DNA of 64,000 nt from a virus. Lineage: Duplodnaviria > Caudoviricetes. The stretch lies in IMG/VR virus record IMGVR_UViG_3300020050_007362, positions 1 through 64,000 of that record; one strand, 5' to 3'. The notes under the pieces were generated by a model. That model was not told where the DNA came from. It was given only the letters and a program-made list of their open reading frames with translations, and did not search any database. The first letter of the stretch is position 1, and every line of letters begins with the position of its first letter. Positions 1-64,000 of this stretch are shown here, in pieces. The position numbers and the translations under genes were made by a program.

Positions 1-127
1 AATCTTGTATAACTCCTGGGTCTACTTTCATACCTATCATAGCAAGTACTCCAGTTATAGAAGCCATAGTAGATGGTTGAGCTAAGTTTTGTTTGAGCCA
101 TAAGAAAGCGCCAAGTGCTTTATCCAT
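1..127 (-). CDS. Partial small membrane protein, holin-like (runs off the window edge)
   Basis: Manual translation from ATG at 127: MDKALGAFLWLKQNLAQPSTMASITGVLAMIGMKVDPGVIQD...; the W-L-x4-PST-x-A hydrophobic pattern is typical of small phage holin-like proteins; start overlaps the upstream TAA. Confidence 0.45.
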   Translation of the reverse strand, partial: MDKALGAFLWLKQNLAQPSTMASITGVLAMIGMKVDPGVIQD

Positions 128-333
128 TATATTACCTCTGATACAGGCTCAGGCACAACAACATTGCTGTTATAGGCATCTCTTGCCGCAGTTAAACCGT
201 CTTCAGGTGTTGCTTGGCTATATTGATTCATGTAACTCTTACAAGCCATGTTCATCACGAAGTCAACATATTGCTCGTTGGTTAATTGACCTTCCGATAC
301 TACATAGTTTTCCAATAAATTAATTTGATACAT
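127..333 (-). CDS. Hypothetical protein (68 aa)
   Basis: ORF tightly packed in the minus-strand operon. Confidence 0.6.
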   Translation of the reverse strand: MYQINLLENYVVSEGQLTNEQYVDFVMNMACKSYMNQYSQATPEDGLTAARDAYNSNVVVPEPVSEVI

Positions 334-343
334 TTTGTTTTCC

Positions 344-610
344 TTATATTTCAGTTGGTAGTATTTGTTGTAGTCCCATTTCAGTTAAAGCACCCATCCA
401 ATCTTCTGAGCGTATCCACTTTTCAAAAGGAGCATTGACCAGTGCATCCACTTCAGCATTATTAAAAGGTCCACTCATAAAGTAATGGGTTACTGGAACT
501 AAACCATCGGATGAAGCTTCGGCATTGAAGTATGTATCAGCCGTTAGTTGTTGTGCTGTTAATCTATCTACCGAGTTAACGATGATTGTGCAGTTGGTAT
601 AGTTCGCCAT
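344..610 (-). CDS. Hypothetical protein associated with the fibre gene (88 aa)
   Basis: ORF start overlaps the stop of the upstream fibre gene at 610. Confidence 0.7.
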   Translation of the reverse strand: MANYTNCTIIVNSVDRLTAQQLTADTYFNAEASSDGLVPVTHYFMSGPFNNAEVDALVNAPFEKWIRSEDWMGALTEMGLQQILPTEI

Positions 611-2904
611 TAGAATGTTATTCCTGTTTTAGTTGCTATGTAGTTTTCAGCATCGAGCAGAATCGGTGTACTTGTCGTTTCACCTCTGACGATTGCACCG
701 TAGAATTGACCGTTATACCATAATGATGAATTAGCTCGTGAAAACAAATGGAGCGGATAATTGCCATAAGTGCCACTACCTTGAGATGTTGTATTTATTG
801 CTATTGAATTACCATTAAGTCTAAATTCCGCGTATGGTGTTGACGTTTTACCTATAAGGGTATTAACTCCCGATATTGGGCTTGGAAATGCTGCAACAGT
901 TGTTAGAGTAGCTTGAGTCTGACCGCCTTTTATCTGACCAGTCCAATAAGCGCCAACAATAGTACTAAAACCTGCGTAACCAGGTGCTAAAAGAAATGTT
1001 CCATTGTTGATATTCATATCCACACTAAATTCTAACGCTATCTGAATAGTGGCATCACTCAACTTCCTAAGCCCAGACACCACCGTTATCTTATCGGTTG
1101 TGGTGAAGTTAATAGAACTTGTGGACATAGCACTACTTGTACCATTACACTTCAAATACAATGGAAACCCTACTGTGTTATAGTCAGTGGCTGCATTGAC
1201 TCGTTGGTAAGGAGGTAAGAGAGAACCAGCGTTTGTTGGACGTAGGTCTGGATGCCAAATTTGTATTGATGCACCAATTCCAGAGTTTGTGTAAACACCA
1301 TCACTTGAAGGAATTTGGATAATACGGTATGCTATGCTGTTATAATTTCCATAAACTATACACTCATACCATCCATTACCAAGACTTGTCATACTACTTG
1401 ATGTTACTGCACCTGAAACAGATCCTTTAACTCCTGTAGAAAGATTGAAATACCCAAAATCAGCACCATATTGATTTGAACCTAATGCTAACCAACTAGA
1501 GCTGTTGGCTTTAGCAACGCAACGTAAAGTAGAGGGTGTAGTAATAGTTCCTGGATAGTAGTGAAGATAAGATTGCACGTTATTAGATGTTGTTGTTATT
1601 ACTTCGGCAGTTAATGTTCCATCAGGGGCTAGAACTTTAGTTGCGGATACGCTTAAATTGGATTTACTCCAAACAGCATTACTGAAATCCTCCGTGTAAG
1701 TCAGCAAATTAACTCTAGCACTTAGAGTAGGTCTATTACCATCTGCGGGTGCTTTGGCGTGATTACCTGCGATTTCTTTTACTGAGATGTTGTCAACAGA
1801 GATATTATTTCCTCGAATTACTAATGAGGCTGATGTTGTAGTAGCAGTATAATATGAATTTGTAATTCCATTGGGTGCTGAGTATGCGGGAGTTATTCCA
1901 AAAATCTCAATTCTATACGTTGCGCCAGTCCCAGATGAAACATTTGTTGTAAATTTATATATTTTTCCAACTACAAATCCTGAAATTGTTTGACTAATAT
2001 TTGCATTCGTGTCAGAAGGTTTTGTTGCAACCCCGCCACTAATTGTCCAAGTTCCACCTTTTGTCCAATCAGTATCCGTATCAAACCCCCCATTAATTAC
2101 CAGTTCTGATCCAAGCACCAAACCTTTACTCTTATCTAACATCAATCCAACTGGTTGTTCAACTCCATAAACCGGAATAGTACCTGTTGAATCTTGATAA
2201 AGTACGGGTAATGGTTGTGAACGCAGATAGTCAGAACTTAAACCATCCGTGATTTTTTGATAGGTGGTTAAAGAACCTTTTTCTAACTGTGCTCCCCAAA
2301 TAAATATTCCTTTCGTAGGGTCACCGATATAACTATTACTTCCTATATCATTTCTTAAAATTACCGCAATAAGATAATTTCCGGCTAATTCAGATATTTT
2401 TGAACCTATAATACGATACCATCCATTACCTTCGTTTGTGATTGAAGCACTCCATCCAACGGAACCTGTTGCTATTCCAGTTCCTAAATTAAATTCAACA
2501 CTCCCTGCACTCCAACCATTAGAATTTCCAGCAATATATCCTAATGTTCGACCATTTGATTTTATATAAAATGAAAATGTATATAACGTAGTTGCAGATA
2601 TTGTTGGAGTAAAAGAAAGAATATAATTAGTTGCGCTTCCAGTGTTTGATTCAAATACCCCTTCTGCAGTTAATGTCCCATCAGGGGCAGTTGTTGCATT
2701 TGGAGTAATGCTTATAGCAGGTTTACTCCAAGCAGCATTATTGAAATCTTCAGAATAAGTCAGTAAGTTTCTACGCCAATTTGGAATAAAGTCACTGGGG
2801 TCATACCATACGCCTTGTTCACCTGACGCAAATAAAGAAGTTGGTGTGAATGGAGTTGTGGTTGCCCCATAGGTTTGCCCCATTCTAAAACTTGGTAATG
2901 GCAT
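610..2904 (-). CDS. Virion fibre/spike protein with two carbohydrate-binding-like repeats and a C-terminal LamG/ConA-like domain
   Basis: Two diverged repeats (RRNLLTYSEDFNNAAWSK...APDGTLTAE and RVNLLTYTEDFSNAVWSK...APDGTLTAE); N-terminal LFASGEQGVWYDPSDF motif; beta-rich C-terminus. Confidence 0.7.
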   Translation of the reverse strand: MPLPSFRMGQTYGATTTPFTPTSLFASGEQGVWYDPSDFIPNWRRNLLTYSEDFNNAAWSKPAISITPNATTAPDGTLTAEGVFESNTGSATNYILSFTPTISATTLYTFSFYIKSNGRTLGYIAGNSNGWSAGSVEFNLGTGIATGSVGWSASITNEGNGWYRIIGSKISELAGNYLIAVILRNDIGSNSYIGDPTKGIFIWGAQLEKGSLTTYQKITDGLSSDYLRSQPLPVLYQDSTGTIPVYGVEQPVGLMLDKSKGLVLGSELVINGGFDTDTDWTKGGTWTISGGVATKPSDTNANISQTISGFVVGKIYKFTTNVSSGTGATYRIEIFGITPAYSAPNGITNSYYTATTTSASLVIRGNNISVDNISVKEIAGNHAKAPADGNRPTLSARVNLLTYTEDFSNAVWSKSNLSVSATKVLAPDGTLTAEVITTTSNNVQSYLHYYPGTITTPSTLRCVAKANSSSWLALGSNQYGADFGYFNLSTGVKGSVSGAVTSSSMTSLGNGWYECIVYGNYNSIAYRIIQIPSSDGVYTNSGIGASIQIWHPDLRPTNAGSLLPPYQRVNAATDYNTVGFPLYLKCNGTSSAMSTSSINFTTTDKITVVSGLRKLSDATIQIALEFSVDMNINNGTFLLAPGYAGFSTIVGAYWTGQIKGGQTQATLTTVAAFPSPISGVNTLIGKTSTPYAEFRLNGNSIAINTTSQGSGTYGNYPLHLFSRANSSLWYNGQFYGAIVRGETTSTPILLDAENYIATKTGITF

Positions 2905-3332
2905 TACACATGCCCCTTACTCAAACTTGCGATATAAACAGACCCCGTATACATAACAGTAATTACATCAAGTGCATTAACAGTGGTTGACAATGCTTTA
3001 CTACCTCCAGCAAATAACATGGTGGAAGATAAAGTAACATTACCTGAACTTGGTTGTGTTACCAATAAAGTCAATGACTGTCCAGCTATCGGATTTGCAA
3101 ACGCATTTAACGTAATTGCGCCTGTTAATGTGATCGCTTGAATACTTCCGAAAGCAACATCGGGTGTGATTGTTCCTGTGGTTGCTCCTCCCGTATAAAC
3201 GCCTTCAGCATAATAGTTTGTGACGGATGTTCCGGCAACCCAAACTAGAGTGGTTGAGTTGTAAGTATAAGTACGACCCAGTGCATAGAATACTTGTCCA
3301 TTTGTCGGTGAGCTGGGAAAATTAATTGCCAT
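2904..3332 (-). CDS. Small tail-fibre-associated structural protein
   Basis: MAINFPSSPTNGQVF start typical of phage fibre modules; Thr/Ser-rich beta composition. Confidence 0.6.
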   Translation of the reverse strand: MAINFPSSPTNGQVFYALGRTYTYNSTTLVWVAGTSVTNYYAEGVYTGGATTGTITPDVAFGSIQAITLTGAITLNAFANPIAGQSLTLLVTQPSSGNVTLSSTMLFAGGSKALSTTVNALDVITVMYTGSVYIASLSKGHV

Positions 3333-3352
3333 TTGAATCTCCTATCGTTTTA

Positions 3353-6295
3353 TTAAGCATAACCAACCTCCACAAGAGAAACTTTAGCGACCCATCTTAC
3401 GTTCATCGCTGAACCCGTAACTTCCAGTTTCATTGCCCCATTAGTTGTATCTGCCGATAAGGTAACTCCCCAATCAGCCGCACCTGATGATTTCATATCA
3501 GTGCCAACTATGTCTGGTCCAGCCGCTATTGAGGTACTTCCCGCAGTTGTACCTTTTTGAATGAGTAACCTACGTTTAAAGTACCCATTCTCAGTGCCGG
3601 ACGTTGAACGAGCAACAATGTCGATGTCCGCTGCCCATGTTGTTGAGTTGGGAATGGTTGCGCGTTCGTTAGATACAGCACCTAGAAATAATTCAGATAT
3701 AGTATTATTAGTTGTAATTCCAACAAACCCTAAAAATGATGCTTGAGATTCTCCCAATGGTTGACCATTTCTTGAATCAAAACCAAAAGCAACTTGAAAC
3801 TTCTTGTCAGTAAAGGCACTTTTCCCAATTACAGTAGAATAGTACCCAGCCGCATCGCCACCATATCCAAAAGCGGTAGAACATACACCTCTTGATTTTA
3901 AGCTCATGCCTAAAGCAACTGCTAATGTACTGCTTGATATATTACCTTGTCCAATAGCAACCGAGCTAGTTCCACTGGCAGTATTCCATACCCCCATAGC
4001 TATAGAACCACCACCTCCGCTGGCTACTTGAGTAGCATTTTGTCTTGGATAGGTTTGTAAATCAAGATCATACGCTCCCCTAGCATTACCACCCGCAGTT
4101 GTTCCATCAGGTACTTGAGCAGTGATAGCGCCTGTACCTTTAGGACTTAGAGCGATACCGATATTATCAGCACCAGTGCCACCACTTTCCGCAGCTATAA
4201 CAGCATAAGGAATGCTTGAATAACGAGTACCTGTTATGGTAGTTGAAGTTAAGTTAAGTGCAGTATTGGTTATGTAAGTACCTGTTCCACCTGTACCGCC
4301 AACTCCGCTAATGGTAGTTGAAGCAACTGTTTGAGAAGCACTAACCACCCAACTTGTACCTGAAATATTAGAAACAATAATAGTTCCAGCCGTTACACCT
4401 GTTCCAGATATGATTTGCCCAATAGCAATAGCACCTTCGGTAACTGTGCCTGACGTTAAAGTTGTTCCTGAGATACTACCTGTAAATGTAGAACTAGGAA
4501 CAAAACCAATAATAGTTCCAGATACGCCTGTGCCAGTAAGACCCATACCAGTTGTAATTACACCTGAAGTGATAGCGGTAACATTAACAATAGTACCTGA
4601 AGCACCAGCACCATTAGATATAGTACCTGTAAAGACTGCGGTTGTAGGTCTATTAAACCCAATAGACGCACGTTCAAAGTTAGAAGCATCCGTGTAGGTA
4701 TTGTAGATTCTGGATGTTTGAGAGTTAGTTCCGTTTCTGAGCGCTAGCTTACCGTCTACTATTCCAGAAGCCCCATCTCGATATAGTCGCACATCATTGT
4801 TTGTTCTATCGCAATTATTTGCACTAAAACTAAAACCAAAATAAGATTGAGCGTTCATAACACACAATGGTGTATTATAAAAATCAACAAAAAATGCTTT
4901 ATTAGCATCAGCCGCTAATGCAAAAGTGTCACCATAAAATACATTTGTGTTCCCTCCATAAACAACACCACCGGTTATTGCACCATTTTTACTAACACTA
5001 AACTTACTAACCCCGCCCACTTGCAAGTCCATCAACTTAGCTGTACTGCCAGCACTTGCAGTAGGCGAGCCCGTCACATTAAGTTTAATCGCGGTCGGAT
5101 TAGCCGTAGTGCCCCAAGTTTGAGCTATATCCAATGCTGAACCTGCCAAACTTCCTGAATTAGCTAAACCAACTTCAGTAATGGTAACTTTAGCGGTACT
5201 ACTTGCAACCCCACCAAAACCTACAGGAGCAGTTCCACCATTAATAACTATAGTTCCATCAGTGCTTAATACCTTAGTTGTCGTATCATAAGTTAAGGGA
5301 GCAACAACAGAATCAATAGTCCCACCTGCTGTTGGTGTAGTCCACTGAGTATTATAATCAGTGCTATCTATCTTGGTAAGAACTTGTCCAGCAGTACCCC
5401 CTGTCTTAACCAAAGCACTGGTATTAACAGCATCCAATTTAGTTTTATCAGCCGCGCTCATACTACCTTCTGCTGAAGTAGTTGCCGCACCTATACTAAT
5501 AGTTGGTGTAGCTCCACCTGTAGAAGCAAGCGGTGTTGTAACTGAAATGGAATCAATAGCTCCACTTGTTATATAGGTATAGCTAGAACCACCCCAACGG
5601 TATGTTTTATTTGTATCTAAGGCAACATATATCTTACCGGACTCACCTGTAGTAGGAAAACTAGCAAGGTTGGCATACTCCAATACATCATCTACATAAG
5701 ATGGAAGGTAAGTTGAAGCAATTTTTGAGTCACTTCCAAGTGGAGCAATACCTGAAGCAGCACCAATAGCACTTGTGGCAACTCTAGCTGTGGAATCAAC
5801 CGCATTGATTACTATGTTTCCAGAACCATCAAAACTAACACCATTAATAGTTCTTGCGGTTGCCAATACAGTTGCTGACCCTGCATTACCCGTTATTGTG
5901 GTTTGATCGCCAGTATTACTACCCGAAAGTGTAGTAATCCCCAACTTAGTTTTAATCGTAGCCGTAGTTTCATCGCCAGTATTAATACCGGTATTGTTGG
6001 CGGCACTTGCCTTACCGCTTAAAGCTGTATCAACTTCAGTCTTGGTATAGGTTGTAATCTGCGGAGCAAGTAATGCTTCAGCGGCAATAGCTCTGGTTAT
6101 TTCATTATTTATTGCTGTGGTTATTGCAGTTGTATCGGTTGTTGAATAAGGTAAAGCATTCCATGCACTTATCCCATTACCTAATTTGAATTTATTTGTA
6201 TCTAATTCAATTCCGGGTTCACCTTCGGCTAGAATAGGATTAACGGAAATCCATTCTGCGGCAAAATCTCTACGAAGTTGTAACTTACTAGCCAT
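3353..6295 (-). CDS. Tail fibre with Mtd_N/hyaluronidase-type N-terminal anchor and YadA-like head repeats
   Basis: N-terminus [47 protein letters not shown]; C-terminal repeats [33 protein letters not shown]. Confidence 0.8.
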
Positions 6296-6322
6296 TTGTA
6301 TACCTCAAAATTATACTATTAC

Positions 6323-6640
6323 TCATACATTTACATTCCCAAAATCATAAGCAATTGTTGATGTGTAGATAGAAGAAGCTGAACCCCCATCAAGACTACT
6401 AACCGTATCTCCTTTATCTCCTTTAGGACCAGTTAGGCCTATATCACCTTTAAGTCCTTGAGAACCGGTATCACCTTTGATACCTTGAATACCTTGAATA
6501 CCTTGAGGACCTGTTCCAGGAGGGCCTTGTGTTGCTGAAACGACAACATTAGTAGCGATTTGGTTTACACTGCTTACTACTGTTATATCGTTAGTAGTTG
6601 ATGCTATTACCGTTACATCGCTAGTTGTCACAGCCTCCAT
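6323..6640 (-). CDS. Short collagen-like (Gly-X-Y) structural protein
   Basis: GPQGIQGIQGIKGDTGSQGLKGDIGLTGPKGDKGD run. Confidence 0.7.
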   Translation of the reverse strand: MEAVTTSDVTVIASTTNDITVVSSVNQIATNVVVSATQGPPGTGPQGIQGIQGIKGDTGSQGLKGDIGLTGPKGDKGDTVSSLDGGSASSIYTSTIAYDFGNVNV

Positions 6641-6641
6641 C

Positions 6642-6764
6642 TTATTCTTCCTGTAAGGTTTGTGTACTATACACTACATGTGTTTCTGTATCTTCCCAAG
6701 ATTCACATAACCAGAGTATACCTTCTTCATCTTTATAAAATACTTCACCTGTTTTAATTACCAT
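6642..6764 (-). CDS. Small hypothetical protein (40 aa), absent from the ORF track
   Basis: MVIKTGEVFYKDEEGILWLCESWEDTETHVVYSTQTLQEE; ATG overlaps the upstream TAA and the ORF fills the intergenic gap. Confidence 0.55.
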   Translation of the reverse strand: MVIKTGEVFYKDEEGILWLCESWEDTETHVVYSTQTLQEE

Positions 6765-9106
6765 TACTCTTGTCCTTTAATCATTACATAATTTAAAGTA
6801 ACGCCAGAACCTACTGTTTTAACTCTAACTCTAACAAACCTACCTAAAGTATTAGTGCTTTGAAATAATACTCCTGAAGAAGCTATAGTATTTATATCTG
6901 CGCCGATTTGAGTCCAGACTGAATTATCTGGTGAAATTTCTACTACAAGAACTGGAGCTGTAGTAGCTGCACCTATAGCAACTATAACATTTAGATTTGA
7001 ACAACCTTCAATGAAAAATGAAGATGTTACACTATTTAGAGTAGTAAGACTTATAACCCTATCAAAAAACTGTCTACGATAAGGTGAAATAGTATGGCTT
7101 TGTAACCTATTAATTGCACGAGTAAACGAAGGTGTTGTTCCTCCTACAGCTTGTACAATTAGAATCCTATTGCCAACGGAAGGTATTAAAGGTGATCTAT
7201 AAGAGCCTATTGCTGTAATACGAGGAAAATGGTATACGTCATAGTAGTTAGTACCTGTATCATCCGACTCTCTGATAATTACATCTAGTGTCGGTGAAGT
7301 CCCACTTGCTGCGGTAACTGCCACATTATATTGGTAAGATATTGAACCTGATATGGGCGTTATTGTTGGAGAAGTTGGTGTTGCGGTAATAGTTCCACTA
7401 GCTACATCGGCTACAATAGAATTTGTATTTAAGTTAGCTGTACTAACTGTACTAACTGTACTAACTGTACTAACTAAAGTTATAGCGCTGATATTTTGTG
7501 CAGTTGAATAATCTCCGGAAGGTTTACTAGCTATTTCAATCCTTTCTCTAGTGTAATCTGCTATACGTGCATAAGATAAACGTAAATCAGTTCTTTTAAT
7601 AACGGCACCACCGCAATCAGTAATAGCAAAGTCTACTATACCACCGCCGCCTTCAGTATCTCCAAAAGATATAGGTTCTAATACAAGGACTGTGGCGGTT
7701 ACATTATAAACCTTATATCTACCGTCTATTCCTAAATCAGCACCTGTTAAATTTACTCTAACACCGTATAGGTTAACATAATCACCTACTGTTAAACCTG
7801 TTACTGTTACAGCAGTTGTTAGATTAACAAGACCTGAAATAACAGAAGCAGTTTGAATTACTAACTGATTAAAACCTACTGGTAGAGTTGAACCATTAAT
7901 CTTAGTTACATAACCGCCGTAAGTTGTAATTGTACCGGTTGCAACTGCACCATACGCGACCGAAAAAGTCACACTATCTACAACGGTTACAGGCAGTAAG
8001 GTAGGGGTGTATGCAAAGTTTGTTATATCGCGTTGCCCTAGTAAGTTAACCCAATCGCCTGTAATTAATCCATGGGCTGTAGCTGTTACTACCGTTGCTA
8101 CATTAGTCCCTGGTTTAGTAGCGGAAACTACTATTGCACCTGGGATAGTTAAACTTTTTACATTGTTTAATCTAAAACGTAACTTATAGTCTACATTTGT
8201 ATTAGGTATTGCTTGTGTTCTAAAATGCCTATTGGTCTGAGCTGTTACAGCGTCTACGCCAGTATCTGAAAACTGAAGACGGTCGTCCTGAAAATTTAAT
8301 CTAAATTCAGTTGAAGGGTAAAAAGAATATCCTCCTATAACTAAACTTGTAGTCAATGAAGCAGTTGTACCGCTAGTAACCGCATGTGCAGTAGCTAGAG
8401 CACCAGAAGTAAATGTTGTACCACCATCTTTTCTTATATATATCGAAGAGTTGGTAACTGAAGTGTTATCGTAACTTTGGCATATACCATTATAGGCATG
8501 TTTCATAGCGGGTCTAACGTAAACTATTCCGGTTGCAAAAGGTCCAGAAGATACAGTAGCCGTTATTACTGAACTTGAACCACTTGTTACTGTAAAAGTC
8601 GTTGAGTTTATTATAGTGTGTACGTTAACAGACGGATAATTCAATCGAGTATCTTCAACTACCCCGTTAATACCTATACGATCTCCAGTAACTAAACCAT
8701 GGGGGACTGTAGTAACAACAGTAAGAGTTGTTGTAGCTTGTTGAATAGAAGCAATTGCTATTCCGTAGTTAGCTACAATAGGCGTTGAAGGGGTTTCTGT
8801 ACTAACTAATTCAAAATAGCCTTCTTGCCCTAATGTTCGTTGCGACATGTGTAAGCCTACCGCTATATCTAGTGGCGGCCTATAGGTACTAACAGTAGTA
8901 ATAGATGTCTCAGTATCAGGGCTAAAAGGGTCTTTAGAAATTACTAAATAGGAAGCCCCACCTATATTCCCGTCAAATAGTAGAAGATCATTAACACCTA
9001 ACACCGTATCCCAATTAGATATACTACTAGCAGTAAATGCTTCCCAAAAAGGAGTAGTTACATTCTTAGGTATAACTGTTAAATTATTATCTGATACCAA
9101 TCCCAT
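6764..9106 (-). CDS. Large beta-rich tail/structural protein (780 aa)
   Basis: Thr/Val/Ser-rich; repeated TVVTTVPHGLVTGD / TVVTATAHGLITGD motifs; located in the fibre cluster. Confidence 0.6.
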   Translation of the reverse strand: MGLVSDNNLTVIPKNVTTPFWEAFTASSISNWDTVLGVNDLLLFDGNIGGASYLVISKDPFSPDTETSITTVSTYRPPLDIAVGLHMSQRTLGQEGYFELVSTETPSTPIVANYGIAIASIQQATTTLTVVTTVPHGLVTGDRIGINGVVEDTRLNYPSVNVHTIINSTTFTVTSGSSSVITATVSSGPFATGIVYVRPAMKHAYNGICQSYDNTSVTNSSIYIRKDGGTTFTSGALATAHAVTSGTTASLTTSLVIGGYSFYPSTEFRLNFQDDRLQFSDTGVDAVTAQTNRHFRTQAIPNTNVDYKLRFRLNNVKSLTIPGAIVVSATKPGTNVATVVTATAHGLITGDWVNLLGQRDITNFAYTPTLLPVTVVDSVTFSVAYGAVATGTITTYGGYVTKINGSTLPVGFNQLVIQTASVISGLVNLTTAVTVTGLTVGDYVNLYGVRVNLTGADLGIDGRYKVYNVTATVLVLEPISFGDTEGGGGIVDFAITDCGGAVIKRTDLRLSYARIADYTRERIEIASKPSGDYSTAQNISAITLVSTVSTVSTVSTANLNTNSIVADVASGTITATPTSPTITPISGSISYQYNVAVTAASGTSPTLDVIIRESDDTGTNYYDVYHFPRITAIGSYRSPLIPSVGNRILIVQAVGGTTPSFTRAINRLQSHTISPYRRQFFDRVISLTTLNSVTSSFFIEGCSNLNVIVAIGAATTAPVLVVEISPDNSVWTQIGADINTIASSGVLFQSTNTLGRFVRVRVKTVGSGVTLNYVMIKGQE

Positions 9107-9432
9107 TACACTACCTCAATTACAGACATAACTACATCTAAAGAACCTGCTTCTGAACTAATAACTTTAAGTACATTATCTTGTGTTAATATCAACTTTC
9201 CATCACCAAGTAGACTAAGCGCATTACCTACTGGTATTTCAGAATCCTTAATCACATAGGTTGTAACAGCACCTATAGTTAATGTAACACTTGCTTTAAC
9301 TGGTTTTACACTTGTGTTTGCAACTGTCATTCCTATAACTGTACTTTGTATTCCTGTAGTTGTAGGGCTGTAAACAGCTGTAGCTGTAAGCCCAATATCT
9401 TTTGTAGCGTAGTTCTTAAATGCAGTTGCCAT
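9106..9432 (-). CDS. Small structural protein (108 aa)
   Basis: MATAFKN...STVIGMTVAN...GSLDVVMSVIE pattern resembles small virion proteins of T4-like cyanophage fibre clusters. Confidence 0.55.
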   Translation of the reverse strand: MATAFKNYATKDIGLTATAVYSPTTTGIQSTVIGMTVANTSVKPVKASVTLTIGAVTTYVIKDSEIPVGNALSLLGDGKLILTQDNVLKVISSEAGSLDVVMSVIEVV

Positions 9433-9433
9433 G

Positions 9434-9625
9434 CTATGCGCCTATAAATGCAGCAGCTAGAGTGTTAATACTAAATGCTTCAGCAGTTGACCAAGTACCA
9501 TCACCTCTTAAATAGGTACTAGAATCAGTTGTACCGCTACCTAAGTTATTAAGCGGAATAGTATCTGTAGAAGCTATTTCTTTAACTACTCCACTTTCCA
9601 ATACAATAGGTTTCTTGGTTGCCAT
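9434..9625 (-). CDS. Small fibre-associated protein (63 aa)
   Basis: LGSGTTDSSTYLRGDGTW motif common in phage fibres. Confidence 0.55.
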   Translation of the reverse strand: MATKKPIVLESGVVKEIASTDTIPLNNLGSGTTDSSTYLRGDGTWSTAEAFSINTLAAAFIGA

Positions 9626-9629
9626 AGCG

Positions 9630-10139
9630 TTATGCCAAGGTTACAGGGGTACCAGATTGAAAGTTCATGCTAGTTGCAGAAGTAGCAAAACCAACTGATT
9701 GAACTACATTACCCGCTGCTGAGGGAGCTGTAACTGTTGAACCACCTGCTGTAGTAGCTAAATACTGCTTACCCGGCGTTAGACCGGATACTTGGTTATT
9801 ATTACCTTCAAAGTAAATACTAGCTGTTCCGCCATTTAACACAGCAGCAAGAACAAAACCATGAGCTTCTTTACCAGCGGCAGTAGCATCAGCTTTTCTT
9901 GCAGTTGCAACACCGGCTGCATTATAGATATTAACTAAGTTACCAGCAGATAAAGCTTCACTTGTTACTACAGATGCTGTATCCGCAGCAATACCTGTTG
10001 GCATCATGTTAACTGCTAATTGACCATTACTATCTAAAGCAACAATCTTATTTGCATCGCTTGCACCTGAACTCGTTTGCACAGCGGCAACTTCAGTTAA
10101 AACGCCTGCGCTATTTGAAATGTATTTATTACCAGCCAT
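9630..10139 (-). CDS. Putative capsid decoration/cement-like protein
   Basis: Ala/Gly/Thr-rich; ARKADATAAGKEAHGFVL...GLTPGKQYLATTAGG...VQSVGFATSAT pattern. Confidence 0.5.
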   Translation of the reverse strand: MAGNKYISNSAGVLTEVAAVQTSSGASDANKIVALDSNGQLAVNMMPTGIAADTASVVTSEALSAGNLVNIYNAAGVATARKADATAAGKEAHGFVLAAVLNGGTASIYFEGNNNQVSGLTPGKQYLATTAGGSTVTAPSAAGNVVQSVGFATSATSMNFQSGTPVTLA

Positions 10140-10143
10140 GTTC

Positions 10144-10572
10144 TTATCCTATAACTATTGAGGGTTGTATATTAAGTAATATTGTTGTACTTGTTAAAGC
10201 AATACCTACTTGTTGGATAAAACCACTTGTAGGAAGCGTTGTATTAATAACACCGTTAGTTTGAAGATAGAGAATATCTCCAGCGGTTAGACCAGTAAAA
10301 CCAGTAATTTCTCCGGCGCTTTGAATATTTAACTGTTGTCCGATATCAACTGCTTGCACAGAGATACCTATAAGCCTGTTAACCTGTAATAGATTTGTAT
10401 TGTCGGCGTAGTATATCAAATTAGAAGATGAGCAAACACCTCTATGCCCACCTATAGTTTCACCAGCAATACCTACAGTAGCTATAATATTAGATACACC
10501 AGCTACCCCTTGTAATCCTTGTATTCCGGGGACACCTTGTGTAGCAGATATTATAATGGTTGAGGAACCCAC
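10144..10572 (-). CDS. Paralogue of the adjacent cement-like protein with a short collagen-like start
   Basis: GLTAGDILYLQTNGVI...IQQVGIALTSTTIL parallels the 9630-10139 protein. Confidence 0.5.
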   Translation of the reverse strand: MGSSTIIISATQGVPGIQGLQGVAGVSNIIATVGIAGETIGGHRGVCSSSNLIYYADNTNLLQVNRLIGISVQAVDIGQQLNIQSAGEITGFTGLTAGDILYLQTNGVINTTLPTSGFIQQVGIALTSTTILLNIQPSIVIG

Positions 10573-10985
10573 TATTTAGTAACCTCGTCTTTAAATACCA
10601 CTTTCCCTTCTATTAACCTTGTTGTTTCACCATTAGGAAAATAGATTTCTAAATCATATACGCCCCCAGTTCCAACCAGAGCAGTTGATATGTCGTCTGC
10701 CACATACAATGCTATTTTACCCGATGTCGATGTAATAACGATACCTTGGTTAACCGTACTTAATTCTAATAATACGACAGATGCTTCTGCGCTCTCTCGT
10801 ACTTGTAGTTTAGCGGTGCATCCATTTAAATTGATAGCGTTAGCAGTGCTATCGTTCCATGTTTGTTCTGTACCAACGTAGCCATTTGCAACAGCAGTTT
10901 CATAGGTACAATCTTTCCAATATAAGACATGTCTATATGTAGCGCCTTTTTCAATAATCGGTAACGTTAATTTAGCTGCTGACAT
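10572..10985 (-). CDS. Putative tail-fibre adaptor / Ig-like structural protein
   Basis: IEKGATYRHVLYW...INLNGCTAKLQVR...GVYDLEIYFPNGETTRLIEGKV pattern common at the head of fibre clusters. Confidence 0.55.
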   Translation of the reverse strand: MSAAKLTLPIIEKGATYRHVLYWKDCTYETAVANGYVGTEQTWNDSTANAINLNGCTAKLQVRESAEASVVLLELSTVNQGIVITSTSGKIALYVADDISTALVGTGGVYDLEIYFPNGETTRLIEGKVVFKDEVTK

Positions 10986-11210
10986 ATTGGCCTACTGTTT
11001 AATAAAATTATGAGGTGTAATATATAAATATACTGAGTATGTATGTACACACATACGTATTTTATGATTATATCATTTTTAAATAGCGTACACTAAAAGG
11101 CAGTATATATCAAACCTTTTGACTGGGTATTCTTGTATTTAAATCAAGTATTTAGGAGGAGGTTAAAAAAGGGCAAGATGTTTTTAATATTTGCCCTTTG
11201 TTTAAAGCGT

Positions 11211-11450
11211 TTAAGCTTTGTACATCGCGGTATCGGTTTTATCAGCTTTCGATTTACCAATCTTTTGACCAGTTCTAAAAGCTTTATCTACCAATGTATC
11301 AAGTGCAATTTTAAAAGAATCTTTAGCAAAAATGATTGCAGCAGTTTGAGCTTCTACGGTTGGGTATTCAGCTAGACATATCCCAGTAACCATAGAATAC
11401 AAAGCGTCGCTTTCATCTGTTGTCGATTCTATACTGTGTTTAACTATCAT
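11211..11450 (-). CDS. Hypothetical protein (accessory operon gene 4)
   Basis: ORF-track frame; the MIVKHS start at 11450 overlapping the upstream stop is preferred. Confidence 0.55.
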   Translation of the reverse strand: MIVKHSIESTTDESDALYSMVTGICLAEYPTVEAQTAAIIFAKDSFKIALDTLVDKAFRTGQKIGKSKADKTDTAMYKA

Positions 11451-11811
11451 AATAGTTCCTATATGCAATAATAAATTGCTTAGTTATAACTTGACCATCA
11501 TCGGTCGCCATAAAATTAGCAACACCTTTGATAACATCGTCTTTACAAAGCCAACGTTGTTCTTCTCCGGTTAATGCTAAATTTACGGCTTCCAACATGG
11601 TATATTCTTTAATATCAGGTACTATTCCATCTCCAACTTTTACCTTTCTTTCTTCCCCTATCAATTCTTTAACCATGCTGCGTAAGTCTTCAAGACTTAC
11701 TGTAACTGGTGCGCTGACCGCAGCCGGTTCCTTAATAGGAGTTAACGTTTCCGCACTAGCTTTTAATGCTGCGAGTTGTTGTTCAAGAGATAAAATAATT
11801 GGGCTTGTCAT
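11440..11811 (-). CDS. Hypothetical protein (accessory operon gene 3)
   Basis: 123-aa ORF with AAGG upstream; tightly packed. Confidence 0.7.
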   Translation of the reverse strand: MTSPIILSLEQQLAALKASAETLTPIKEPAAVSAPVTVSLEDLRSMVKELIGEERKVKVGDGIVPDIKEYTMLEAVNLALTGEEQRWLCKDDVIKGVANFMATDDGQVITKQFIIAYRNYYDS

Positions 11812-11812
11812 A

Positions 11813-12002
11813 CTATACCTTTTTATTAATTAAACCATTTCGAGGACTGGGTTTCCCCTGCCCTCTACCGATGCTACCATTCCCATAAGACATATCTTTA
11901 TACGTTTCAAGTGAAATATCTTCTGATTCATCATCTGAACAAGAATGTACTTCAGTTATGTTAGTAGTAATAAAAATATCATCAAATGCTACGGGGATTC
12001 AT
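11813..12002 (-). pseudogene. Hidden ~62-aa gene interrupted by one extra C (or a TGA read-through extension of the upstream gene)
   Basis: ATG AAT CCC C GTA GCA TTT GAT...AAG GTA TAG; 190 nt = 63 codons + 1; the downstream frame is open for 61 codons and ends 1 nt before the next ATG. Confidence 0.6.
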
Positions 12003-12889
12003 GCAACATTATTCGCTGTTTGAGTAGGACGATTGCCATTGCCAATAGTTACAGCAGTATTAGTAGCTTGTTGAGCAGCAACTAATTGACCTAGCAAACC
12101 ATTAGTAATAATTGCTTGTTGCTGCAATTGTGCTTGTGATTGAGCTTGAGCAACATTAGTAGTTACATTAACATTACCAGACTCAACTATACCTCTTGTA
12201 GTGGTATGTCTATGATCGTCCAAGGCAACAGCTAATTGACGTTGTAAGTCAAGTTCTCTGGAGTTAGGAATAGATGCAGCCAGAGCAGCGATAGCTGTTC
12301 TAGTTTTATCACCATCATTATTAACAGCTTGTAGTGTTAAAGAACCTAATTGAGCAACGTTAGTATTTAACGCACCAAAAGCAGCAGCATTAGCTGTGTT
12401 ACCATTCGTTACTGCGTTAATGACATTACCAGAAGCAGCTAGAGTAGTAGCAACCCCTTCACCACCTTGTTTAGCGATGGCAGCAGCACCTTCAGTTACG
12501 GCTTTGACAATGATACCTTGACCTTGCAAGTTAGCAATTTCAGATTGAAGAACAGCAGTGTTAGCAGCAGCGGTAGAAGCGGCCAAAGCAGCTTGTAATT
12601 GACCTTCTGCTTTCCAGATTTCTCCTTCAACATTACCCAAAGTTTGTGAATTTTGTGAACTGGTTACGATGCCTTGGACATCAGCAGTAGTTAAACGATC
12701 AGCAGCAGCTACAGCAGCCGCATCAGTTCCACCACCGAGTAAATTAGTTCTACCCAATAACAAACCAAGTAACAGTCCGCCACCAAGACTTTCACCACCA
12801 GAACCTGTACCACCTAATAAATTGCCCATTTCCGCACCTTTTATCAACGAATTTAAATCAACATTACCTGTACTATCTGTGATAGCCAT
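11999..12889 (-). CDS. Gly/Ala/Gln-rich protein with a hydrophobic GGGLLLGLLLG segment (accessory operon gene 1)
   Basis: Start reassigned to MAITDSTG at 12889 (AGGAGA RBS); contains NDGDKTRTAI...RELDLQRQLA. Confidence 0.75.
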   Translation of the reverse strand: MAITDSTGNVDLNSLIKGAEMGNLLGGTGSGGESLGGGLLLGLLLGRTNLLGGGTDAAAVAAADRLTTADVQGIVTSSQNSQTLGNVEGEIWKAEGQLQAALAASTAAANTAVLQSEIANLQGQGIIVKAVTEGAAAIAKQGGEGVATTLAASGNVINAVTNGNTANAAAFGALNTNVAQLGSLTLQAVNNDGDKTRTAIAALAASIPNSRELDLQRQLAVALDDHRHTTTRGIVESGNVNVTTNVAQAQSQAQLQQQAIITNGLLGQLVAAQQATNTAVTIGNGNRPTQTANNVA

Positions 12890-13042
12890 AGTAATTCTCC
12901 TATACTTAACCCGGATGATGCCGGGACATCTGAGAAACATCTCTCAAAATCAACATAACGTTTAAGCTATACTGATAATTTTAAGTGTAGTTGAAGATTT
13001 AAATCTTTAAAGGTGCGTAAAAAAAAAATATTTATAGGTTAA

Positions 13043-16000
13043 TTATTCCTCATCGTAATCTTGCAAATCAAACGCTAATTCTAAATCTGGATCAGTGGTA
13101 TAACCCCTAACCCCTCGTTTCTTTTCACCGAGTTTAGTAGCGTTAATTGACGCACTAATGTTTTGATTAGTAATAGGTTTAAGCGGATGACGTTCATTCC
13201 AAGCTGACACTTCTTTTTGTTTAGACGTATCACCTTTTCGTCTAGCGTTGGCCGCTGCATGGAGTATTCTTTGACGTTTACTTAATATACTTTTCTCAGC
13301 TTCTTTATAGTAGCCTCGTTCAGCATATTTCTGTTCCAGTTCAGCACTACCGAAACCAGCCATTTGCTCAAATATTTCCATAAATGACATTTCTTTTAGT
13401 TGAGCGCCATCGATTGAACTAGCCCCTTCAGCCATGAACCGGGTAGATTTAATAATATCTTTAATCACTTTTGGTGAAGCGGTTTCAGCACCTCTGGCAT
13501 AATTACCTTCTCCGGCCAAGCGTACACCTTCCCACACATTACCAACTAAGCCTCCAAATGGGCCAGCTATAGATGATAGATATTGAGTAATCTCATCTCT
13601 ACCTTCCATGTTCTGCATAGGTTCTCTAAAAATAGTATCCGCTAGAGACATACGACCGGCTACATCGCCTAATGGAATGCCGATAGTAGAGAAAGCGTTA
13701 AATAACCCTTTAGTAGCCGCTGTAGCAAAGAACTCACCGGTTAGATCAGTTAGTCCTACTCGAACTTCCCTTCTCCAATCCCATGGCTCATCGGCATCAG
13801 ATATAGCGTCACCGATCATATTAACAACAACAGTTAATGCGCCCACTAAAGGCAATCCTAATGCACCTGCAAAAGACATTTGCATGGTTAATAACGCTAC
13901 AAAAGTTCTTCCTGCTTGTTGGGACTCTAGTTTAGCCGCTGCTTTAGCGTCCTTTTCTTCTTGAGTTCCATCAGGCATCTTTTTCCAGCCGTTTAATTTA
14001 TCGGCCAGTGTACGTCCCCAAAGATACAACATACCTTGTTGATATTTTTTGAACTGTAAAGCAATAGCCGCTGGCCAGCCTCTAAATATTCTAGCGGCGT
14101 TATCTGGTGAGTAGTTTAGTTGTGAACGATCATTAACATAACGTGCGTATTCAACAGCGTCCGCCCATGCGCCAACATCTTCATTTCTGTTTTCACCCAT
14201 CTTAATGCCTTTTTTAAGGGCTTCAGCTCTTGCTAATCGATAAGCGGCTATCAGTGTTACTTCACGATTTAAGCGTTCAGCATGATGAAACATCCAGCCC
14301 ATTTTCTTAGAAAACTCACCTAACTTACCGCCATGCTGATAACCTTCTTTACCAATCCCCATGATATCCATGGTTTGTGTCCTGGCAACAGTACCATCCT
14401 GTTTGAATAAGTTAAGCGCATCTATTTCACCTTTCAACTCCATATATTCAGGTGAAAATTCGGTCATTCTATTCAGGCGTTCTTGCATAATGGCGGATAT
14501 AGACGCATTACCGTTTTCATCGTATTTACCGCTTTTTACAGATGCTATAAACTCATTGTAGGCATGGTTAAACTCTTTTAATACGTTGTTGAACTCATGC
14601 TTTCCAAGAGCTACCGGCATTGCTGCACCCGGTGTTTGGAATAAGTTCATAATGGTACTTGATATACTGGCACCTAAATTCCATAAGAAACCAAATTGTC
14701 TAATACTACCTGCTGCTTGATCCATAGCAGTGGTTGCTGAATTAACCATGGCGTTAAAAGTCATCTCTAACTCATCAACAATATCAACTGCTTTTACACG
14801 TTTTTCAGAAGTGTTTAGTAGTTTTGATCCGTCATAGATAGCTTGTGTTTTTTCGATAACTAAATCTAAAGCTTCTGTTGCATCATCCACATCCATTTTG
14901 CCAAAAGAGTTACGCAAATCCTTAGCCGCTCTTAGTAACTTAGCTTTATCGGTTAACTTAGCCCGTTTAATCTTATCTTCAAGCGGATCAACCATGCCTC
15001 TGGTTATTAAATTATCCCAATCATCAGATAACATTTGGAAAGCTTCATCGCTTACATTGTCATAAAGAGCTCTACCCCTTTCAATGGCATCGTTTAAAGC
15101 ATCTAGGCTTCTATACTTATTACGTATTTTACGAACTTCTTTTAGTAAAATAACTTCAGGTGTATTTTCAGCTGCATTTATTTGCTCTTCTAATACACCG
15201 GGTTCAGAGAGTTCTTCCCAGTTTTCTAAAAGTAATCTGGCCGCTTCTATCTTCCGTAAACCGTCTTGTTGACGGTAAGGTGCGGTAGACATAGTGATAA
15301 TATCGCGCAACTGTTTAATGGTTTGCTCCATTTTCTTACCCCATTTCATGTTACTGAATTGAGATGCACCATGGGTCATGTGATTAGCGAAGTTGCGTTC
15401 TGCATCTTCTTCATAACCCTTAGTGCCTTTACGATGTTGAGCACTATGACGTAAAGAAACTTCAGGCAGTGTAGACAGGTACATTTGATAGATATCATCT
15501 CTTAGCTTTTCAGATATATCATCGTCAAGCCCAGCGCCGGATATCAACGTATTAATTTGTAAAATAAAGCTATCTGATCCGCCTTCTATTTTCAAAGCAC
15601 TGCTGAAGGATTTACCGTCTGCAATAATAGAGTCTTCGCCGTTTAATTTCTTAAATTCTTCCAAAGCTTTATCACGCGCTTTTTGAGTTTCAAAATTACG
15701 GAAGGTCTTAGTGCCGTCTGTAAAGTTTCCATAAAACCAGAACTTACCGTAACGAGATAAAGGCGCGTAGTATTGTGATAATCGGTTAGCTTCGTAATGC
15801 AATCTAAGCAGTTTGTTCATTTCAATTCTACGATTGCCGTCTAGGATAGCTTCTCTTACATGATCTTCTAGCGTATCTTGTTTGGCATCAGCTAACTTAT
15901 TTAACAGCTCATTAGACTGTACATAGAAGTCTTTAGACGCTTGTGGCATAGCGTTATATCGAGCTACTAAAGCAGGATGTTTAGCTTTTCTATCAGTATT

Positions 16001-19000
16001 TGGGTTTTTATAACGCGCTTCTGTAAAGGCAGCGTAACTTAATTCCTGTGCTTTTAAGAATTGCTCAAAGGTTTTAGCATCTTCTAAAGTGTTAAAAGCG
16101 GCGTTACCATTAAAAAAGGCTAATGGGTTTACCTTATTAATTGTATGTTGCTCATTAAGCTGATTAGCAAACTCAATGATTTCATTAGTATATTTGTTAT
16201 TAAATTTAGCTTGAGTGAAAGCAAGATACCGTTCGCTTTCTATATCGGTAGCCGGCATTTTCTTAACGCCAGTCCAAGCTTTAGAAGCATCTACGTTAAT
16301 AATGGTAGAATCTTGAACTACGCCGGTTAGTTCACCATGTTGCGCTTTGGTCAATATGTTATGGGTTAAAGCACTGACTTTATCACCTGCCAATACCCAT
16401 TGCGTTTGTAAACCATCTCTTAACCTACGGTACTTCTCATAGCTATAAGCCGCAGGTAGGTATTTTTTACAGTTTTCAACAAGTTGTTGTACTGATAAAA
16501 AGGCTAGTTTAGGCGAAGCTACTTGGCTAGATAACTTATCAAAGCCTTCTGAGATAATAGCTGACCATTCTCTGTACTGCTGTTGGTATTGTGCTGATCC
16601 TTCAGTACCAGTGGCAGGAGCCGGACGGCTGTAACGAATATCATCGCTCTTTTCGGAGAACGCACCAATATTAGCGGTTGCTGATTTGATTTGATTGGGG
16701 TTTTGAACTGCAAAAGCAATCCCAGACTCATCTTCTACATAAATAAGATCATCACCAGTACGCTCAAGAACGCTGGTAACTCTGTTTAACTTTTCATTAT
16801 ATTTAGTATAGGGTATGTCTCCGAAATGAACGGCTGTTTCTTTAGTGTTAAAGGGTGATCTTGCATTCAAATAAACCGCTATAGTGTCACCTTCTCCCAT
16901 AGCAGCCATTATCGACCCAGCTTTTGAATCAGCAAACCATATAAGCCCTGCTGTTCCGCTTCTAAATTTAGTAAAATCATTTCCTTTTTGTCTAGTGTGA
17001 TAAACAACAAGCGGTTCGCCATTCTCATCAACCACTTTAGAAGCGTTTTCTGGATCGTTAAGCCAATTTCCAAACCATTTTACGAACTCAGGTGTCCTCA
17101 CTTGAGCGTGTTGAACCGCATTAAGGTTTGAAGGTTTGCCATTAGGCGCTAAAAGTTTTCCTTTTTGTACACCCTGTGAAGAAGCCATAGCTGGGGTTCC
17201 ACCAAACACCCACGCTTTATTTAATGTTCTACCGTGGATGGCGCTTTTCAAACTGGATACTAATAGTTCGTGCATATCAGCATCAGTTAGCGTTCCAGTA
17301 ATGAAACCTCTAGCTAGGCCACGTTCCATCAGGAAGGCTTTAATTTTAGCAATCAGGCGACGATACCATGGCAGGTTAGGGTTATTCTCTCCTAACTTAG
17401 CAATGACCTCAGAAATGAACTCCTTGCTGCCTTCATCTATATCAGGATAGAGTTTTTTAACTTGATTCCAAACACGTTGCGTTTCAGAACCCTCTACTCG
17501 TGATTGGTTACGGATTTGATTTTGTAAATCAGCGTAGCCTTTTAAACCCAGCATACGCTCAAGATTAAAATGCTCACCTAACTCATGTAAGACAACGGCT
17601 TTTATTCTATATCTAGCAGTAGATTGCAAATCGATATAAACCTTACCATTAAGGTAAACCGCTTCGGTAAAGAAACCTTCCGCTGCTTTTCTAGCCGATT
17701 CTGGCCAAGAGTCACGGCCTTGAGTTAAGTTAAGAACCTTAGTGTTAATAAGGTTGGCAATGCCAGGGCCGAACTGATCAATTAATTCGTTTTCAGCTTC
17801 TTGGGCATTGGCAAATGTATTTACATTTTTCGCTTCTTGTCTACTAAACTGAGGTTCAGATAAATTAATACCTTCTAAAGAATCTAACCATCTTTGCATG
17901 GTCTCAGTAGGTAGGTATTGTTCATTAGATAAGAAAAAATTCTTTAAGGCTTTACCTAAACGAGAAAAAAACTTTTCTACTATGGATACAGGTTTATCAG
18001 AGGTGGTTGCCCATCTGGATACTTGATCTGAGAACCACTCTTTTTCTAAACTCCAATATCTATCTAACCCCTCACTTGTTTTGCCTTCTAACCCTTTAGT
18101 AATTTTACCCATACTACGAGCACGTAAACTTTCAACATGCTCTCTAGCAGTTTTACCTTTTGTAGAAGCAAGCCATTTAGCGTAGTCTTCTTTTATGGCT
18201 TTCCTAGTAGTTTCATCAGCATTAATATAGCTAGTTCTTTCTAGTATATGCCCCATCTCATGCGAGATGATTTCTAGCGTTTGAGTAAACTTAGCTTTAG
18301 GGCTGTACGCAATAATAAAATCCCCATTAGCTAACATACGCATGTTTCCCCCTTCATCCCCATCTAAAGCATGAGAAGGTATAGCTGCGTATTGCCCATG
18401 AAAACTTGCTGATTTAGCATCGTTGATAGTAGTAAAATAGACACGTTCCTTAATGCCCATTAACTTTTTCCACCCTTCTATAACACCTTTAATATTTTCA
18501 GGTACGTTTTCAGAATAAGCCGTATCTTCCCCGACTTTAAAAGGGCCATTAGGGTTAATTTCATTTAACGCTTTATCTGCTTCTAACCATTTATTTTTAG
18601 CCTCAACAAGTGTTTTCTTTTCATCAGTGGAAACCATATTTCCTGTATAACTTTCAATATCAACTCTAGTTCTACCTTCACCTTCTTTAGCCGCAAGAAA
18701 TAATGGTTTACCACTTAGAACACTGTGCCCTTTAATTAAAGCTATGCCTTCACCCCCTTTTCCTAAAGATAGATGTACAACCTCCCCACCCAAATCAGTA
18801 GCATGGTCTTGCGCCCATTGAGGGGGGTTTTCTATTTTAGGCTTAACTATTTCTGTTTTCTTTACAGGTTCAGCTAATTCTCTAGCCGCTGCTTCATCTT
18901 CTATTTGCTCAGGTGTGGCTAGGGGTTCTATTTGTTTAGCGTCTGTTAAAGCATCTATAACCGGTTTAGTTTCAGTAACAAATTCTTTTATCTCAGCAGG

Positions 19001-22000
19001 TGTTAATTGTTCTTGCATGTCTTTAATAGACTGCTCAAAATCAACAGCGGTAAGACCTGCACCTAAAATATATTCATATTCTTTGGATAAGTCATCTGGT
19101 AAAGATTCTAACTGTTTAGTTAGTTCTGCATCAGCCGTTTGCCAATCTGCTTTATCTAACTTAATAAAATTAGCATTTACGCTTTTTACAAAACTGAATA
19201 CTTCAGCTGCTTTTTGATTAGTTTTAGCGGCTTTTGCTAAAGCTCTATAGGATGCACCATCGCTTGATGGGTGACTCTTCAAATAGAACATAACCGCACT
19301 AAATAGTCTATCTGCTAATTGTGCTTTAGAAAGTCTAGGTGCAATTTCTGTTTTCTTTACAGGTTCAGCTAATTCTCTAGCGGCTTTTAAAACACCGTTT
19401 TGAGCTATTGCCAAACCTTCAGTGTTCTTTGTTTCTGCGTATCTTAATAGAGGTTCTATTAATTGATCCGGTATACTGGAAGGCCAATCTTTTAAATTAT
19501 TACGGTTTAATACACCTGCTCTATCTTGGCCTGTTCTGATAACCGCTATAGCGGCATCATAAGGCCCAGCATTGATAGGCATAATATCTATTTCATTTCT
19601 ATTAGGAATGAATAGGTAGGTATGGTTGCCATAATCTAAAGCAACTCTAGCATCGTCGTATTCTTGCTCTGCTTTAGTTGCATCTCTTAAAAAGACAGTT
19701 TCTGTTTTCTGTACGGGTTCAGCTCTACCTAAATCTTTAATACCTTCTTCATCAAATAATCCGGCAGTTGCTGTACCACCAAAGCCTAACATTTCATCTT
19801 CAAGCGTATCGAGTTCTCTATCAGCTCGTGCTTTTTGCTCAGCAGCTAAATCAGCAGCCGCTTTTTCAGCCGCTAATCGTTTAGCTTCTTTTTGCTGTTC
19901 GAGTATTTCTTCTTGCGTATAGGTCTTTAATAAAGGCGCACCCGGTGTATAAGGTTTTACTTCTTCTGTTTCTCTTCCTGCCGCCTCTTCGCCGCCTTCA
20001 AAACCGCCAACATCTGTTCCCTCGTCATATCCATCAGTAAATCCCCAAAAGTCATTAAGATCATCGCCGGTTACTATGTCACCGTAGTTAAAATCGTCTT
20101 CTACATATTCAATAGCATCGTCAAAATCTGTGCTATCTATAAGTCCTTCTTCTACAGCGTCGTCATATTTTTGTAATTGTCTTGCTTGCTCATCATTGAA
20201 ATTTTCTTTTTCTTGAATAGCCAATAGGTTTTCATGGCCAGCTGGCGTGTAGTATTCGTTTCCTCTTAATGAGTCATATAGCAATTCTGATAAACCATTT
20301 TCACCGTCTATATCATAGCCGTATTGATTTAAAGAAGTTGCCATGTCATCCATGGTTAACGCATTAGTACCATTATTAAAAATGGCTTGGTAACGCCTTC
20401 CTTTATAATCAGAGAAAGCCGATTTAGGTCCGTTAGCGTCCCTAATGCCGCCTAATTTTTTAATAGCGCCTTGAAGCTCTTCTAATCCAGAGGGTGTTGT
20501 GTAAAAAGCCGCTTTTGCTTTTCTTACCTTTTTAGGCTTTATTGGTTTATCCCAAACTTCATTGGTCTTAGCTTTTAGATCGGCCATTGACATAGCGGTA
20601 ATAGCGCCAAAGCCACTCCAACCTGAATTATAGTTTCTTAAGTACGCATCTTTAGCCGCATTAATATTAGGATAGCCAAGCATAACCTTATGCTCATCAA
20701 ATTTATTAGTCTGTTTACCGTTATCATCAACTACATACTGATCAACTACGTAAGCGTATTTAGTTTTATCTTCTTGTTCTTTGGTAAGCCCAACAGGTGT
20801 AAATACATCAAGATGATCTTTATCCGCACCCCTTACATTAGGCATACTTCCATAGTTATCTTCTAATTGTATTTCCCATTTTTCACCATTGGCATCTGTA
20901 CCGGAGCGAACAGTTCCCGCTGGGTTTTCAATAGCGACATGAATACCTTGGAAATCAGCACCGGTTAAAGGGTAGGCTTCTTTTGCTTCAATAGCGGCTT
21001 TGCTGGGTGTTTGTTGTTGATCAGCTGCTGCTGAGACAGGTGCTTGTTTTGCTTCTGGTGCTTTTTCTTCTGTTTTATAGCCAACAAATTCTAAAGTGCC
21101 ATCAGGTAATGTAATTGTTTCTGCTTTTGGCAATTGAACAGGAGTTACTTTAATATCGCTGGTAGCAATCCATGATTCTACACCGGAAGCTGATCTTACT
21201 CTTACTCTTCCATAGGAAGGTGCAGATACAGCAGTAACTTGCTCGCCGTCTTTAGTTTGTAAAGGTGCACCCTCTCTAATTTTATTAGCAAAGGCAACAT
21301 TTTTTACGTTTTCTTTATCCGTATAAAGTCCGGTAATACGTCTTCTCTCAGCAGATAGCTTTTGGCCAGCCGCATTTAAACGCTTACCTCGTTCTTGAGA
21401 GTCACTGATACTATTTGCATATTCTATTTCAAGATTATGGTTTTCGTTAGCGGCATCCCATTCAGTTCGTTGCGTCGGTGTTAATCTATCAAGATTAACT
21501 TTTACGTTATTAACTATGTTCTGTTCTACAGGCGCTACTTTTTGCTCTTCTTGCCCTTGGTCTTCTTGCCCTTCTTTATCGATCTGGGTTGTGTCTTTGC
21601 CTTGGTCATACGCTGTTAATCCTGTAGTAGCTTCCGCACCCGTTGGAGGAATGACGGTTTCACCTTGGGCTTCGCCCATTGAAGGAGGTGCCTGTTCAGT
21701 AGTACCTGCTCCTGGTGTTGTTGGTTGTGCTGCTGTAGTTGGTGTAGCTGTTTCTTTAAGGCCATTTTCTGTTGTTTCTTGTTGTATCGTTCTAAGTTGT
21801 GATAATCGAAGTGTAATATTGTGTATTAAATCGCCTTCACTGGCTTTTAAATACGGCGCACCTAAATCTTTTGCTATCGTTCTTAATCTTCCTAAGTTAG
21901 CGACAGGTGGTGTCGTTCCGTTTTCTACAGCTTGTCTTTTTTGATCTAATAAATCACTAATAGCAAAATCGTATTGGTTTAAAGTATCGTCAATAAAAGA

Positions 22001-23662
22001 AACTTTTTCAGGTTTCTTCCCATCAATTGTAGACCCTGTAAATATTTCTGCTGGAATATCTTCATCACGTTGCGTAGATAGAGCTTGCGCATCTTGAGCA
22101 TCTTGATCTTGTTGCGCTTCTAAAGCGGCTTGAGCTTCTTGCGTATCTTGAGTTGCTGCGTCTATTATAGGTGCTGCTACACCTGAATTAACACCGGCCA
22201 AAGCAGCTTTAGAAGTAACCCCAGTAGTCGGGTTAGTGGCTATTGCTGCTGTTAAGGTGTTAATTAAATCGGATGTTACTTGCTCAGTCCTTGTTGGAGC
22301 TGCACCTTGAGCCGCTGTTGTTCCCGCACCTGCTTGTGTTGCTCCAGTAATGTCAGTTTGGGCTTGGCCGCCACCTGTTCCTCCAGTTCCTGCACCCGTA
22401 GTACCAGTTGGGATAGCGCTTCCGTCTGCGCCAAGTAAAGCTGTTCCAGTGCCTGTAGTGTCAAGGTTTCCTTCATCAATCGCTCCTGCTGCTTCACGTT
22501 GTCTACGTTCTAAAGTTGTTCTTGCTATATCTGTACCTACACCAGCACCACCGTAAACACCACCGCCGATTGCACCTTGTAAACCACTGGCTACGCCTTG
22601 TTCTACCAAACCTTCAGTTAAAGGTACGCCGGTATAAGGTTGAGCCGCAATGTTTTGTCCTAACTGTCCGGTAACACCTTGAATCGTTTCTTCAGGTATT
22701 TCTTTGGCCATGTACTTAGGTACTTCTTTAGCCGCGTACCTAGCTATGCCTTTAAGACCCGGTTGTATCGTTTCTCTAGCGCCAGCACCAAAAGCACTTT
22801 CTAATAAACGTCCGCCAGCACCGCCACCTGTAAGTGCAGTAGCCGCACCGCCGCCAATAGCAGAGGGTGTAAATGCAGCTGACCCTGCTAATTCTTGGGC
22901 GATCTTTAACGCTTTATCAGTACCGTATTGAGCTTCTAACTCTTGAAAGCGTGGCGCTTTACGTAATTCTTCTACCGGTGTTTTAGCAATTTCTTCTCTT
23001 GCACCTTCACTACCGCCACCTCCTTCCAACAAGGCGTTAATACCAACGGCTTGTTTAAAGGCGCTGGCGCCTAACCCCAATGCTTTACTTGCCCATCCGC
23101 CAGCTAAGAACTGTGTTCCGCTTTCACCGATTGATGGTATGGCCGCGCTTGGGTGCGTAATAGCGGTTTTACCTGTTTCATAAACACGCTCAGGCAAGCC
23201 CATTTCTTTATTAGCTTGGATATCAGCTAACTGTTTACTGAACTCTTCTTGTGAAGCTTGAGTACCCGTTGAGTAAGGTATTGCTTCTGCGGCTGCTTTC
23301 TTTAGTTTTCGAGTAGTGGCATCGCGCATCAGGCCGCCGTATTCGGCTACCCCTGCTTCTGCTGGCCCTACTTCAGCTTGTTCTCCAGCTGCGACATCAA
23401 GCAGTTTACCGGCACCGCCGGCTACAATTTGAACAGGTTCGGCTAAAGCTTCGGGTATACCCGCTGCACCTCTAACAGCTGATTTTAAAATATCAGTAGC
23501 TATGTTTCCTTGTTCTGGCTCTGGTTCTACTTGCTCTGGCGTTTTAGTTGCATAAGGAGCTAATAGCTTGTCCAGTTCTGATGATTTAGGGGCTCCTTTA
23601 GAGGTATTAGTAGAAGAAGCGTTTGCTAGTATTTCGTCTAAATTAAGAGAGCTGGATGGCAT
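13043..23662 (-). CDS. Giant polyvalent internal virion protein (3539 aa): InPase-like, two zincin/MPTase-like motifs, ART-PolyVal-like, PLxRFG and LPD39-like C-terminal region
   Basis: GIHVAIENPAGTVRSGTDANG...GADKDHLDVF...FDEHKVMLGY (InPase-like); ISHEMGH and LHELGEH (zincin-like); QVRTPEFVKWFGNW...DENGEPLVVYH...NPNQIKSATANIGAF (ART-PolyVal-like); YAPLSRYGKFW (PLxRFG). Confidence 0.85.
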   Translation of the reverse strand: MPSSSLNLDEILANASSTNTSKGAPKSSELDKLLAPYATKTPEQVEPEPEQGNIATDILKSAVRGAAGIPEALAEPVQIVAGGAGKLLDVAAGEQAEVGPAEAGVAEYGGLMRDATTRKLKKAAAEAIPYSTGTQASQEEFSKQLADIQANKEMGLPERVYETGKTAITHPSAAIPSIGESGTQFLAGGWASKALGLGASAFKQAVGINALLEGGGGSEGAREEIAKTPVEELRKAPRFQELEAQYGTDKALKIAQELAGSAAFTPSAIGGGAATALTGGGAGGRLLESAFGAGARETIQPGLKGIARYAAKEVPKYMAKEIPEETIQGVTGQLGQNIAAQPYTGVPLTEGLVEQGVASGLQGAIGGGVYGGAGVGTDIARTTLERRQREAAGAIDEGNLDTTGTGTALLGADGSAIPTGTTGAGTGGTGGGQAQTDITGATQAGAGTTAAQGAAPTRTEQVTSDLINTLTAAIATNPTTGVTSKAALAGVNSGVAAPIIDAATQDTQEAQAALEAQQDQDAQDAQALSTQRDEDIPAEIFTGSTIDGKKPEKVSFIDDTLNQYDFAISDLLDQKRQAVENGTTPPVANLGRLRTIAKDLGAPYLKASEGDLIHNITLRLSQLRTIQQETTENGLKETATPTTAAQPTTPGAGTTEQAPPSMGEAQGETVIPPTGAEATTGLTAYDQGKDTTQIDKEGQEDQGQEEQKVAPVEQNIVNNVKVNLDRLTPTQRTEWDAANENHNLEIEYANSISDSQERGKRLNAAGQKLSAERRRITGLYTDKENVKNVAFANKIREGAPLQTKDGEQVTAVSAPSYGRVRVRSASGVESWIATSDIKVTPVQLPKAETITLPDGTLEFVGYKTEEKAPEAKQAPVSAAADQQQTPSKAAIEAKEAYPLTGADFQGIHVAIENPAGTVRSGTDANGEKWEIQLEDNYGSMPNVRGADKDHLDVFTPVGLTKEQEDKTKYAYVVDQYVVDDNGKQTNKFDEHKVMLGYPNINAAKDAYLRNYNSGWSGFGAITAMSMADLKAKTNEVWDKPIKPKKVRKAKAAFYTTPSGLEELQGAIKKLGGIRDANGPKSAFSDYKGRRYQAIFNNGTNALTMDDMATSLNQYGYDIDGENGLSELLYDSLRGNEYYTPAGHENLLAIQEKENFNDEQARQLQKYDDAVEEGLIDSTDFDDAIEYVEDDFNYGDIVTGDDLNDFWGFTDGYDEGTDVGGFEGGEEAAGRETEEVKPYTPGAPLLKTYTQEEILEQQKEAKRLAAEKAAADLAAEQKARADRELDTLEDEMLGFGGTATAGLFDEEGIKDLGRAEPVQKTETVFLRDATKAEQEYDDARVALDYGNHTYLFIPNRNEIDIMPINAGPYDAAIAVIRTGQDRAGVLNRNNLKDWPSSIPDQLIEPLLRYAETKNTEGLAIAQNGVLKAARELAEPVKKTEIAPRLSKAQLADRLFSAVMFYLKSHPSSDGASYRALAKAAKTNQKAAEVFSFVKSVNANFIKLDKADWQTADAELTKQLESLPDDLSKEYEYILGAGLTAVDFEQSIKDMQEQLTPAEIKEFVTETKPVIDALTDAKQIEPLATPEQIEDEAAARELAEPVKKTEIVKPKIENPPQWAQDHATDLGGEVVHLSLGKGGEGIALIKGHSVLSGKPLFLAAKEGEGRTRVDIESYTGNMVSTDEKKTLVEAKNKWLEADKALNEINPNGPFKVGEDTAYSENVPENIKGVIEGWKKLMGIKERVYFTTINDAKSASFHGQYAAIPSHALDGDEGGNMRMLANGDFIIAYSPKAKFTQTLEIISHEMGHILERTSYINADETTRKAIKEDYAKWLASTKGKTAREHVESLRARSMGKITKGLEGKTSEGLDRYWSLEKEWFSDQVSRWATTSDKPVSIVEKFFSRLGKALKNFFLSNEQYLPTETMQRWLDSLEGINLSEPQFSRQEAKNVNTFANAQEAENELIDQFGPGIANLINTKVLNLTQGRDSWPESARKAAEGFFTEAVYLNGKVYIDLQSTARYRIKAVVLHELGEHFNLERMLGLKGYADLQNQIRNQSRVEGSETQRVWNQVKKLYPDIDEGSKEFISEVIAKLGENNPNLPWYRRLIAKIKAFLMERGLARGFITGTLTDADMHELLVSSLKSAIHGRTLNKAWVFGGTPAMASSQGVQKGKLLAPNGKPSNLNAVQHAQVRTPEFVKWFGNWLNDPENASKVVDENGEPLVVYHTRQKGNDFTKFRSGTAGLIWFADSKAGSIMAAMGEGDTIAVYLNARSPFNTKETAVHFGDIPYTKYNEKLNRVTSVLERTGDDLIYVEDESGIAFAVQNPNQIKSATANIGAFSEKSDDIRYSRPAPATGTEGSAQYQQQYREWSAIISEGFDKLSSQVASPKLAFLSVQQLVENCKKYLPAAYSYEKYRRLRDGLQTQWVLAGDKVSALTHNILTKAQHGELTGVVQDSTIINVDASKAWTGVKKMPATDIESERYLAFTQAKFNNKYTNEIIEFANQLNEQHTINKVNPLAFFNGNAAFNTLEDAKTFEQFLKAQELSYAAFTEARYKNPNTDRKAKHPALVARYNAMPQASKDFYVQSNELLNKLADAKQDTLEDHVREAILDGNRRIEMNKLLRLHYEANRLSQYYAPLSRYGKFWFYGNFTDGTKTFRNFETQKARDKALEEFKKLNGEDSIIADGKSFSSALKIEGGSDSFILQINTLISGAGLDDDISEKLRDDIYQMYLSTLPEVSLRHSAQHRKGTKGYEEDAERNFANHMTHGASQFSNMKWGKKMEQTIKQLRDIITMSTAPYRQQDGLRKIEAARLLLENWEELSEPGVLEEQINAAENTPEVILLKEVRKIRNKYRSLDALNDAIERGRALYDNVSDEAFQMLSDDWDNLITRGMVDPLEDKIKRAKLTDKAKLLRAAKDLRNSFGKMDVDDATEALDLVIEKTQAIYDGSKLLNTSEKRVKAVDIVDELEMTFNAMVNSATTAMDQAAGSIRQFGFLWNLGASISSTIMNLFQTPGAAMPVALGKHEFNNVLKEFNHAYNEFIASVKSGKYDENGNASISAIMQERLNRMTEFSPEYMELKGEIDALNLFKQDGTVARTQTMDIMGIGKEGYQHGGKLGEFSKKMGWMFHHAERLNREVTLIAAYRLARAEALKKGIKMGENRNEDVGAWADAVEYARYVNDRSQLNYSPDNAARIFRGWPAAIALQFKKYQQGMLYLWGRTLADKLNGWKKMPDGTQEEKDAKAAAKLESQQAGRTFVALLTMQMSFAGALGLPLVGALTVVVNMIGDAISDADEPWDWRREVRVGLTDLTGEFFATAATKGLFNAFSTIGIPLGDVAGRMSLADTIFREPMQNMEGRDEITQYLSSIAGPFGGLVGNVWEGVRLAGEGNYARGAETASPKVIKDIIKSTRFMAEGASSIDGAQLKEMSFMEIFEQMAGFGSAELEQKYAERGYYKEAEKSILSKRQRILHAAANARRKGDTSKQKEVSAWNERHPLKPITNQNISASINATKLGEKKRGVRGYTTDPDLELAFDLQDYDEE
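18849..19381. repeat. 38-bp exact direct repeat (18849-18886 and 19344-19381) within the giant gene, with a third degenerate copy at 19699-19724
   Basis: ATTTCTGTTTTCTTTACAGGTTCAGCTAATTCTCTAGC occurs twice, 495 bp apart; the third copy matches 24/26 nt and lies 354 bp further on. Confidence 0.95.
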
Positions 23663-23716
23663 TATTTAATATCCTTTAAAATGTACTTTTTAAAATTTAT
23701 ATGTGGATTATACACA

Positions 23717-25504
23717 TTATCTAAATGACGTTCCGTATCGCTGTTTATACGCCTCTAAAGCCATATCTTTTTCTTCTTTAGTTGCAGCACTATTTAAAAG
23801 GGTATTCATGTCGGCATCGTGTTTTAATTTATTATAATACTCAGGGTGCTCTTTAACATTTCTTGCAATATCTCCTGCTTTTTCTCTTGTTTTTTGAGCT
23901 GTATCTGATTCAAACCATCCACGGCCTTCAGGATGTTCGTATTGAGACATTTCATACTCTCTTTGTAATGCTGGAACTTCAGCTGGTGTAACATTAACTT
24001 TTTCTCCGCCTATCGTATAAGTACGTGGCGTATTTGCAGCGATATCTTCTCTTTGTTGTAGCGTAGCTTGTTGATACCCGTGTGTAGCTGCTCTTTCAGC
24101 TGCTGTTGCTTCCCTAGTAGCTTGAATGTTTTCTTGTCCTTGTGCAAATTTACGCTCTTCTAAATCTCTACCTGATAATCGATCTTGACGGGCTTCAGCT
24201 AATCGAGTTTGTTCGGTTTGGGCAGCGGTTTGAGCACGAGCTTGTTCAGCAGCTAGTTTATTAGCTTCAGAAGCACGTTCTCCGGCCATTTTTTGAGCAT
24301 TTTGTAAAGCGCCAACTCTTGCTAAAATACCGGCTTTTTTTGATTTATTAGCTATCATCGTACCTAAACTGTCAGTAGTTGATCCGCTAGGCATTTGAGA
24401 CATTAAATTTTCTATTTCACCTGAATAGTCAGGCGCTTGTTGCTGTTGTAATTGTTGTACCTGTTGTTGAGCAGGTGCGTTAGAAACCGCTTTAGCTTCA
24501 GTCATTCTTTTTTCTGCAATAGCATTCTGTTCAGCTAATTTTGCTTTGAAAGCGGGGTCAGATTCTCTTTTCATAACACCTTGTATGTTTTGCATAGAGG
24601 CATCAGAAAGCTTTCTTCCGTCGGCAAACTGTACCCTACCTGTTCCGCCGGTAGATGATGTTACATCTAATGTACTAACCGGTTTACCAGTACCCCTATA
24701 AGGTTGTACAGATTGAGTGGCGGTTGCTTCTGGTGCTTCCGGTCCGCCTATACGTTGTAGATCAGCAGGGGCTTTATCCGGTACTATAGGCGTAGGTTGG
24801 TTAATTTTTGCTTCAGTTGCAGGAGTAGCTAAAGCGCTTTTTATACCCCCCATTAAACCGTATCCGGAAGATATACCTTCAGCAAATCGTTGTGCTGCTC
24901 CAATTTGTTGTTCTGCTTTTGACCTTTGTGCTGTTTTAGCTTCTTGTAAGCCTTCACCTATTTTAGTACCTATATTACTAGCACCTGTACCAATAGCTTT
25001 TTCTATGTTGGCGGTACCTTTTTCTCCGAATAATACTTTAGAAGGTGTTTGAACTGCACTTTTTATAATTCCTCCGGCAGTACCCATTCTACGTGTAGTT
25101 GCTTCCAATGGGCTTTCAGGATTGCCTTGAGAATCGTTGTTATACATATCAACAGCTTTGTTCTTTATCGCATCCATGGCATTACCGGCTACACCTTTTA
25201 CAGTATCGGTTATTGATGGTGTAGGGGTTGCTATAGGTGCTGCTGCTATAGGTGTAGGTGTAACAGCTGGCTTAGGTGTAACAGCTGGCGCAGCTGGGCT
25301 ACTCATATCCGATACGATAGGTGTATTAACAGGTGTAGGGGATACAGCTTGATCAATTACCCCGCCTTGCATAGGAGGTGGTAACGTAGTTGGTATAACT
25401 CTAGTTCCTGGATGTTCATTCATAGGAACAACTGCGGGTATTCGAGATATAGGTTTAATGGCCGGTTGAGCAACGGATGGAAGTTGATTTAAATCTGTGG
25501 CCAT
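23717..25504 (-). CDS. Putative DNA-ejection/pilot-type internal virion protein (595 aa)
   Basis: Pro/Ala/Gln-rich, low-complexity and coiled-coil; lies directly upstream of the giant polyvalent protein gene. Confidence 0.55.
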   Translation of the reverse strand: MATDLNQLPSVAQPAIKPISRIPAVVPMNEHPGTRVIPTTLPPPMQGGVIDQAVSPTPVNTPIVSDMSSPAAPAVTPKPAVTPTPIAAAPIATPTPSITDTVKGVAGNAMDAIKNKAVDMYNNDSQGNPESPLEATTRRMGTAGGIIKSAVQTPSKVLFGEKGTANIEKAIGTGASNIGTKIGEGLQEAKTAQRSKAEQQIGAAQRFAEGISSGYGLMGGIKSALATPATEAKINQPTPIVPDKAPADLQRIGGPEAPEATATQSVQPYRGTGKPVSTLDVTSSTGGTGRVQFADGRKLSDASMQNIQGVMKRESDPAFKAKLAEQNAIAEKRMTEAKAVSNAPAQQQVQQLQQQQAPDYSGEIENLMSQMPSGSTTDSLGTMIANKSKKAGILARVGALQNAQKMAGERASEANKLAAEQARAQTAAQTEQTRLAEARQDRLSGRDLEERKFAQGQENIQATREATAAERAATHGYQQATLQQREDIAANTPRTYTIGGEKVNVTPAEVPALQREYEMSQYEHPEGRGWFESDTAQKTREKAGDIARNVKEHPEYYNKLKHDADMNTLLNSAATKEEKDMALEAYKQRYGTSFR

Positions 25505-25579
25505 TATTTGAGTCCTATTAAATAATTAATAATATTAGGGTTTTATTTATAATATTTGCATTTATTGTATCATATTCTG

Positions 25580-25608
25580 TTTATACTCAATATATGTTGT
25601 GGTATGCT
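25580..25608 (+). promoter_or_regulatory. Sigma70-type promoter of the Zn-ribbon endonuclease gene
   Basis: TTTATA-N17-TATGCT with an extended -10 TG at 25600-25601. Confidence 0.55.
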
Positions 25609-25699
25609 AATTACGTGGCTATCTCGACGGAGAAAAAATGCGCTTCAGTAACGCACCCGCCACATCCAATCCTCTACTGACAAAACTAACTGAGTTTTT

Positions 25700-27163
25700 A
25701 TGGCTATTAAATGTACAACCCCCGAATTTATTGAAAAAGCTAAAAGAGTTCATGGTCTTAAATATGATTATTCTTTAGTAAACTATACTATTTCCAGAAA
25801 TAATGTAACTATTATTTGCCCTATCCACGGTGAGTTTTTACAAAAAGCCAATGGCCATATACAAGGTGCAGGTTGCCAACAATGTTCGGCATTAAGAGTA
25901 GCTGATTTTCATAGAGGTTCTTTAGAAGAGTTTATATTAAAAGCAGTAAAAGTACATGGTAATAAATACGACTATTCAAAAATAGTGTATACCAATCGTA
26001 TGGTTAAAGTACCTATAGTATGTAAACTTCATGGCGTTTTTTTACAATCCCCAAGCCAGCATCTCAGTTATGGTTGTGTAAAATGCAGAGATGTTTTTAA
26101 TTCTATTAATCTAAGAGATACTCAAGAAGATTTCATCACCAAAGCTTTAAGAGTACATGGTGATAAATATGACTACTCTTTTGTTAACTACGTTAAATCA
26201 AATATTAAGGTAGAAATAGTTTGTTCAGAGCATGGGCGTTTTTACCAGAACCCTTATGCCCATTTAAACGGACAGGGTTGTAAATCTTGTTCGGTTGTTG
26301 GTCCTTCTAATGGGGAAATAGAATTGTCCGGTTTTATATCCTCTTTGGTAGGGACAACGTTATCTGATAGAACCACTATTAAACCTTTTGAGTTAGATTG
26401 CTTTGTACCTGCTAAAAAACTAGGCATAGAGTTTTGTGGTATCTACTACCATTCCGATAGATTTAGGGATGCCAACTACCATCTGCATAAGCATGTTTTG
26501 GCTACTGAAGCCGGTTGTGGTCTTATTCAAGTATTTGATGATGAGTGGAGTGATAAAAAAGAGATAGTAAAATCTATAGTAAAAAATAGGCTATGTTTGA
26601 CCGATACAATTACCTACGCCCGTAAAACAATTATTAAAACCGTACCGCTAAAAGAAGCTAAGGAATTTTTAAAAAACAACCATTTGCAAGGTTATGCAAA
26701 TGCTGAAATTCTATTAGGTTTATATCAAAACGGTGAGTTACTAACCCTTACTACTTTTTCAAAAAAGAGGCGGGTTTTAGGCGATATGCCAGATAATTGG
26801 TATGAGTTGGTTAGGTTGTGTACCAAGATAAATACGTCTGTTGTAGGTGGCTTTTCAAAGCTTATTAAACATTTTATAAAAACCTATTTGCCGGATGGTA
26901 TAAAAACCTTTTGTGATAGACGCTATTTTAATGGTTTAGGGTATAGAACTGTTGGGTTTATTGAATCTCATGTTTCTAAACCCAACTATTTTTATGTTAA
27001 ACAAGGTGTTAGGTATTCTAGGTATCAATTTCAAAAGCATAAACTAAAAAACCTACTTTCTGTTTATGACGATTTTTTATCCGAGAAACAAAACATGGTA
27101 CTCAATGGTTATTCTCGGATATATGATTGTGGGAATATAGTTTTTACTATGCAGCTGCGCTAA
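25700..27163 (+). CDS. Hef-like free-standing homing endonuclease (DUF723-like Zn-ribbon repeats plus a PD-(D/E)XK-like domain)
   Basis: Three repeats of FIxKAxxVHGxKYDYS...V.I.C..HG.F.Q....H..G.GC..C, then ELDCFVPAKKLGIEFCGIYYHS and a C-terminal RIYDCGNIVF; opposite strand to its neighbours. Confidence 0.8.
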   Translation: MAIKCTTPEFIEKAKRVHGLKYDYSLVNYTISRNNVTIICPIHGEFLQKANGHIQGAGCQQCSALRVADFHRGSLEEFILKAVKVHGNKYDYSKIVYTNRMVKVPIVCKLHGVFLQSPSQHLSYGCVKCRDVFNSINLRDTQEDFITKALRVHGDKYDYSFVNYVKSNIKVEIVCSEHGRFYQNPYAHLNGQGCKSCSVVGPSNGEIELSGFISSLVGTTLSDRTTIKPFELDCFVPAKKLGIEFCGIYYHSDRFRDANYHLHKHVLATEAGCGLIQVFDDEWSDKKEIVKSIVKNRLCLTDTITYARKTIIKTVPLKEAKEFLKNNHLQGYANAEILLGLYQNGELLTLTTFSKKRRVLGDMPDNWYELVRLCTKINTSVVGGFSKLIKHFIKTYLPDGIKTFCDRRYFNGLGYRTVGFIESHVSKPNYFYVKQGVRYSRYQFQKHKLKNLLSVYDDFLSEKQNMVLNGYSRIYDCGNIVFTMQLR

Positions 27164-29063
27164 GAGCAGATGAGGCCATAGTATTCAAGCTGCCTAACGC
27201 TGCCCCAGCCATGTTTCCGTAAGCACTAACAGATGCTTTTGAAGCATCCTCTGCTAAATTTAAACGTTGTATGTCTAGTTTAGACTCTTCTATCGCTGTG
27301 TTTACAGATAATTCATATTGCTTAATAGCGGCGTTCAACATAACCAATGGTACTTCCAAATTAGCTTTAAACGAGCTTATTGCATTTTCTAATTCAGTAG
27401 TATAAACGGTTTGGGCTAGTTTCTTAACTTCAGCATTAGCTGTAAATTTTTGTACAGCTGATTCAATGTCCAGTTTATAGACTTCCCCACCTGATTTAAA
27501 GACTTCTACCAGTGCATCGTTATGGGCTTTTGTAGCTTCTATCGTTTTTACTTGCGTATCAAGATTAATTTGATCAATTTTGATCAAGTCTTCAAACACT
27601 GTAAGTTTAGTCATTTCAGCATCCATCTTCATTCTATCGCCAGATAATGCTGCTTTATAAACTTCAAAAGCGGATACTTTAGCTTGAGTGGTTGCTTTAT
27701 AAACATCCGCACGAATAGAGTAACCTTTAAGCTTCAATTCTTCCAAAGATGCTTTACGTGATACAGCTTCTATTAAAGCAGTATAGGTACTTACTTGAAG
27801 CTGTTGAATCTTTATTTGTCCTTCTACAAATTGTATTTGGGCAATCTCTACGTCTTTTTTAGCTTTCTCAGCTTCTAGTTGTAGTTTATACCCTTCCAAC
27901 CCTGATAATGCAGCTTTTAATCTAATTTCATATTGATCATTTAATGCGCCCATCACTTTTATAGCTATGTCTGATTTAGCCATTAAATGTTCAAAAATCT
28001 TGGCGTGTTTATCTGCTATGTTTGAAGCGTATGAAGCGGCTTGTTGCATACTGTTGCCAACTACACCGGCATACTGAATGGCAATACCGCGAGTTCCTTG
28101 TATTTGAGCCGAAGCTATGTTCATAACAAACTGAAGGTGTTGTACTTCAACGTCCGTCTTTTTAATATAGATATCTGTTGAGGTATTGGCCAAAGCTTCA
28201 GCATTTTTTAAACGGCCTGTTAGCATAGCGGATATCACAGCACCGGGAGGTTCCATAAAACCTCGTTTTGCATAGGTAGTTAATGTACCTTGCTCAATGG
28301 CATCAAAATCTCGTTCAATCCGTCCTCTAGCCCTTGTTATCATGGCTGTTTCGTATTGCTCTGGTAATACTTCACCATTCAAAGCACTACTAACTTTGAT
28401 TTGCATTGCTGAGTTCCAAGACTCATATTCTGGTGCATATTGATTAACCCAACCGGTTACTTTATCATCAATGAAATTTTGCATTTCAGGCAGCATTTGT
28501 TGATATTTAGTATCCATAACCGTTGCATAGTTTACCGGATCATTGATAGCATCAGGCGGTAGCGGCGCGTCAAATGCCGGTATATTTAATGTTGGCGCCA
28601 AACCTATATCTAAAGGTGTTAGTGTAGGTATGCTTATGTTCTGCAAAATAGGTTCTGCAATAGCGTCCATCTGAGCTACTAACGCATCTATGCTTAAATC
28701 GGGTTCTGCTTCGTTAAAGTCCGGTAAATTGGAAGATGGGGCTATTTGTTGAAAAAGACCTGCAAAATTTAACGTAGGTTCTGTTCTAGCCGCTGGCGCT
28801 ATAACTTGATTAATATCTGCTAAATTAGGTGTTACCGGTAATTTAGATTTTGGTGGTTCGTACACCGGCATAGCAGTAACATCTTTATCAGGAGTAACGT
28901 ATGTAGGTAAAGCAACATGCGTTAAATCAAGATTCTGTTTTGCTATAGTTATAGGGTTATTATTAATGAACGTTCGCAGTTCACTAACTAAAAAATCAGT
29001 TGCGTTTGCGTAACTATTAGCTCTACTTGTGGCGTTTGCTATTAAGGTATCTACTGTTGACAT
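27147..29063 (-). CDS. Coiled-coil internal virion/ejection-type protein (638 aa)
   Basis: Long helical heptad-rich C-terminal half; position between tail and ejection genes. Confidence 0.5.
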   Translation of the reverse strand: MSTVDTLIANATSRANSYANATDFLVSELRTFINNNPITIAKQNLDLTHVALPTYVTPDKDVTAMPVYEPPKSKLPVTPNLADINQVIAPAARTEPTLNFAGLFQQIAPSSNLPDFNEAEPDLSIDALVAQMDAIAEPILQNISIPTLTPLDIGLAPTLNIPAFDAPLPPDAINDPVNYATVMDTKYQQMLPEMQNFIDDKVTGWVNQYAPEYESWNSAMQIKVSSALNGEVLPEQYETAMITRARGRIERDFDAIEQGTLTTYAKRGFMEPPGAVISAMLTGRLKNAEALANTSTDIYIKKTDVEVQHLQFVMNIASAQIQGTRGIAIQYAGVVGNSMQQAASYASNIADKHAKIFEHLMAKSDIAIKVMGALNDQYEIRLKAALSGLEGYKLQLEAEKAKKDVEIAQIQFVEGQIKIQQLQVSTYTALIEAVSRKASLEELKLKGYSIRADVYKATTQAKVSAFEVYKAALSGDRMKMDAEMTKLTVFEDLIKIDQINLDTQVKTIEATKAHNDALVEVFKSGGEVYKLDIESAVQKFTANAEVKKLAQTVYTTELENAISSFKANLEVPLVMLNAAIKQYELSVNTAIEESKLDIQRLNLAEDASKASVSAYGNMAGAALGSLNTMASSALSAAA

Positions 29064-29095
29064 TTTTTACTCCCGACTACGCGGATAAAATTAAT

Positions 29096-31744
29096 TTATT
29101 TAACTCTTCTTGATTTAATTTCAGGAAGAATTTCTAATCCTTGCAAGTTTTTTATACCTGATATTTTTAACTTAACATACCTAGCTTCAGCACCTCTTGA
29201 TAGATGGCATTTACGGCCAGTAAAAGAGCTTGCTTGAGGTGTTTGTGCAACGCCATCCATATAAGCAGTTGTATATGTTAACGTATCGCTGTTTAAATAA
29301 ATAGTCGGTATCGATTTAGCCATGTTAGTACCTAAATCAGTTTCTTTGGTTGCCATATAGGTATCAATAGCTATCCCATTATCTGTAGAACCTTCTAATA
29401 GATATAATCCTGTTGAGGTTACACCGTAAGGTTTATTACCTAACACCACAATATGATCCCAATTTTGGTTAGTATACCGAGTTGATTCATTAGTCACTAT
29501 GTTAAGTACATAGGCTACCGCGTTAGCAACTGTAATTGATCCGATTGCTGATAAATTTAAAAACGGTGCTGGTAATACCGCACTGCCCCAAACTGATGTA
29601 AAAACGGGAAACCCTATAGTGGCATTGCCAATAGCATCAAGCGTACCGGTACTGGATACTGACCACGTTAAGAAGTCTAATGTAGCATTGCCTAAAGGTA
29701 TGTAAGACCCGGTACTAGCCAAGGTAAATACAGGCGCTGTTAATTCGGAATTAGCACCGCCAAAGCTAGTAATTGTAGAACTTATAAATCCAATAGAAGC
29801 GTTGCTAGTACCGTACCCTATACCGGTACTGGATAGCGTAAACGTAGAGAATGCAACATTGGCATTGCCATAATCTAAATGCGTACCGATACAGCTAAAA
29901 GCAGAGAGGTCAATAAAGTTAATGGCGTCTTCTTCTGTTATAGCACCGCCGTAACCTTCTATAGTTGAATCTATAAAAGTTAAAGCGGCACTGTTAACAT
30001 CAGAAGAATATCCGGAAACTACTAGAGTAGAGGTTATGAACGGTAATACTGCAAAGTTTCCTAAATCCGGAAACTGTCCTGCGTAAACGGCCATCGCCCC
30101 TAGCTCACCCGTCATACCGGCGTAGCTATTTAAGTCCCCGTTGTCGGTATAGGTTCCGTTAAAATAAACTGTTGAATTAGCTAATATAGAAGCAGATGCC
30201 GTTACTTTTGCTATGTCTATTACTGAAAAGGCGTTAATGTTAACCTTAGAAACGACTAGGCTGTTTCCCCCTAACGTATAGTTTCCGTTAAAATAAACTG
30301 TTGAATTAGCTAATATAGAAGCAGATGCCGTTACTTTTGCTATGTCTATTACTGAAAAGGCGTTAATCTGACTGGTTTTTGAATGTACTGTACCTGACGA
30401 GTTGTGAGTAGTTCCTAAAACTGACAAAGGTTGTAGTGATACAGTATGGTCTAAGTTGGTTTCGCCTGTTAAACAACGAGCATCTAAAATTAGAGCGTCA
30501 AATCCCGCAGCTATATAAGTAAAATTAACAACTTCAGAACCGGCTCCTGCGCTTGCTGTCATGGACGGTAAGCTTGCTACTACCTCGGCGTAGATTTCAT
30601 ACCCGCTGGTGGCGTTTGCGGTCAATCCCCCTAATGCGGCTTTTACTCCCGTTAAAGTTCGACCTATTGAAGTTAATGTAGAGATGGAAGATATTACTGG
30701 ATATCCTCCAAACTGCTTGTTGTTTGTTAAGGTGGCTACCGCAGTTATATTAACGGCGGCATTAACTCCGTTGGCGTTGCTGTATACCCCTTTAAAAGCA
30801 AGGGTTGCTTGTGCTGATATAGCCGCTGTCGCTTTAGGTCTAGCGTATAAGTTGCCTATAGCCGTAATAGCAGCAAACCTGCTAACTACATCAGACTCAT
30901 TAACTAAAGAGGCGTTATATATTGAATCGCCGCCAGAATATAAAGAACAATCTAACAGCAGTTCATCAAAAGATAGGATTGTAGATTTATAAAATACTTG
31001 GTTGTTTATTGCATAAAATATCTCGTTATCGGTACGTGAAATGGAGAATATATCCCCTGATACGTAAGCCAAACTTGATGTTTTTACTACCCCTTGCTCA
31101 ACAATTTTATAAAAACCGCGTTTAAAAAAGATGCCAAAAGATATCTCAAAGTAATCGCTACCAATGCTATCGTAGACTTCGTTTAACCCAACGACCGCTC
31201 CGGTTACATCTACTCTAGGGGAGAAGGTAGCCGTACCATTCCCTAAAATTGAAACTATAGAACGGGCAGAACTATTCCAACCGGTATTTGGGTTATATAC
31301 TATTTCGTAGGTATCTGGTTGTATGGTGTACGAATAATATCCCGGTGAAGTTACGGTTTTAGTAACGTAGTTAGTTTCGTAATACCCTGCTGTAGTACCG
31401 TTTATAGTGGTTGTAGTAGACCCGTCTGCATTAAAATACTCTATAACAGACCATAATCCATTAAGCGCATTTATTTGAACAAACGATACTTCTTTAGTTA
31501 AAGGTATCCCTGATTCCAGTAAAGTCGTACTACCGTCTGTGTAATGCGCTACTGTATAGTACGGAGATGGAGGGTTAAACCCTACACCAAAAGAAGTAAT
31601 TGTCTGGCTATAAGACGTTCCTGGAACCCATCGAACAACTGGTGTTGTAGTTACTCGCGTTACTGGCGGATTCCAACGGCTTATTGTGTAACCCGATATT
31701 AATACAGGTTCTTCGATAAAAAGTTTCTGTAATATATTACTCAT
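29096..31744 (-). CDS. Tail structural protein (882 aa)
   Basis: Beta-rich repetitive middle; C-terminal AYVLNIVTNESTRYTN...YGVTSTGLYLLEG...ATKETDLG domain. Confidence 0.6.
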   Translation of the reverse strand: MSNILQKLFIEEPVLISGYTISRWNPPVTRVTTTPVVRWVPGTSYSQTITSFGVGFNPPSPYYTVAHYTDGSTTLLESGIPLTKEVSFVQINALNGLWSVIEYFNADGSTTTTINGTTAGYYETNYVTKTVTSPGYYSYTIQPDTYEIVYNPNTGWNSSARSIVSILGNGTATFSPRVDVTGAVVGLNEVYDSIGSDYFEISFGIFFKRGFYKIVEQGVVKTSSLAYVSGDIFSISRTDNEIFYAINNQVFYKSTILSFDELLLDCSLYSGGDSIYNASLVNESDVVSRFAAITAIGNLYARPKATAAISAQATLAFKGVYSNANGVNAAVNITAVATLTNNKQFGGYPVISSISTLTSIGRTLTGVKAALGGLTANATSGYEIYAEVVASLPSMTASAGAGSEVVNFTYIAAGFDALILDARCLTGETNLDHTVSLQPLSVLGTTHNSSGTVHSKTSQINAFSVIDIAKVTASASILANSTVYFNGNYTLGGNSLVVSKVNINAFSVIDIAKVTASASILANSTVYFNGTYTDNGDLNSYAGMTGELGAMAVYAGQFPDLGNFAVLPFITSTLVVSGYSSDVNSAALTFIDSTIEGYGGAITEEDAINFIDLSAFSCIGTHLDYGNANVAFSTFTLSSTGIGYGTSNASIGFISSTITSFGGANSELTAPVFTLASTGSYIPLGNATLDFLTWSVSSTGTLDAIGNATIGFPVFTSVWGSAVLPAPFLNLSAIGSITVANAVAYVLNIVTNESTRYTNQNWDHIVVLGNKPYGVTSTGLYLLEGSTDNGIAIDTYMATKETDLGTNMAKSIPTIYLNSDTLTYTTAYMDGVAQTPQASSFTGRKCHLSRGAEARYVKLKISGIKNLQGLEILPEIKSRRVK
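30154..30367. repeat. 85-bp exact in-frame duplication (30154-30238 and 30283-30367)
   Basis: Encodes INAFSVIDIAKVTASASILANSTVYFNG twice; 129-bp period. Confidence 0.95.
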
Positions 31745-33507
31745 TTCCTTTCCTTTTTCTTAGCCCATGCGCCGGTAGTAAAATACCTATTTAAGTACGG
31801 TGCTTCGGTATGCGTTAACTCATATATTTTACGGTGGTACCCTTCTTGAAAAGCAGTTGCCGCGCTTTGTTCGGTTTGAGTATCTATCCTAAAATCCAAA
31901 GCTTTATTAGGATCAGTATCTCCTGTTTCTTCATTTATTATACAAGGCGCGTAGACGCATAGGTTTCTTATCTCCCACGGTTCGGTTTTTAAATGCGGTA
32001 TAGCGGCTATAGTTTGCGGTATCATCATTATCTTTATAGGGGCATATAGCGTATCGGGTATATAAAAGTTACTAGCGGAAGTCGGAACTTGATTGCCACT
32101 TGATTGTAGATTTGTTCCATTACTCCATTCTTTACCGTAGGCTGTTACGTACACTCCGCCGTTTGAAGAATACGCAGTTATCCCCCTTATACGTAAATCA
32201 AGGCCTGAAATATAATTTATGAATGATGAGCCTTCGCCCTCATACCACGTTCCTGCACTGGATTCCTTAGTCTTTACATCTATGTTATGCGTTAGTTCTA
32301 ATGCTTGTATTAAAGTGCCGTCCGCTGTAGCTATTTTTAACCATATATCTATAGCACTATGCTGCGATTTAATATTGTTATATTGAGCGCGTACTCCGAG
32401 ACCGTAGTCAGCAATCGATATTAATTCATATAGTTGTTTAGGTCTAACTTTATCTACCGCCGTATAAACAGTGTAAAAATGATCCCCAACTTCTCCTAGT
32501 ATATCTCCGTTAGATATAGAAGTTTCCGTAGCTAAAATAGCCTTACCAAACCTATAATCAAATCCGTAAAGTGTAGCTATAACTAATTCATTTTCTTCAG
32601 TAGTCCAGTCATAGTCAGCGGCTATACAAAAATCCTCAGTCTCACCTTCCCTTAACTTCTGTATACCTGCAAAGTTCCCATTGCCGTCTAATATCAATCC
32701 TATTTCTATTACGTAGGAGGTATTAAATTCTCCTATTGTAGGAGTTGATTGGCTAGGTGGTTGTGTAGTACCAAATCGCTCAGCATCGCGTACCCATACA
32801 ACGCTACAGGCTTTGTCACCTGCCCTATTAAAAGACCAAAACCCCTTTGCATCTTTATCGTTGGAGGCATTGGTAACCCATTCACCAAATATATAACCTG
32901 AAAAAACTATCTGTTGAGATGTCATATCTTCAACAAATACTATACTCTTAGTGCTCGTACCACCTGGTTGTATGTACCATAGGTACTTACCCGCTATGGC
33001 AGACGCGCTTGCTAAGCTGGAACTTTTATAACTTTCTGTAGTACCGCCAAAGTACACCCTAGAGGGACCTACGTAAGTGTACAAGTAGTCGACGTTTATT
33101 TTTTGAAATATGTTTCTATATCGAGCCGCCGCTCCATTTGTTACATACCCATTCAATGAATACCATACGTTGTAAGGTACCGCTAATGTATTAGCGTTTT
33201 TTAATATTTTAGCGGGGGATGTTTCTACCCCGTTGTAGAAATCTAGTCCCGTATAAACGTAATCTTCCCAATTTATATATCCTATAGGTACTGTAAACTC
33301 ATAACCGCCTTCGGTATATATAAAGGCTTGTGGATGCCCATTAATCATCTTTATAAATATCTTTACATCAGCATTTACTTGTTTCCATGTGCTCATGTTT
33401 TGGTTAGTACGGTTATAAATACTAACTAACTGCTGTTTTAAAAACTCAGCTTGTCCAAACCATTTCTGGCCTTCAGCAATGTCCCCGATTATTATGGTAT
33501 TAGACAT
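31741..33507 (-). CDS. Putative tail structural protein
   Basis: Start reassigned to MSNTIIIGD at 33507 (8-nt overlap with the upstream stop); Tyr/Gly-rich beta composition. Confidence 0.55.
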
Positions 33508-34642
33508 CGGATTCTTCCGAGTTAATGTAGTCTTTCCAAAAAACTGACGTAAGTGCCTCCACATAACCTGTGCGGATTAGCGTATTGCTACCAGCAGTGT
33601 TAGTAACCGTTAAGGTAACTGTATAGACACCTTTTACTGCGTAGGTGTGCGTGGGATTCTGTGTTGTACTGGTGGCTCCATCCCCAAACATCCATGCCCA
33701 ACTGGTAGGTGCGTTTATTGAAGTATCTGTAAAAGCAACTGTAAGAGGTCCATTTCCCTTTAGTGGTGTACCCGTAAAGTTGGCTACTGGAATTATTACA
33801 ACCAAAGCTGAGGAGGCCGCAATAGCCATCCAAGTCCTAGCGGCTGGCATAGCATTAATAGTCCAAGTACTCCCGTTTACCGATGACACTGTTTGGGAAC
33901 TACCCATTGCTACACAACAAAATTTACTGCCGTTCCACGCTGGTCTTGACCAAGATCGTGAAGGGATAACACCAGAGTTAACAGTCCAATTAATTCCATC
34001 TGCGGAGGTCATTGTATCCGGTCCTACAGATACTCCACAGAATATCCCATTACCCGCTCCCAGGTAAGAAAAACCCATAAATCCCGCTGCCGTTGCGTCC
34101 GCCCATGTTAAGCCATTATTGGAGGTGGATGTGACATTACTCCATGATTGTACCGCGCAAAAAGTTGTGCCGTTAAAAGCTATATCGATACTACCATGCG
34201 ATAAAGAACCAACGGTCCATGTACTACCGTTAGCAGATGTATACGCATTGGGGCCACCAGCGTCAGATACTACACAAAAAACAGACCCGTTTGAGGCAAT
34301 GCCGTTATTAGTATATAAAGGTAAAGTACGCTGAAACCATGTAATACCATCAACCGAAGTAACTGCAAATTCAGAATCGGATATGATACAAAATACACCG
34401 GCGTTATAACCTATTTTAGTCCAGTTTCTTGAAACTGGAAGCGTGTATTCGCTCCATGTAATGCCATCCGTGGAAATGGCAACTTTATTTGTCCCCGCAG
34501 CCACGGTTACAAATAAACCACCCCCATAACAGATATCAATCCATGTTCGTGATGCCGGTAATGGGTGTTCAACCCATGTAGCCCCATTGGAGGATGTGGC
34601 AGATACCGCAGTTCCATAGGCTACCGCGCAAAAAGTCGTCAT
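33500..34642 (-). CDS. Beta-propeller (BNR/YVTN-like repeats) plus PKD domain adhesin-like virion protein
   Basis: Repeated S.DGITW/S.NG.TW blades; PKD motif [22 protein letters not shown]...[23 protein letters not shown]. Confidence 0.8.
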
Positions 34643-34700
34643 CGTTTAACCTATTAAAGCTTTTAACATATGTGTGCCTTATTTTTAATTATGCTTTCCG

Positions 34701-35840
34701 TTAAAAATCTTTTTCTTTTGTATGTATGTAATCTTTCCAAAACTTAGGTACCGGCGGAATTACATCGGAGATATTTAAAGACGCAGTTAATATTCGTTGA
34801 CCTGCGTTGATGTTTCCAAATCGATTACCTGGGTACGGTGTTACACCATCATCTTCTACAGCTTCCCAATTTAAACTATCCGTTGATCGAAGAAGCCCTA
34901 ATCGTGTAATTACTAAGTAATGTGTTCCAGTATAGGTAACACTGAATACCGCGTTAGATGGAGCCCCCCACGTAGCTACTATTGAACTTGATGTTCCGTA
35001 GTCCGCATCTATAAAATCTGTATCGTTTTCTATATTATATTTTTTTAGATTGCTGAAATAACAACGATCTCTATCGTAGGTCGGGAATAATGGGTAAAAA
35101 CTATATGATCCCGAATAAACGATGTTTAAACCGTTCATCACTGCCATCTGCGCATATCCGGCGTAATTCCATCTTGTTGATGTCTGTTCCCACGTTACTC
35201 CCGAATCAGTTGAGTAGTTTACCCTACCGCCTTCCCCGTATGGATTCAAAAGAACTATATACCCACCTCCGTTTAACAACGTATGTACTTGATTGCTCCT
35301 TGCAGTAGTTGGTGTAAAACTAGGTGAGGATGGGGGGTTAAATGGTGGGTAGTAATCCAGTTGTGTAAACTCAGTCCAAGTAATACCATCAGGTGAAGTT
35401 GTTGCTAAAGGTATCTCATTTCCTAACCCGTCATCCCCGTAACCAAATGCACAGAATACTCCAGCCTCGTAAACTAACCCTTTCCAAGTTAACTCTGCTG
35501 GTAATAACTGCTCTGCCCACGTTATTCCATCGGCAGATGTAGCGCATACATTGGTATCATTAAGTAACGCTAGAAATACCAACCCATTCCATGCGATATT
35601 ATTCCAGTTACCTATGGAAGGTAAAGTTCCGTAATTAATAGTATCTCCGTCTATTGTCGTAAAAACAATGTCAGAGTCATACGGTGTAACGCAGAACACG
35701 GTACCGTTAGAACATATAGCGCTTGTATCGTGGGTTATATCCGTAGGGCATTCAGTCCAAGAAGTCCCATTGTCTGTAGAAATAAGAGCAACATCAGGCG
35801 AAGAAGGACATAAAGTAAATATTTTGTTTATAATAGCCAT
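34701..35840 (-). CDS. Beta-propeller paralogue without PKD
   Basis: STDNGTSW, SADGITW, SPDGITW and STDSGVTW repeats. Confidence 0.7.
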   Translation of the reverse strand: MAIINKIFTLCPSSPDVALISTDNGTSWTECPTDITHDTSAICSNGTVFCVTPYDSDIVFTTIDGDTINYGTLPSIGNWNNIAWNGLVFLALLNDTNVCATSADGITWAEQLLPAELTWKGLVYEAGVFCAFGYGDDGLGNEIPLATTSPDGITWTEFTQLDYYPPFNPPSSPSFTPTTARSNQVHTLLNGGGYIVLLNPYGEGGRVNYSTDSGVTWEQTSTRWNYAGYAQMAVMNGLNIVYSGSYSFYPLFPTYDRDRCYFSNLKKYNIENDTDFIDADYGTSSSIVATWGAPSNAVFSVTYTGTHYLVITRLGLLRSTDSLNWEAVEDDGVTPYPGNRFGNINAGQRILTASLNISDVIPPVPKFWKDYIHTKEKDF

Positions 35841-35865
35841 CCGATATTACTCCTATATTACGTAA

Positions 35866-36306
35866 TTAACCTGGCAATGCAACGGAGAAATAATCAATAG
35901 TTTGAGTTGCTCCGCCAGATAAAGAAACGCTTGTCATTACTAACTCAGACCCGGAAGTTGCTGCTGTACCTTGTAAACGAACTTCCGTTGTAGATGCTGC
36001 GCCGGTATCCCCTGTTTTTACAAATCGCCAAAACACGGCTGTACCGCTCAATGCGTTAACACCTTGCCACACTTCATTTGCCTTTGAAACAGCACCTAAA
36101 GCTGCTACAGAAGCCATTGATAGTCCTGTTGACCCATCACCGTTTTTAGTTATAGTGCATAAAAGAACAGCTGATCCAATAGAAGAATCAGCATCTGAAG
36201 GTACGGTTCCTGAATATATTTTAATAAAACCACCATCTAATTGTGATTTTAAACTACCAGTTACCAACATGTTGTTTCGTAATGCTGTTGATGCTTTAAG
36301 TGCCAT
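35866..36306 (-). CDS. Small tail structural protein
   Basis: MALKASTALRNNML...LDGGFIKIYSGTVPSDAD...RLQGT pattern; paralogous to 38943-39395. Confidence 0.65.
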   Translation of the reverse strand: MALKASTALRNNMLVTGSLKSQLDGGFIKIYSGTVPSDADSSIGSAVLLCTITKNGDGSTGLSMASVAALGAVSKANEVWQGVNALSGTAVFWRFVKTGDTGAASTTEVRLQGTAATSGSELVMTSVSLSGGATQTIDYFSVALPG

Positions 36307-36327
36307 TGATATGTCCTTTTTTAAAAG

Positions 36328-36969
36328 TTAATTGTATCTGATTTCATACGTTCCTACTGTATCTCGCCAGTAAGGTAAAGGTAATGGTAAATCTACTACA
36401 TTAGATAAAGTTAACATGGAGGTAGCTGTTATACTTCCAGTAAATGTTACACTTGTAGGAACCGCTATTAAAGTTGTAATAGTCAAGATCGAAGCCGATG
36501 CAAAAAGGGTCTCGACTATTAAGTTACTTGAAGCACTTATACTTGCTGAATAGTTACTAATTACCCCAACAGCATTTAAAGTAGAAACAGTGGATATAGT
36601 AGCTTCGTTTCTAGGTGTAGCTACAATATTGCTTAAAGCGCTGATATTTGCTAAAGATGTACTGGTTAAACCTGTCGCAGTTAAACTAGCTACACCGTTT
36701 AAAGTGGCTGTATTAGTATTGGTTAAACCTGTTGCAGTTAAACTAGCTACACTGTTTAAAGTGGCTGTATTAGTATTGGTTAAACCTGTTGCAGTTAAAT
36801 CTGATATTGCGCTAATATTTGCAAAAGGGTATATATCTGCTGTTAAAACAGAACTTGCAACAATATCAGCAGTTCCTTTTGCACTTATATCCCCTAAAAA
36901 ATCAAACGCTACTGCATTACCCGTAGGGGCAATGTAAGTTCCAGCAAACGTTAAATCAATATAGGCCAT
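36328..36969 (-). CDS. Repetitive Ala/Ser/Thr-rich fibre-like protein with a 57-bp tandem repeat
   Basis: TATGLTNTNTATLN(S/G)VASL repeated about 2.4 times (36663-36799). Confidence 0.6.
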   Translation of the reverse strand: MAYIDLTFAGTYIAPTGNAVAFDFLGDISAKGTADIVASSVLTADIYPFANISAISDLTATGLTNTNTATLNSVASLTATGLTNTNTATLNGVASLTATGLTSTSLANISALSNIVATPRNEATISTVSTLNAVGVISNYSASISASSNLIVETLFASASILTITTLIAVPTSVTFTGSITATSMLTLSNVVDLPLPLPYWRDTVGTYEIRYN

Positions 36970-36973
36970 GTTT

Positions 36974-37342
36974 TTAAGTTGCCGTTATATTTGAATAGAT
37001 TATGTCGTTGTATACGTTACCTATATCTGTAGTAGTAACGGTATAAATATAACCTTTATTAAGTCCTGTAAATGAATAAGTACCATCAATGTTAGCCCAT
37101 ATTTCTCTGATTAATATCCCGGTACTGTTTTCATAAAGTCTTACCCTCCGTTTAGCAGCGGTAGTTCCTATTTTTACAGTACCTGAAATTACACCTGTCC
37201 CTCCGTAGATAGCGTTTTTATAATTGTGCAGGGCTGTATATTTTGCGGGAATAGCTTTATATTTTTTAGGTAAACTAATCCAACTTAAAAACGATTTCTT
37301 TAGTACCGTATTTACGAGTTTTGAATAAGTTGGGTCGGCCAT
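36974..37342 (-). CDS. Carboxypeptidase-regulatory-like (Ig-like) tail accessory protein
   Basis: ISGTVKIGTTAAKRRVRLYENSTGILIREIWANIDGTYSFTGL; typical partner of the upstream tail protein. Confidence 0.6.
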   Translation of the reverse strand: MADPTYSKLVNTVLKKSFLSWISLPKKYKAIPAKYTALHNYKNAIYGGTGVISGTVKIGTTAAKRRVRLYENSTGILIREIWANIDGTYSFTGLNKGYIYTVTTTDIGNVYNDIIYSNITAT

Positions 37343-37345
37343 AGG

Positions 37346-38509
37346 TTATCTCCAAGGTCCGTCAATATCTACATGAGTTTCGCCGGGTGTTGTAGTTACA
37401 TACGCAGTTGCTATGGTATATATTCTTCTACCGATAGGTGAAACGTTAGCCGCTAATAACGCACCGTGTCCAAGTGGCCTAATTTGAAGGGGTTGATATA
37501 TTCCTTTTATCTGGGCTCTTATTACAGAAGTATCTGCTAAGAATAAAGGCGCTACATATAACCCATTATTAGCTGGTGAAGGATAACTGAATATCGAGGT
37601 AGCCGCTCCTATAGTACCTGAACCTAAAGTATAACTCCCATGTAAACTTGCACCTACTGATGTTCCTATCTGGGTATAGAGCCTTGCAAAGTAAAATCCA
37701 GGAAATACACTTAGTGAGGGGCTTGTTTGTATTAAATAAGTTGTTGAACCCGTGGTGGGTGTGGATAATGATGCAGCCGTATCACCATAGATCAAACACC
37801 CGTAGGGATCACTTGCCATTTCAGACGCAGGATCGCCAAAATGAAACTGCCTATAGATATTATCATAAGAAGGATTACAAACATAAAAGAAATGAAACTC
37901 AAACCCATCACCTACTAAAATCCATTTACGCGCTGCGGTAGTTGCTACATCAGATTTACTAATGTATAAACCTCCCGATAACTGTGTATCAGTAGGAAAT
38001 AATCCTGTTCCTGTATTAACATCCGTCATGGCTTCATAGCCTCGAACTCTGGCGGTTGTGGTACCCGTATCGTCTACACGAAGATACAAACGGGTACTGG
38101 CGCCTTCATTACTTCTATAAGCAGCTAGGTTAGTCCCTGAAAAAGCTTTGCTCCAACCTAATGGAGCGACTACGGAAGTAATAGTACCGGTAGCGGGAGT
38201 TGCTGGCGTTCCTGCGACAGTAAAATCAAACGTATTAGTTGTTACATTGGTAATGGTAAACGTACCGTTGTATTCGGTTTCATTAGCACCGCTAATTTGT
38301 ATCTTACTTAATCCATCAGCTGCATAACCGTGCGATGCAAACGTAGCTGTAGCCGTAGCCCCTGAGCGAGTTATGCTAGTAAGGGTACGACTGTTGTAGC
38401 CATTGACTAAACACGCATCTAATAGTGTCGTAATATCCCCTGCTGTTCCTGATGATCTAGGTGCTCCAGTGTCAGTGGAGCGAAGCAGCATAACTGTAGT
38501 GCCGCTCAT
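37346..38509 (-). CDS. Tail fibre-like structural protein (387 aa)
   Basis: STDTGAP...LLDACLVNGY...PLGWSKAF...YLRVDD...WILVGD motif series known from phage tail proteins. Confidence 0.65.
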   Translation of the reverse strand: MSGTTVMLLRSTDTGAPRSSGTAGDITTLLDACLVNGYNSRTLTSITRSGATATATFASHGYAADGLSKIQISGANETEYNGTFTITNVTTNTFDFTVAGTPATPATGTITSVVAPLGWSKAFSGTNLAAYRSNEGASTRLYLRVDDTGTTTARVRGYEAMTDVNTGTGLFPTDTQLSGGLYISKSDVATTAARKWILVGDGFEFHFFYVCNPSYDNIYRQFHFGDPASEMASDPYGCLIYGDTAASLSTPTTGSTTYLIQTSPSLSVFPGFYFARLYTQIGTSVGASLHGSYTLGSGTIGAATSIFSYPSPANNGLYVAPLFLADTSVIRAQIKGIYQPLQIRPLGHGALLAANVSPIGRRIYTIATAYVTTTPGETHVDIDGPWR

Positions 38510-38519
38510 GGTTTATTCC

Positions 38520-38933
38520 TTAATCTAGTGCAACAGTGATAGCGCCAACATCAAACGCTAACGTTTTACCAACTGTTCTTGAAATACTTGCACCTAAAGC
38601 GGTTGATTCAAGTAAATTTCCTCCGGTTAACGCATCAAATATGCCTATGTGTGTCACTGTATAAGCGGCTGCTCCAGAGCCGTATACAACAGCAGCAAAC
38701 GTTTGAGCATTTGAAGATAAAGCAATACCGGTTGCTAAAGTAGTTGCGGCAAACGTGATCAGTTGCCTTGCATAGGCAGTATCATCAGTCGTTGCGCTAA
38801 CTTCTGTTCCTGAATTGGCTTCACCTGGATCAGATTTATATAACGCAACGTATTTATTAGTAGGTGCAGTAAAAGCAGTTACACCGTTTAAATGATCCAA
38901 TAAAGCTTTTTCTGTATAGTTTGAGAATGACAT
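38520..38933 (-). CDS. Small tail structural protein
   Basis: MSFSNYTEKALLDH...YVALY..DPGE...YARQ...THIGIFDALTGGNLL pattern. Confidence 0.7.
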   Translation of the reverse strand: MSFSNYTEKALLDHLNGVTAFTAPTNKYVALYKSDPGEANSGTEVSATTDDTAYARQLITFAATTLATGIALSSNAQTFAAVVYGSGAAAYTVTHIGIFDALTGGNLLESTALGASISRTVGKTLAFDVGAITVALD

Positions 38934-38942
38934 GTTTAATCC

Positions 38943-39395
38943 TTATGCAGCGGTAATAGTAAAAGTATCTATTGTAATAATAGAGTTTACGGCGGAAGTA
39001 ACGGTTGATAACCTAACGTCCCCTGATGTAATGCCTACAGACATATCGATTCTAGGCAATGTAACACTGCTTAATTGATTATCCGCCGCATTACCTTGAA
39101 ACCGCATATACCCAATTGTTCCCGCAGCTACACCTTTAAATTTCCAATCTTCAGCGGCTGCTTTAGAAATAGACTTGCCTACTGGTGCATCAAACTCCAA
39201 ACCATTAGTAACAGTACCCTCGGTAAAAGTGCCACCTGCTAAAGAGACAGTACCTAACAATGTACCTGTAGCTGCTGCATCAGCTGAAGCGGGTTGAGCC
39301 CCTGAGTATACACGTATAACGCCGTTAGCTAACGTGGCTTTCAATGAGGTTGTACCCATCATTGAATTAATAAGACCTGTTGAGTATGAAATCAT
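38943..39395 (-). CDS. Small tail structural protein
   Basis: GVIRVYSGAQPASADAAATGTLL...RIDMSVG; paralogue of 35866-36306. Confidence 0.65.
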   Translation of the reverse strand: MISYSTGLINSMMGTTSLKATLANGVIRVYSGAQPASADAAATGTLLGTVSLAGGTFTEGTVTNGLEFDAPVGKSISKAAAEDWKFKGVAAGTIGYMRFQGNAADNQLSSVTLPRIDMSVGITSGDVRLSTVTSAVNSIITIDTFTITAA

Positions 39396-39424
39396 TTTGT
39401 TTCCTTAATATTTATATTTAAAAT

Positions 39425-40525
39425 TTAATATCGAGAGTTAAACGGTACGCCTGAACCGTCTGTTAAGGCTACAAATTTCTGTAACCCATCCTGATAAACT
39501 AAAGCGGTTGAGCATTTATCTCCCATAGCAAAAGATGCTTTATCAGAAGATATATTGGCAAAGGGTAGAGCTCTACAAACACCCCATTTAGTGTGCATAT
39601 AAACCGTTTTATCAGTCCCTCTAGCAAATGGTCTTCCTGATATAACGCCATAAGTTGCCAAAGTAGTCAATACATCCCCGTCAAACACATATATTACGCT
39701 ATCTGTACCGATAATAAGACCGCCATTAGCGGACATCATTCCGCGCACTTCTCCGGGTACTACAATATAACCATTAATGGCATCGTAAATATGGTATAGA
39801 AAAGGATCGGAAAACCAAATGACTGTTGAACCGTTACTTTGCGCTTGGCTTACCCATAACCGGCTATCGTGAAAAGCTATTTGCTTTACTTTATCCGGAA
39901 ACGGTTGTGATATTGTTTGATATTGGGCTAATTGAATGCCCTCCGCGTTGTAGTACACGGCGCCATCTACATCCGTGATATAAACAATAGCAGTAAATCC
40001 AACAGGTGCTACTATAGGCAATACAGAAAATCCACCGGTAGTTGTTAGTTCTATTGAGGATATAGGGGAAGAACCTCCCTCCATGCCGTCAGCTGATCGA
40101 TACGTGTAACAAACACTGTACGTGCCGGCAAAACTATTTCCGCTTGTAGCGATTAAATTTGGAGGTATTTCAGGGCTTGGTATTTTAATATTAATAGCAA
40201 TATCATTTTGAATCTTCAAACCATCGTTAGTAAAAAGCACTTCACCGAAGTCTGTAAATTCTGTTGCCGTTGATGGGCAAATGGGTATGAGCGTTAGATC
40301 ATCTCGTACTCTATTTAAAATACCGTTTGATATGATGTATACAGATTGATCAAAAGTTGAATACGCAGTTGATATAGAGACTGATTTAGCTAAAGAACAA
40401 CCATTACGTTGGCTAATAGCGCCTTCTACCGAGATATCTACGTTAACTGCTTCAGAACAAGCGTTGTTTGGTATCGATCTAATAGGTTCGGTGTTTCTAA
40501 TACCGAGAAACTTTGATACCAACAT
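39425..40525 (-). CDS. Putative tail tubular/stabilisation (nozzle-like) protein
   Basis: KFLGIRN...EAVNVDIS..GAISQRNG N-terminus and HDSRLWV...WFSDP propeller motifs typical of podovirus tail stabilisation proteins. Confidence 0.6.
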   Translation of the reverse strand: MLVSKFLGIRNTEPIRSIPNNACSEAVNVDISVEGAISQRNGCSLAKSVSISTAYSTFDQSVYIISNGILNRVRDDLTLIPICPSTATEFTDFGEVLFTNDGLKIQNDIAINIKIPSPEIPPNLIATSGNSFAGTYSVCYTYRSADGMEGGSSPISSIELTTTGGFSVLPIVAPVGFTAIVYITDVDGAVYYNAEGIQLAQYQTISQPFPDKVKQIAFHDSRLWVSQAQSNGSTVIWFSDPFLYHIYDAINGYIVVPGEVRGMMSANGGLIIGTDSVIYVFDGDVLTTLATYGVISGRPFARGTDKTVYMHTKWGVCRALPFANISSDKASFAMGDKCSTALVYQDGLQKFVALTDGSGVPFNSRY

Positions 40526-40592
40526 TTTGAAACCCTCTTATCGGGTGGATAATTTATTTAACGTATATAAATACTATTTATACGTGCTAATG

Positions 40593-40871
40593 TCAATGAA
40601 CTTTATCGCCGAAGAAATACACAAAGGCTGCAAACAGAGCACCAACTGTAAAAACAATGCCGCCGAAGAACCCTTTATGTTTTTCCCCGTCTTTTTTTAA
40701 TTCGTCTAACGCATCAAATATTCTATCGGATTGCCTACGGTTTTCTTCTTTGTCGTCGTTCAATTCACGACATAGACCGTCTATTCTTTGTTCGACTTTA
40801 GCTAATCTGCAATTTATATCTGCCATTACTACACACCTTTTATTGCTTTCGCATTCCGTATATTGTGGCAT
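40593..40871 (-). CDS. Small coiled-coil protein with a C-terminal transmembrane helix (possible lysis accessory)
   Basis: RLAKVEQRIDGLCRELN coil followed by FFGGIVFTVGALFAAFVYFF. Confidence 0.5.
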   Translation of the reverse strand: MPQYTECESNKRCVVMADINCRLAKVEQRIDGLCRELNDDKEENRRQSDRIFDALDELKKDGEKHKGFFGGIVFTVGALFAAFVYFFGDKVH

Positions 40872-40898
40872 AGTAACTTCTTTTGCCTTTGCACTATT

Positions 40899-41255
40899 TT
40901 AACTTAAAAACCGCAACTTATACAAAGTAGAAAGATATGTTTCTTCCACAACATCAATTAAATTTTGAATTGCTGTATGTTCTTTTGAACATACTTTATA
41001 TCTGTTTTCTTTAATCCATTCTAAATGGCTGGTTAGCTCATCTATTATTGGCATATCGCCGCTATGTCCAAGAATAGCCATATTAGTTAATAAACCGTAT
41101 TTACCTTGATACGCTTCGGCTATAGCATCCGCATTATCTACAATAGCACTGTAGAAACCGTTTAAAGCCATATGTTGTGCATAAGACTTTGTTTTTAAGT
41201 GTTCTCTGTGTGCTATGTCACGCGCAAAGAATAAAAGCGATATTAAATGTTCCAT
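40899..41255 (-). CDS. Ferritin-like four-helix protein (DUF5856-like)
   Basis: AHREHLKTKSYAQHMALNGFYSAIVDNADAIAEAYQGKYG...IQNLID...TLYKLRFL. Confidence 0.7.
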   Translation of the reverse strand: MEHLISLLFFARDIAHREHLKTKSYAQHMALNGFYSAIVDNADAIAEAYQGKYGLLTNMAILGHSGDMPIIDELTSHLEWIKENRYKVCSKEHTAIQNLIDVVEETYLSTLYKLRFLS

Positions 41256-41285
41256 TTGGAGTCCTTATACTATTATTAAATATTA

Positions 41286-41981
41286 TTAGTATAGTATCAT
41301 TTCAATAGGATTGTCGGTTTGACGTTCCCGTATTACAACCGAAGGAAGCCTTTCTCCAAATCGATCGGTAAAAATCTGTAAATCTCGTTGTGACCTTTTA
41401 GGGTCAAACGTATCGGTATCTCTTTTTAAATAAGCTAATCCGGTTATTCCGTAAATCAAATCGGGTTGAAACATTTCATCTATTTCTGGAATATCGTCAC
41501 TTACTTCTAGTATATTAGGTAGACGTACAATACTTAACATCGCAGTATCAGCTACTGTTGGCGTACCTATAAAAGTAATAGCTCTTACGTACATCCCTGA
41601 ATAATCCCCGGTTCCTGCTTTAGTTTGATCAAGTGCATAGGCATACGGAGAACCTAATTGAGTAGGGATACTGTTAGTATTTCTTTCAATGCTGCTAAAA
41701 CTGGTACGGGTAAGAGGATATTGAGGTTGTGAGGCTAGATAAACGCTTCTAACTGAAAGCGCATTGCTGGGCAATGCGTATTTGGCTTTCCATGTTAAGT
41801 CTACGTTCTGAGTAAAGACAACAGGGACATCATCTTGTACTGATAAATTTGCACGTATAGCGGCATCCGCTATCGTATCGTTGATACAGTCTATTAACTC
41901 TGCATCTGACCATAGGTAAGGAGCCACCGAGTCATCTAAGCGTGATCTAGTTCTGCGGAGCAGGTCTGCAAGCGTTAGCAT
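41286..41981 (-). CDS. Head-to-tail adaptor/connector protein
   Basis: LLRRTRSRLDD...WSDAELIDCIND...QPDLIYGITGLAYLKRD pattern; lies downstream of the capsid gene. Confidence 0.7.
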   Translation of the reverse strand: MLTLADLLRRTRSRLDDSVAPYLWSDAELIDCINDTIADAAIRANLSVQDDVPVVFTQNVDLTWKAKYALPSNALSVRSVYLASQPQYPLTRTSFSSIERNTNSIPTQLGSPYAYALDQTKAGTGDYSGMYVRAITFIGTPTVADTAMLSIVRLPNILEVSDDIPEIDEMFQPDLIYGITGLAYLKRDTDTFDPKRSQRDLQIFTDRFGERLPSVVIRERQTDNPIEMILY

Positions 41982-42030
41982 GTTATCGGTGTCCTAACTG
42001 TTTGGCCTGATTTTTACATCAGGTAGGTGT

Positions 42031-42243
42031 TTAAGCTATATCTTCCGCTGTTTCTACAGAAGGTTCTTCTACTTTGGCAGAAGCTGCTATTTTAGCAGAT
42101 ACTGACGTTTTAGTAGGAGCTTTTACTTTAACTTCTTCTAAAGATTCACCGTTTTTATCAAACTTTTCACCATCTTGCATATAAGCAATTGGTGCATTAA
42201 TAGGGTCAATTTCTGAATAAGGTCTTGATCTATCGAGCGACAT
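42031..42243 (-). CDS. Hypothetical protein (70 aa)
   Basis: Packed ORF in the head module. Confidence 0.6.
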   Translation of the reverse strand: MSLDRSRPYSEIDPINAPIAYMQDGEKFDKNGESLEEVKVKAPTKTSVSAKIAASAKVEEPSVETAEDIA

Positions 42244-42475
42244 CTGGAGTATTCCTTCCTGGTATTTTAGTCATGCTTGGGGTTTCTTCATTTTCAAAAC
42301 GTCGACCATGCCCATAACTTGTTCCATAGCTTGTATCATCCCAAGCGGTACCCGTTCTAGCGCATGAAGAGCCTTCGTCTATAAAACCTGTCTGAACAGG
42401 GTCTTTAGCCGGATCATCATTGTAATGACCGGCATCAAGACCATTCAAGACAATACTTGCTTGAATGGTAATCAT
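42230..42475 (-). CDS. Hypothetical protein (81 aa)
   Basis: Packed ORF in the head module. Confidence 0.55.
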   Translation of the reverse strand: MITIQASIVLNGLDAGHYNDDPAKDPVQTGFIDEGSSCARTGTAWDDTSYGTSYGHGRRFENEETPSMTKIPGRNTPDVAR

Positions 42476-42477
42476 AA

Positions 42478-42699
42478 TTAACGTAAAAAGTTAAAACTTT
42501 TGCCGTTACCTGATACTGATTCAGTTATCTTTTCTTGACGGAAAATAGAACCAGAAGTTTTTTGTTCTGCTTCAACGTTACCGCGTGGAAGTGATTCCAC
42601 CATAGATAAACCATCAGTTACACCAGCTGATAAACCTGATTTAGGAAAGCTTGTGTTAACAGCCATTTTGTTGCTGTCATCTGCATTAAAATCTGCCAT
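42478..42699 (-). CDS. Hypothetical protein (73 aa)
   Basis: Packed ORF with an AGGAGA RBS. Confidence 0.65.
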   Translation of the reverse strand: MADFNADDSNKMAVNTSFPKSGLSAGVTDGLSMVESLPRGNVEAEQKTSGSIFRQEKITESVSGNGKSFNFLR

Positions 42700-42732
42700 G
42701 TTAATCTCCTTAAAGATTTTATGTTGTTTGTA

Positions 42733-43185
42733 TTAGAACCAGTCTAAAGTAATTTCAGCAATAGCCGCGCCAGCTGGCGTACCGCCAGTAGAAGCTGTCA
42801 AAGTGATCAGAGCTGGGCCAACTACCTCAGGAATGGTAGGTGTTCCAGAAATAGTATTAGATGTACCAGTTAAATTAACTGTACCGTAAACAGGGTTTGT
42901 GCCTCTGATGTATTGGCTGCTAAAACCGACCGCTGTGTTAACAGCAGCAGGTACCGCAGCAGTACCAAAATCAATAAAACCAGCTACGTTTACGTTACCG
43001 GCAACACCAACACCTAGTTTAGCAGGAGTAGTCGTACCAACAAAAGCAGTTGTTACAGAAGCACTAATGCCAGCAACACGAAATTGAGTGCAACCTAGTG
43101 GAGGTGAAAGTGACCAAGTAGCAGTTGTTGCACCGGCAACAGTTCTAGTATAGGTTACAGTTTTTGGATTTGCATATGATGCCAT
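42733..43185 (-). CDS. Putative capsid decoration protein
   Basis: Small Thr/Gly/Ala-rich beta protein just downstream of the capsid gene. Confidence 0.55.
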   Translation of the reverse strand: MASYANPKTVTYTRTVAGATTATWSLSPPLGCTQFRVAGISASVTTAFVGTTTPAKLGVGVAGNVNVAGFIDFGTAAVPAAVNTAVGFSSQYIRGTNPVYGTVNLTGTSNTISGTPTIPEVVGPALITLTASTGGTPAGAAIAEITLDWF

Positions 43186-43276
43186 GTTAAATATCCTTAA
43201 ATTATCTATTTGTGTACACTTTAGTCTAATGACTGTTAAGTGCTATAACTTAGTAAACATTGTGTTACCCAAAAAC

Positions 43277-44080
43277 TTACATTGCCGGGTTAGCGTTGTT
43301 TTCTATATACTTAAGCCTTGATGCTCGCATCTTAGCTCGTGTTTCTTCTGAAACACCTATCTTACCTTTGTTCCAAACTTCTTTACCTACAGAACCTTTG
43401 TTAACATGAGGTTTTCCTTTTTTAGCTAGGCTCATTTTCTGACGAGTCTCATCAGATATTACACCTTTTTTTCCTTTATTCCAAGGTTCTCTACTTAAAA
43501 CCATGGTTTTAAACTGCGCCATTTGAGCTTCAGTTTTAATTTTGTAGCTACCGTTAGCTATTCTAGTGGCTCTTGTTTTAGCCGCTATTTCTTTATCGGT
43601 ACCGTTTTCTCTTCGTTGTTCCCATGTTTTTCTTCTTGCTTCAGCCATATTTGCTTTAGCTTCATCAGAAAAACTTCTGCTTTTTGCAGTAAGTCTGGAA
43701 GTACGTATGTTTTCTATTTCTTCATTGGTTTTTTTACGACCTTTTTGTAATTTAGAAATAAATTTTGCTGCCCTAATTCTTAAATACTCAAATTCTTCTG
43801 CCGCTTCATCTAAGTTTAATGTTTTTCCTTGATGGCTTCTTATCATCCTAATACAAGCATTAGCTAATCCATTATTATCAGGGTATATATCTGCTAATAA
43901 TATATGTGCTTTAAAATGTTCTTTTATCGTTAATAAAACTAAATTACTTTTATCATTTGTTCCACCCATACATCTGGGTTTAATATGGTGTTCCTCATAT
44001 TTAAAAGGTTCCCATTTTATGTTTCGGTTTTTAGCTTTTTCTATCAGTTGTAGGTATTCTTTTTCTGCTTCTATCATCAT
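43277..44080 (-). CDS. Free-standing HNH homing endonuclease with NUMOD3 repeats
   Basis: YEEHHIKPRCMGGTNDKSNLVLLTIKEHFKAHILL HNH core; PWNKGKKGVISDETRQKMSLAKKG and VWNKGKIGVSEETRAKMR NUMOD3 motifs. Confidence 0.9.
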   Translation of the reverse strand: MMIEAEKEYLQLIEKAKNRNIKWEPFKYEEHHIKPRCMGGTNDKSNLVLLTIKEHFKAHILLADIYPDNNGLANACIRMIRSHQGKTLNLDEAAEEFEYLRIRAAKFISKLQKGRKKTNEEIENIRTSRLTAKSRSFSDEAKANMAEARRKTWEQRRENGTDKEIAAKTRATRIANGSYKIKTEAQMAQFKTMVLSREPWNKGKKGVISDETRQKMSLAKKGKPHVNKGSVGKEVWNKGKIGVSEETRAKMRASRLKYIENNANPAM

Positions 44081-44193
44081 TACTACACACCTTAATATCT
44101 AGTTTTATAAATATTAAAGCATATAGTAATAATTTAAATAATCAATGCTTAAATGCAAGTATTGTTTAAATACTAGCTAAGTTATTGATTTTA

Positions 44194-45204
44194 TTAAGCT
44201 TGTGAGTCCCATTTTACTATTCTTCCGTTTGCAGCATCTGGATGGCTTAAACCGAAACCTTCCAAAGCATACCAAGCGATAGCACGTTCTCTACCGAAAT
44301 CACCAGGAATTTGACCACGGATTTCTTCAGGAATTGCAACACCTTCAGCAACAGTATCTGAACCCATAAAGAAAATCCAATCAGATTTAGCATTGTTCCA
44401 TGCGTCAGCTGTACCGGTTTGTGGGTTGAAAGTAGTTGAATCAGCAGCGCCGCCAGCAGGAATGTGAGTTTGTTCGATAAAACGAACACCACGGTAACGA
44501 CCGATTTCGCCGTTCTTGATTTGAGCAAGACCTGTTTCAGTGTAAGTTTGGATACCTTCCAAATCAGATTTCAACTGAATGTAAGCAGACGGTCTGGCAA
44601 TAGCCATGTAATCGCCGTTTTCATAAGCTGGAATACCACGTTCTTTCATCATTGTAGAAATAGGTTCTACATGGCCTTTACCGAACGCAACGTTGTTGGT
44701 TTGGCTAGGTACACCATTAACTGATAAAGGATCGATTGCAGTAGTGCTGCTACCTGATAAAGGAGATACTTTCAACAAAGTTTGGTTAAATTGAGTCCAA
44801 GCTGCAATATCCATAGTTTCAGCAACATCCAATTTCAGGATTTTGCGGATAACTTCTTTTACTGGTTGCTCAGATAAATCATCCAATTTGCCGGTGTATT
44901 CAACAGAGTTACCGAACTCACTCATTTTAGCTGAGTATTGAGCGATTTTAAAACCGCTAGTTGGCATTTTTTCTGTTTCGTCTAACGCTCTGCCTTTTTG
45001 AGACAGTTTAGTGTAAACGTTCCAAGACCAAGTGTCGCCACGGTGTTTACCTAAAAGATCACGACCATCAGCATCGCTTTCTTTAACATCGCACAACTGT
45101 CTAAATTTAACTACGGGAAGGTTTTGTAGTCTCAGATATTGTGAAAGGTTAGGACTCCACATGTATCCACCTTCGTCACTCACACTCCAGATTTGTCCAG
45201 CCAT
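44194..45204 (-). CDS. Major capsid protein (N4-gp56-like family)
   Basis: AGQIWSV...GGYMWSPNLS..LR...KFRQLCD, GEIGRYRGVRFIEQT and IPGDFGRERAIAWYALEGFG motifs; follows the scaffold gene. Confidence 0.9.
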   Translation of the reverse strand: MAGQIWSVSDEGGYMWSPNLSQYLRLQNLPVVKFRQLCDVKESDADGRDLLGKHRGDTWSWNVYTKLSQKGRALDETEKMPTSGFKIAQYSAKMSEFGNSVEYTGKLDDLSEQPVKEVIRKILKLDVAETMDIAAWTQFNQTLLKVSPLSGSSTTAIDPLSVNGVPSQTNNVAFGKGHVEPISTMMKERGIPAYENGDYMAIARPSAYIQLKSDLEGIQTYTETGLAQIKNGEIGRYRGVRFIEQTHIPAGGAADSTTFNPQTGTADAWNNAKSDWIFFMGSDTVAEGVAIPEEIRGQIPGDFGRERAIAWYALEGFGLSHPDAANGRIVKWDSQA

Positions 45205-45290
45205 TTTGTATTGCTCCTACTTATTACATTCGGTTTTTTAAACTTTCCGAACGGGATTATTCCGCCTCTCGACGAAAGGTTAAAAAAATA

Positions 45291-46280
45291 TTATGCTTGG
45301 TTACGTCTTGCTTTCATATCCGCTATTGCACTTGAGCGAGTTGCTTGAGGTGCTTCTTCTGGCGGTGCTACTTTAGCAGACGCTGAAGGAATAGACGGGA
45401 TATTACGTTTTCTTGCTTTACGTTCTTCCATGCCGGGCATCTCAGTAACGTTTGCTGCTTCAGGAGCCGCTTCAGGAGCTGCTTCTGCTGCCATCGGCAT
45501 TTCTTCAGCAGGTTCTTCAGCAGGTTCTTCAACTGGTGCTGGTGCTTCAACAGGTGCTGGTGCTGCTGCGCTTTCAGGATATAGATCGGCAACTGCTTTG
45601 CGTAAAGCGTCAGCTTCACGATCACCGTTTTGCCAATAGATATCTTTTAAAGCTAAAACTTTATCTGCTTCAATACCGTCTACGTTCAATTCAGGATGAA
45701 GAGCAGCTAATTCTTTAGCAGTATCTAAATATTCTTGTTCATCTTTAGAAGCTTGAGCATCAGATACTGACCTGTGCGAATTTTCTTTGTACCGGTGCTC
45801 ATGAAGTTGCTTGTATAACATCTTAGCAGAATCAAGATCACCAAAGGCTAGTGCTTCGTGATACTGATCAATCAATTCGTCATGGCCAGCGCCTTCAGGT
45901 GGTTGGTACTCACCGGTTGGTTTGCTTTCAGCTTCGGGTGCAGCACCTTCACCTTCTGGTGTATACGCTTCAGCTTCAGCTTCGCCTTCAGCTTCGGGTT
46001 CAGCTTCAGCTTCGCCTTCAGGCTCACCTTCCATTTCAGGTTGGCCTTCTGGTTCTTTAGCCTCTTCATTGACCATTGCTACTTCTTTTTCTGCTTCAGC
46101 AACGATACCGCCTTCTGCTTCTGCTGCCGGTGCTTCTGCTGGCATATCTGCTGGCATATCTGCTGGGGTTTCTGAAACAACTTCTTCAGGTACGCCTCTT
46201 TTAGCAGCTACTTTTTTACCGGCTCTGTCACGAGCTTGGGCATTAGCATCGACTGGTGGAACTTTATTTTTTACGGCCAT
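45291..46280 (-). CDS. Putative capsid scaffolding protein
   Basis: Highly acidic Glu/Pro/Ala-rich protein ending in a basic tail (SAIADMKARRNQA), directly upstream of the capsid gene; start reassigned to MAVKNK at 46280. Confidence 0.65.
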   Translation of the reverse strand: MAVKNKVPPVDANAQARDRAGKKVAAKRGVPEEVVSETPADMPADMPAEAPAAEAEGGIVAEAEKEVAMVNEEAKEPEGQPEMEGEPEGEAEAEPEAEGEAEAEAYTPEGEGAAPEAESKPTGEYQPPEGAGHDELIDQYHEALAFGDLDSAKMLYKQLHEHRYKENSHRSVSDAQASKDEQEYLDTAKELAALHPELNVDGIEADKVLALKDIYWQNGDREADALRKAVADLYPESAAAPAPVEAPAPVEEPAEEPAEEMPMAAEAAPEAAPEAANVTEMPGMEERKARKRNIPSIPSASAKVAPPEEAPQATRSSAIADMKARRNQA

Positions 46281-46426
46281 GTTAGAAATCCTGCTCTGGG
46301 AAAGGTCTAGCTTTACAGCTATACGTTGGATAATTGATAACATTATTACTTTTTAATGTCAACGTTTTTACTTATATACTTTACTTAGGTTTTGTTCTAT
46401 ATTCTTTAAAATTATAGGAGATTAAA

Positions 46427-46582
46427 ATGCCAAGTACCAGTTTAAAACAACACCGCCTCATGTTAGCTGCCGCTCATAACCCAGCATTTGCAAAGAAAGT
46501 GGGTATACCTCCATCAGTCGGTAAAGACTTTATGGAGGCGGATAAAGCAAAAGGTATTTTCAAATCCCGTTCTAAAAAATAA
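46427..46582 (+). CDS. Small basic protein (51 aa), absent from the ORF track
   Basis: AGGAGA RBS then MPSTSLKQHRLMLAAAHNPAFAKKVGIPPSVGKDFMEADKAKGIFKSRSKK; resembles a small protein family common in environmental phages. Confidence 0.75.
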   Translation: MPSTSLKQHRLMLAAAHNPAFAKKVGIPPSVGKDFMEADKAKGIFKSRSKK

Positions 46583-46585
46583 CAT

Positions 46586-47302
46586 TTATATTAAGTTTTT
46601 TAATGGGTAATCTTTATACCTATCCAAACCATCTAAATAAGAGGGGTTAAAATCACCCTCTTTAGGTATTAGTTTAGGGTCTATTTCAAAAGTTACTGTA
46701 AATTTACCATTATGTATTTTAGGTATTAACGTTCCGACACCATATATCTCAAACTTTCTAAGGTCTCTAAGCTCGTTAGCTATTACGCCTTCTATAGCAG
46801 CTGAGAAAAAACGCCCTTCTGCAACTGTAGTTCCGGTTACTTCTGCAAGTAATTGCTCTAAACGTTCTCTATCAAGGGCGAGGGTCTTATCAAACTTCCT
46901 TTCCCGCATCCATTTTCTTAACCTAGCCCATTCTTCCCTGTCATTTAGCATATCCAGCTTGTATTCTATCCATCTTTCTTTGTTATCCCTGTAATTTTTA
47001 CGTCTTACTAGCTGATGCTTGACTTGCAAAGACCACATTCGCTTTTGTGCTCGGTGATTTGAAGTTTGCTGACGGCGCAAAGCTAATTCCGCTTCAGCTT
47101 CTTTTCTAGCGTTTTCAATAACGGCAAGAAGCCGGTTTCTTTCGGCTTTTGACTTTATATTTTCTTGTCTTTGGACTTTCATCCTTGCAAAAAGCTCTTG
47201 TCGCTCTTCTTTTGTTAAAGAAGCCCTCCATTCGTTAATTGCTCGCAACTGTAAAGCCGATCTTTTTCTATTCTCCTCTTCTGTGAGTTTTTTCTCCCCC
47301 AT
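46586..47302 (-). CDS. Charged helical protein with a C-terminal HU/IHF-like segment
   Basis: AIEGVIANELRDLRKFEIYGVGTLIPK resembles the HU helix-2/beta-1 pattern. Confidence 0.4.
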   Translation of the reverse strand: MGEKKLTEEENRKRSALQLRAINEWRASLTKEERQELFARMKVQRQENIKSKAERNRLLAVIENARKEAEAELALRRQQTSNHRAQKRMWSLQVKHQLVRRKNYRDNKERWIEYKLDMLNDREEWARLRKWMRERKFDKTLALDRERLEQLLAEVTGTTVAEGRFFSAAIEGVIANELRDLRKFEIYGVGTLIPKIHNGKFTVTFEIDPKLIPKEGDFNPSYLDGLDRYKDYPLKNLI

Positions 47303-47307
47303 AACCG

Positions 47308-47613
47308 CTATCTCCCATAGGAATCTTCTACTCTAATTGATTCTTCCGCTGCTGTTCCCGTAGAAATTGCCTCATCTAGCCACAAAAGGAACAAATCAGG
47401 GACTTTTGCAGCCCATTGTAGCTCTCTTATGGCATCAGAATCGATTGGGTTAGCGGTAGCCAGCTGTTCTAAGGCGTTAATTCGACATTGGTGCGCCCTT
47501 TCTACCAAATAAACACCTATTTTGCTATCTGCTATGAACCGTTCGGTGTCTAAACCAAGTGCAACGGCTTTAAAAGAGGGGTCATTACTGTATTGATTAA
47601 CTTCTTGGTTCAT
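47308..47613 (-). CDS. Conserved-type small protein of the portal-scaffold interval
   Basis: 101-aa helical ORF in its usual position downstream of the portal. Confidence 0.6.
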   Translation of the reverse strand: MNQEVNQYSNDPSFKAVALGLDTERFIADSKIGVYLVERAHQCRINALEQLATANPIDSDAIRELQWAAKVPDLFLLWLDEAISTGTAAEESIRVEDSYGR

Positions 47614-47623
47614 TTTTTAACCC

Positions 47624-48271
47624 TTATCCTAAATATTCTGCAACAATTTCATTCAATATGACTTCTGCATAAGCATTTACTTGGCCAAAGCGAGGGTCAC
47701 GGACTTTATCAATAGGTATATTACGTTCTCGACTTAAATGCGCTGCTCTTTTACCGATAGTTTGTGCATCTTTTAAAATTAAATGCTGAAGGTTGTTTAG
47801 ATTTGCGTATCCTAAGACTGTAAAAAACTTTAACCCTTCAATTATAGCGTTTTGTCTGGCCAATACCTCTTTGTTTGATGTTTCCAATTCAGATAACCGT
47901 AAAGCTTGCTCTTTTTGCTCTTTTCTAACCGCCATAAGATGTTGAGCGGAGGCAATTACCATTTCAAGTTCATCCATTACTGGTTTATCCTGAATCGCTT
48001 CTAGTTCTTGCCAACGATCTATTATTGCTAAACGGTATTTAGCGGAATACCCAGTTATAATTAAGTCACATTCTCTGCGTGGGAGATTAAAGCAACGTGA
48101 TAATTTATTTTGCTTTGTTAAATACGAGCCGTTGAATTGAACGTGTCCTATTTCTGCTTCATCAAGTATACGTCTAATGTCTTTTAAAACATTATCGTGG
48201 TTTTTATCAGTCAACTTAGCTATTTCTAAAGAAGACATAGTTATTACATTTACATTTATTAGTTCATTCAT
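47624..48271 (-). CDS. rha: Rha family phage regulatory protein
   Basis: MSSLEIAKLTDKNHDNVLKDIRRIL...LPRRECDLIITGYSAKYRLAIIDRWQELE. Confidence 0.85.
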   Translation of the reverse strand: MNELINVNVITMSSLEIAKLTDKNHDNVLKDIRRILDEAEIGHVQFNGSYLTKQNKLSRCFNLPRRECDLIITGYSAKYRLAIIDRWQELEAIQDKPVMDELEMVIASAQHLMAVRKEQKEQALRLSELETSNKEVLARQNAIIEGLKFFTVLGYANLNNLQHLILKDAQTIGKRAAHLSRERNIPIDKVRDPRFGQVNAYAEVILNEIVAEYLG

Positions 48272-48289
48272 TTTCTTTCTCGCATAAAA

Positions 48290-48403
48290 AAAGCTTCTTT
48301 CCTAAGTCGGGTAGTAATGGCTAGAAAATGCGCCACCGACGTAAAGAAAAAAGCTTTGTTTAATTTTCTATTTAACGGTTACTACACCGACATTTTTACT
48401 ATA
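48290..48403 (-). promoter_or_regulatory. Structured 5-prime leader and -10 element of rha
   Basis: TTGTAT-N16-TATAGT on the minus strand, followed by two alternative pairings that share the CCGAC segment and a U-run. Confidence 0.5.
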
Positions 48404-48426
48404 CAACGCATCGTTAAAAATACAAT

Positions 48427-48455
48427 AAAAAAAGGATGCCTTTTTAGGGGCATCC
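48427..48455 (-). terminator. Intrinsic terminator after the portal gene
   Basis: GGATGCC/GGCATCC stem (48434-48455) followed by a U-tract on the minus strand. Confidence 0.75.
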
Positions 48456-48465
48456 ATAGAGGGGG

Positions 48466-51399
48466 CTATTTTTTACGTTTGGTTATTCCATTTTTAGGAT
48501 ATTCAGTAACCGGTTCAATTGGTTTGGCAAATACTGGTTTGCCTTGCCATTGTCTATCGGCTGCTGCGCGTTCTGCATTGGCATAGTCTTCTGGTGATAC
48601 TTCACCGGCGGCTATATTTTGTAACTGTTCTTGGTTAAGACCGGGAACAATAGAGGGTGCATCATAATACTTCTGATGGCCTTCTAACTGTAGCGGAGCT
48701 GTACTGGGGTTTAGACCGGGGATATGTTGGTAATCTTTTGGAACTCCAACCCCTATCGAATACTCAGTTACTGCTGGCGCTTCAGCATTGCTGGTGCCGC
48801 TTACATTTCCGTAAAAACCTTGACCTTTAGCTGACATATCATCTCGCATCAGATGGCGTTGAGTCAAATCAGGTTGGGTTAAACCAGTATTAGCTATTGC
48901 TGGCGCGTAGTTATTAGGAACTACTGTTCCGCTTTGATTAGGTACAATAACTTCTGGTCCTTTCTCCCCTACAAGATAAGGTTGCCCTTCGTTTACCGGT
49001 CCTCCTTTTGCTCTTGCTTCAATCTCCGGTGTTTCTATCCCTGCTTGCAAACCTGATCTGGCAGAAGGTGGTTGGCTAGGGTGATAGTTAGGCGCTTGTG
49101 GCATTACTGCTGGCGGTACCATGCCGGGTTGAGGGGTCACTTCAGATACAATCGGTGCTTTGTTATGATCAGAAAAGCCTGAAGACGCTAGAATCTCATC
49201 GGATACCGGTGCAATGCCTGGGTTTTGGGCAATGACTCCTGCTGCTTGAGTGGCTTCGTAAACAGCCGTTACATTAGTGGTTGCTGTTTGAGCAATTAAC
49301 AAATTAATCTTGGCTTCCATTTCCTTCATTGCCAATGTTAGTTTATCATTCTCCAACTGAATCTTAGCTTGTGCCACTTCAAGTTTACCTTGCTCAAACT
49401 TAGATTTTTCCTCTAACTGTTTTTGAGCCAACTCAATTTTTGGATCAGTTTGTGGGTTAGCTTTCATCTCTTCTGCTTTGGCAAAATCAAAGAAGCGTTC
49501 ACCGTTATCATAGCCGGCTGCACCAAATACCTCTTTGGCAATCTCTCTTCCGTTGATAGCCGCTGCTGCATCCGGTACTAACTGAATAACCGTTGAGATA
49601 GCGGTAGAAATCTTTTGGATACGTTGGCTAGGGCTTACAGCGCCAGCACCTACGTTAACCGTTACAGAGAACTTATGGTCAAAATACTCAGGTAATACTT
49701 GTAACAACTTGGCTTTCTTAGAAGCGACAGTGATTGCCGTGATATCGGTTTCATACATCGATTCAAGCTGAATGATTTGATGTAATACTGTTTCAATCCA
49801 TGTTTTAGTAATGGTACGTAGTTCCATTTCACGAACACGGTTGCCGGCAGACTGCATCATCTCCATACCGCCAACTGTCTCGTTCATTTTACGATTAGAG
49901 TTAACCGTACTGCCGGCCATAGAACCTGATAGATCATCCGCTGCCAAGTTGATTCTATCTTCTTCTTGGTAACTTGAACTGGTGACATCCGCTGTCGCTA
50001 AAGGCATTACATGACTATCCAGCGCACCGGGTGCTGAGATACCAATCAGTCCGCCGGGAACATTACGACTTAACGCCCGAACATCAACTTGACTGCCTTG
50101 ACGGTATAAGTATCTTCTGTTTAATACTTGACGAACGTTATCAATTCGTTGGTTCTTGATTTCGTTTAAAGATTTTTGCAAACCGGCTATTAAAGATACC
50201 GCACTGCTTGGGTAAACTTTATCAGTTTCAACTTCAAGCTTACCTGACGCATAATCGCGTTTGCCATTTGCCCAAGGGATAACCGATGACAGTAATACTG
50301 GCTCTGACAACATGAGCATTGTGCCGGCAGTGTAATACAGCCAGTCTTCACCGTTGTAACGTACTATGTTACGGTGTATCCAAATCATTTTGAAATCATC
50401 AACCGATTCCATCTGATAAGACTTAGGATCAAGATGGTTCTGTCCGGCTCTGGCTCTTCGGGTGGTATCAAAATCTCCCCTTTCTCCAGCTGCCATTAAC
50501 ATATTCTTACCGATATCCTTCCAAGAAGGTTCACCGTTCTTACTGTCTTTACCTTCTCTGATCTTAGTTTCAACATCCACTAAGAACATCGGGATCATTT
50601 CAATCAGGTATGGTGATGAGTTAATGGGGTCTAACCAATCAGATGCCGGTGAAATGCGTAGATTTTCAGCAGGTACAATGCGGACGTTAGGTTTATCAAC
50701 TATCGTTTCAGTTGTATACAGCTCAACCATTTCGCCGGTTAATGGGTCAATTTCTTGACCGATTACGGTTTCCTTTTCCCGATACTCCCAAGATTGATGG
50801 GAAACGACCATGCCTAATACGGCTACTTCTTGAATACCGCCTAACAATATTTGATACCAAGGAATAGAATTAGCTAAACGGTAATTAACCAACTCCTTCA
50901 TTAAGCTAGCCGCTTCGTTTTGTTGTTGATCATCCTGATCTTCAGCTTCTATGGCTACGACATCCGAGCTGGCAAAAAAGGCACTGGTGGCCGCCGCTTG
51001 GATATCTCGGACTAGCGTTCTGGTCTTTGGCCAAAAGTAACTTGAGCGATGCTTATTAGCATCCGATAAGATAGGTGAGCCTTCCGCGTGTTCAGAATGG
51101 TAATGGCGTAAGTTCCTTGACCATTCAGCACGTAGGTTAATCTTCATCCACGCATCGGAGGCTTCAAACGCATTCCTAGCCATGCGTAGCCAATCAGCTG
51201 ATTCAGTGCTAGCACCTTCTGCCGATTGCGTATCTTGTTGAGCAGATTTAGGTTGATCAGTTTGGCTAGTATCACGCGCACGTTGTTGAAGTTCAGCTTC
51301 AACCGAATTTACAATGGGCGCCGTTACTGAAGATGAAGGTCTCCATTGTCCCCCTTCGAGACTTGCTTGCGGACCTGATGTGTCACTGATAATAGCCAT
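48466..51399 (-). CDS. Portal protein with N- and C-terminal extensions (977 aa)
   Basis: Position between TerL and scaffold/capsid; RSSYFWPKTRTLVR, NQRIDNVRQVLN and NETVGGMEMMQSAGN portal-type motifs. Confidence 0.85.
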   Translation of the reverse strand: MAIISDTSGPQASLEGGQWRPSSSVTAPIVNSVEAELQQRARDTSQTDQPKSAQQDTQSAEGASTESADWLRMARNAFEASDAWMKINLRAEWSRNLRHYHSEHAEGSPILSDANKHRSSYFWPKTRTLVRDIQAAATSAFFASSDVVAIEAEDQDDQQQNEAASLMKELVNYRLANSIPWYQILLGGIQEVAVLGMVVSHQSWEYREKETVIGQEIDPLTGEMVELYTTETIVDKPNVRIVPAENLRISPASDWLDPINSSPYLIEMIPMFLVDVETKIREGKDSKNGEPSWKDIGKNMLMAAGERGDFDTTRRARAGQNHLDPKSYQMESVDDFKMIWIHRNIVRYNGEDWLYYTAGTMLMLSEPVLLSSVIPWANGKRDYASGKLEVETDKVYPSSAVSLIAGLQKSLNEIKNQRIDNVRQVLNRRYLYRQGSQVDVRALSRNVPGGLIGISAPGALDSHVMPLATADVTSSSYQEEDRINLAADDLSGSMAGSTVNSNRKMNETVGGMEMMQSAGNRVREMELRTITKTWIETVLHQIIQLESMYETDITAITVASKKAKLLQVLPEYFDHKFSVTVNVGAGAVSPSQRIQKISTAISTVIQLVPDAAAAINGREIAKEVFGAAGYDNGERFFDFAKAEEMKANPQTDPKIELAQKQLEEKSKFEQGKLEVAQAKIQLENDKLTLAMKEMEAKINLLIAQTATTNVTAVYEATQAAGVIAQNPGIAPVSDEILASSGFSDHNKAPIVSEVTPQPGMVPPAVMPQAPNYHPSQPPSARSGLQAGIETPEIEARAKGGPVNEGQPYLVGEKGPEVIVPNQSGTVVPNNYAPAIANTGLTQPDLTQRHLMRDDMSAKGQGFYGNVSGTSNAEAPAVTEYSIGVGVPKDYQHIPGLNPSTAPLQLEGHQKYYDAPSIVPGLNQEQLQNIAAGEVSPEDYANAERAAADRQWQGKPVFAKPIEPVTEYPKNGITKRKK

Positions 51400-51461
51400 T
51401 CTTTTACCTTTTGTTGTTTTAGTCTCACGACTATAAAGAGTTTACGTAAATATTTGTATAC

Positions 51462-51938
51462 TTACGTAATAATACGGTCAGGTGTTAGTGCTTCAAATTC
51501 TTTTTTCACTTTGGCATAACCCGTATTAGTTTCAGGCATAGCCGCATGGTTAGGTACAAGCAAACCGGCTGCGTTAGTCATCATGCCTCTAATCGCATCG
51601 CCTTTAGCTCTATCCGGTTTAATCCCTAATGCTTCTAATAGCAAACCGCCGGCTCTCATAACGCAAAGCATACGATCTTTATCAATGTCCTTATAGTTAA
51701 TGACATAAACGATATCTGTTGGCACATCCAACAACCGGATGATCATTGAACTCATCTCTTTGCCGTCACAGGCCGAGAACTCTACGCCCCATGCCCAGTT
51801 TTTATAATGCTTGTGCAGCATACGCAAGGCTTCTTTGGCCAACATTTCCTCTTCACTTTTCCAGTCTTGAGGAACGGTATCACTAACCGGGTCTATTCTT
51901 GGGGTATGTCTTTTCTTAATAGGTGTGTTTTCTATCAT
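51462..51938 (-). CDS. Hypothetical protein upstream of the portal (158 aa)
   Basis: Packed ORF; LHKHYKNWAWGV motif. Confidence 0.65.
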   Translation of the reverse strand: MIENTPIKKRHTPRIDPVSDTVPQDWKSEEEMLAKEALRMLHKHYKNWAWGVEFSACDGKEMSSMIIRLLDVPTDIVYVINYKDIDKDRMLCVMRAGGLLLEALGIKPDRAKGDAIRGMMTNAAGLLVPNHAAMPETNTGYAKVKKEFEALTPDRIIT

Positions 51939-51964
51939 GGGTTATTGTTATGCTTATGGGTTAT

Positions 51965-52207
51965 CTAAGGATTAGTAGAAACCAGTTCTGGATCAGGTAG
52001 ATGTGTTGTTACACCGCCTGTAATAGAGACTGGTTTTTCATAAGGGGAGAAAGGGTTTAGGTTAGACATAAAACGTTTACGACCACCACCAAACTCATAC
52101 TTTGCATAAGGGGGTTCTTGCCCTCCTCGCGCTTGTTGCAGTAAAGTTTCATATTCTATTACTCGTTGAGTAACTTTATTTTTAGGTGGGAAAGGAACAG
52201 CGGTCAT
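51965..52207 (-). CDS. Hypothetical protein (80 aa)
   Basis: AGGAGA RBS. Confidence 0.65.
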   Translation of the reverse strand: MTAVPFPPKNKVTQRVIEYETLLQQARGGQEPPYAKYEFGGGRKRFMSNLNPFSPYEKPVSITGGVTTHLPDPELVSTNP

Positions 52208-52266
52208 TTTATTCTCCTATTCATTGTTCGCTATTAATAGCATACACCGCTGTTTTTGACAAGAAT

Positions 52267-52592
52267 TTACGAGTCTAGCCCACGGGAACTTTTCATATCT
52301 AGGGGAACTTTATGCACGATTATTTCCACATTATATTCTTCGTGTCCTGTGTTAATAAGAAAGGCAATACCGTCTTCTTCAGCATGGTCAGCATATATCA
52401 TGCCAATAGCTCCCATCGCATTAATAATATTTTTAAATATCCACTCATCCGAATACCCTAAATTATGCGCTACTTCTTCCAGAGTAATATTGGTATCCGG
52501 ATTAAGGTTTTCGTTTCGGTTTCGGTTTCGGTTTCGGTTTCAGTTTTGTTTTTGTTTGTTTTTGGTTTTTTAGGTACTAAGGTTAATGTCAT
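52267..52592 (-). pseudogene. Hidden ~108-aa gene broken by a single missing C in a GAAACC hexamer repeat
   Basis: MTLTLVPKKPKTNKNKTETETETETE then, in the -1 frame, ENLNPDTNITLEEVAHNLGYSDEW...KSSRGLDS*; 326 nt = 109 codons - 1. Confidence 0.6.
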
Positions 52593-52593
52593 T

Positions 52594-54174
52594 TTAAAAT
52601 CCTAATTCTGGTTCAATAATTGGGTCAGACCCATACATGCTGGAGCGACCTACTGCTGTAAACGCACCTGTTGCAACCGCTTGAGCAAACTGTTGAAACG
52701 CATCTGCTGCGTTTGATTCTTGGCCATGGCGGGGAACTTTAGACCATGTACCTGTTCTTGCATCCCATTTCTTTCGATACGCTTCAAGATGCTTTAATCC
52801 CATATGGCAATTAGATTCATCAAACACACATTGCCTTAATACGTTACGCGCTTGTTGAATAGCCATCTGCTTATCAGGCGTTCTAGGGATGACCCATACT
52901 TGCCAAAAGGGTGCTAGTTGTTGAACCATGTCTGCCGGTGTTGTATTAACCATTTGCCCTTGTCGCATATGGTTAGCATCATGCGGTAGGAAGCACTGAT
53001 CAACGACATAGCCCCAACCGTTAATAACATCTACAAAATACTTAAAAGTCTCCCCACTGGCTTCGGTAAAGTTGATCACCGAATAATGAGTAGGCTTTTT
53101 TTGTATTGCCCAAACTGAAGTTTCATCTGAAGCCCCGATATCAAAGAACACCGATACCGGATACATCTCATCAACCGGATTCAAACCAATCCTTCTCTCT
53201 TTACGTAATGCCCTAAACTGTTCTCTGAAATAAGAACCTTCAAGTGATACTTTAAAAGCTTCGTCAGGTGTTGCCGGCATTTCCTGCCAGAACATCTCTT
53301 CGTCACCGGAATAAGTAATTGCGCAATACTGAACGCGCCAGGCTTTCTGTTCAGGCGTTAGCTTTACTTTAATCTCCGCTTCTAGTTCTTCAAAGTATTC
53401 TTCATCCCGTTTAGTCAACGTCACTAACTCTGGCGGAGCGACATAACGTTTCTCCTGCCACCAAGCAAAGAAGAAAAACTTAAACGATATCTTGAGTAAG
53501 GGCTTACCGGCTTCTTTATACTTCCTAGCCGTATCGACTAAATCAAAAAATGCCCCTGAGTTTCCTTCCGCAGTTGACTCAATAAAAATCAAACCGTCTT
53601 CCGCTACTGAGGTAATAGACCCTGTGATAATTTCCTTCGCTTTACCATTATCCTTAGCCGCGATCTTACCAAACTCAGATACCCATAAAAATGTCGGTGT
53701 ACCACCACGAGAAGAGGTACGCACTTCAATAACCGACTTATTGGTAAAGGCCAACGCTGTCTTAGATGGCAATCCTTCCAATGGCAGGGCTTTCTTCAAG
53801 GGCTCTGGTAAGTTATCATAAGCATAGCGGATTAAACCCCTAAAGATAGCCTCAGCACTGGACATATCTTGCGCAATGAACACCACCGTTTCATTAGGGG
53901 AGAAAAGCGCCGTGTCCAATCCTAATATCGCAATAGCTGTAGAGAACCCTAGCTTTCGTGCTTTGAGTACAATGTTTCGGGTATGCACATCATTAAACAG
54001 CATCTGCTGGGCATCGTTCGGTTTAAAAGTAATCTTTTGTTTCTTTGCATCGATGATGGAATAGATATGGCTTAAACGCCATTGTGGATCAGATAACCCC
54101 TTAGCTAAATCCGCTTCAGTGAAATCAAAACCCGGCATGGGTGTTGTTAAAGCAACTGGTTTTTTATAAGCCAT
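52594..54174 (-). CDS. terL: Terminase large subunit
   Basis: Walker A VLKARKLGFST, Walker B LWVSEFG, coupling motif IESTAEG, RNase H-like nuclease FFDIGASD...AADAFQQ. Confidence 0.95.
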   Translation of the reverse strand: MAYKKPVALTTPMPGFDFTEADLAKGLSDPQWRLSHIYSIIDAKKQKITFKPNDAQQMLFNDVHTRNIVLKARKLGFSTAIAILGLDTALFSPNETVVFIAQDMSSAEAIFRGLIRYAYDNLPEPLKKALPLEGLPSKTALAFTNKSVIEVRTSSRGGTPTFLWVSEFGKIAAKDNGKAKEIITGSITSVAEDGLIFIESTAEGNSGAFFDLVDTARKYKEAGKPLLKISFKFFFFAWWQEKRYVAPPELVTLTKRDEEYFEELEAEIKVKLTPEQKAWRVQYCAITYSGDEEMFWQEMPATPDEAFKVSLEGSYFREQFRALRKERRIGLNPVDEMYPVSVFFDIGASDETSVWAIQKKPTHYSVINFTEASGETFKYFVDVINGWGYVVDQCFLPHDANHMRQGQMVNTTPADMVQQLAPFWQVWVIPRTPDKQMAIQQARNVLRQCVFDESNCHMGLKHLEAYRKKWDARTGTWSKVPRHGQESNAADAFQQFAQAVATGAFTAVGRSSMYGSDPIIEPELGF

Positions 54175-54208
54175 GGTTATTTTTATTATTTATAATGGAG
54201 AGCATTTT

Positions 54209-54412
54209 CTACCCTATCTGATTACATTTAGCTTCAGGATTTTTACGGCCAACGCCGTACTTACAATCTTCACACATTAAAGTGGTGTTGTATTCACAAT
54301 CAGAATAACCCGACCACTCATCGTAAACGCCTTTGCACTTAGGGTGCTTAAGTGGTTTAACATCGTTAGAGAAATTAAAAAGTTCTATTTCTATAGTCAT
54401 TGTAGCTATCAC
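54209..54412 (-). CDS. Small Cys-rich hypothetical protein
   Basis: C..C pattern (CEYNTTLMCEDCKY). Confidence 0.55.
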   Translation of the reverse strand: MIATMTIEIELFNFSNDVKPLKHPKCKGVYDEWSGYSDCEYNTTLMCEDCKYGVGRKNPEAKCNQIG

Positions 54413-54753
54413 TTACAATTAAAGACTTGGCGGGTTGGTGTTGAGTTTTCAGAATTACAATATAAAGCTTTACCGTAAGGTGTGTTTTCTATTTTATCTT
54501 TTTCCTTACTATCCACTAGAGTTTGGTATTGCATATTTGATGGCTCATCTATTCCACCTTGGCCGATTGCACAAATATGATCTACTATATATCCTTTACG
54601 CCCATGGGGATAGCCTTGCGCTTTATCAAACTGCCTTTTTACTGCGGCTGATCGACAACTGGCATCCGCGTAGTTTACACCTGTAAACAAAATAATTATT
54701 ATAATTGGCCATAAAGATCGTATTGACATAGGTTGCGCTATCATTGGTATCAT
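54409..54753 (-). CDS. HNH endonuclease with a predicted N-terminal signal peptide
   Basis: Start reassigned to 54753 (AGGA RBS); RSLWPIIIIILFTGVNYADA then VDHICAIGQGGIDEPSNMQYQT. Confidence 0.75.
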   Translation of the reverse strand: MIPMIAQPMSIRSLWPIIIIILFTGVNYADASCRSAAVKRQFDKAQGYPHGRKGYIVDHICAIGQGGIDEPSNMQYQTLVDSKEKDKIENTPYGKALYCNSENSTPTRQVFNCK

Positions 54754-54763
54754 ATCGGTATTC

Positions 54764-54958
54764 CTAATGTTTATACTTTTTAAATTGAGCACATTTATCT
54801 CCGGGACTTTCTTCAAACATATAGCAGTGCTGGTTCCGGTATTCTGCATAAGCGACTTGTCTGAATTTACAGTTATCGCAATCCGCATCCGGTAGTTCTT
54901 TTGGATCACTTTCCATAAGTAGACAATTTAGTAAGTCCATCATTGTTCTTGCTTTCAT
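54764..54958 (-). CDS. Small Cys-rich hypothetical protein
   Basis: CDNC...C...C pattern; overlaps the endolysin stop. Confidence 0.6.
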   Translation of the reverse strand: MKARTMMDLLNCLLMESDPKELPDADCDNCKFRQVAYAEYRNQHCYMFEESPGDKCAQFKKYKH

Positions 54959-55383
54959 AATAACAGCTCCGCTTCTTTAGCTCTACGTTTAACTAAACCC
55001 TTAAGCACTTTACCACCGCCCTTGTTCCATCTCTTAATCTCAATGATTGCGTTTGGCCAATCCTTTGCGTCAACTTTTTTCTTTAGTGTAGAGCTTTTGT
55101 AATTGGTTATTCCACAGTTGTAAATAAAATCAGCTATGGCCGCTTGACGTTTAGAAGATTCATGTATGAGAACTGGACTGACTTTTAAAGCCTGTTCAAT
55201 GCAAGCCGTTGCTTCTTTGAGTAGGTCTTCATCGGCTTGCTCTTGCGTCCAGAGCATCCCTTCTTTTACCCCGTGAGTTTGGCCCCAACCGATCGTGAGC
55301 ACCTTCGCCGGACAAAGATAAGCCTTTAAAGAACAGCCTTCAAACTGTTTTATTAGTAACGTTAATATTTGTAATGTATTCAT
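54955..55383 (-). CDS. Endolysin, GH24 lysozyme
   Basis: IKQFEGCSLKAYLCPAKVLTIGWGQT catalytic segment; GGKVLKGLVKRRAKEAELL C-terminus. Confidence 0.92.
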   Translation of the reverse strand: MNTLQILTLLIKQFEGCSLKAYLCPAKVLTIGWGQTHGVKEGMLWTQEQADEDLLKEATACIEQALKVSPVLIHESSKRQAAIADFIYNCGITNYKSSTLKKKVDAKDWPNAIIEIKRWNKGGGKVLKGLVKRRAKEAELLL

Positions 55384-55385
55384 GA

Positions 55386-56057
55386 TTAAACCAAATCTTC
55401 TAAATCATAATCGTCGTTGGAAAAGGTTTTATCTTCAAACTCATTAAGTAAAAAATCACTTACATCGTCATCGCTTGGGTAATACTCTGCTTCTTCCGTA
55501 TCGGTATTGTCTTCTATCTTTACTGCTGTCGAAGCGATAACAGGCCGTAGTACACTGCCTTGCAAAGCGGATAGCAATTGGGTTAAAGAGTCACCGGTTT
55601 CTACCACGGTCTTCTGCTCGATGCGGTCACTGTAACCGTGATGGTTTTTTAGATCGAATACGATGCCGTTTACATTTCTTCCTCCCTCTATTAGCAATTC
55701 GTTCTTCCACTCCTCAATTCGTGTTCTAGCAGTATCAATAACATCAGCAAAATCCTCTCCCTTCTCCTCATACCGTCTTAATGCTTCTTTTGTAGTAAAC
55801 CCTAACGACAATGCTAATCCCGCAATAGTAAGCGGTTTCTCATCTGCAAGCTTCTTATCAAAATACAGGTTGACGGCATGTTCCAAAGCTTTTGCCGAAG
55901 CGTACTTACCCATAAACCCACTGGACGCTCCCATCCCTCTTGGTTTATACAAACCGGGAGAGCCGTTAGCATTCTTAGCCGGAGGCGGCAATAACGGTTT
56001 GTTATCGCTCTTTTTAGTGTTTTTTTCGGGCGTATTGTAAGCCGATGTCTCTTTCAT
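55386..56057 (-). CDS. terS: Terminase small subunit (P22 gp3-like DNA-packaging protein)
   Basis: KPLTIAGLALSLGF...LRRYE...FADVIDTARTRIE...GIVFDLKNHHGYSDR. Confidence 0.8.
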   Translation of the reverse strand: MKETSAYNTPEKNTKKSDNKPLLPPPAKNANGSPGLYKPRGMGASSGFMGKYASAKALEHAVNLYFDKKLADEKPLTIAGLALSLGFTTKEALRRYEEKGEDFADVIDTARTRIEEWKNELLIEGGRNVNGIVFDLKNHHGYSDRIEQKTVVETGDSLTQLLSALQGSVLRPVIASTAVKIEDNTDTEEAEYYPSDDDVSDFLLNEFEDKTFSNDDYDLEDLV

Positions 56058-56088
56058 TTGCGTATTCCGGTATTTGTTTATCTATTAG

Positions 56089-56118
56089 TTTATAGCACTT
56101 GCTATATTAATTTGTCAA
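56089..56118 (-). promoter_or_regulatory. Sigma70-like promoter upstream of terS containing a TATAGCA-N2-TGCTATA palindrome
   Basis: TTGACA (56113-56118)-N18-TATAAA with TGn on the minus strand. Confidence 0.5.
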
Positions 56119-56133
56119 GAGTGTGTTGGGCGT

Positions 56134-57210
56134 TTAGGCCAAATCCTCCAGATCGTATAAATCAGAATACGTTGATACTTCCAAAGCAGTTAATGGGGCG
56201 TCCTTCTTTTTTGTTTCAGCTTTAGGGATATCATAGTAATAACCGACAATGGTTTTAACTTTGCGTTCAAGGGTATGGTTTTGTTTTACCAGTTCAGAAA
56301 TGTTCATGGGTAAACAATTTAAAGCCAAAGCCGCTTCGTCAACCGTAAACCCATTCTTCAATTGATCAGGCGTTCTGTTCTTTAGAAACGTATTGAACCG
56401 CTCAGGGATATCTTTAAAGTTTAAAACGTGCATCGGTTCTTTGGTTTGAGCTGTTGGGTTTGGTGCTTTAACTTGCGCTATTCGATTGATACTTTGTTGT
56501 TTGATATACCCTAAAGGTTCAGATTTTTCTTTTCTTTCAACAACGGGCGCTCTTTTTTTAATTTTTGGGTCAGGATACCCATTTATTTTTTCAAACAAAT
56601 CATCTTTTTGTTTTTGTTTTAATAATGCGCACCTATCTTTACTTTTAATTTGTTTTTTTAAAAGGTATTTTTCCATCTCTATAAAACTTTGGTGTTTCCA
56701 ATAATACCCTTTTATGGAATTTCTTGTTCCTTGTATTTGCATAAAACCAAGGGCGTGTAGTATTTTGGAAAGTTGTTGTTTATTGCTTTGCCCAATATCC
56801 ATTGTTTTTGCAACTTCTACCAACATCTCTTCAGTTGTCCTTATTAAATTTTTATCTCCGGGGTTATCTTCAAAATGTTTTTTTATTTTCTTGGTCATAT
56901 TTGATTGAGAATCAAAATAGTTACCATTTCTTGCTATATTGGCTTCTATTTTAGCCGCTTGCTTTTCCATTCTAAATTCTTGGGTTTGTTGCCTATCGAT
57001 TAATCTTTTTTTAGCTTTGTCCTCTTCCCACTGTTTTGTAAATTCTCTTGAATATCGTCTATCTTCCGCTCTTTTTTCTTTATGCGCCCTTTCTTTCTCT
57101 TTTTCTTCTGCTCTAATTCGCAACCTTTCATTTTTTAATTCTTCTATGAGTCTTTTTTCTTTTAGCTTCTCCATTGCTTTTTCTTCTTTTAATTTTTCTA
57201 AAATATACAT
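56134..57210 (-). CDS. Lys/Glu-rich hypothetical protein, possibly with two winged-helix-like repeats
   Basis: Coiled-coil N-terminus; two segments ending KGYYW and VGYYY. Confidence 0.6.
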   Translation of the reverse strand: MYILEKLKEEKAMEKLKEKRLIEELKNERLRIRAEEKEKERAHKEKRAEDRRYSREFTKQWEEDKAKKRLIDRQQTQEFRMEKQAAKIEANIARNGNYFDSQSNMTKKIKKHFEDNPGDKNLIRTTEEMLVEVAKTMDIGQSNKQQLSKILHALGFMQIQGTRNSIKGYYWKHQSFIEMEKYLLKKQIKSKDRCALLKQKQKDDLFEKINGYPDPKIKKRAPVVERKEKSEPLGYIKQQSINRIAQVKAPNPTAQTKEPMHVLNFKDIPERFNTFLKNRTPDQLKNGFTVDEAALALNCLPMNISELVKQNHTLERKVKTIVGYYYDIPKAETKKKDAPLTALEVSTYSDLYDLEDLA

Positions 57211-57254
57211 TTGTTTTTCCCCTAGGCATAGTACAGTATTAAAATATAAAGCTT

Positions 57255-57284
57255 ATAGTACCTACATTTAAAGAAGGTTGTCAA
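57255..57284 (-). promoter_or_regulatory. Sigma70-type promoter at the head of the leftward operon
   Basis: TTGACA-N18-TACTAT on the minus strand. Confidence 0.65.
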
Positions 57285-57415
57285 TTTTTTATTTTTTTAT
57301 TTTTTTTATAAGTATGTTTTAATACATATGGTTTGTTAAAAAAAATAACAATTAAAAACAATATGTTATGTATATGTTTAATCGTTTATACCGTAATGCG
57401 TATTACAGGGTTGTT

Positions 57416-57698
57416 AAAAAGCTGTATACCTTAAAATTACATTAGCTATATTCTATAAAGGTTTAATGATACCTATCCTGCTATCCTGTAGGTATTCAAA
57501 CACCTTCAACTAACCAAACAGTTTAACGTTGTACCTGATTTATTAACGTTACCTATTCTATACTGGTCCCTATACTACTCTATCTACCCCTATTTATTCT
57601 ATCTATACTATTTATTATATTATTATATTATTAAAGGATAGTAGTAGTATAGAGTATATAGATAAAGGGAAATTGTAATTTTGAGTATACAGCTTTTT
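57416..57698. repeat. 25-26 bp imperfect inverted repeat enclosing a 232-bp AT-rich segment
   Basis: AAAAAGCTGTATACCTTAAAATTACA (57416-57441) versus TGTAATTTTGAGTATACAGCTTTTT (57674-57698). Confidence 0.85.
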
Positions 57699-57853
57699 GT
57701 ATGTATTGTAATAAGTCCAAAAATCAATGTTTTTTATTTTTAATAAAAAATTTAAATTGCTTTACTGAACCTGTTGCGGAATAGCCCCTTGGTAAGGATG
57801 CGGCATGGTTTTAACAAGCAACTAATAGCTTTATGGGGGATGGGGGAGTGGGG

Positions 57854-58007
57854 TTAGCTATGAGGGATTAGCTATGAGGGATTAGCTATGAGGGATTAGC
57901 TATGAGGGATTAGCTATGAGGGATTAGCTATCGGCTAAAAGATATGAGGGATTAGCTATGAGGGATTAGCTATCGGCTAAAAGCTATGAGGGATTAGCTA
58001 TCGGCTA
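57854..58007. repeat. Tandem array of 11 x 14-bp units (TTAGCTATGAGGGA and variants)
   Basis: Counted directly; variant units TTAGCTATCGGCTA and AAAG(A/C)TATGAGGGA. Confidence 0.95.
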
Positions 58008-58396
58008 ATAGAGAATTTTTTTTATAAAATTTTTTTCTAAATTTTTGACGAAGCTGTATATATGCGAGGCATGGGGTGGTTACTATTTGCCGTCACCCGA
58101 AAGAGGGGTATACCCCCTTGGGAATGGTAACTTGTTTTTAAAAAATCAAAAATGGCGTGGCGTAGCCACTCCTTACAGCTCTTGACCTTATCAAAATAAA
58201 ACCGAGCGAAGCGAGAACCTACAGGAGCGCAGCGATCTAGCATTTTTTGCACCCCTACAGAGCAACGACAACAAGCCGCCGAAGCCCTGCAAATAGGCGT
58301 TAAATAAACATTTATATTATTAACACCCTTATTTTATACCAGTTTGGACGATATAACGCCCAGAAAACGTTAAAAAACTAGGTAAACAAAGCAACG

Positions 58397-58699
58397 TTAA
58401 ACAACCCCTGCATAGTATCCACGCCGCCGGTGGTTTCTTATGTTATTAAATGGCACCGCGACCAGAGCGCCGCCGGTATACGCCATCATGAAAACCGAAA
58501 GCGCCGCCGGTGAAGCGACGAAAGACCAAGCCGCCGACCAAACACCCGCCGCCGTTTTTGTCTCAATCCTGCACGCCGCAAAACCGGCGTTATCTATTCG
58601 ACGAGCCACGCGCAACAAATCCGCCTCAGTGGAAGCCGTCACAATGTATGTTTTTTGCCTCCAAAAATGCTCACTACGCCACGAAATAGAATTAGCCAT
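58397..58699 (-). CDS. Possible hypothetical protein (100 aa) in the switch region
   Basis: Protein-like composition but a weak RBS; the overlapping + strand ORF looks like a shadow. Confidence 0.3.
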   Translation of the reverse strand: MANSISWRSEHFWRQKTYIVTASTEADLLRVARRIDNAGFAACRIETKTAAGVWSAAWSFVASPAALSVFMMAYTGGALVAVPFNNIRNHRRRGYYAGVV

Positions 58700-58930
58700 G
58701 CAAAGACATTACCATAAAAAAATCAGCTCACCCGCGAGAATTGCCAAAATATCTGCAAGGACACATTATAATATAACATATCAGCTTTTAGCCAATAGCC
58801 ACCAGAGCCCACCAAACCGGAACAGGTATAAATTAAGCAAAGCCCTATAAACAAAAGACTTAAGCAACCCGCCCACCGTAACAAATAACTAAAAAATAGA
58901 TACTATTTAAAAAGAAAATCTAATTTTTAG

Positions 58931-58966
58931 ATGTTATAATATAACATTGTTGTTATATTATAACAT
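58931..58966. promoter_or_regulatory. Double palindrome (operator-like)
   Basis: Perfect 16-bp inverted repeat with a 4-nt spacer; each arm is itself TGTTATA-W-TATAACA. Confidence 0.6.
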
Positions 58967-59064
58967 ATCAAAAAACCACCAGCGACCAGACCAAACCCAA
59001 ACCGCCGAACATCTAAAAGATACAAGCCCACCGCCGCCGCTGTCAAATGCTACAGAAGCCAAAC

Positions 59065-59170
59065 CGATCCCGAAGCGATCCCGAAGCGATCCCGAAACAA
59101 TCCCGAAGCGATCCCGAAGCGATCCCGAAGCGATCCCGAAACAATCCCGAAGCGATCCCGAAGCGATCCC
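59065..59170. repeat. Tandem array of about 9.6 x 11-bp units (CGATCCCGAAG) with a 44-bp higher-order period
   Basis: Counted directly; variants CGATCCCGAAA and CAATCCCGAAG recur every 4 units. Confidence 0.95.
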
Positions 59171-59507
59171 ACCGCCCCTGATCCCTTAGCATTAACCATG
59201 CCAAAAAACAGCTCAAAAACACCCTAAAAACACCCTAAAAACACCGCAACGAGTGCCGGCCAAAACGTAAAAAACTAATTTATTTTGATTTGGTAAGAGC
59301 GCCGAGAAGCGCCGAGTTATAACCTAACCTATTGATTTATATAGCTTTTCTTACATAAAGGCATAAATAACAAATAAACGTTAAAAAAACTATATACACC
59401 CTTTATTAATTGACGTTATAATTTAACCAGTATTTTAATTTAATGTTTTAGTTTTACCCCGCCCCGCCTAACCGGCGACGGCATCACCCAACCGAAGAGG
59501 AACGACC

Positions 59508-60311
59508 ATGGCCACAACCGAAACAATGAACCCAAGCAATACAAGCAAGCTTGACGGCTCAGAGCTTGCCGAATATTTAGCCGCAAGATTCCCAACACCA
59601 ACACCAGCAACCCAACCAACCACCACCGAAAAGGCCGCAACCATGAACGCACCAGCAACCGTTAAAACTTTGACTATTGAACAATTAATAAACAGAGCCG
59701 GACACATTCCCGCCGAGCTGATCCGCTCAACCGTAGCCCAGTTTGGCGACTGGCTTTACTTTCAAGAAAGCGCCGCGAACATCAGCGACCACGGCGCCGC
59801 CGGTGGTTTTACTGGCTTTTCTTATTATCATGACACCCTTGCATTTTTTGACGCTAACAGAGCATCAATTTTAAAAATGGCCGCAGAAATGGCCACCGAT
59901 TGCGGGTACAAATCAAGCTTTGAAATGATGGCCGCTTTTAATTGTTTTGCCGGCCTGACTGATCAAGAAATATTTAACGCCCTGATTGATCCGGAAGCGG
60001 AAGAAAGCACCACCGTTAAAAACGGCCTCGCATGGTTTGCACTCGAAGAAGTAGCACGCGCCGTTTACGACTACCAAAACGACGACGAAGCAGAGGAAGA
60101 CGACGCCGGCGAATGGGAACCAGAAGAAGAACAAGAAAGCCCAATCAACCAATTATGTGAAAGCTGGCTAAACGGTAATATTGCATGGTGTATAGAAGAA
60201 GTAAAAACACATGGTTATACTGTTCAAGCTATACGCGAAGTTTTAATGGAAGAAAAAGGCGCCGACTTTGAAGCCGCCACCAGAGCCGCCGAACGTATGA
60301 AAGGCTATTAA
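59508..60311 (+). CDS. First early protein; acidic, candidate DNA mimic/anti-restriction protein
   Basis: GAGG RBS; HGAAGGFTGFSYYHDTLAFF...KNGLAWFALEEVAR core followed by DDEAEEDDAGEWEPEEEQE. Confidence 0.6.
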   Translation: MATTETMNPSNTSKLDGSELAEYLAARFPTPTPATQPTTTEKAATMNAPATVKTLTIEQLINRAGHIPAELIRSTVAQFGDWLYFQESAANISDHGAAGGFTGFSYYHDTLAFFDANRASILKMAAEMATDCGYKSSFEMMAAFNCFAGLTDQEIFNALIDPEAEESTTVKNGLAWFALEEVARAVYDYQNDDEAEEDDAGEWEPEEEQESPINQLCESWLNGNIAWCIEEVKTHGYTVQAIREVLMEEKGADFEAATRAAERMKGY

Positions 60312-60383
60312 ACCAGAACCAGAACCAGCAACCACGGCCAAGGACGGCCACAACCTAAACCAACCAACCGCAGAGGCTACACA

Positions 60384-61010
60384 ATGAACAAATTAAACGC
60401 CCTATTTATGGAAGCGCAAGAAATAGCACACGAAGCGCAAGCCAGAAAAACCTTAAACGAACGCGCAACACCCAGCGCCGCCGACGTATTAAAAAATTCT
60501 ATTGATGCAATGTTAAAAGACCGCACAGAGCGCGAAAAGTTAGCAATGGAAAAAGCGCAAGCATTCACCGCCGCCCAATCATTAGACGATTTGAGATTGC
60601 AATTTTTAGCCGAAACCTACAACGACTTAATGTCTTTAACTATGGCCGAACTTTTAGAGATTGAACCACCAGCCGCACCACCAGCGCCGCCCGTTATTGA
60701 AACATGGAACACAGGCAACCTATACAGCGAACACGGCCAACGCATAGCGGCGACAAGATTAACCGGCGGAAAATATGCCTTTTTAGATTTAGATAGAGGC
60801 CTCAGCGGGATTTTAACAGAAAACAACAAACCGGAAAGCCTAAGCGCCGCGCATTATGTAGGCGAACAGTACAGAGCCGGAAACTATACAGACGGTTTAT
60901 TTATTTATAATCGCCCTTACGCCGAGGGGAGAGAACTTGAAGAACTGTTAAAAGCCGCCGCCATGACTGCAACAAGTTTAAAAACCGAGTTGAGAGGCCG
61001 AAAAAAATGA
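60384..61010 (+). CDS. Early hypothetical protein (208 aa)
   Basis: GAGG RBS; preceded by hairpin copy 1. Confidence 0.75.
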   Translation: MNKLNALFMEAQEIAHEAQARKTLNERATPSAADVLKNSIDAMLKDRTEREKLAMEKAQAFTAAQSLDDLRLQFLAETYNDLMSLTMAELLEIEPPAAPPAPPVIETWNTGNLYSEHGQRIAATRLTGGKYAFLDLDRGLSGILTENNKPESLSAAHYVGEQYRAGNYTDGLFIYNRPYAEGRELEELLKAAAMTATSLKTELRGRKK

Positions 61011-61177
61011 AAGGAAAAAGCTTTATTTTATCCGGTATCACTGGCTATATTGATCAATATGATTTTATAACATGGCATACTATAGGCGCACACCTTAAAA
61101 GTTTAGCAGATTGCCCCCTAAAAAGAGCCGCCACGACCGCAAAAGAAAAAAGATACACCGAACACCGCCCCAAGTAA
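61007..61177 (+). CDS. Early small protein (56 aa), absent from the ORF track
   Basis: ATGA overlap with the upstream stop; MKGKSFILSGITGYIDQYDFITWHTIGAHL... Confidence 0.55.
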   Translation: MKGKSFILSGITGYIDQYDFITWHTIGAHLKSLADCPLKRAATTAKEKRYTEHRPK

Positions 61178-61270
61178 TAAACGCGCCAAGGACGGCGCAC
61201 AGTTTACCCTTTAGCATTCTATCCAGTGCTAAACGTTAAACTTTAACCAACCAACCGAAAAGGCTACAAC

Positions 61271-61483
61271 ATGAAAAACGCAATTATTAACATCGCCGCC
61301 GCCCTTGCTTTTTTTAGCGCTGGGTATTTTATCGCCGCCAATATGCCAACCCCTAAAGACGTCGTGAAGCTTGAGCACACTAAGAGCGGCCTTTTTATTT
61401 TGGATCAGGGCAGAATTTACACCGTTTCCGAATTGGTCACAACGGCGGATACTTATCAAAAAGTAGAACGCTTACACCCATAA
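61271..61483 (+). CDS. Early small protein with an N-terminal hydrophobic helix
   Basis: MKNAIINIAAALAFFSAGYFIAA signal/anchor-like start. Confidence 0.7.
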   Translation: MKNAIINIAAALAFFSAGYFIAANMPTPKDVVKLEHTKSGLFILDQGRIYTVSELVTTADTYQKVERLHP

Positions 61484-61532
61484 ACGCAACCACCGGCCAA
61501 GGACGGCCACAACCTAAACCAGAGGGCAGACC

Positions 61533-61769
61533 ATGACACCAGCAACCGCACCAGCAACCGCAAAGCCTACAACCAAAGCGCCACGCATTAATAAATTTTT
61601 GTATCTTTACGTTTTACAAGGTTTTTACGGCCAAGGCTGGGAAGACCTAACCGCCAGCGAAAACCGCGCCGAAGTACGCGACAATTTGAAAGATTACCGC
61701 GACAACGAACGCGGAGCCTACAGGATTATAAAAAGAACGGAAGCAAACCCCGAACACATAACCAACTAA
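61533..61769 (+). CDS. Early small protein (78 aa)
   Basis: GAGGGCAGACC leader; YVLQGFYGQGWEDLT...YRIIKR motif. Confidence 0.75.
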   Translation: MTPATAPATAKPTTKAPRINKFLYLYVLQGFYGQGWEDLTASENRAEVRDNLKDYRDNERGAYRIIKRTEANPEHITN

Positions 61770-61784
61770 ACCAAAGGGCAGACC

Positions 61785-61982
61785 ATGAAAATTAAACTAA
61801 CCAACCAGCGCACCGGACGCGCTCAAATTTACCACGTAAGTTATTTATTAAAAATATGTTTATTGATGGCCGGAGGCGGACACGAACCCGCCCAAGTTAG
61901 AAGAGCAGAAAACTTTAAAAAAGAAGTATTAAGAGATAATTTTTTAATGGTGCGAAATTGCACAATAGAAGTATTAATTTAA
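61785..61982 (+). CDS. Early small protein (65 aa)
   Basis: AAGGGCAGACC leader. Confidence 0.7.
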   Translation: MKIKLTNQRTGRAQIYHVSYLLKICLLMAGGGHEPAQVRRAENFKKEVLRDNFLMVRNCTIEVLI

Positions 61983-62011
61983 ACCAAACCATAAACCGAA
62001 GAGGGCAGACC

Positions 62012-62758
62012 ATGAAAGCACAACTAAACACACCAGCAAGCCGCCGCCTGAAAGCCTACAAAGCCAGCGCCGCAAAGTTAACAGAGAGCTATAAAAAGAA
62101 CCATAACAGCGATTATGTGACAACTTGGCAAAAACAACGCTATCCAAAACCGGACGTATTAAGCCGGCCATACTTGACGCGCTCAACCGATAAACAAAAA
62201 TATTTTATCGATTCCCTAGACAGTTTCCCCTGTAAAAAATGGATTGACGCCGAGAAAACCGGCGCCCGCAATATATCATCATGGTATGCGGACAATTACC
62301 AAAACGAGCTTATTACGCCCGCCGTGGTTTTTATTCGCAACCCCAAAGCATTAAACGACGACGACCGCGACAACGCCGGCGTACACATTCAATTTATGCC
62401 GGCAATCTATTGGAGCGACTGCGACAGCGCGACAGTTTACGCCGATTTATACGATTGTATGAACCAAGCCGCACACGCCGCCAACCGTTACGCCGAACGC
62501 ATAGCCGAAGAGGGCAGAGAAGAGGACGCAAAGTATAGAGCAGAGGAAGACATCAGGACGCACCGCGAAATGATCCACGAACTAAACCGCGAAGCCTTGC
62601 CCCTGATAGCAGAGTTAAAAGCACATCCAGAGGGCTACGCGGAACCAATATGCAAAGCGATAAAAAACACCCTCAACGACATAATGTACCAACGTAAAAA
62701 AGCTTTTCAAAATATCGAAAAGTTAGAAGATAATTATTGGAACGCTATCAGCTACTAA
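62012..62758 (+). CDS. Early hypothetical protein
   Basis: Start reassigned to MKAQLN at 62012 (GAAGAGGGCAGACC leader). Confidence 0.75.
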   Translation: MKAQLNTPASRRLKAYKASAAKLTESYKKNHNSDYVTTWQKQRYPKPDVLSRPYLTRSTDKQKYFIDSLDSFPCKKWIDAEKTGARNISSWYADNYQNELITPAVVFIRNPKALNDDDRDNAGVHIQFMPAIYWSDCDSATVYADLYDCMNQAAHAANRYAERIAEEGREEDAKYRAEEDIRTHREMIHELNREALPLIAELKAHPEGYAEPICKAIKNTLNDIMYQRKKAFQNIEKLEDNYWNAISY

Positions 62759-62811
62759 AGCCTACAACCACGGCCACGGACGGCCACAACTCAAACCGAA
62801 GAGGAAAAACC

Positions 62812-63027
62812 ATGTTAAACGGATGCTATTATTTAAACAACACCGGAAGCCGCTGGGTAGTCTATACCAACGGCAAAAAAGAAAAAGTAACACTAGAAAC
62901 AAAGAGCGGCGAACTGATCACCAGAACCGCAATATTTTATGAAAGCTTTGGCAATTTTGGCCTAGTCTGCATCAGCTACAAGGGCAAGAAAATAAAAGTA
63001 TTCCCTGATTCATTACTTGACGATTAA
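62812..63027 (+). CDS. Early small protein
   Basis: Start reassigned to MLNGCYY at 62812 (GAAGAGGAAAAACC leader). Confidence 0.7.
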   Translation: MLNGCYYLNNTGSRWVVYTNGKKEKVTLETKSGELITRTAIFYESFGNFGLVCISYKGKKIKVFPDSLLDD

Positions 63028-63036
63028 GGCGGAACC

Positions 63037-63333
63037 ATGAACGCACCAGAACCAGCAGAACCAACAACCCTTAAAATCTTAAGCATTGACGCATGGGCAG
63101 ATACAGAGCCAAAAAGCTGGAACTGGAACCAATGGTACAACGCCGGCGAGATATCAGAAGAGGCATTGACATGGACACCAAGAAAATTATTAAAATACTT
63201 TAGGGGTGCTGGATTGTTAAGCGCCACAAGCGCCGGAAAATGCGCAATAGAAGACGACCAGTATAATATTGTGATTGTTGACAAAGCAAACCGCCGCCCC
63301 CTGTATGCTATCGAATACGGTAGCCATTACTAA
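63037..63333 (+). CDS. Early small protein (98 aa)
   Basis: Trp-rich LSIDAWAD...WNWNQWY...PLYAIEY. Confidence 0.7.
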   Translation: MNAPEPAEPTTLKILSIDAWADTEPKSWNWNQWYNAGEISEEALTWTPRKLLKYFRGAGLLSATSAGKCAIEDDQYNIVIVDKANRRPLYAIEYGSHY

Positions 63334-63353
63334 ACCACAACCAAGAGAAAATT

Positions 63354-63509
63354 ATGTTTACAGATTATTATAAAGGCTGTTACATCCACGGATATTTTAA
63401 CCATCCAGCCGTAAGAGTATCTTTTTGCCATGGTTACGGAACTACACCCTACAAGACCATGAAAGCCGCTAAACGCGCAATATCGATATTCGTTAAGAAC
63501 GGCGGATAA
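63354..63509 (+). CDS. Early small protein (51 aa), absent from the ORF track
   Basis: MFTDYYKGCYIHGYFNHPAVRVSFCHGYGTTPYKTMKAAKRAISIFVKNGG. Confidence 0.6.
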   Translation: MFTDYYKGCYIHGYFNHPAVRVSFCHGYGTTPYKTMKAAKRAISIFVKNGG

Positions 63510-63561
63510 ACCCACAATCCTAGCGCCAAGGACGGCCACAACTTAAAACCGGAGTAATACC

Positions 63562-63723
63562 ATGGAAAAATACCTTATAGCGTTGCCAGTATTTAAAGGC
63601 GGGACAGGCTATAACCATCAAACAATATTGGTCAGCGCTACCAATAAAAGCGATGCTATAGCTATAGCAAGGCATTTAAAACCTGATTGTAATATAGGTG
63701 ATGTCAAACAAGTAAACTATTAG
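63562..63723 (+). CDS. Early small protein (53 aa), absent from the ORF track
   Basis: GGAG RBS; MEKYLIALPVFKGGTGYNHQTILVSATNKSDAIAIARHLKPDCNIGDVKQVNY. Confidence 0.65.
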   Translation: MEKYLIALPVFKGGTGYNHQTILVSATNKSDAIAIARHLKPDCNIGDVKQVNY

Positions 63724-63841
63724 AATAAGCCCACAACCCTAGCGCCAAGGACGGCGCAAGCTTATCAGTTAGCATTTTACCAAGTGCTAACCGCTAAACT
63801 TAATTAACCAGAACCCAATCATAAACCGAAGAGGACAGACC

Positions 63842-64000
63842 ATGACAACACCAGAGCGCCCTTATTTTTGTTACTACGTTAAAAATAACGTTTTGTATTT
63901 TAGGCACGAAGACGGACGGAACGGAGGCGAACCCCTGAACCTGAAGCAAGAAACAAAAGAGCAAGCAGTACAACGCTTGACGGCTCAACTGGGATTAATT
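63842..64000 (+). CDS. Early small protein, partial
   Basis: GAAGAGGACAGACC leader; open to the window end. Confidence 0.6.
   Translation, partial: MTTPERPYFCYYVKNNVLYFRHEDGRNGGEPLNLKQETKEQAVQRLTAQLGLI

Follow-up and report, generated by a model that had tools for sequence, protein, structure and literature searches.

Stop-codon-tethered hexaloop hairpins, candidate CsrA/Rsm sites, in the early gene array of a tailed phage and in other aquatic phages

What is the role of a short hairpin that recurs behind the early genes of this uncultured freshwater phage, and which protein would read its nearly fixed loop? A preliminary description of this DNA had counted six hairpins with a CsrA/RsmA-type loop and had proposed that they titrate, or respond to, the host Csr/Rsm system. 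The overall interpretation is partly supported by the present analysis. The preliminary description had missed the tether of the hairpin to stop codons, its role at cassette boundaries and crossovers, and its spread across unrelated aquatic phages.

Hairpins in the early gene array

The window, that is, the whole 64,000-nt stretch analysed, contained GCCANGGACGGC six times against 0.01 expected from shuffles (positions 60337, 61185, 61496, 62773, 63525, and 63744). All six copies were intergenic and on the + strand, with none on the − strand, in agreement with the six copies first described. A seventh copy at 64492, just past the window end, was the sole extra in the whole 75,368-bp record (G000), and the genome-wide count that had been suggested as a check gave seven of seven copies on one strand, inside 4.2 kb and confined to intergenic gaps. 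A general genome search for A-N-GGA-N loops closed by at least three pairs found no further convincing copy. The features of the region are as follows.

59393..59422, + strand: sigma-70-like promoter match, putative early transcript start (TATACA-18-TATAAT, 10/12 positions)
59508..64000, + strand: rightward array of small early-type genes, extending to ~72.3 kb of the genome
60336..60349, + strand: hairpin copy 1, GGCC-AAGGAC-GGCC, then ACAAC; 24 nt after stop, 34 nt before ATG
61183..61198, + strand: hairpin copy 2, type B, GCGCC-AAGGAC-GGCGC; 5 nt after stop
61201..61242, + strand: second interrupted stem-loop behind copy 2, sense fold z-score −5.7
61495..61508, + strand: hairpin copy 3, GGCC-AAGGAC-GGCC; orthologous copy in the relative G001 has loop ACGGAC
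62772..62785, + strand: hairpin copy 4, GGCC-ACGGAC-GGCC; orthologous copy in G001 has loop ATGGAC
63523..63538, + strand: hairpin copy 5, hybrid, GCGCC left and GGCCA right; left joint of a 219-bp cassette
63742..63757, + strand: hairpin copy 6, type B, GCGCC-AAGGAC-GGCGC; right joint of the 219-bp cassette
63758..63801, + strand: second interrupted stem-loop behind copy 6, sense fold z-score −3.7

The promoter match, judged by consensus only, was the best one preceding the first gene of the array, and 59393..59422 is regarded as the putative start of an early polycistronic transcript. The first 5.2 kb of the array showed an A+C-rich sense strand and a recurring translation-initiation region, AAACCGAAGAGGnCAGACC-ATG, and two array genes had homologues that map, in phiCbK-like and SPO1-like phages, to terminal-repeat or early regions. 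No promoter-like sites were found adjoining the window hairpins.

The predicted stem comprised 4–5 pairs (−7.6 to −10 kcal/mol), and a U-tract was absent in most copies. Type-A stems (GGCC/GGCC) were present in copies 1, 3, and 4, and type-B stems (GCGCC/GGCGC) in copies 2, 6, and 7. The compensatory stem changes reported earlier were thus confirmed for copies 1, 3, and 4 and for copies 2 and 6, but not for copy 5, which joins a type-B left arm to the right arm GGCCA with three pairs remaining; copy 5 is a recombination joint and not a compensated stem. The single loop change among the G000 copies, ACGGAC in copy 4, lay at the N of ANGGAN, as had been noted.

The G000 hairpins were placed 5–24 nt from the upstream stop and 24–86 nt from the next ATG, with 184 nt for copy 7. 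The distance from upstream stop to hairpin had a median of 10 nt (IQR 9–16), and that from hairpin to next ATG a median of 26 nt (IQR 21–71; range 10 to >180 nt). The hairpin keeps a tight spacing from the upstream stop codon and only a loose one from the next start. Type-A copies left just 24–34 nt before the ATG, and every type-B hairpin was followed by a second, longer interrupted stem-loop of ~17 pairs, with z-scores of −5.7, −3.7, and −3.9 on the sense strand and −2.8, −3.3, and +0.2 on the antisense strand. Moreover, the second stem-loop changes from C-G to U.G to U-A and conserves a U.G pair, and both features are compatible with the sense strand alone. The early genes of T7 are likewise punctuated by intercistronic stem-loops, RNase III processing hairpins in a host-transcribed polycistronic early mRNA, and the second type-B stem-loop is of comparable size to them; the GGA hairpin itself, in contrast, is much too small to be an RNase III substrate.

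Covariation, strand, and spread among aquatic phages

Eight hairpin copies were found in the close relative G001 (87–94% identical to G000), the hairpins of the two genomes changed at loop position 2 only, and in both they were restricted to the early array. The same stem-loop was present in about 45 marine and freshwater phage contigs, one of them a siphovirus, which gave about 50 unique copies outside G000 and G001; many of these contigs held a single copy. Carriers ranged from the podovirus-like G000, with an SU10-type portal and a polyvalent giant protein, to the siphovirus-like G004 and others.

The stem covaried through at least eight sequences with the C-G closing pair and the A-N-GGA loop core kept. 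These stems include GGCC, GCGCC/GGCGC, GGCCC/GGGCC, GGCGC/GCGCC, and GAGC/GCTC, and further AAGC/GCTT, TGCCC/GGGCA, ACGGC/GCCGT, and GCGGCC/GGCCGC, and the loop across all stem types was A-N-GGA-Y/A. The covariation test that had been recommended gave a score of 0.565 against 0.118 in shuffles, a value reached by none of 500 shuffles. In addition, the fifth pair, which lies outside the selection pattern, was formed in 19 of 30 sequences through four pair types. Free variation of the GGA among homologues, which had been named as evidence against a CsrA site, was not seen: in alignment A2 the loop A, G, G, and A columns were invariant and the closing pair was C-G in 28 of 30 sequences, whereas loop position 2 was A, C, G, or U and the last loop base was C or U with few A. 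With the pattern by which the contigs had been retrieved taken out, A.GGA. remained the most frequent 6-nt sense-strand loop (26 vs. 4–5 in controls). Hairpins had the same orientation as genes in 76 cases against 10. A search of RNA runs found none that contained the stretch. Most copies also kept GGCC as the stem and ACAAC as the 3′ flank, neither of which is needed for CsrA recognition; this conservation is partly ascertainment, since the search pattern contained both, and may partly come from horizontal spread of one cassette. The hairpin is a selected, strand-specific structure common to unrelated aquatic phages.

Cassette exchange at the hairpins

Gains and losses of cassettes among relatives and lake metagenome contigs had their joints in or adjoining hairpins. 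The 219-bp cassette, which carries a 53-aa ORF (63562–63723), was missing from G001 and from the lake contigs, and a joint from 63510 to 63730 that skips 219 bases was present in metagenome runs X1 and X2. Hairpins bounded three of the four cassette indels between G000 and G001, and the repeated translation-initiation region bounded the fourth. Hairpin joints were present in metagenome contigs from three studies, and their positions scattered by several bases within the shared flank. The indel bounded by the initiation region and the scattered joints are compatible with ordinary homologous exchange.

These insertions, deletions, and permutations with joints at hairpins resemble the PeSL/PmSL cassettes of T4-type phages, in which repeated intergenic stem-loop motifs flank small ORFan genes and bound indels and replacements between close relatives (PMC2839356, PMC4122927). 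PeSL crossovers fall within the loop and yield chimeric elements, similar to copy 5 (PMC2839356), and the PeSL order of stem-loop, promoter, and SD-ATG is matched in G004, where a promoter is present (PMC4122927). The statement that no phage system of this form had been described therefore gives way to a known analogue, and otherwise stands. PeSL carriers, however, are T4-like myoviruses with hyperplastic regions, unlike the carriers here, and PeSL has a strong sigma-70-type early promoter, whereas most of the present copies are intercistronic without an adjacent promoter. The hairpin further differs by its stem of 4–5 pairs without a U-tract and by its fixed A-N-GGA-Y loop, a feature undescribed in the PeSL papers (PMC2839356, PMC4122927). 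No hairpin loop of the A-N-GGA-Y type was found in bases 1–50,000 of RB49.

Candidate reader of the loop and alternative explanations

The C-ANGGAN-G core match to CsrA/RsmA sites, first noted by eye, held up: the published RsmA/RsmF consensus is CANGGAYG with the GGA in the loop of a stem-loop (10.1101/315341), and every G000 copy agrees with it at all specified positions (C-G closing pair, A, N, GGA, and Y). The GGA is presented in the hexaloop of a short stem-loop in all 7 G000 copies, the 8 of G001, and about 50 from other contigs. By this consensus match, the hairpin is a candidate CsrA/Rsm RNA site. Its placement differs from that of typical repressed CsrA targets, in which the site overlaps the SD; the phage hairpins sit after stop codons, off the SD. 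A GGA occurred in the SD region of 63% of hairpin-preceded starts and 58% of other starts (p = 0.63), and without such enrichment in the downstream SD the classic two-site CsrA bridge gains no specific support. The literature searched held no report tying phage intercistronic hairpins to CsrA.

The reader would probably be a host protein rather than a phage protein, because the carriers include podovirus-like and siphovirus phages and no protein family common to the carrier lineages was found, with the limit that most contigs are fragments in which a factor could be missed. The CsrA profile PF02599 had no match in G000, G001, or G004–G008. Three bacterial groups were sampled for csrA. In the class to which an Alloalcanivorax genome belongs, 123 of 151 genomes had the gene, or 121 of 149 when the two unpublished genomes G292 and G394 are set aside. 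The class that includes a Tritonibacter genome had it in 22 of 121. The order that includes a Massilia genome, which we take to be Burkholderiales and to contain typical freshwater hosts, had it in none of 121. csrA is lineage-restricted. The closest cultured relatives of the primase of one carrier clade, at 45–50% identity, infect Pelagibacter and Roseobacter.

Our preferred reading, to which we assign a probability of about 0.4, is that the hairpin is a stop-tethered stem-loop in the sense RNA of early polycistronic messages, which starts ~10 nt past the stop of a gene or cassette. The stem is free in sequence, and the fixed hexaloop (A-N-GGA-Y, closed by C-G) would be the docking site of a GGA-specific RNA-binding protein, most likely host CsrA/Rsm. 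The bound protein may adjust how stable the 3′ end of the upstream cistron is, how well the next cistron is translated, or both, according to the physiological state of the host. Since the element is repeated, it could double as a homology patch for cassette shuffling. In a bolder version, possible but doubtful, the hairpin would be a horizontally mobile, plug-in CsrA/Rsm docking module, added to early-gene cassettes by many unrelated phages of marine and fresh waters, that wires captured early genes into the global post-transcriptional Csr/Rsm network of the host or jointly drains it. RsmA is reported to repress CRISPR-Cas in Serratia (PMC8450108), so its titration need not benefit a phage.

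The alternative that survives best, which we consider rather unlikely, is that the hairpin serves as structural punctuation only, a PeSL-like attenuator, terminator, or 3′-end protector whose loop is conserved by another reader or by cassette spread, with no part for CsrA. The tight tether to the upstream stop and the loose one to the next start suit this explanation, as do the cassette joints at hairpins, reminiscent of PeSL crossovers within the loop (PMC2839356), and the lack of a GGA excess in downstream SD regions. In G004, moreover, two hairpin copies have a T-run and a good promoter of the sigma-70 type downstream of them, which is the PeSL order (PMC4122927). A stem of 4–5 pairs, mostly without a U-tract, would however make a poor intrinsic terminator or exonuclease block, and hitch-hiking fails to explain many stem sequences with a constant A-N-GGA-Y loop. 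Because the stem varies while the loop is fixed, some sequence-specific reader is still required.

An early RNA-binding protein or endoribonuclease encoded by the phage could be such a reader, timing the shut-off or read-through of early transcripts. T4 RegB cuts GGAG in early messages and lambda N-boxB is an antiterminator; the hairpin is like boxB in size and placement and like RegB targets in its GGA core, and the G000 and G001 copies are limited to the early array. Nevertheless, the absence of a shared family among the mostly fragmentary carrier contigs and the otherwise unrelated carriers make this explanation improbable.

More improbable is an early transcript that acts as a CsrB/RsmZ-type sponge and mainly titrates host CsrA, the weakest version of the CsrA idea in the preliminary description. 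Seven consensus-grade sites would lie on one highly expressed early transcript, but with a density of one per ~600 nt in coding mRNA, whereas known sponges are small RNAs with many sites packed within a few hundred nt. A single copy in many carrier contigs and the fixed positions relative to stop codons, which point to a role in cis, also argue against a sponge, and an Rfam search of 57–64 kb found no Csr/Rsm sRNA family at E ≤ 1.

The cassette boundaries and the hybrid copy 5 could also reflect an integron attC-like DNA site at which a phage serine recombinase captures cassettes, and a gene of this kind lies just downstream of the array:

Genome 65832–66428: serine recombinase (resolvase/invertase-type)

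This is very unlikely. One of the four indels is bounded by the translation-initiation region and the joints scatter, as in ordinary homologous exchange; no recombinase family is common to the other carrier lineages; and a DNA site needs neither co-orientation with genes nor a stop-codon tether.

Two further proposals of the preliminary description, an N4-type promoter and a REP-like repeat, were not borne out. Like the present hairpins, the N4 early hairpin promoters are short, covarying structures that lie ahead of early genes on a single strand and whose loop is conserved, and the window encodes a 3539-aa virion-arm protein, which could be injected with an RNA polymerase for single-stranded DNA promoters, and has hairpins upstream of early genes with short leaders. 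The giant protein, however, is polyvalent (InPase, ART-PolyVal, LPD39, and a DarB-like C-terminus) and matched no polymerase in Pfam, PHROGs, or PDB. A PF00940 search also found no polymerase, although it found none in control genomes either and is weak on its own. The loop has 6 nt against 3 nt in the N4 promoter hairpin, carriers G004 and G006 have no ORF >1181 aa (their largest ORFs are tail proteins), and promoters of the sigma-70 type stand ahead of the first early gene in both L003 and L007 and behind the two G004 hairpins. The N4-type promoter was rejected as hardly credible, given carriers without a giant protein or RNA polymerase and the ordinary promoters of G004. A host REP or CRISPR repeat was rejected as well, as the 19-mer gave 26 single matches in 185,579 species genomes, nearly all in ORFs of GC-rich DNA and with no array.

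Even without CsrA, these hairpins extend PeSL-style shuffling of regulatory cassettes beyond T4-like phages and provide a precisely delimited RNA motif that is simple to synthesise, GGCC-ANGGAC-GGCC. If CsrA reads the loop, lytic phages would have a widespread, hitherto undescribed means of linking early expression to the carbon and stress state of the host, or of disturbing that state, and it would ride on a portable 16–20-nt module that moves with gene cassettes.

Hairpin copies and their genomic setting

The sequence GCCANGGACGGC occurs six times in the window, always on the + strand, against a chance expectation of 0.01, and once more in the whole 75,368-bp record (G000), of which the window covers bases 1-64000, so that the six copies reported in the preliminary description become seven genome-wide. 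Small + strand genes lie on both sides of each copy. A general search of both strands of G000 for A-N-GGA-N loops closed by at least three pairs returned nothing else convincing. The earlier account of these sites as stem-loops carrying a GGA hexaloop held for every copy except copy 5, in which the two arms are of different types.

Hairpin copies in G000 (type A, stem GGCC/GGCC followed by ACAAC; type B, stem GCGCC/GGCGC)
60337, + strand: copy 1, type A
61185, + strand: copy 2, type B
61496, + strand: copy 3, type A
62773, + strand: copy 4, type A, loop ACGGAC
63525, + strand: copy 5, left arm type B and right arm type A, 3 pairs remaining
63744, + strand: copy 6, type B
64492: copy 7, type B, in the record beyond the window

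The DNA runs containing the stretch come from freshwater, river or lake metagenomes, and no RNA run was among those listed for it. G000 is rated linear by IMG/VR and 84% complete by CheckV. Its leftward arm (610-57210) encodes the virion proteins, among them an SU10-type portal and tail proteins, together with a 3539-aa polyvalent protein (InPase, ART-PolyVal and LPD39 domains, DarB-like C-terminus) that gave no RNA-polymerase match in Pfam, PHROGs or PDB. A 487-aa HNH/homing-endonuclease gene (25700-27163, +; phrog_559, E 3e-119) lies within this arm on the opposite strand and resembles a mobile insertion. The divergent arms are parted by a gene-poor 2.3-kb stretch (57211-59500) with short tandem arrays, a 14-bp array at about 57860-58000 and an 11-bp array at about 59068-59170, and with palindromic TGTTATAATATAACA-like boxes repeated twice (about 58760 and 58930-58965); these arrays and boxes may be genome-end, origin or operator sites.

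The rightward array of small genes begins at 59508, behind a best sigma-70-like site at 59393-59422. Distant homologues of two array proteins occur in phiCbK-like and SPO1-like phages, in terminal-repeat or early regions, and the array genes can reasonably be presumed early. Over its first 5.2 kb the array has an A+C-rich sense strand, its intergenic parts containing 38% A, 31% C, 18% G and 13% T. In addition, a near-identical translation-initiation region, AAACCGAAGAGGnCAGACC-ATG, precedes many array genes (59488-59510, 61512-61535, 61990-62014, 62790-62814 and 63820-63844). Directly after the hairpin array, outside the window, lies a gene for a 198-aa serine recombinase of the resolvase/invertase type (genome 65832-66428), preceded by a 196-aa ORF; the two span genome 65061-66428 (8061-9428 of the excerpt L191). 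Their N-termini are near-identical (MPTTEEDIKM in the recombinase or its neighbour, MPTTEEDTQM in the other), as a duplication of the 5' end might produce.

A sense-oriented stem-loop family with a fixed loop, tethered to the upstream stop codon

The hairpins belong to a selected, sense-oriented stem-loop family with a fixed loop, found well beyond G000. The 19-mer GGCCANGGACGGCCACAAC is present in IMG/VR and JGI metagenome contigs, many of the matches being ORFs of GC-rich DNA. A fixed phage-like context of stop codon, about 10 A/C-rich bases, hairpin, Shine-Dalgarno and ATG is shared by about 45 marine and freshwater contigs (GC 36-62%). These contigs hold extra hairpins that played no part in finding them, and in these the loop is kept on diverse stems (GGCCC/GGGCC, GGCGC/GCGCC, GAGC/GCTC, AAGC/GCTT, TGCCC/GGGCA, ACGGC/GCCGT, GCGGCC/GGCCGC and TCGGCC/GGCCGA).

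In a 30-sequence alignment, the loop columns A, G, G and A were invariant and the C-G closing pair was present in 28. The covariation score was 0.565, compared with 0.118 in shuffles (none of 500 as high), and slid partners scored 0.096 or less. Because the four inner pairs were themselves a selection criterion, independent support comes from the range of pair types, from the fifth stem pair (paired in 19 of 30, with four pair types) and from the loop census. In that census, made without the ascertainment pattern, A.GGA. outnumbered every other 6-nt loop on the sense strand, with 26 occurrences vs. 4-5 in reversed or antisense controls. All four bases occur at loop position 2, and the loop ends in C or U and rarely in A.

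Hairpins were co-oriented with genes in 76 cases vs. 10, and the folding energy of the small hairpin alone gave no strand discrimination. Every type-B copy is followed by an interrupted stem-loop of about 17 pairs (61201-61242, 63758-63801 and genome about 64516-64566), which ends in a conserved GTGCTAAMCGYTAAACTT and has no U-tract. Its folding z-scores were -5.7, -3.7 and -3.9 in sense vs. -2.8, -3.3 and +0.2 in antisense, compensatory changes turn one pair from U-A into G-C and another from C-G through U.G into U-A, and a conserved U.G pair exists on the sense strand only. Taken together, the sense-favouring folds, the compensatory changes and the U.G pair argue that the hairpin region would act as sense RNA. 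From its RNase III-like size, we speculate that the second stem-loop may be a processing site and that cleavage there would make the GGA hairpin 3'-terminal.

The hairpin is tethered to the stop codon of the upstream gene. In 67 unique intergenic copies, the hairpin began a median of 10 nt (IQR 9-16) after the stop, whereas the next ATG lay a median of 26 nt (IQR 21-71), and up to more than 180 nt, beyond the hairpin. Moreover, at two sites on the reverse strand of the unrelated carrier G004 (21346 and 38892; L179 and L180), the hairpin is followed by a T-run, a good sigma-70-type promoter and then the next gene. Since the stop distance is tight, the ATG distance is variable and promoters can intervene, the constant feature is the end of the upstream cistron. 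The two G004 promoters are near-identical (TTGTTGYA..GCCCTAAAGGTT..TATAAT), each completing a full stem-loop-plus-promoter cassette, and the order of stem-loop, promoter and SD-ATG is that of the stem-loop cassettes of T4-type phages, the PeSLs (PMC4122927).

The hairpin as cassette boundary and crossover point

Comparison with the close relative G001, an 89.7-kb IMG/VR contig with terminal repeats that is rated complete, identified the hairpin as a cassette boundary and crossover point. The two genomes are 87-94% identical in the hairpin region, and G001 carries eight copies on one strand within 4.7 kb. Orthologous copies differ only at loop position 2 (copy 3, A to C; copy 4, C to T). Four cassette-sized indels separate the genomes, and hairpins bound three of them. 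G001 has a small additional gene flanked by two type-A copies and a further gene flanked by two type-B copies, and G000 has a 219-bp cassette with a 53-aa ORF and copies 5 and 6 at its ends. The fourth indel, a 65-aa ORF at 61785-61982, has the repeated AAACCGAAGAGGnCAGACC-ATG region and not a hairpin as its boundary. The hybrid copy 5, judged by its arms, is exactly what a crossover within the hairpin would produce. A single-protein search for more distant relatives of one array gene returned only G001, and an 18-mer from the type-B module matched only G001 and one unrelated sequence.

Joints of the same kind were found in contigs from freshwater metagenomes of three studies.

Cassette joints in metagenome contigs
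63510 to 63730: 219 bases skipped (metagenome runs X1 and X2)
63758 back to 61203: 3' end of copy 6 onto the sequence behind copy 2 (run X5)
61243 to 61995: freshwater metagenome contigs, one joint among others

Such joints might be expected of a dedicated recombinase site. The hairpin is probably not one, as joints also fall at another repeat and are scattered within the shared flank, and the carriers have no recombinase in common. An N4-like single-stranded hairpin promoter, raised as an alternative in the preliminary description, was rejected: no polymerase was found, the giant protein is absent from other carriers and ordinary promoters are present. A PF00940 search likewise found no phage-encoded T7-type RNA polymerase, although this search was weak, its control having no match anywhere. 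The REP-like element also proposed there, or a CRISPR repeat, fails on the 19-mer GGCCANGGACGGCCACAAC, which gave 26 single, mostly coding matches and no arrays in one genome each of 185,579 species. No Rfam family matched at E<=1 in 57-64 kb.

The carriers are unrelated phages. G004 is complete at 67 kb, with a siphovirus-type tail protein as its largest ORF, G006 is a 43-kb genome, and one marine clade encodes a T7-gp4-like primase-helicase most similar (45-50% identity) to the enzymes of Pelagibacter and Roseobacter phages; no protein family is common to the carrier lineages. Contigs L003 and L007 carry the hairpin after the first gene downstream of sigma-70-type promoters, beside genome-end-like sequence. 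A conserved 48-aa protein with a basic N-terminus and one transmembrane helix (MNSALKRKLRKQ...) occurs in the marine clade (L071, L077, L085, L088, L096, L100, L104 and L147), its gene lying directly behind the hairpin in L085, L100 and L147.

Among cultured phages, no GGA-loop copy turned up when the hairpin and its flanks were compared by BLAST with 50,697 phage records. The sole near match was in Pseudomonas phage phiPsa374, GGCC-AACAAC-GGCC-ACAAC directly behind a sigma-70 promoter. GC-rich 5'-UTR hairpins, set in CA-rich leaders, stand immediately downstream of several early promoters in that phage (L185, 91.7-94.3 kb); their loops (AACAAC, ACAATG, AAACAA and AGGAA) are unrelated, and one of these hairpins shares the stem GGCC and flank ACAAC with the element. 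Because it stands among such hairpins, it was treated as a chance look-alike in stem and flank. Neither Pelagibacter phage HTVC104P, which has the closest cultured-phage primase to that of one carrier clade, nor bases 1-50,000 of the T4-like phage RB49 contained such hairpins. T4 showed a mild strand-biased excess of CANGGAYG (15 vs. 7; controls 8 and 6).

Possible CsrA docking and the proposed role

The RsmA/RsmF site is described as 5'-CANGGAYG, in which N can be any base, GGA does not vary and Y stands for C or U; a stem-loop presents the GGA in its loop (10.1101/315341). The phage element agrees at every specified position and varies at those the consensus leaves free; this resemblance is the strongest positive argument for CsrA docking. 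Several observations were counted against or as neutral to it. No csrA was found in G000, G001 or the carrier genomes G004-G008. In sampled bacterial groups, csrA was found in 123 of the 151 genomes belonging to the same class as an Alloalcanivorax genome (121 of 149 without the unpublished G292 and G394), in 22 of 121 from the class of a Tritonibacter genome and in 0 of 121 from the order of a Massilia genome. Host inference from relatives failed, as portal, tail and primase relatives were at most 31-50% identical and the window has no tRNA. Furthermore, GGA occurred in the downstream SD regions of 63% of hairpin-preceded vs. 58% of other genes, with no enrichment of a second GGA, and sites are far sparser than in sponge RNAs, many carriers having one copy. 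We place docking of any CsrA-family protein on the hairpin somewhat below an even chance (about 0.35-0.4), and a sponge as the main role is very improbable.

In the mechanism we propose, the hairpin would be transcribed inside an early polycistronic RNA made by the host polymerase, a GGA-specific protein, most likely of the CsrA/Rsm type, would dock on the loop, and the complex would adjust the stability of the upstream cistron's 3' end and/or initiation on the following cistron. The literature searched describes neither the fixed A-N-GGA-Y loop nor its occurrence across unrelated aquatic phages. In its cassette behaviour, the hairpin is a non-T4 variant of the PeSLs (PMC2839356, PMC4122927).
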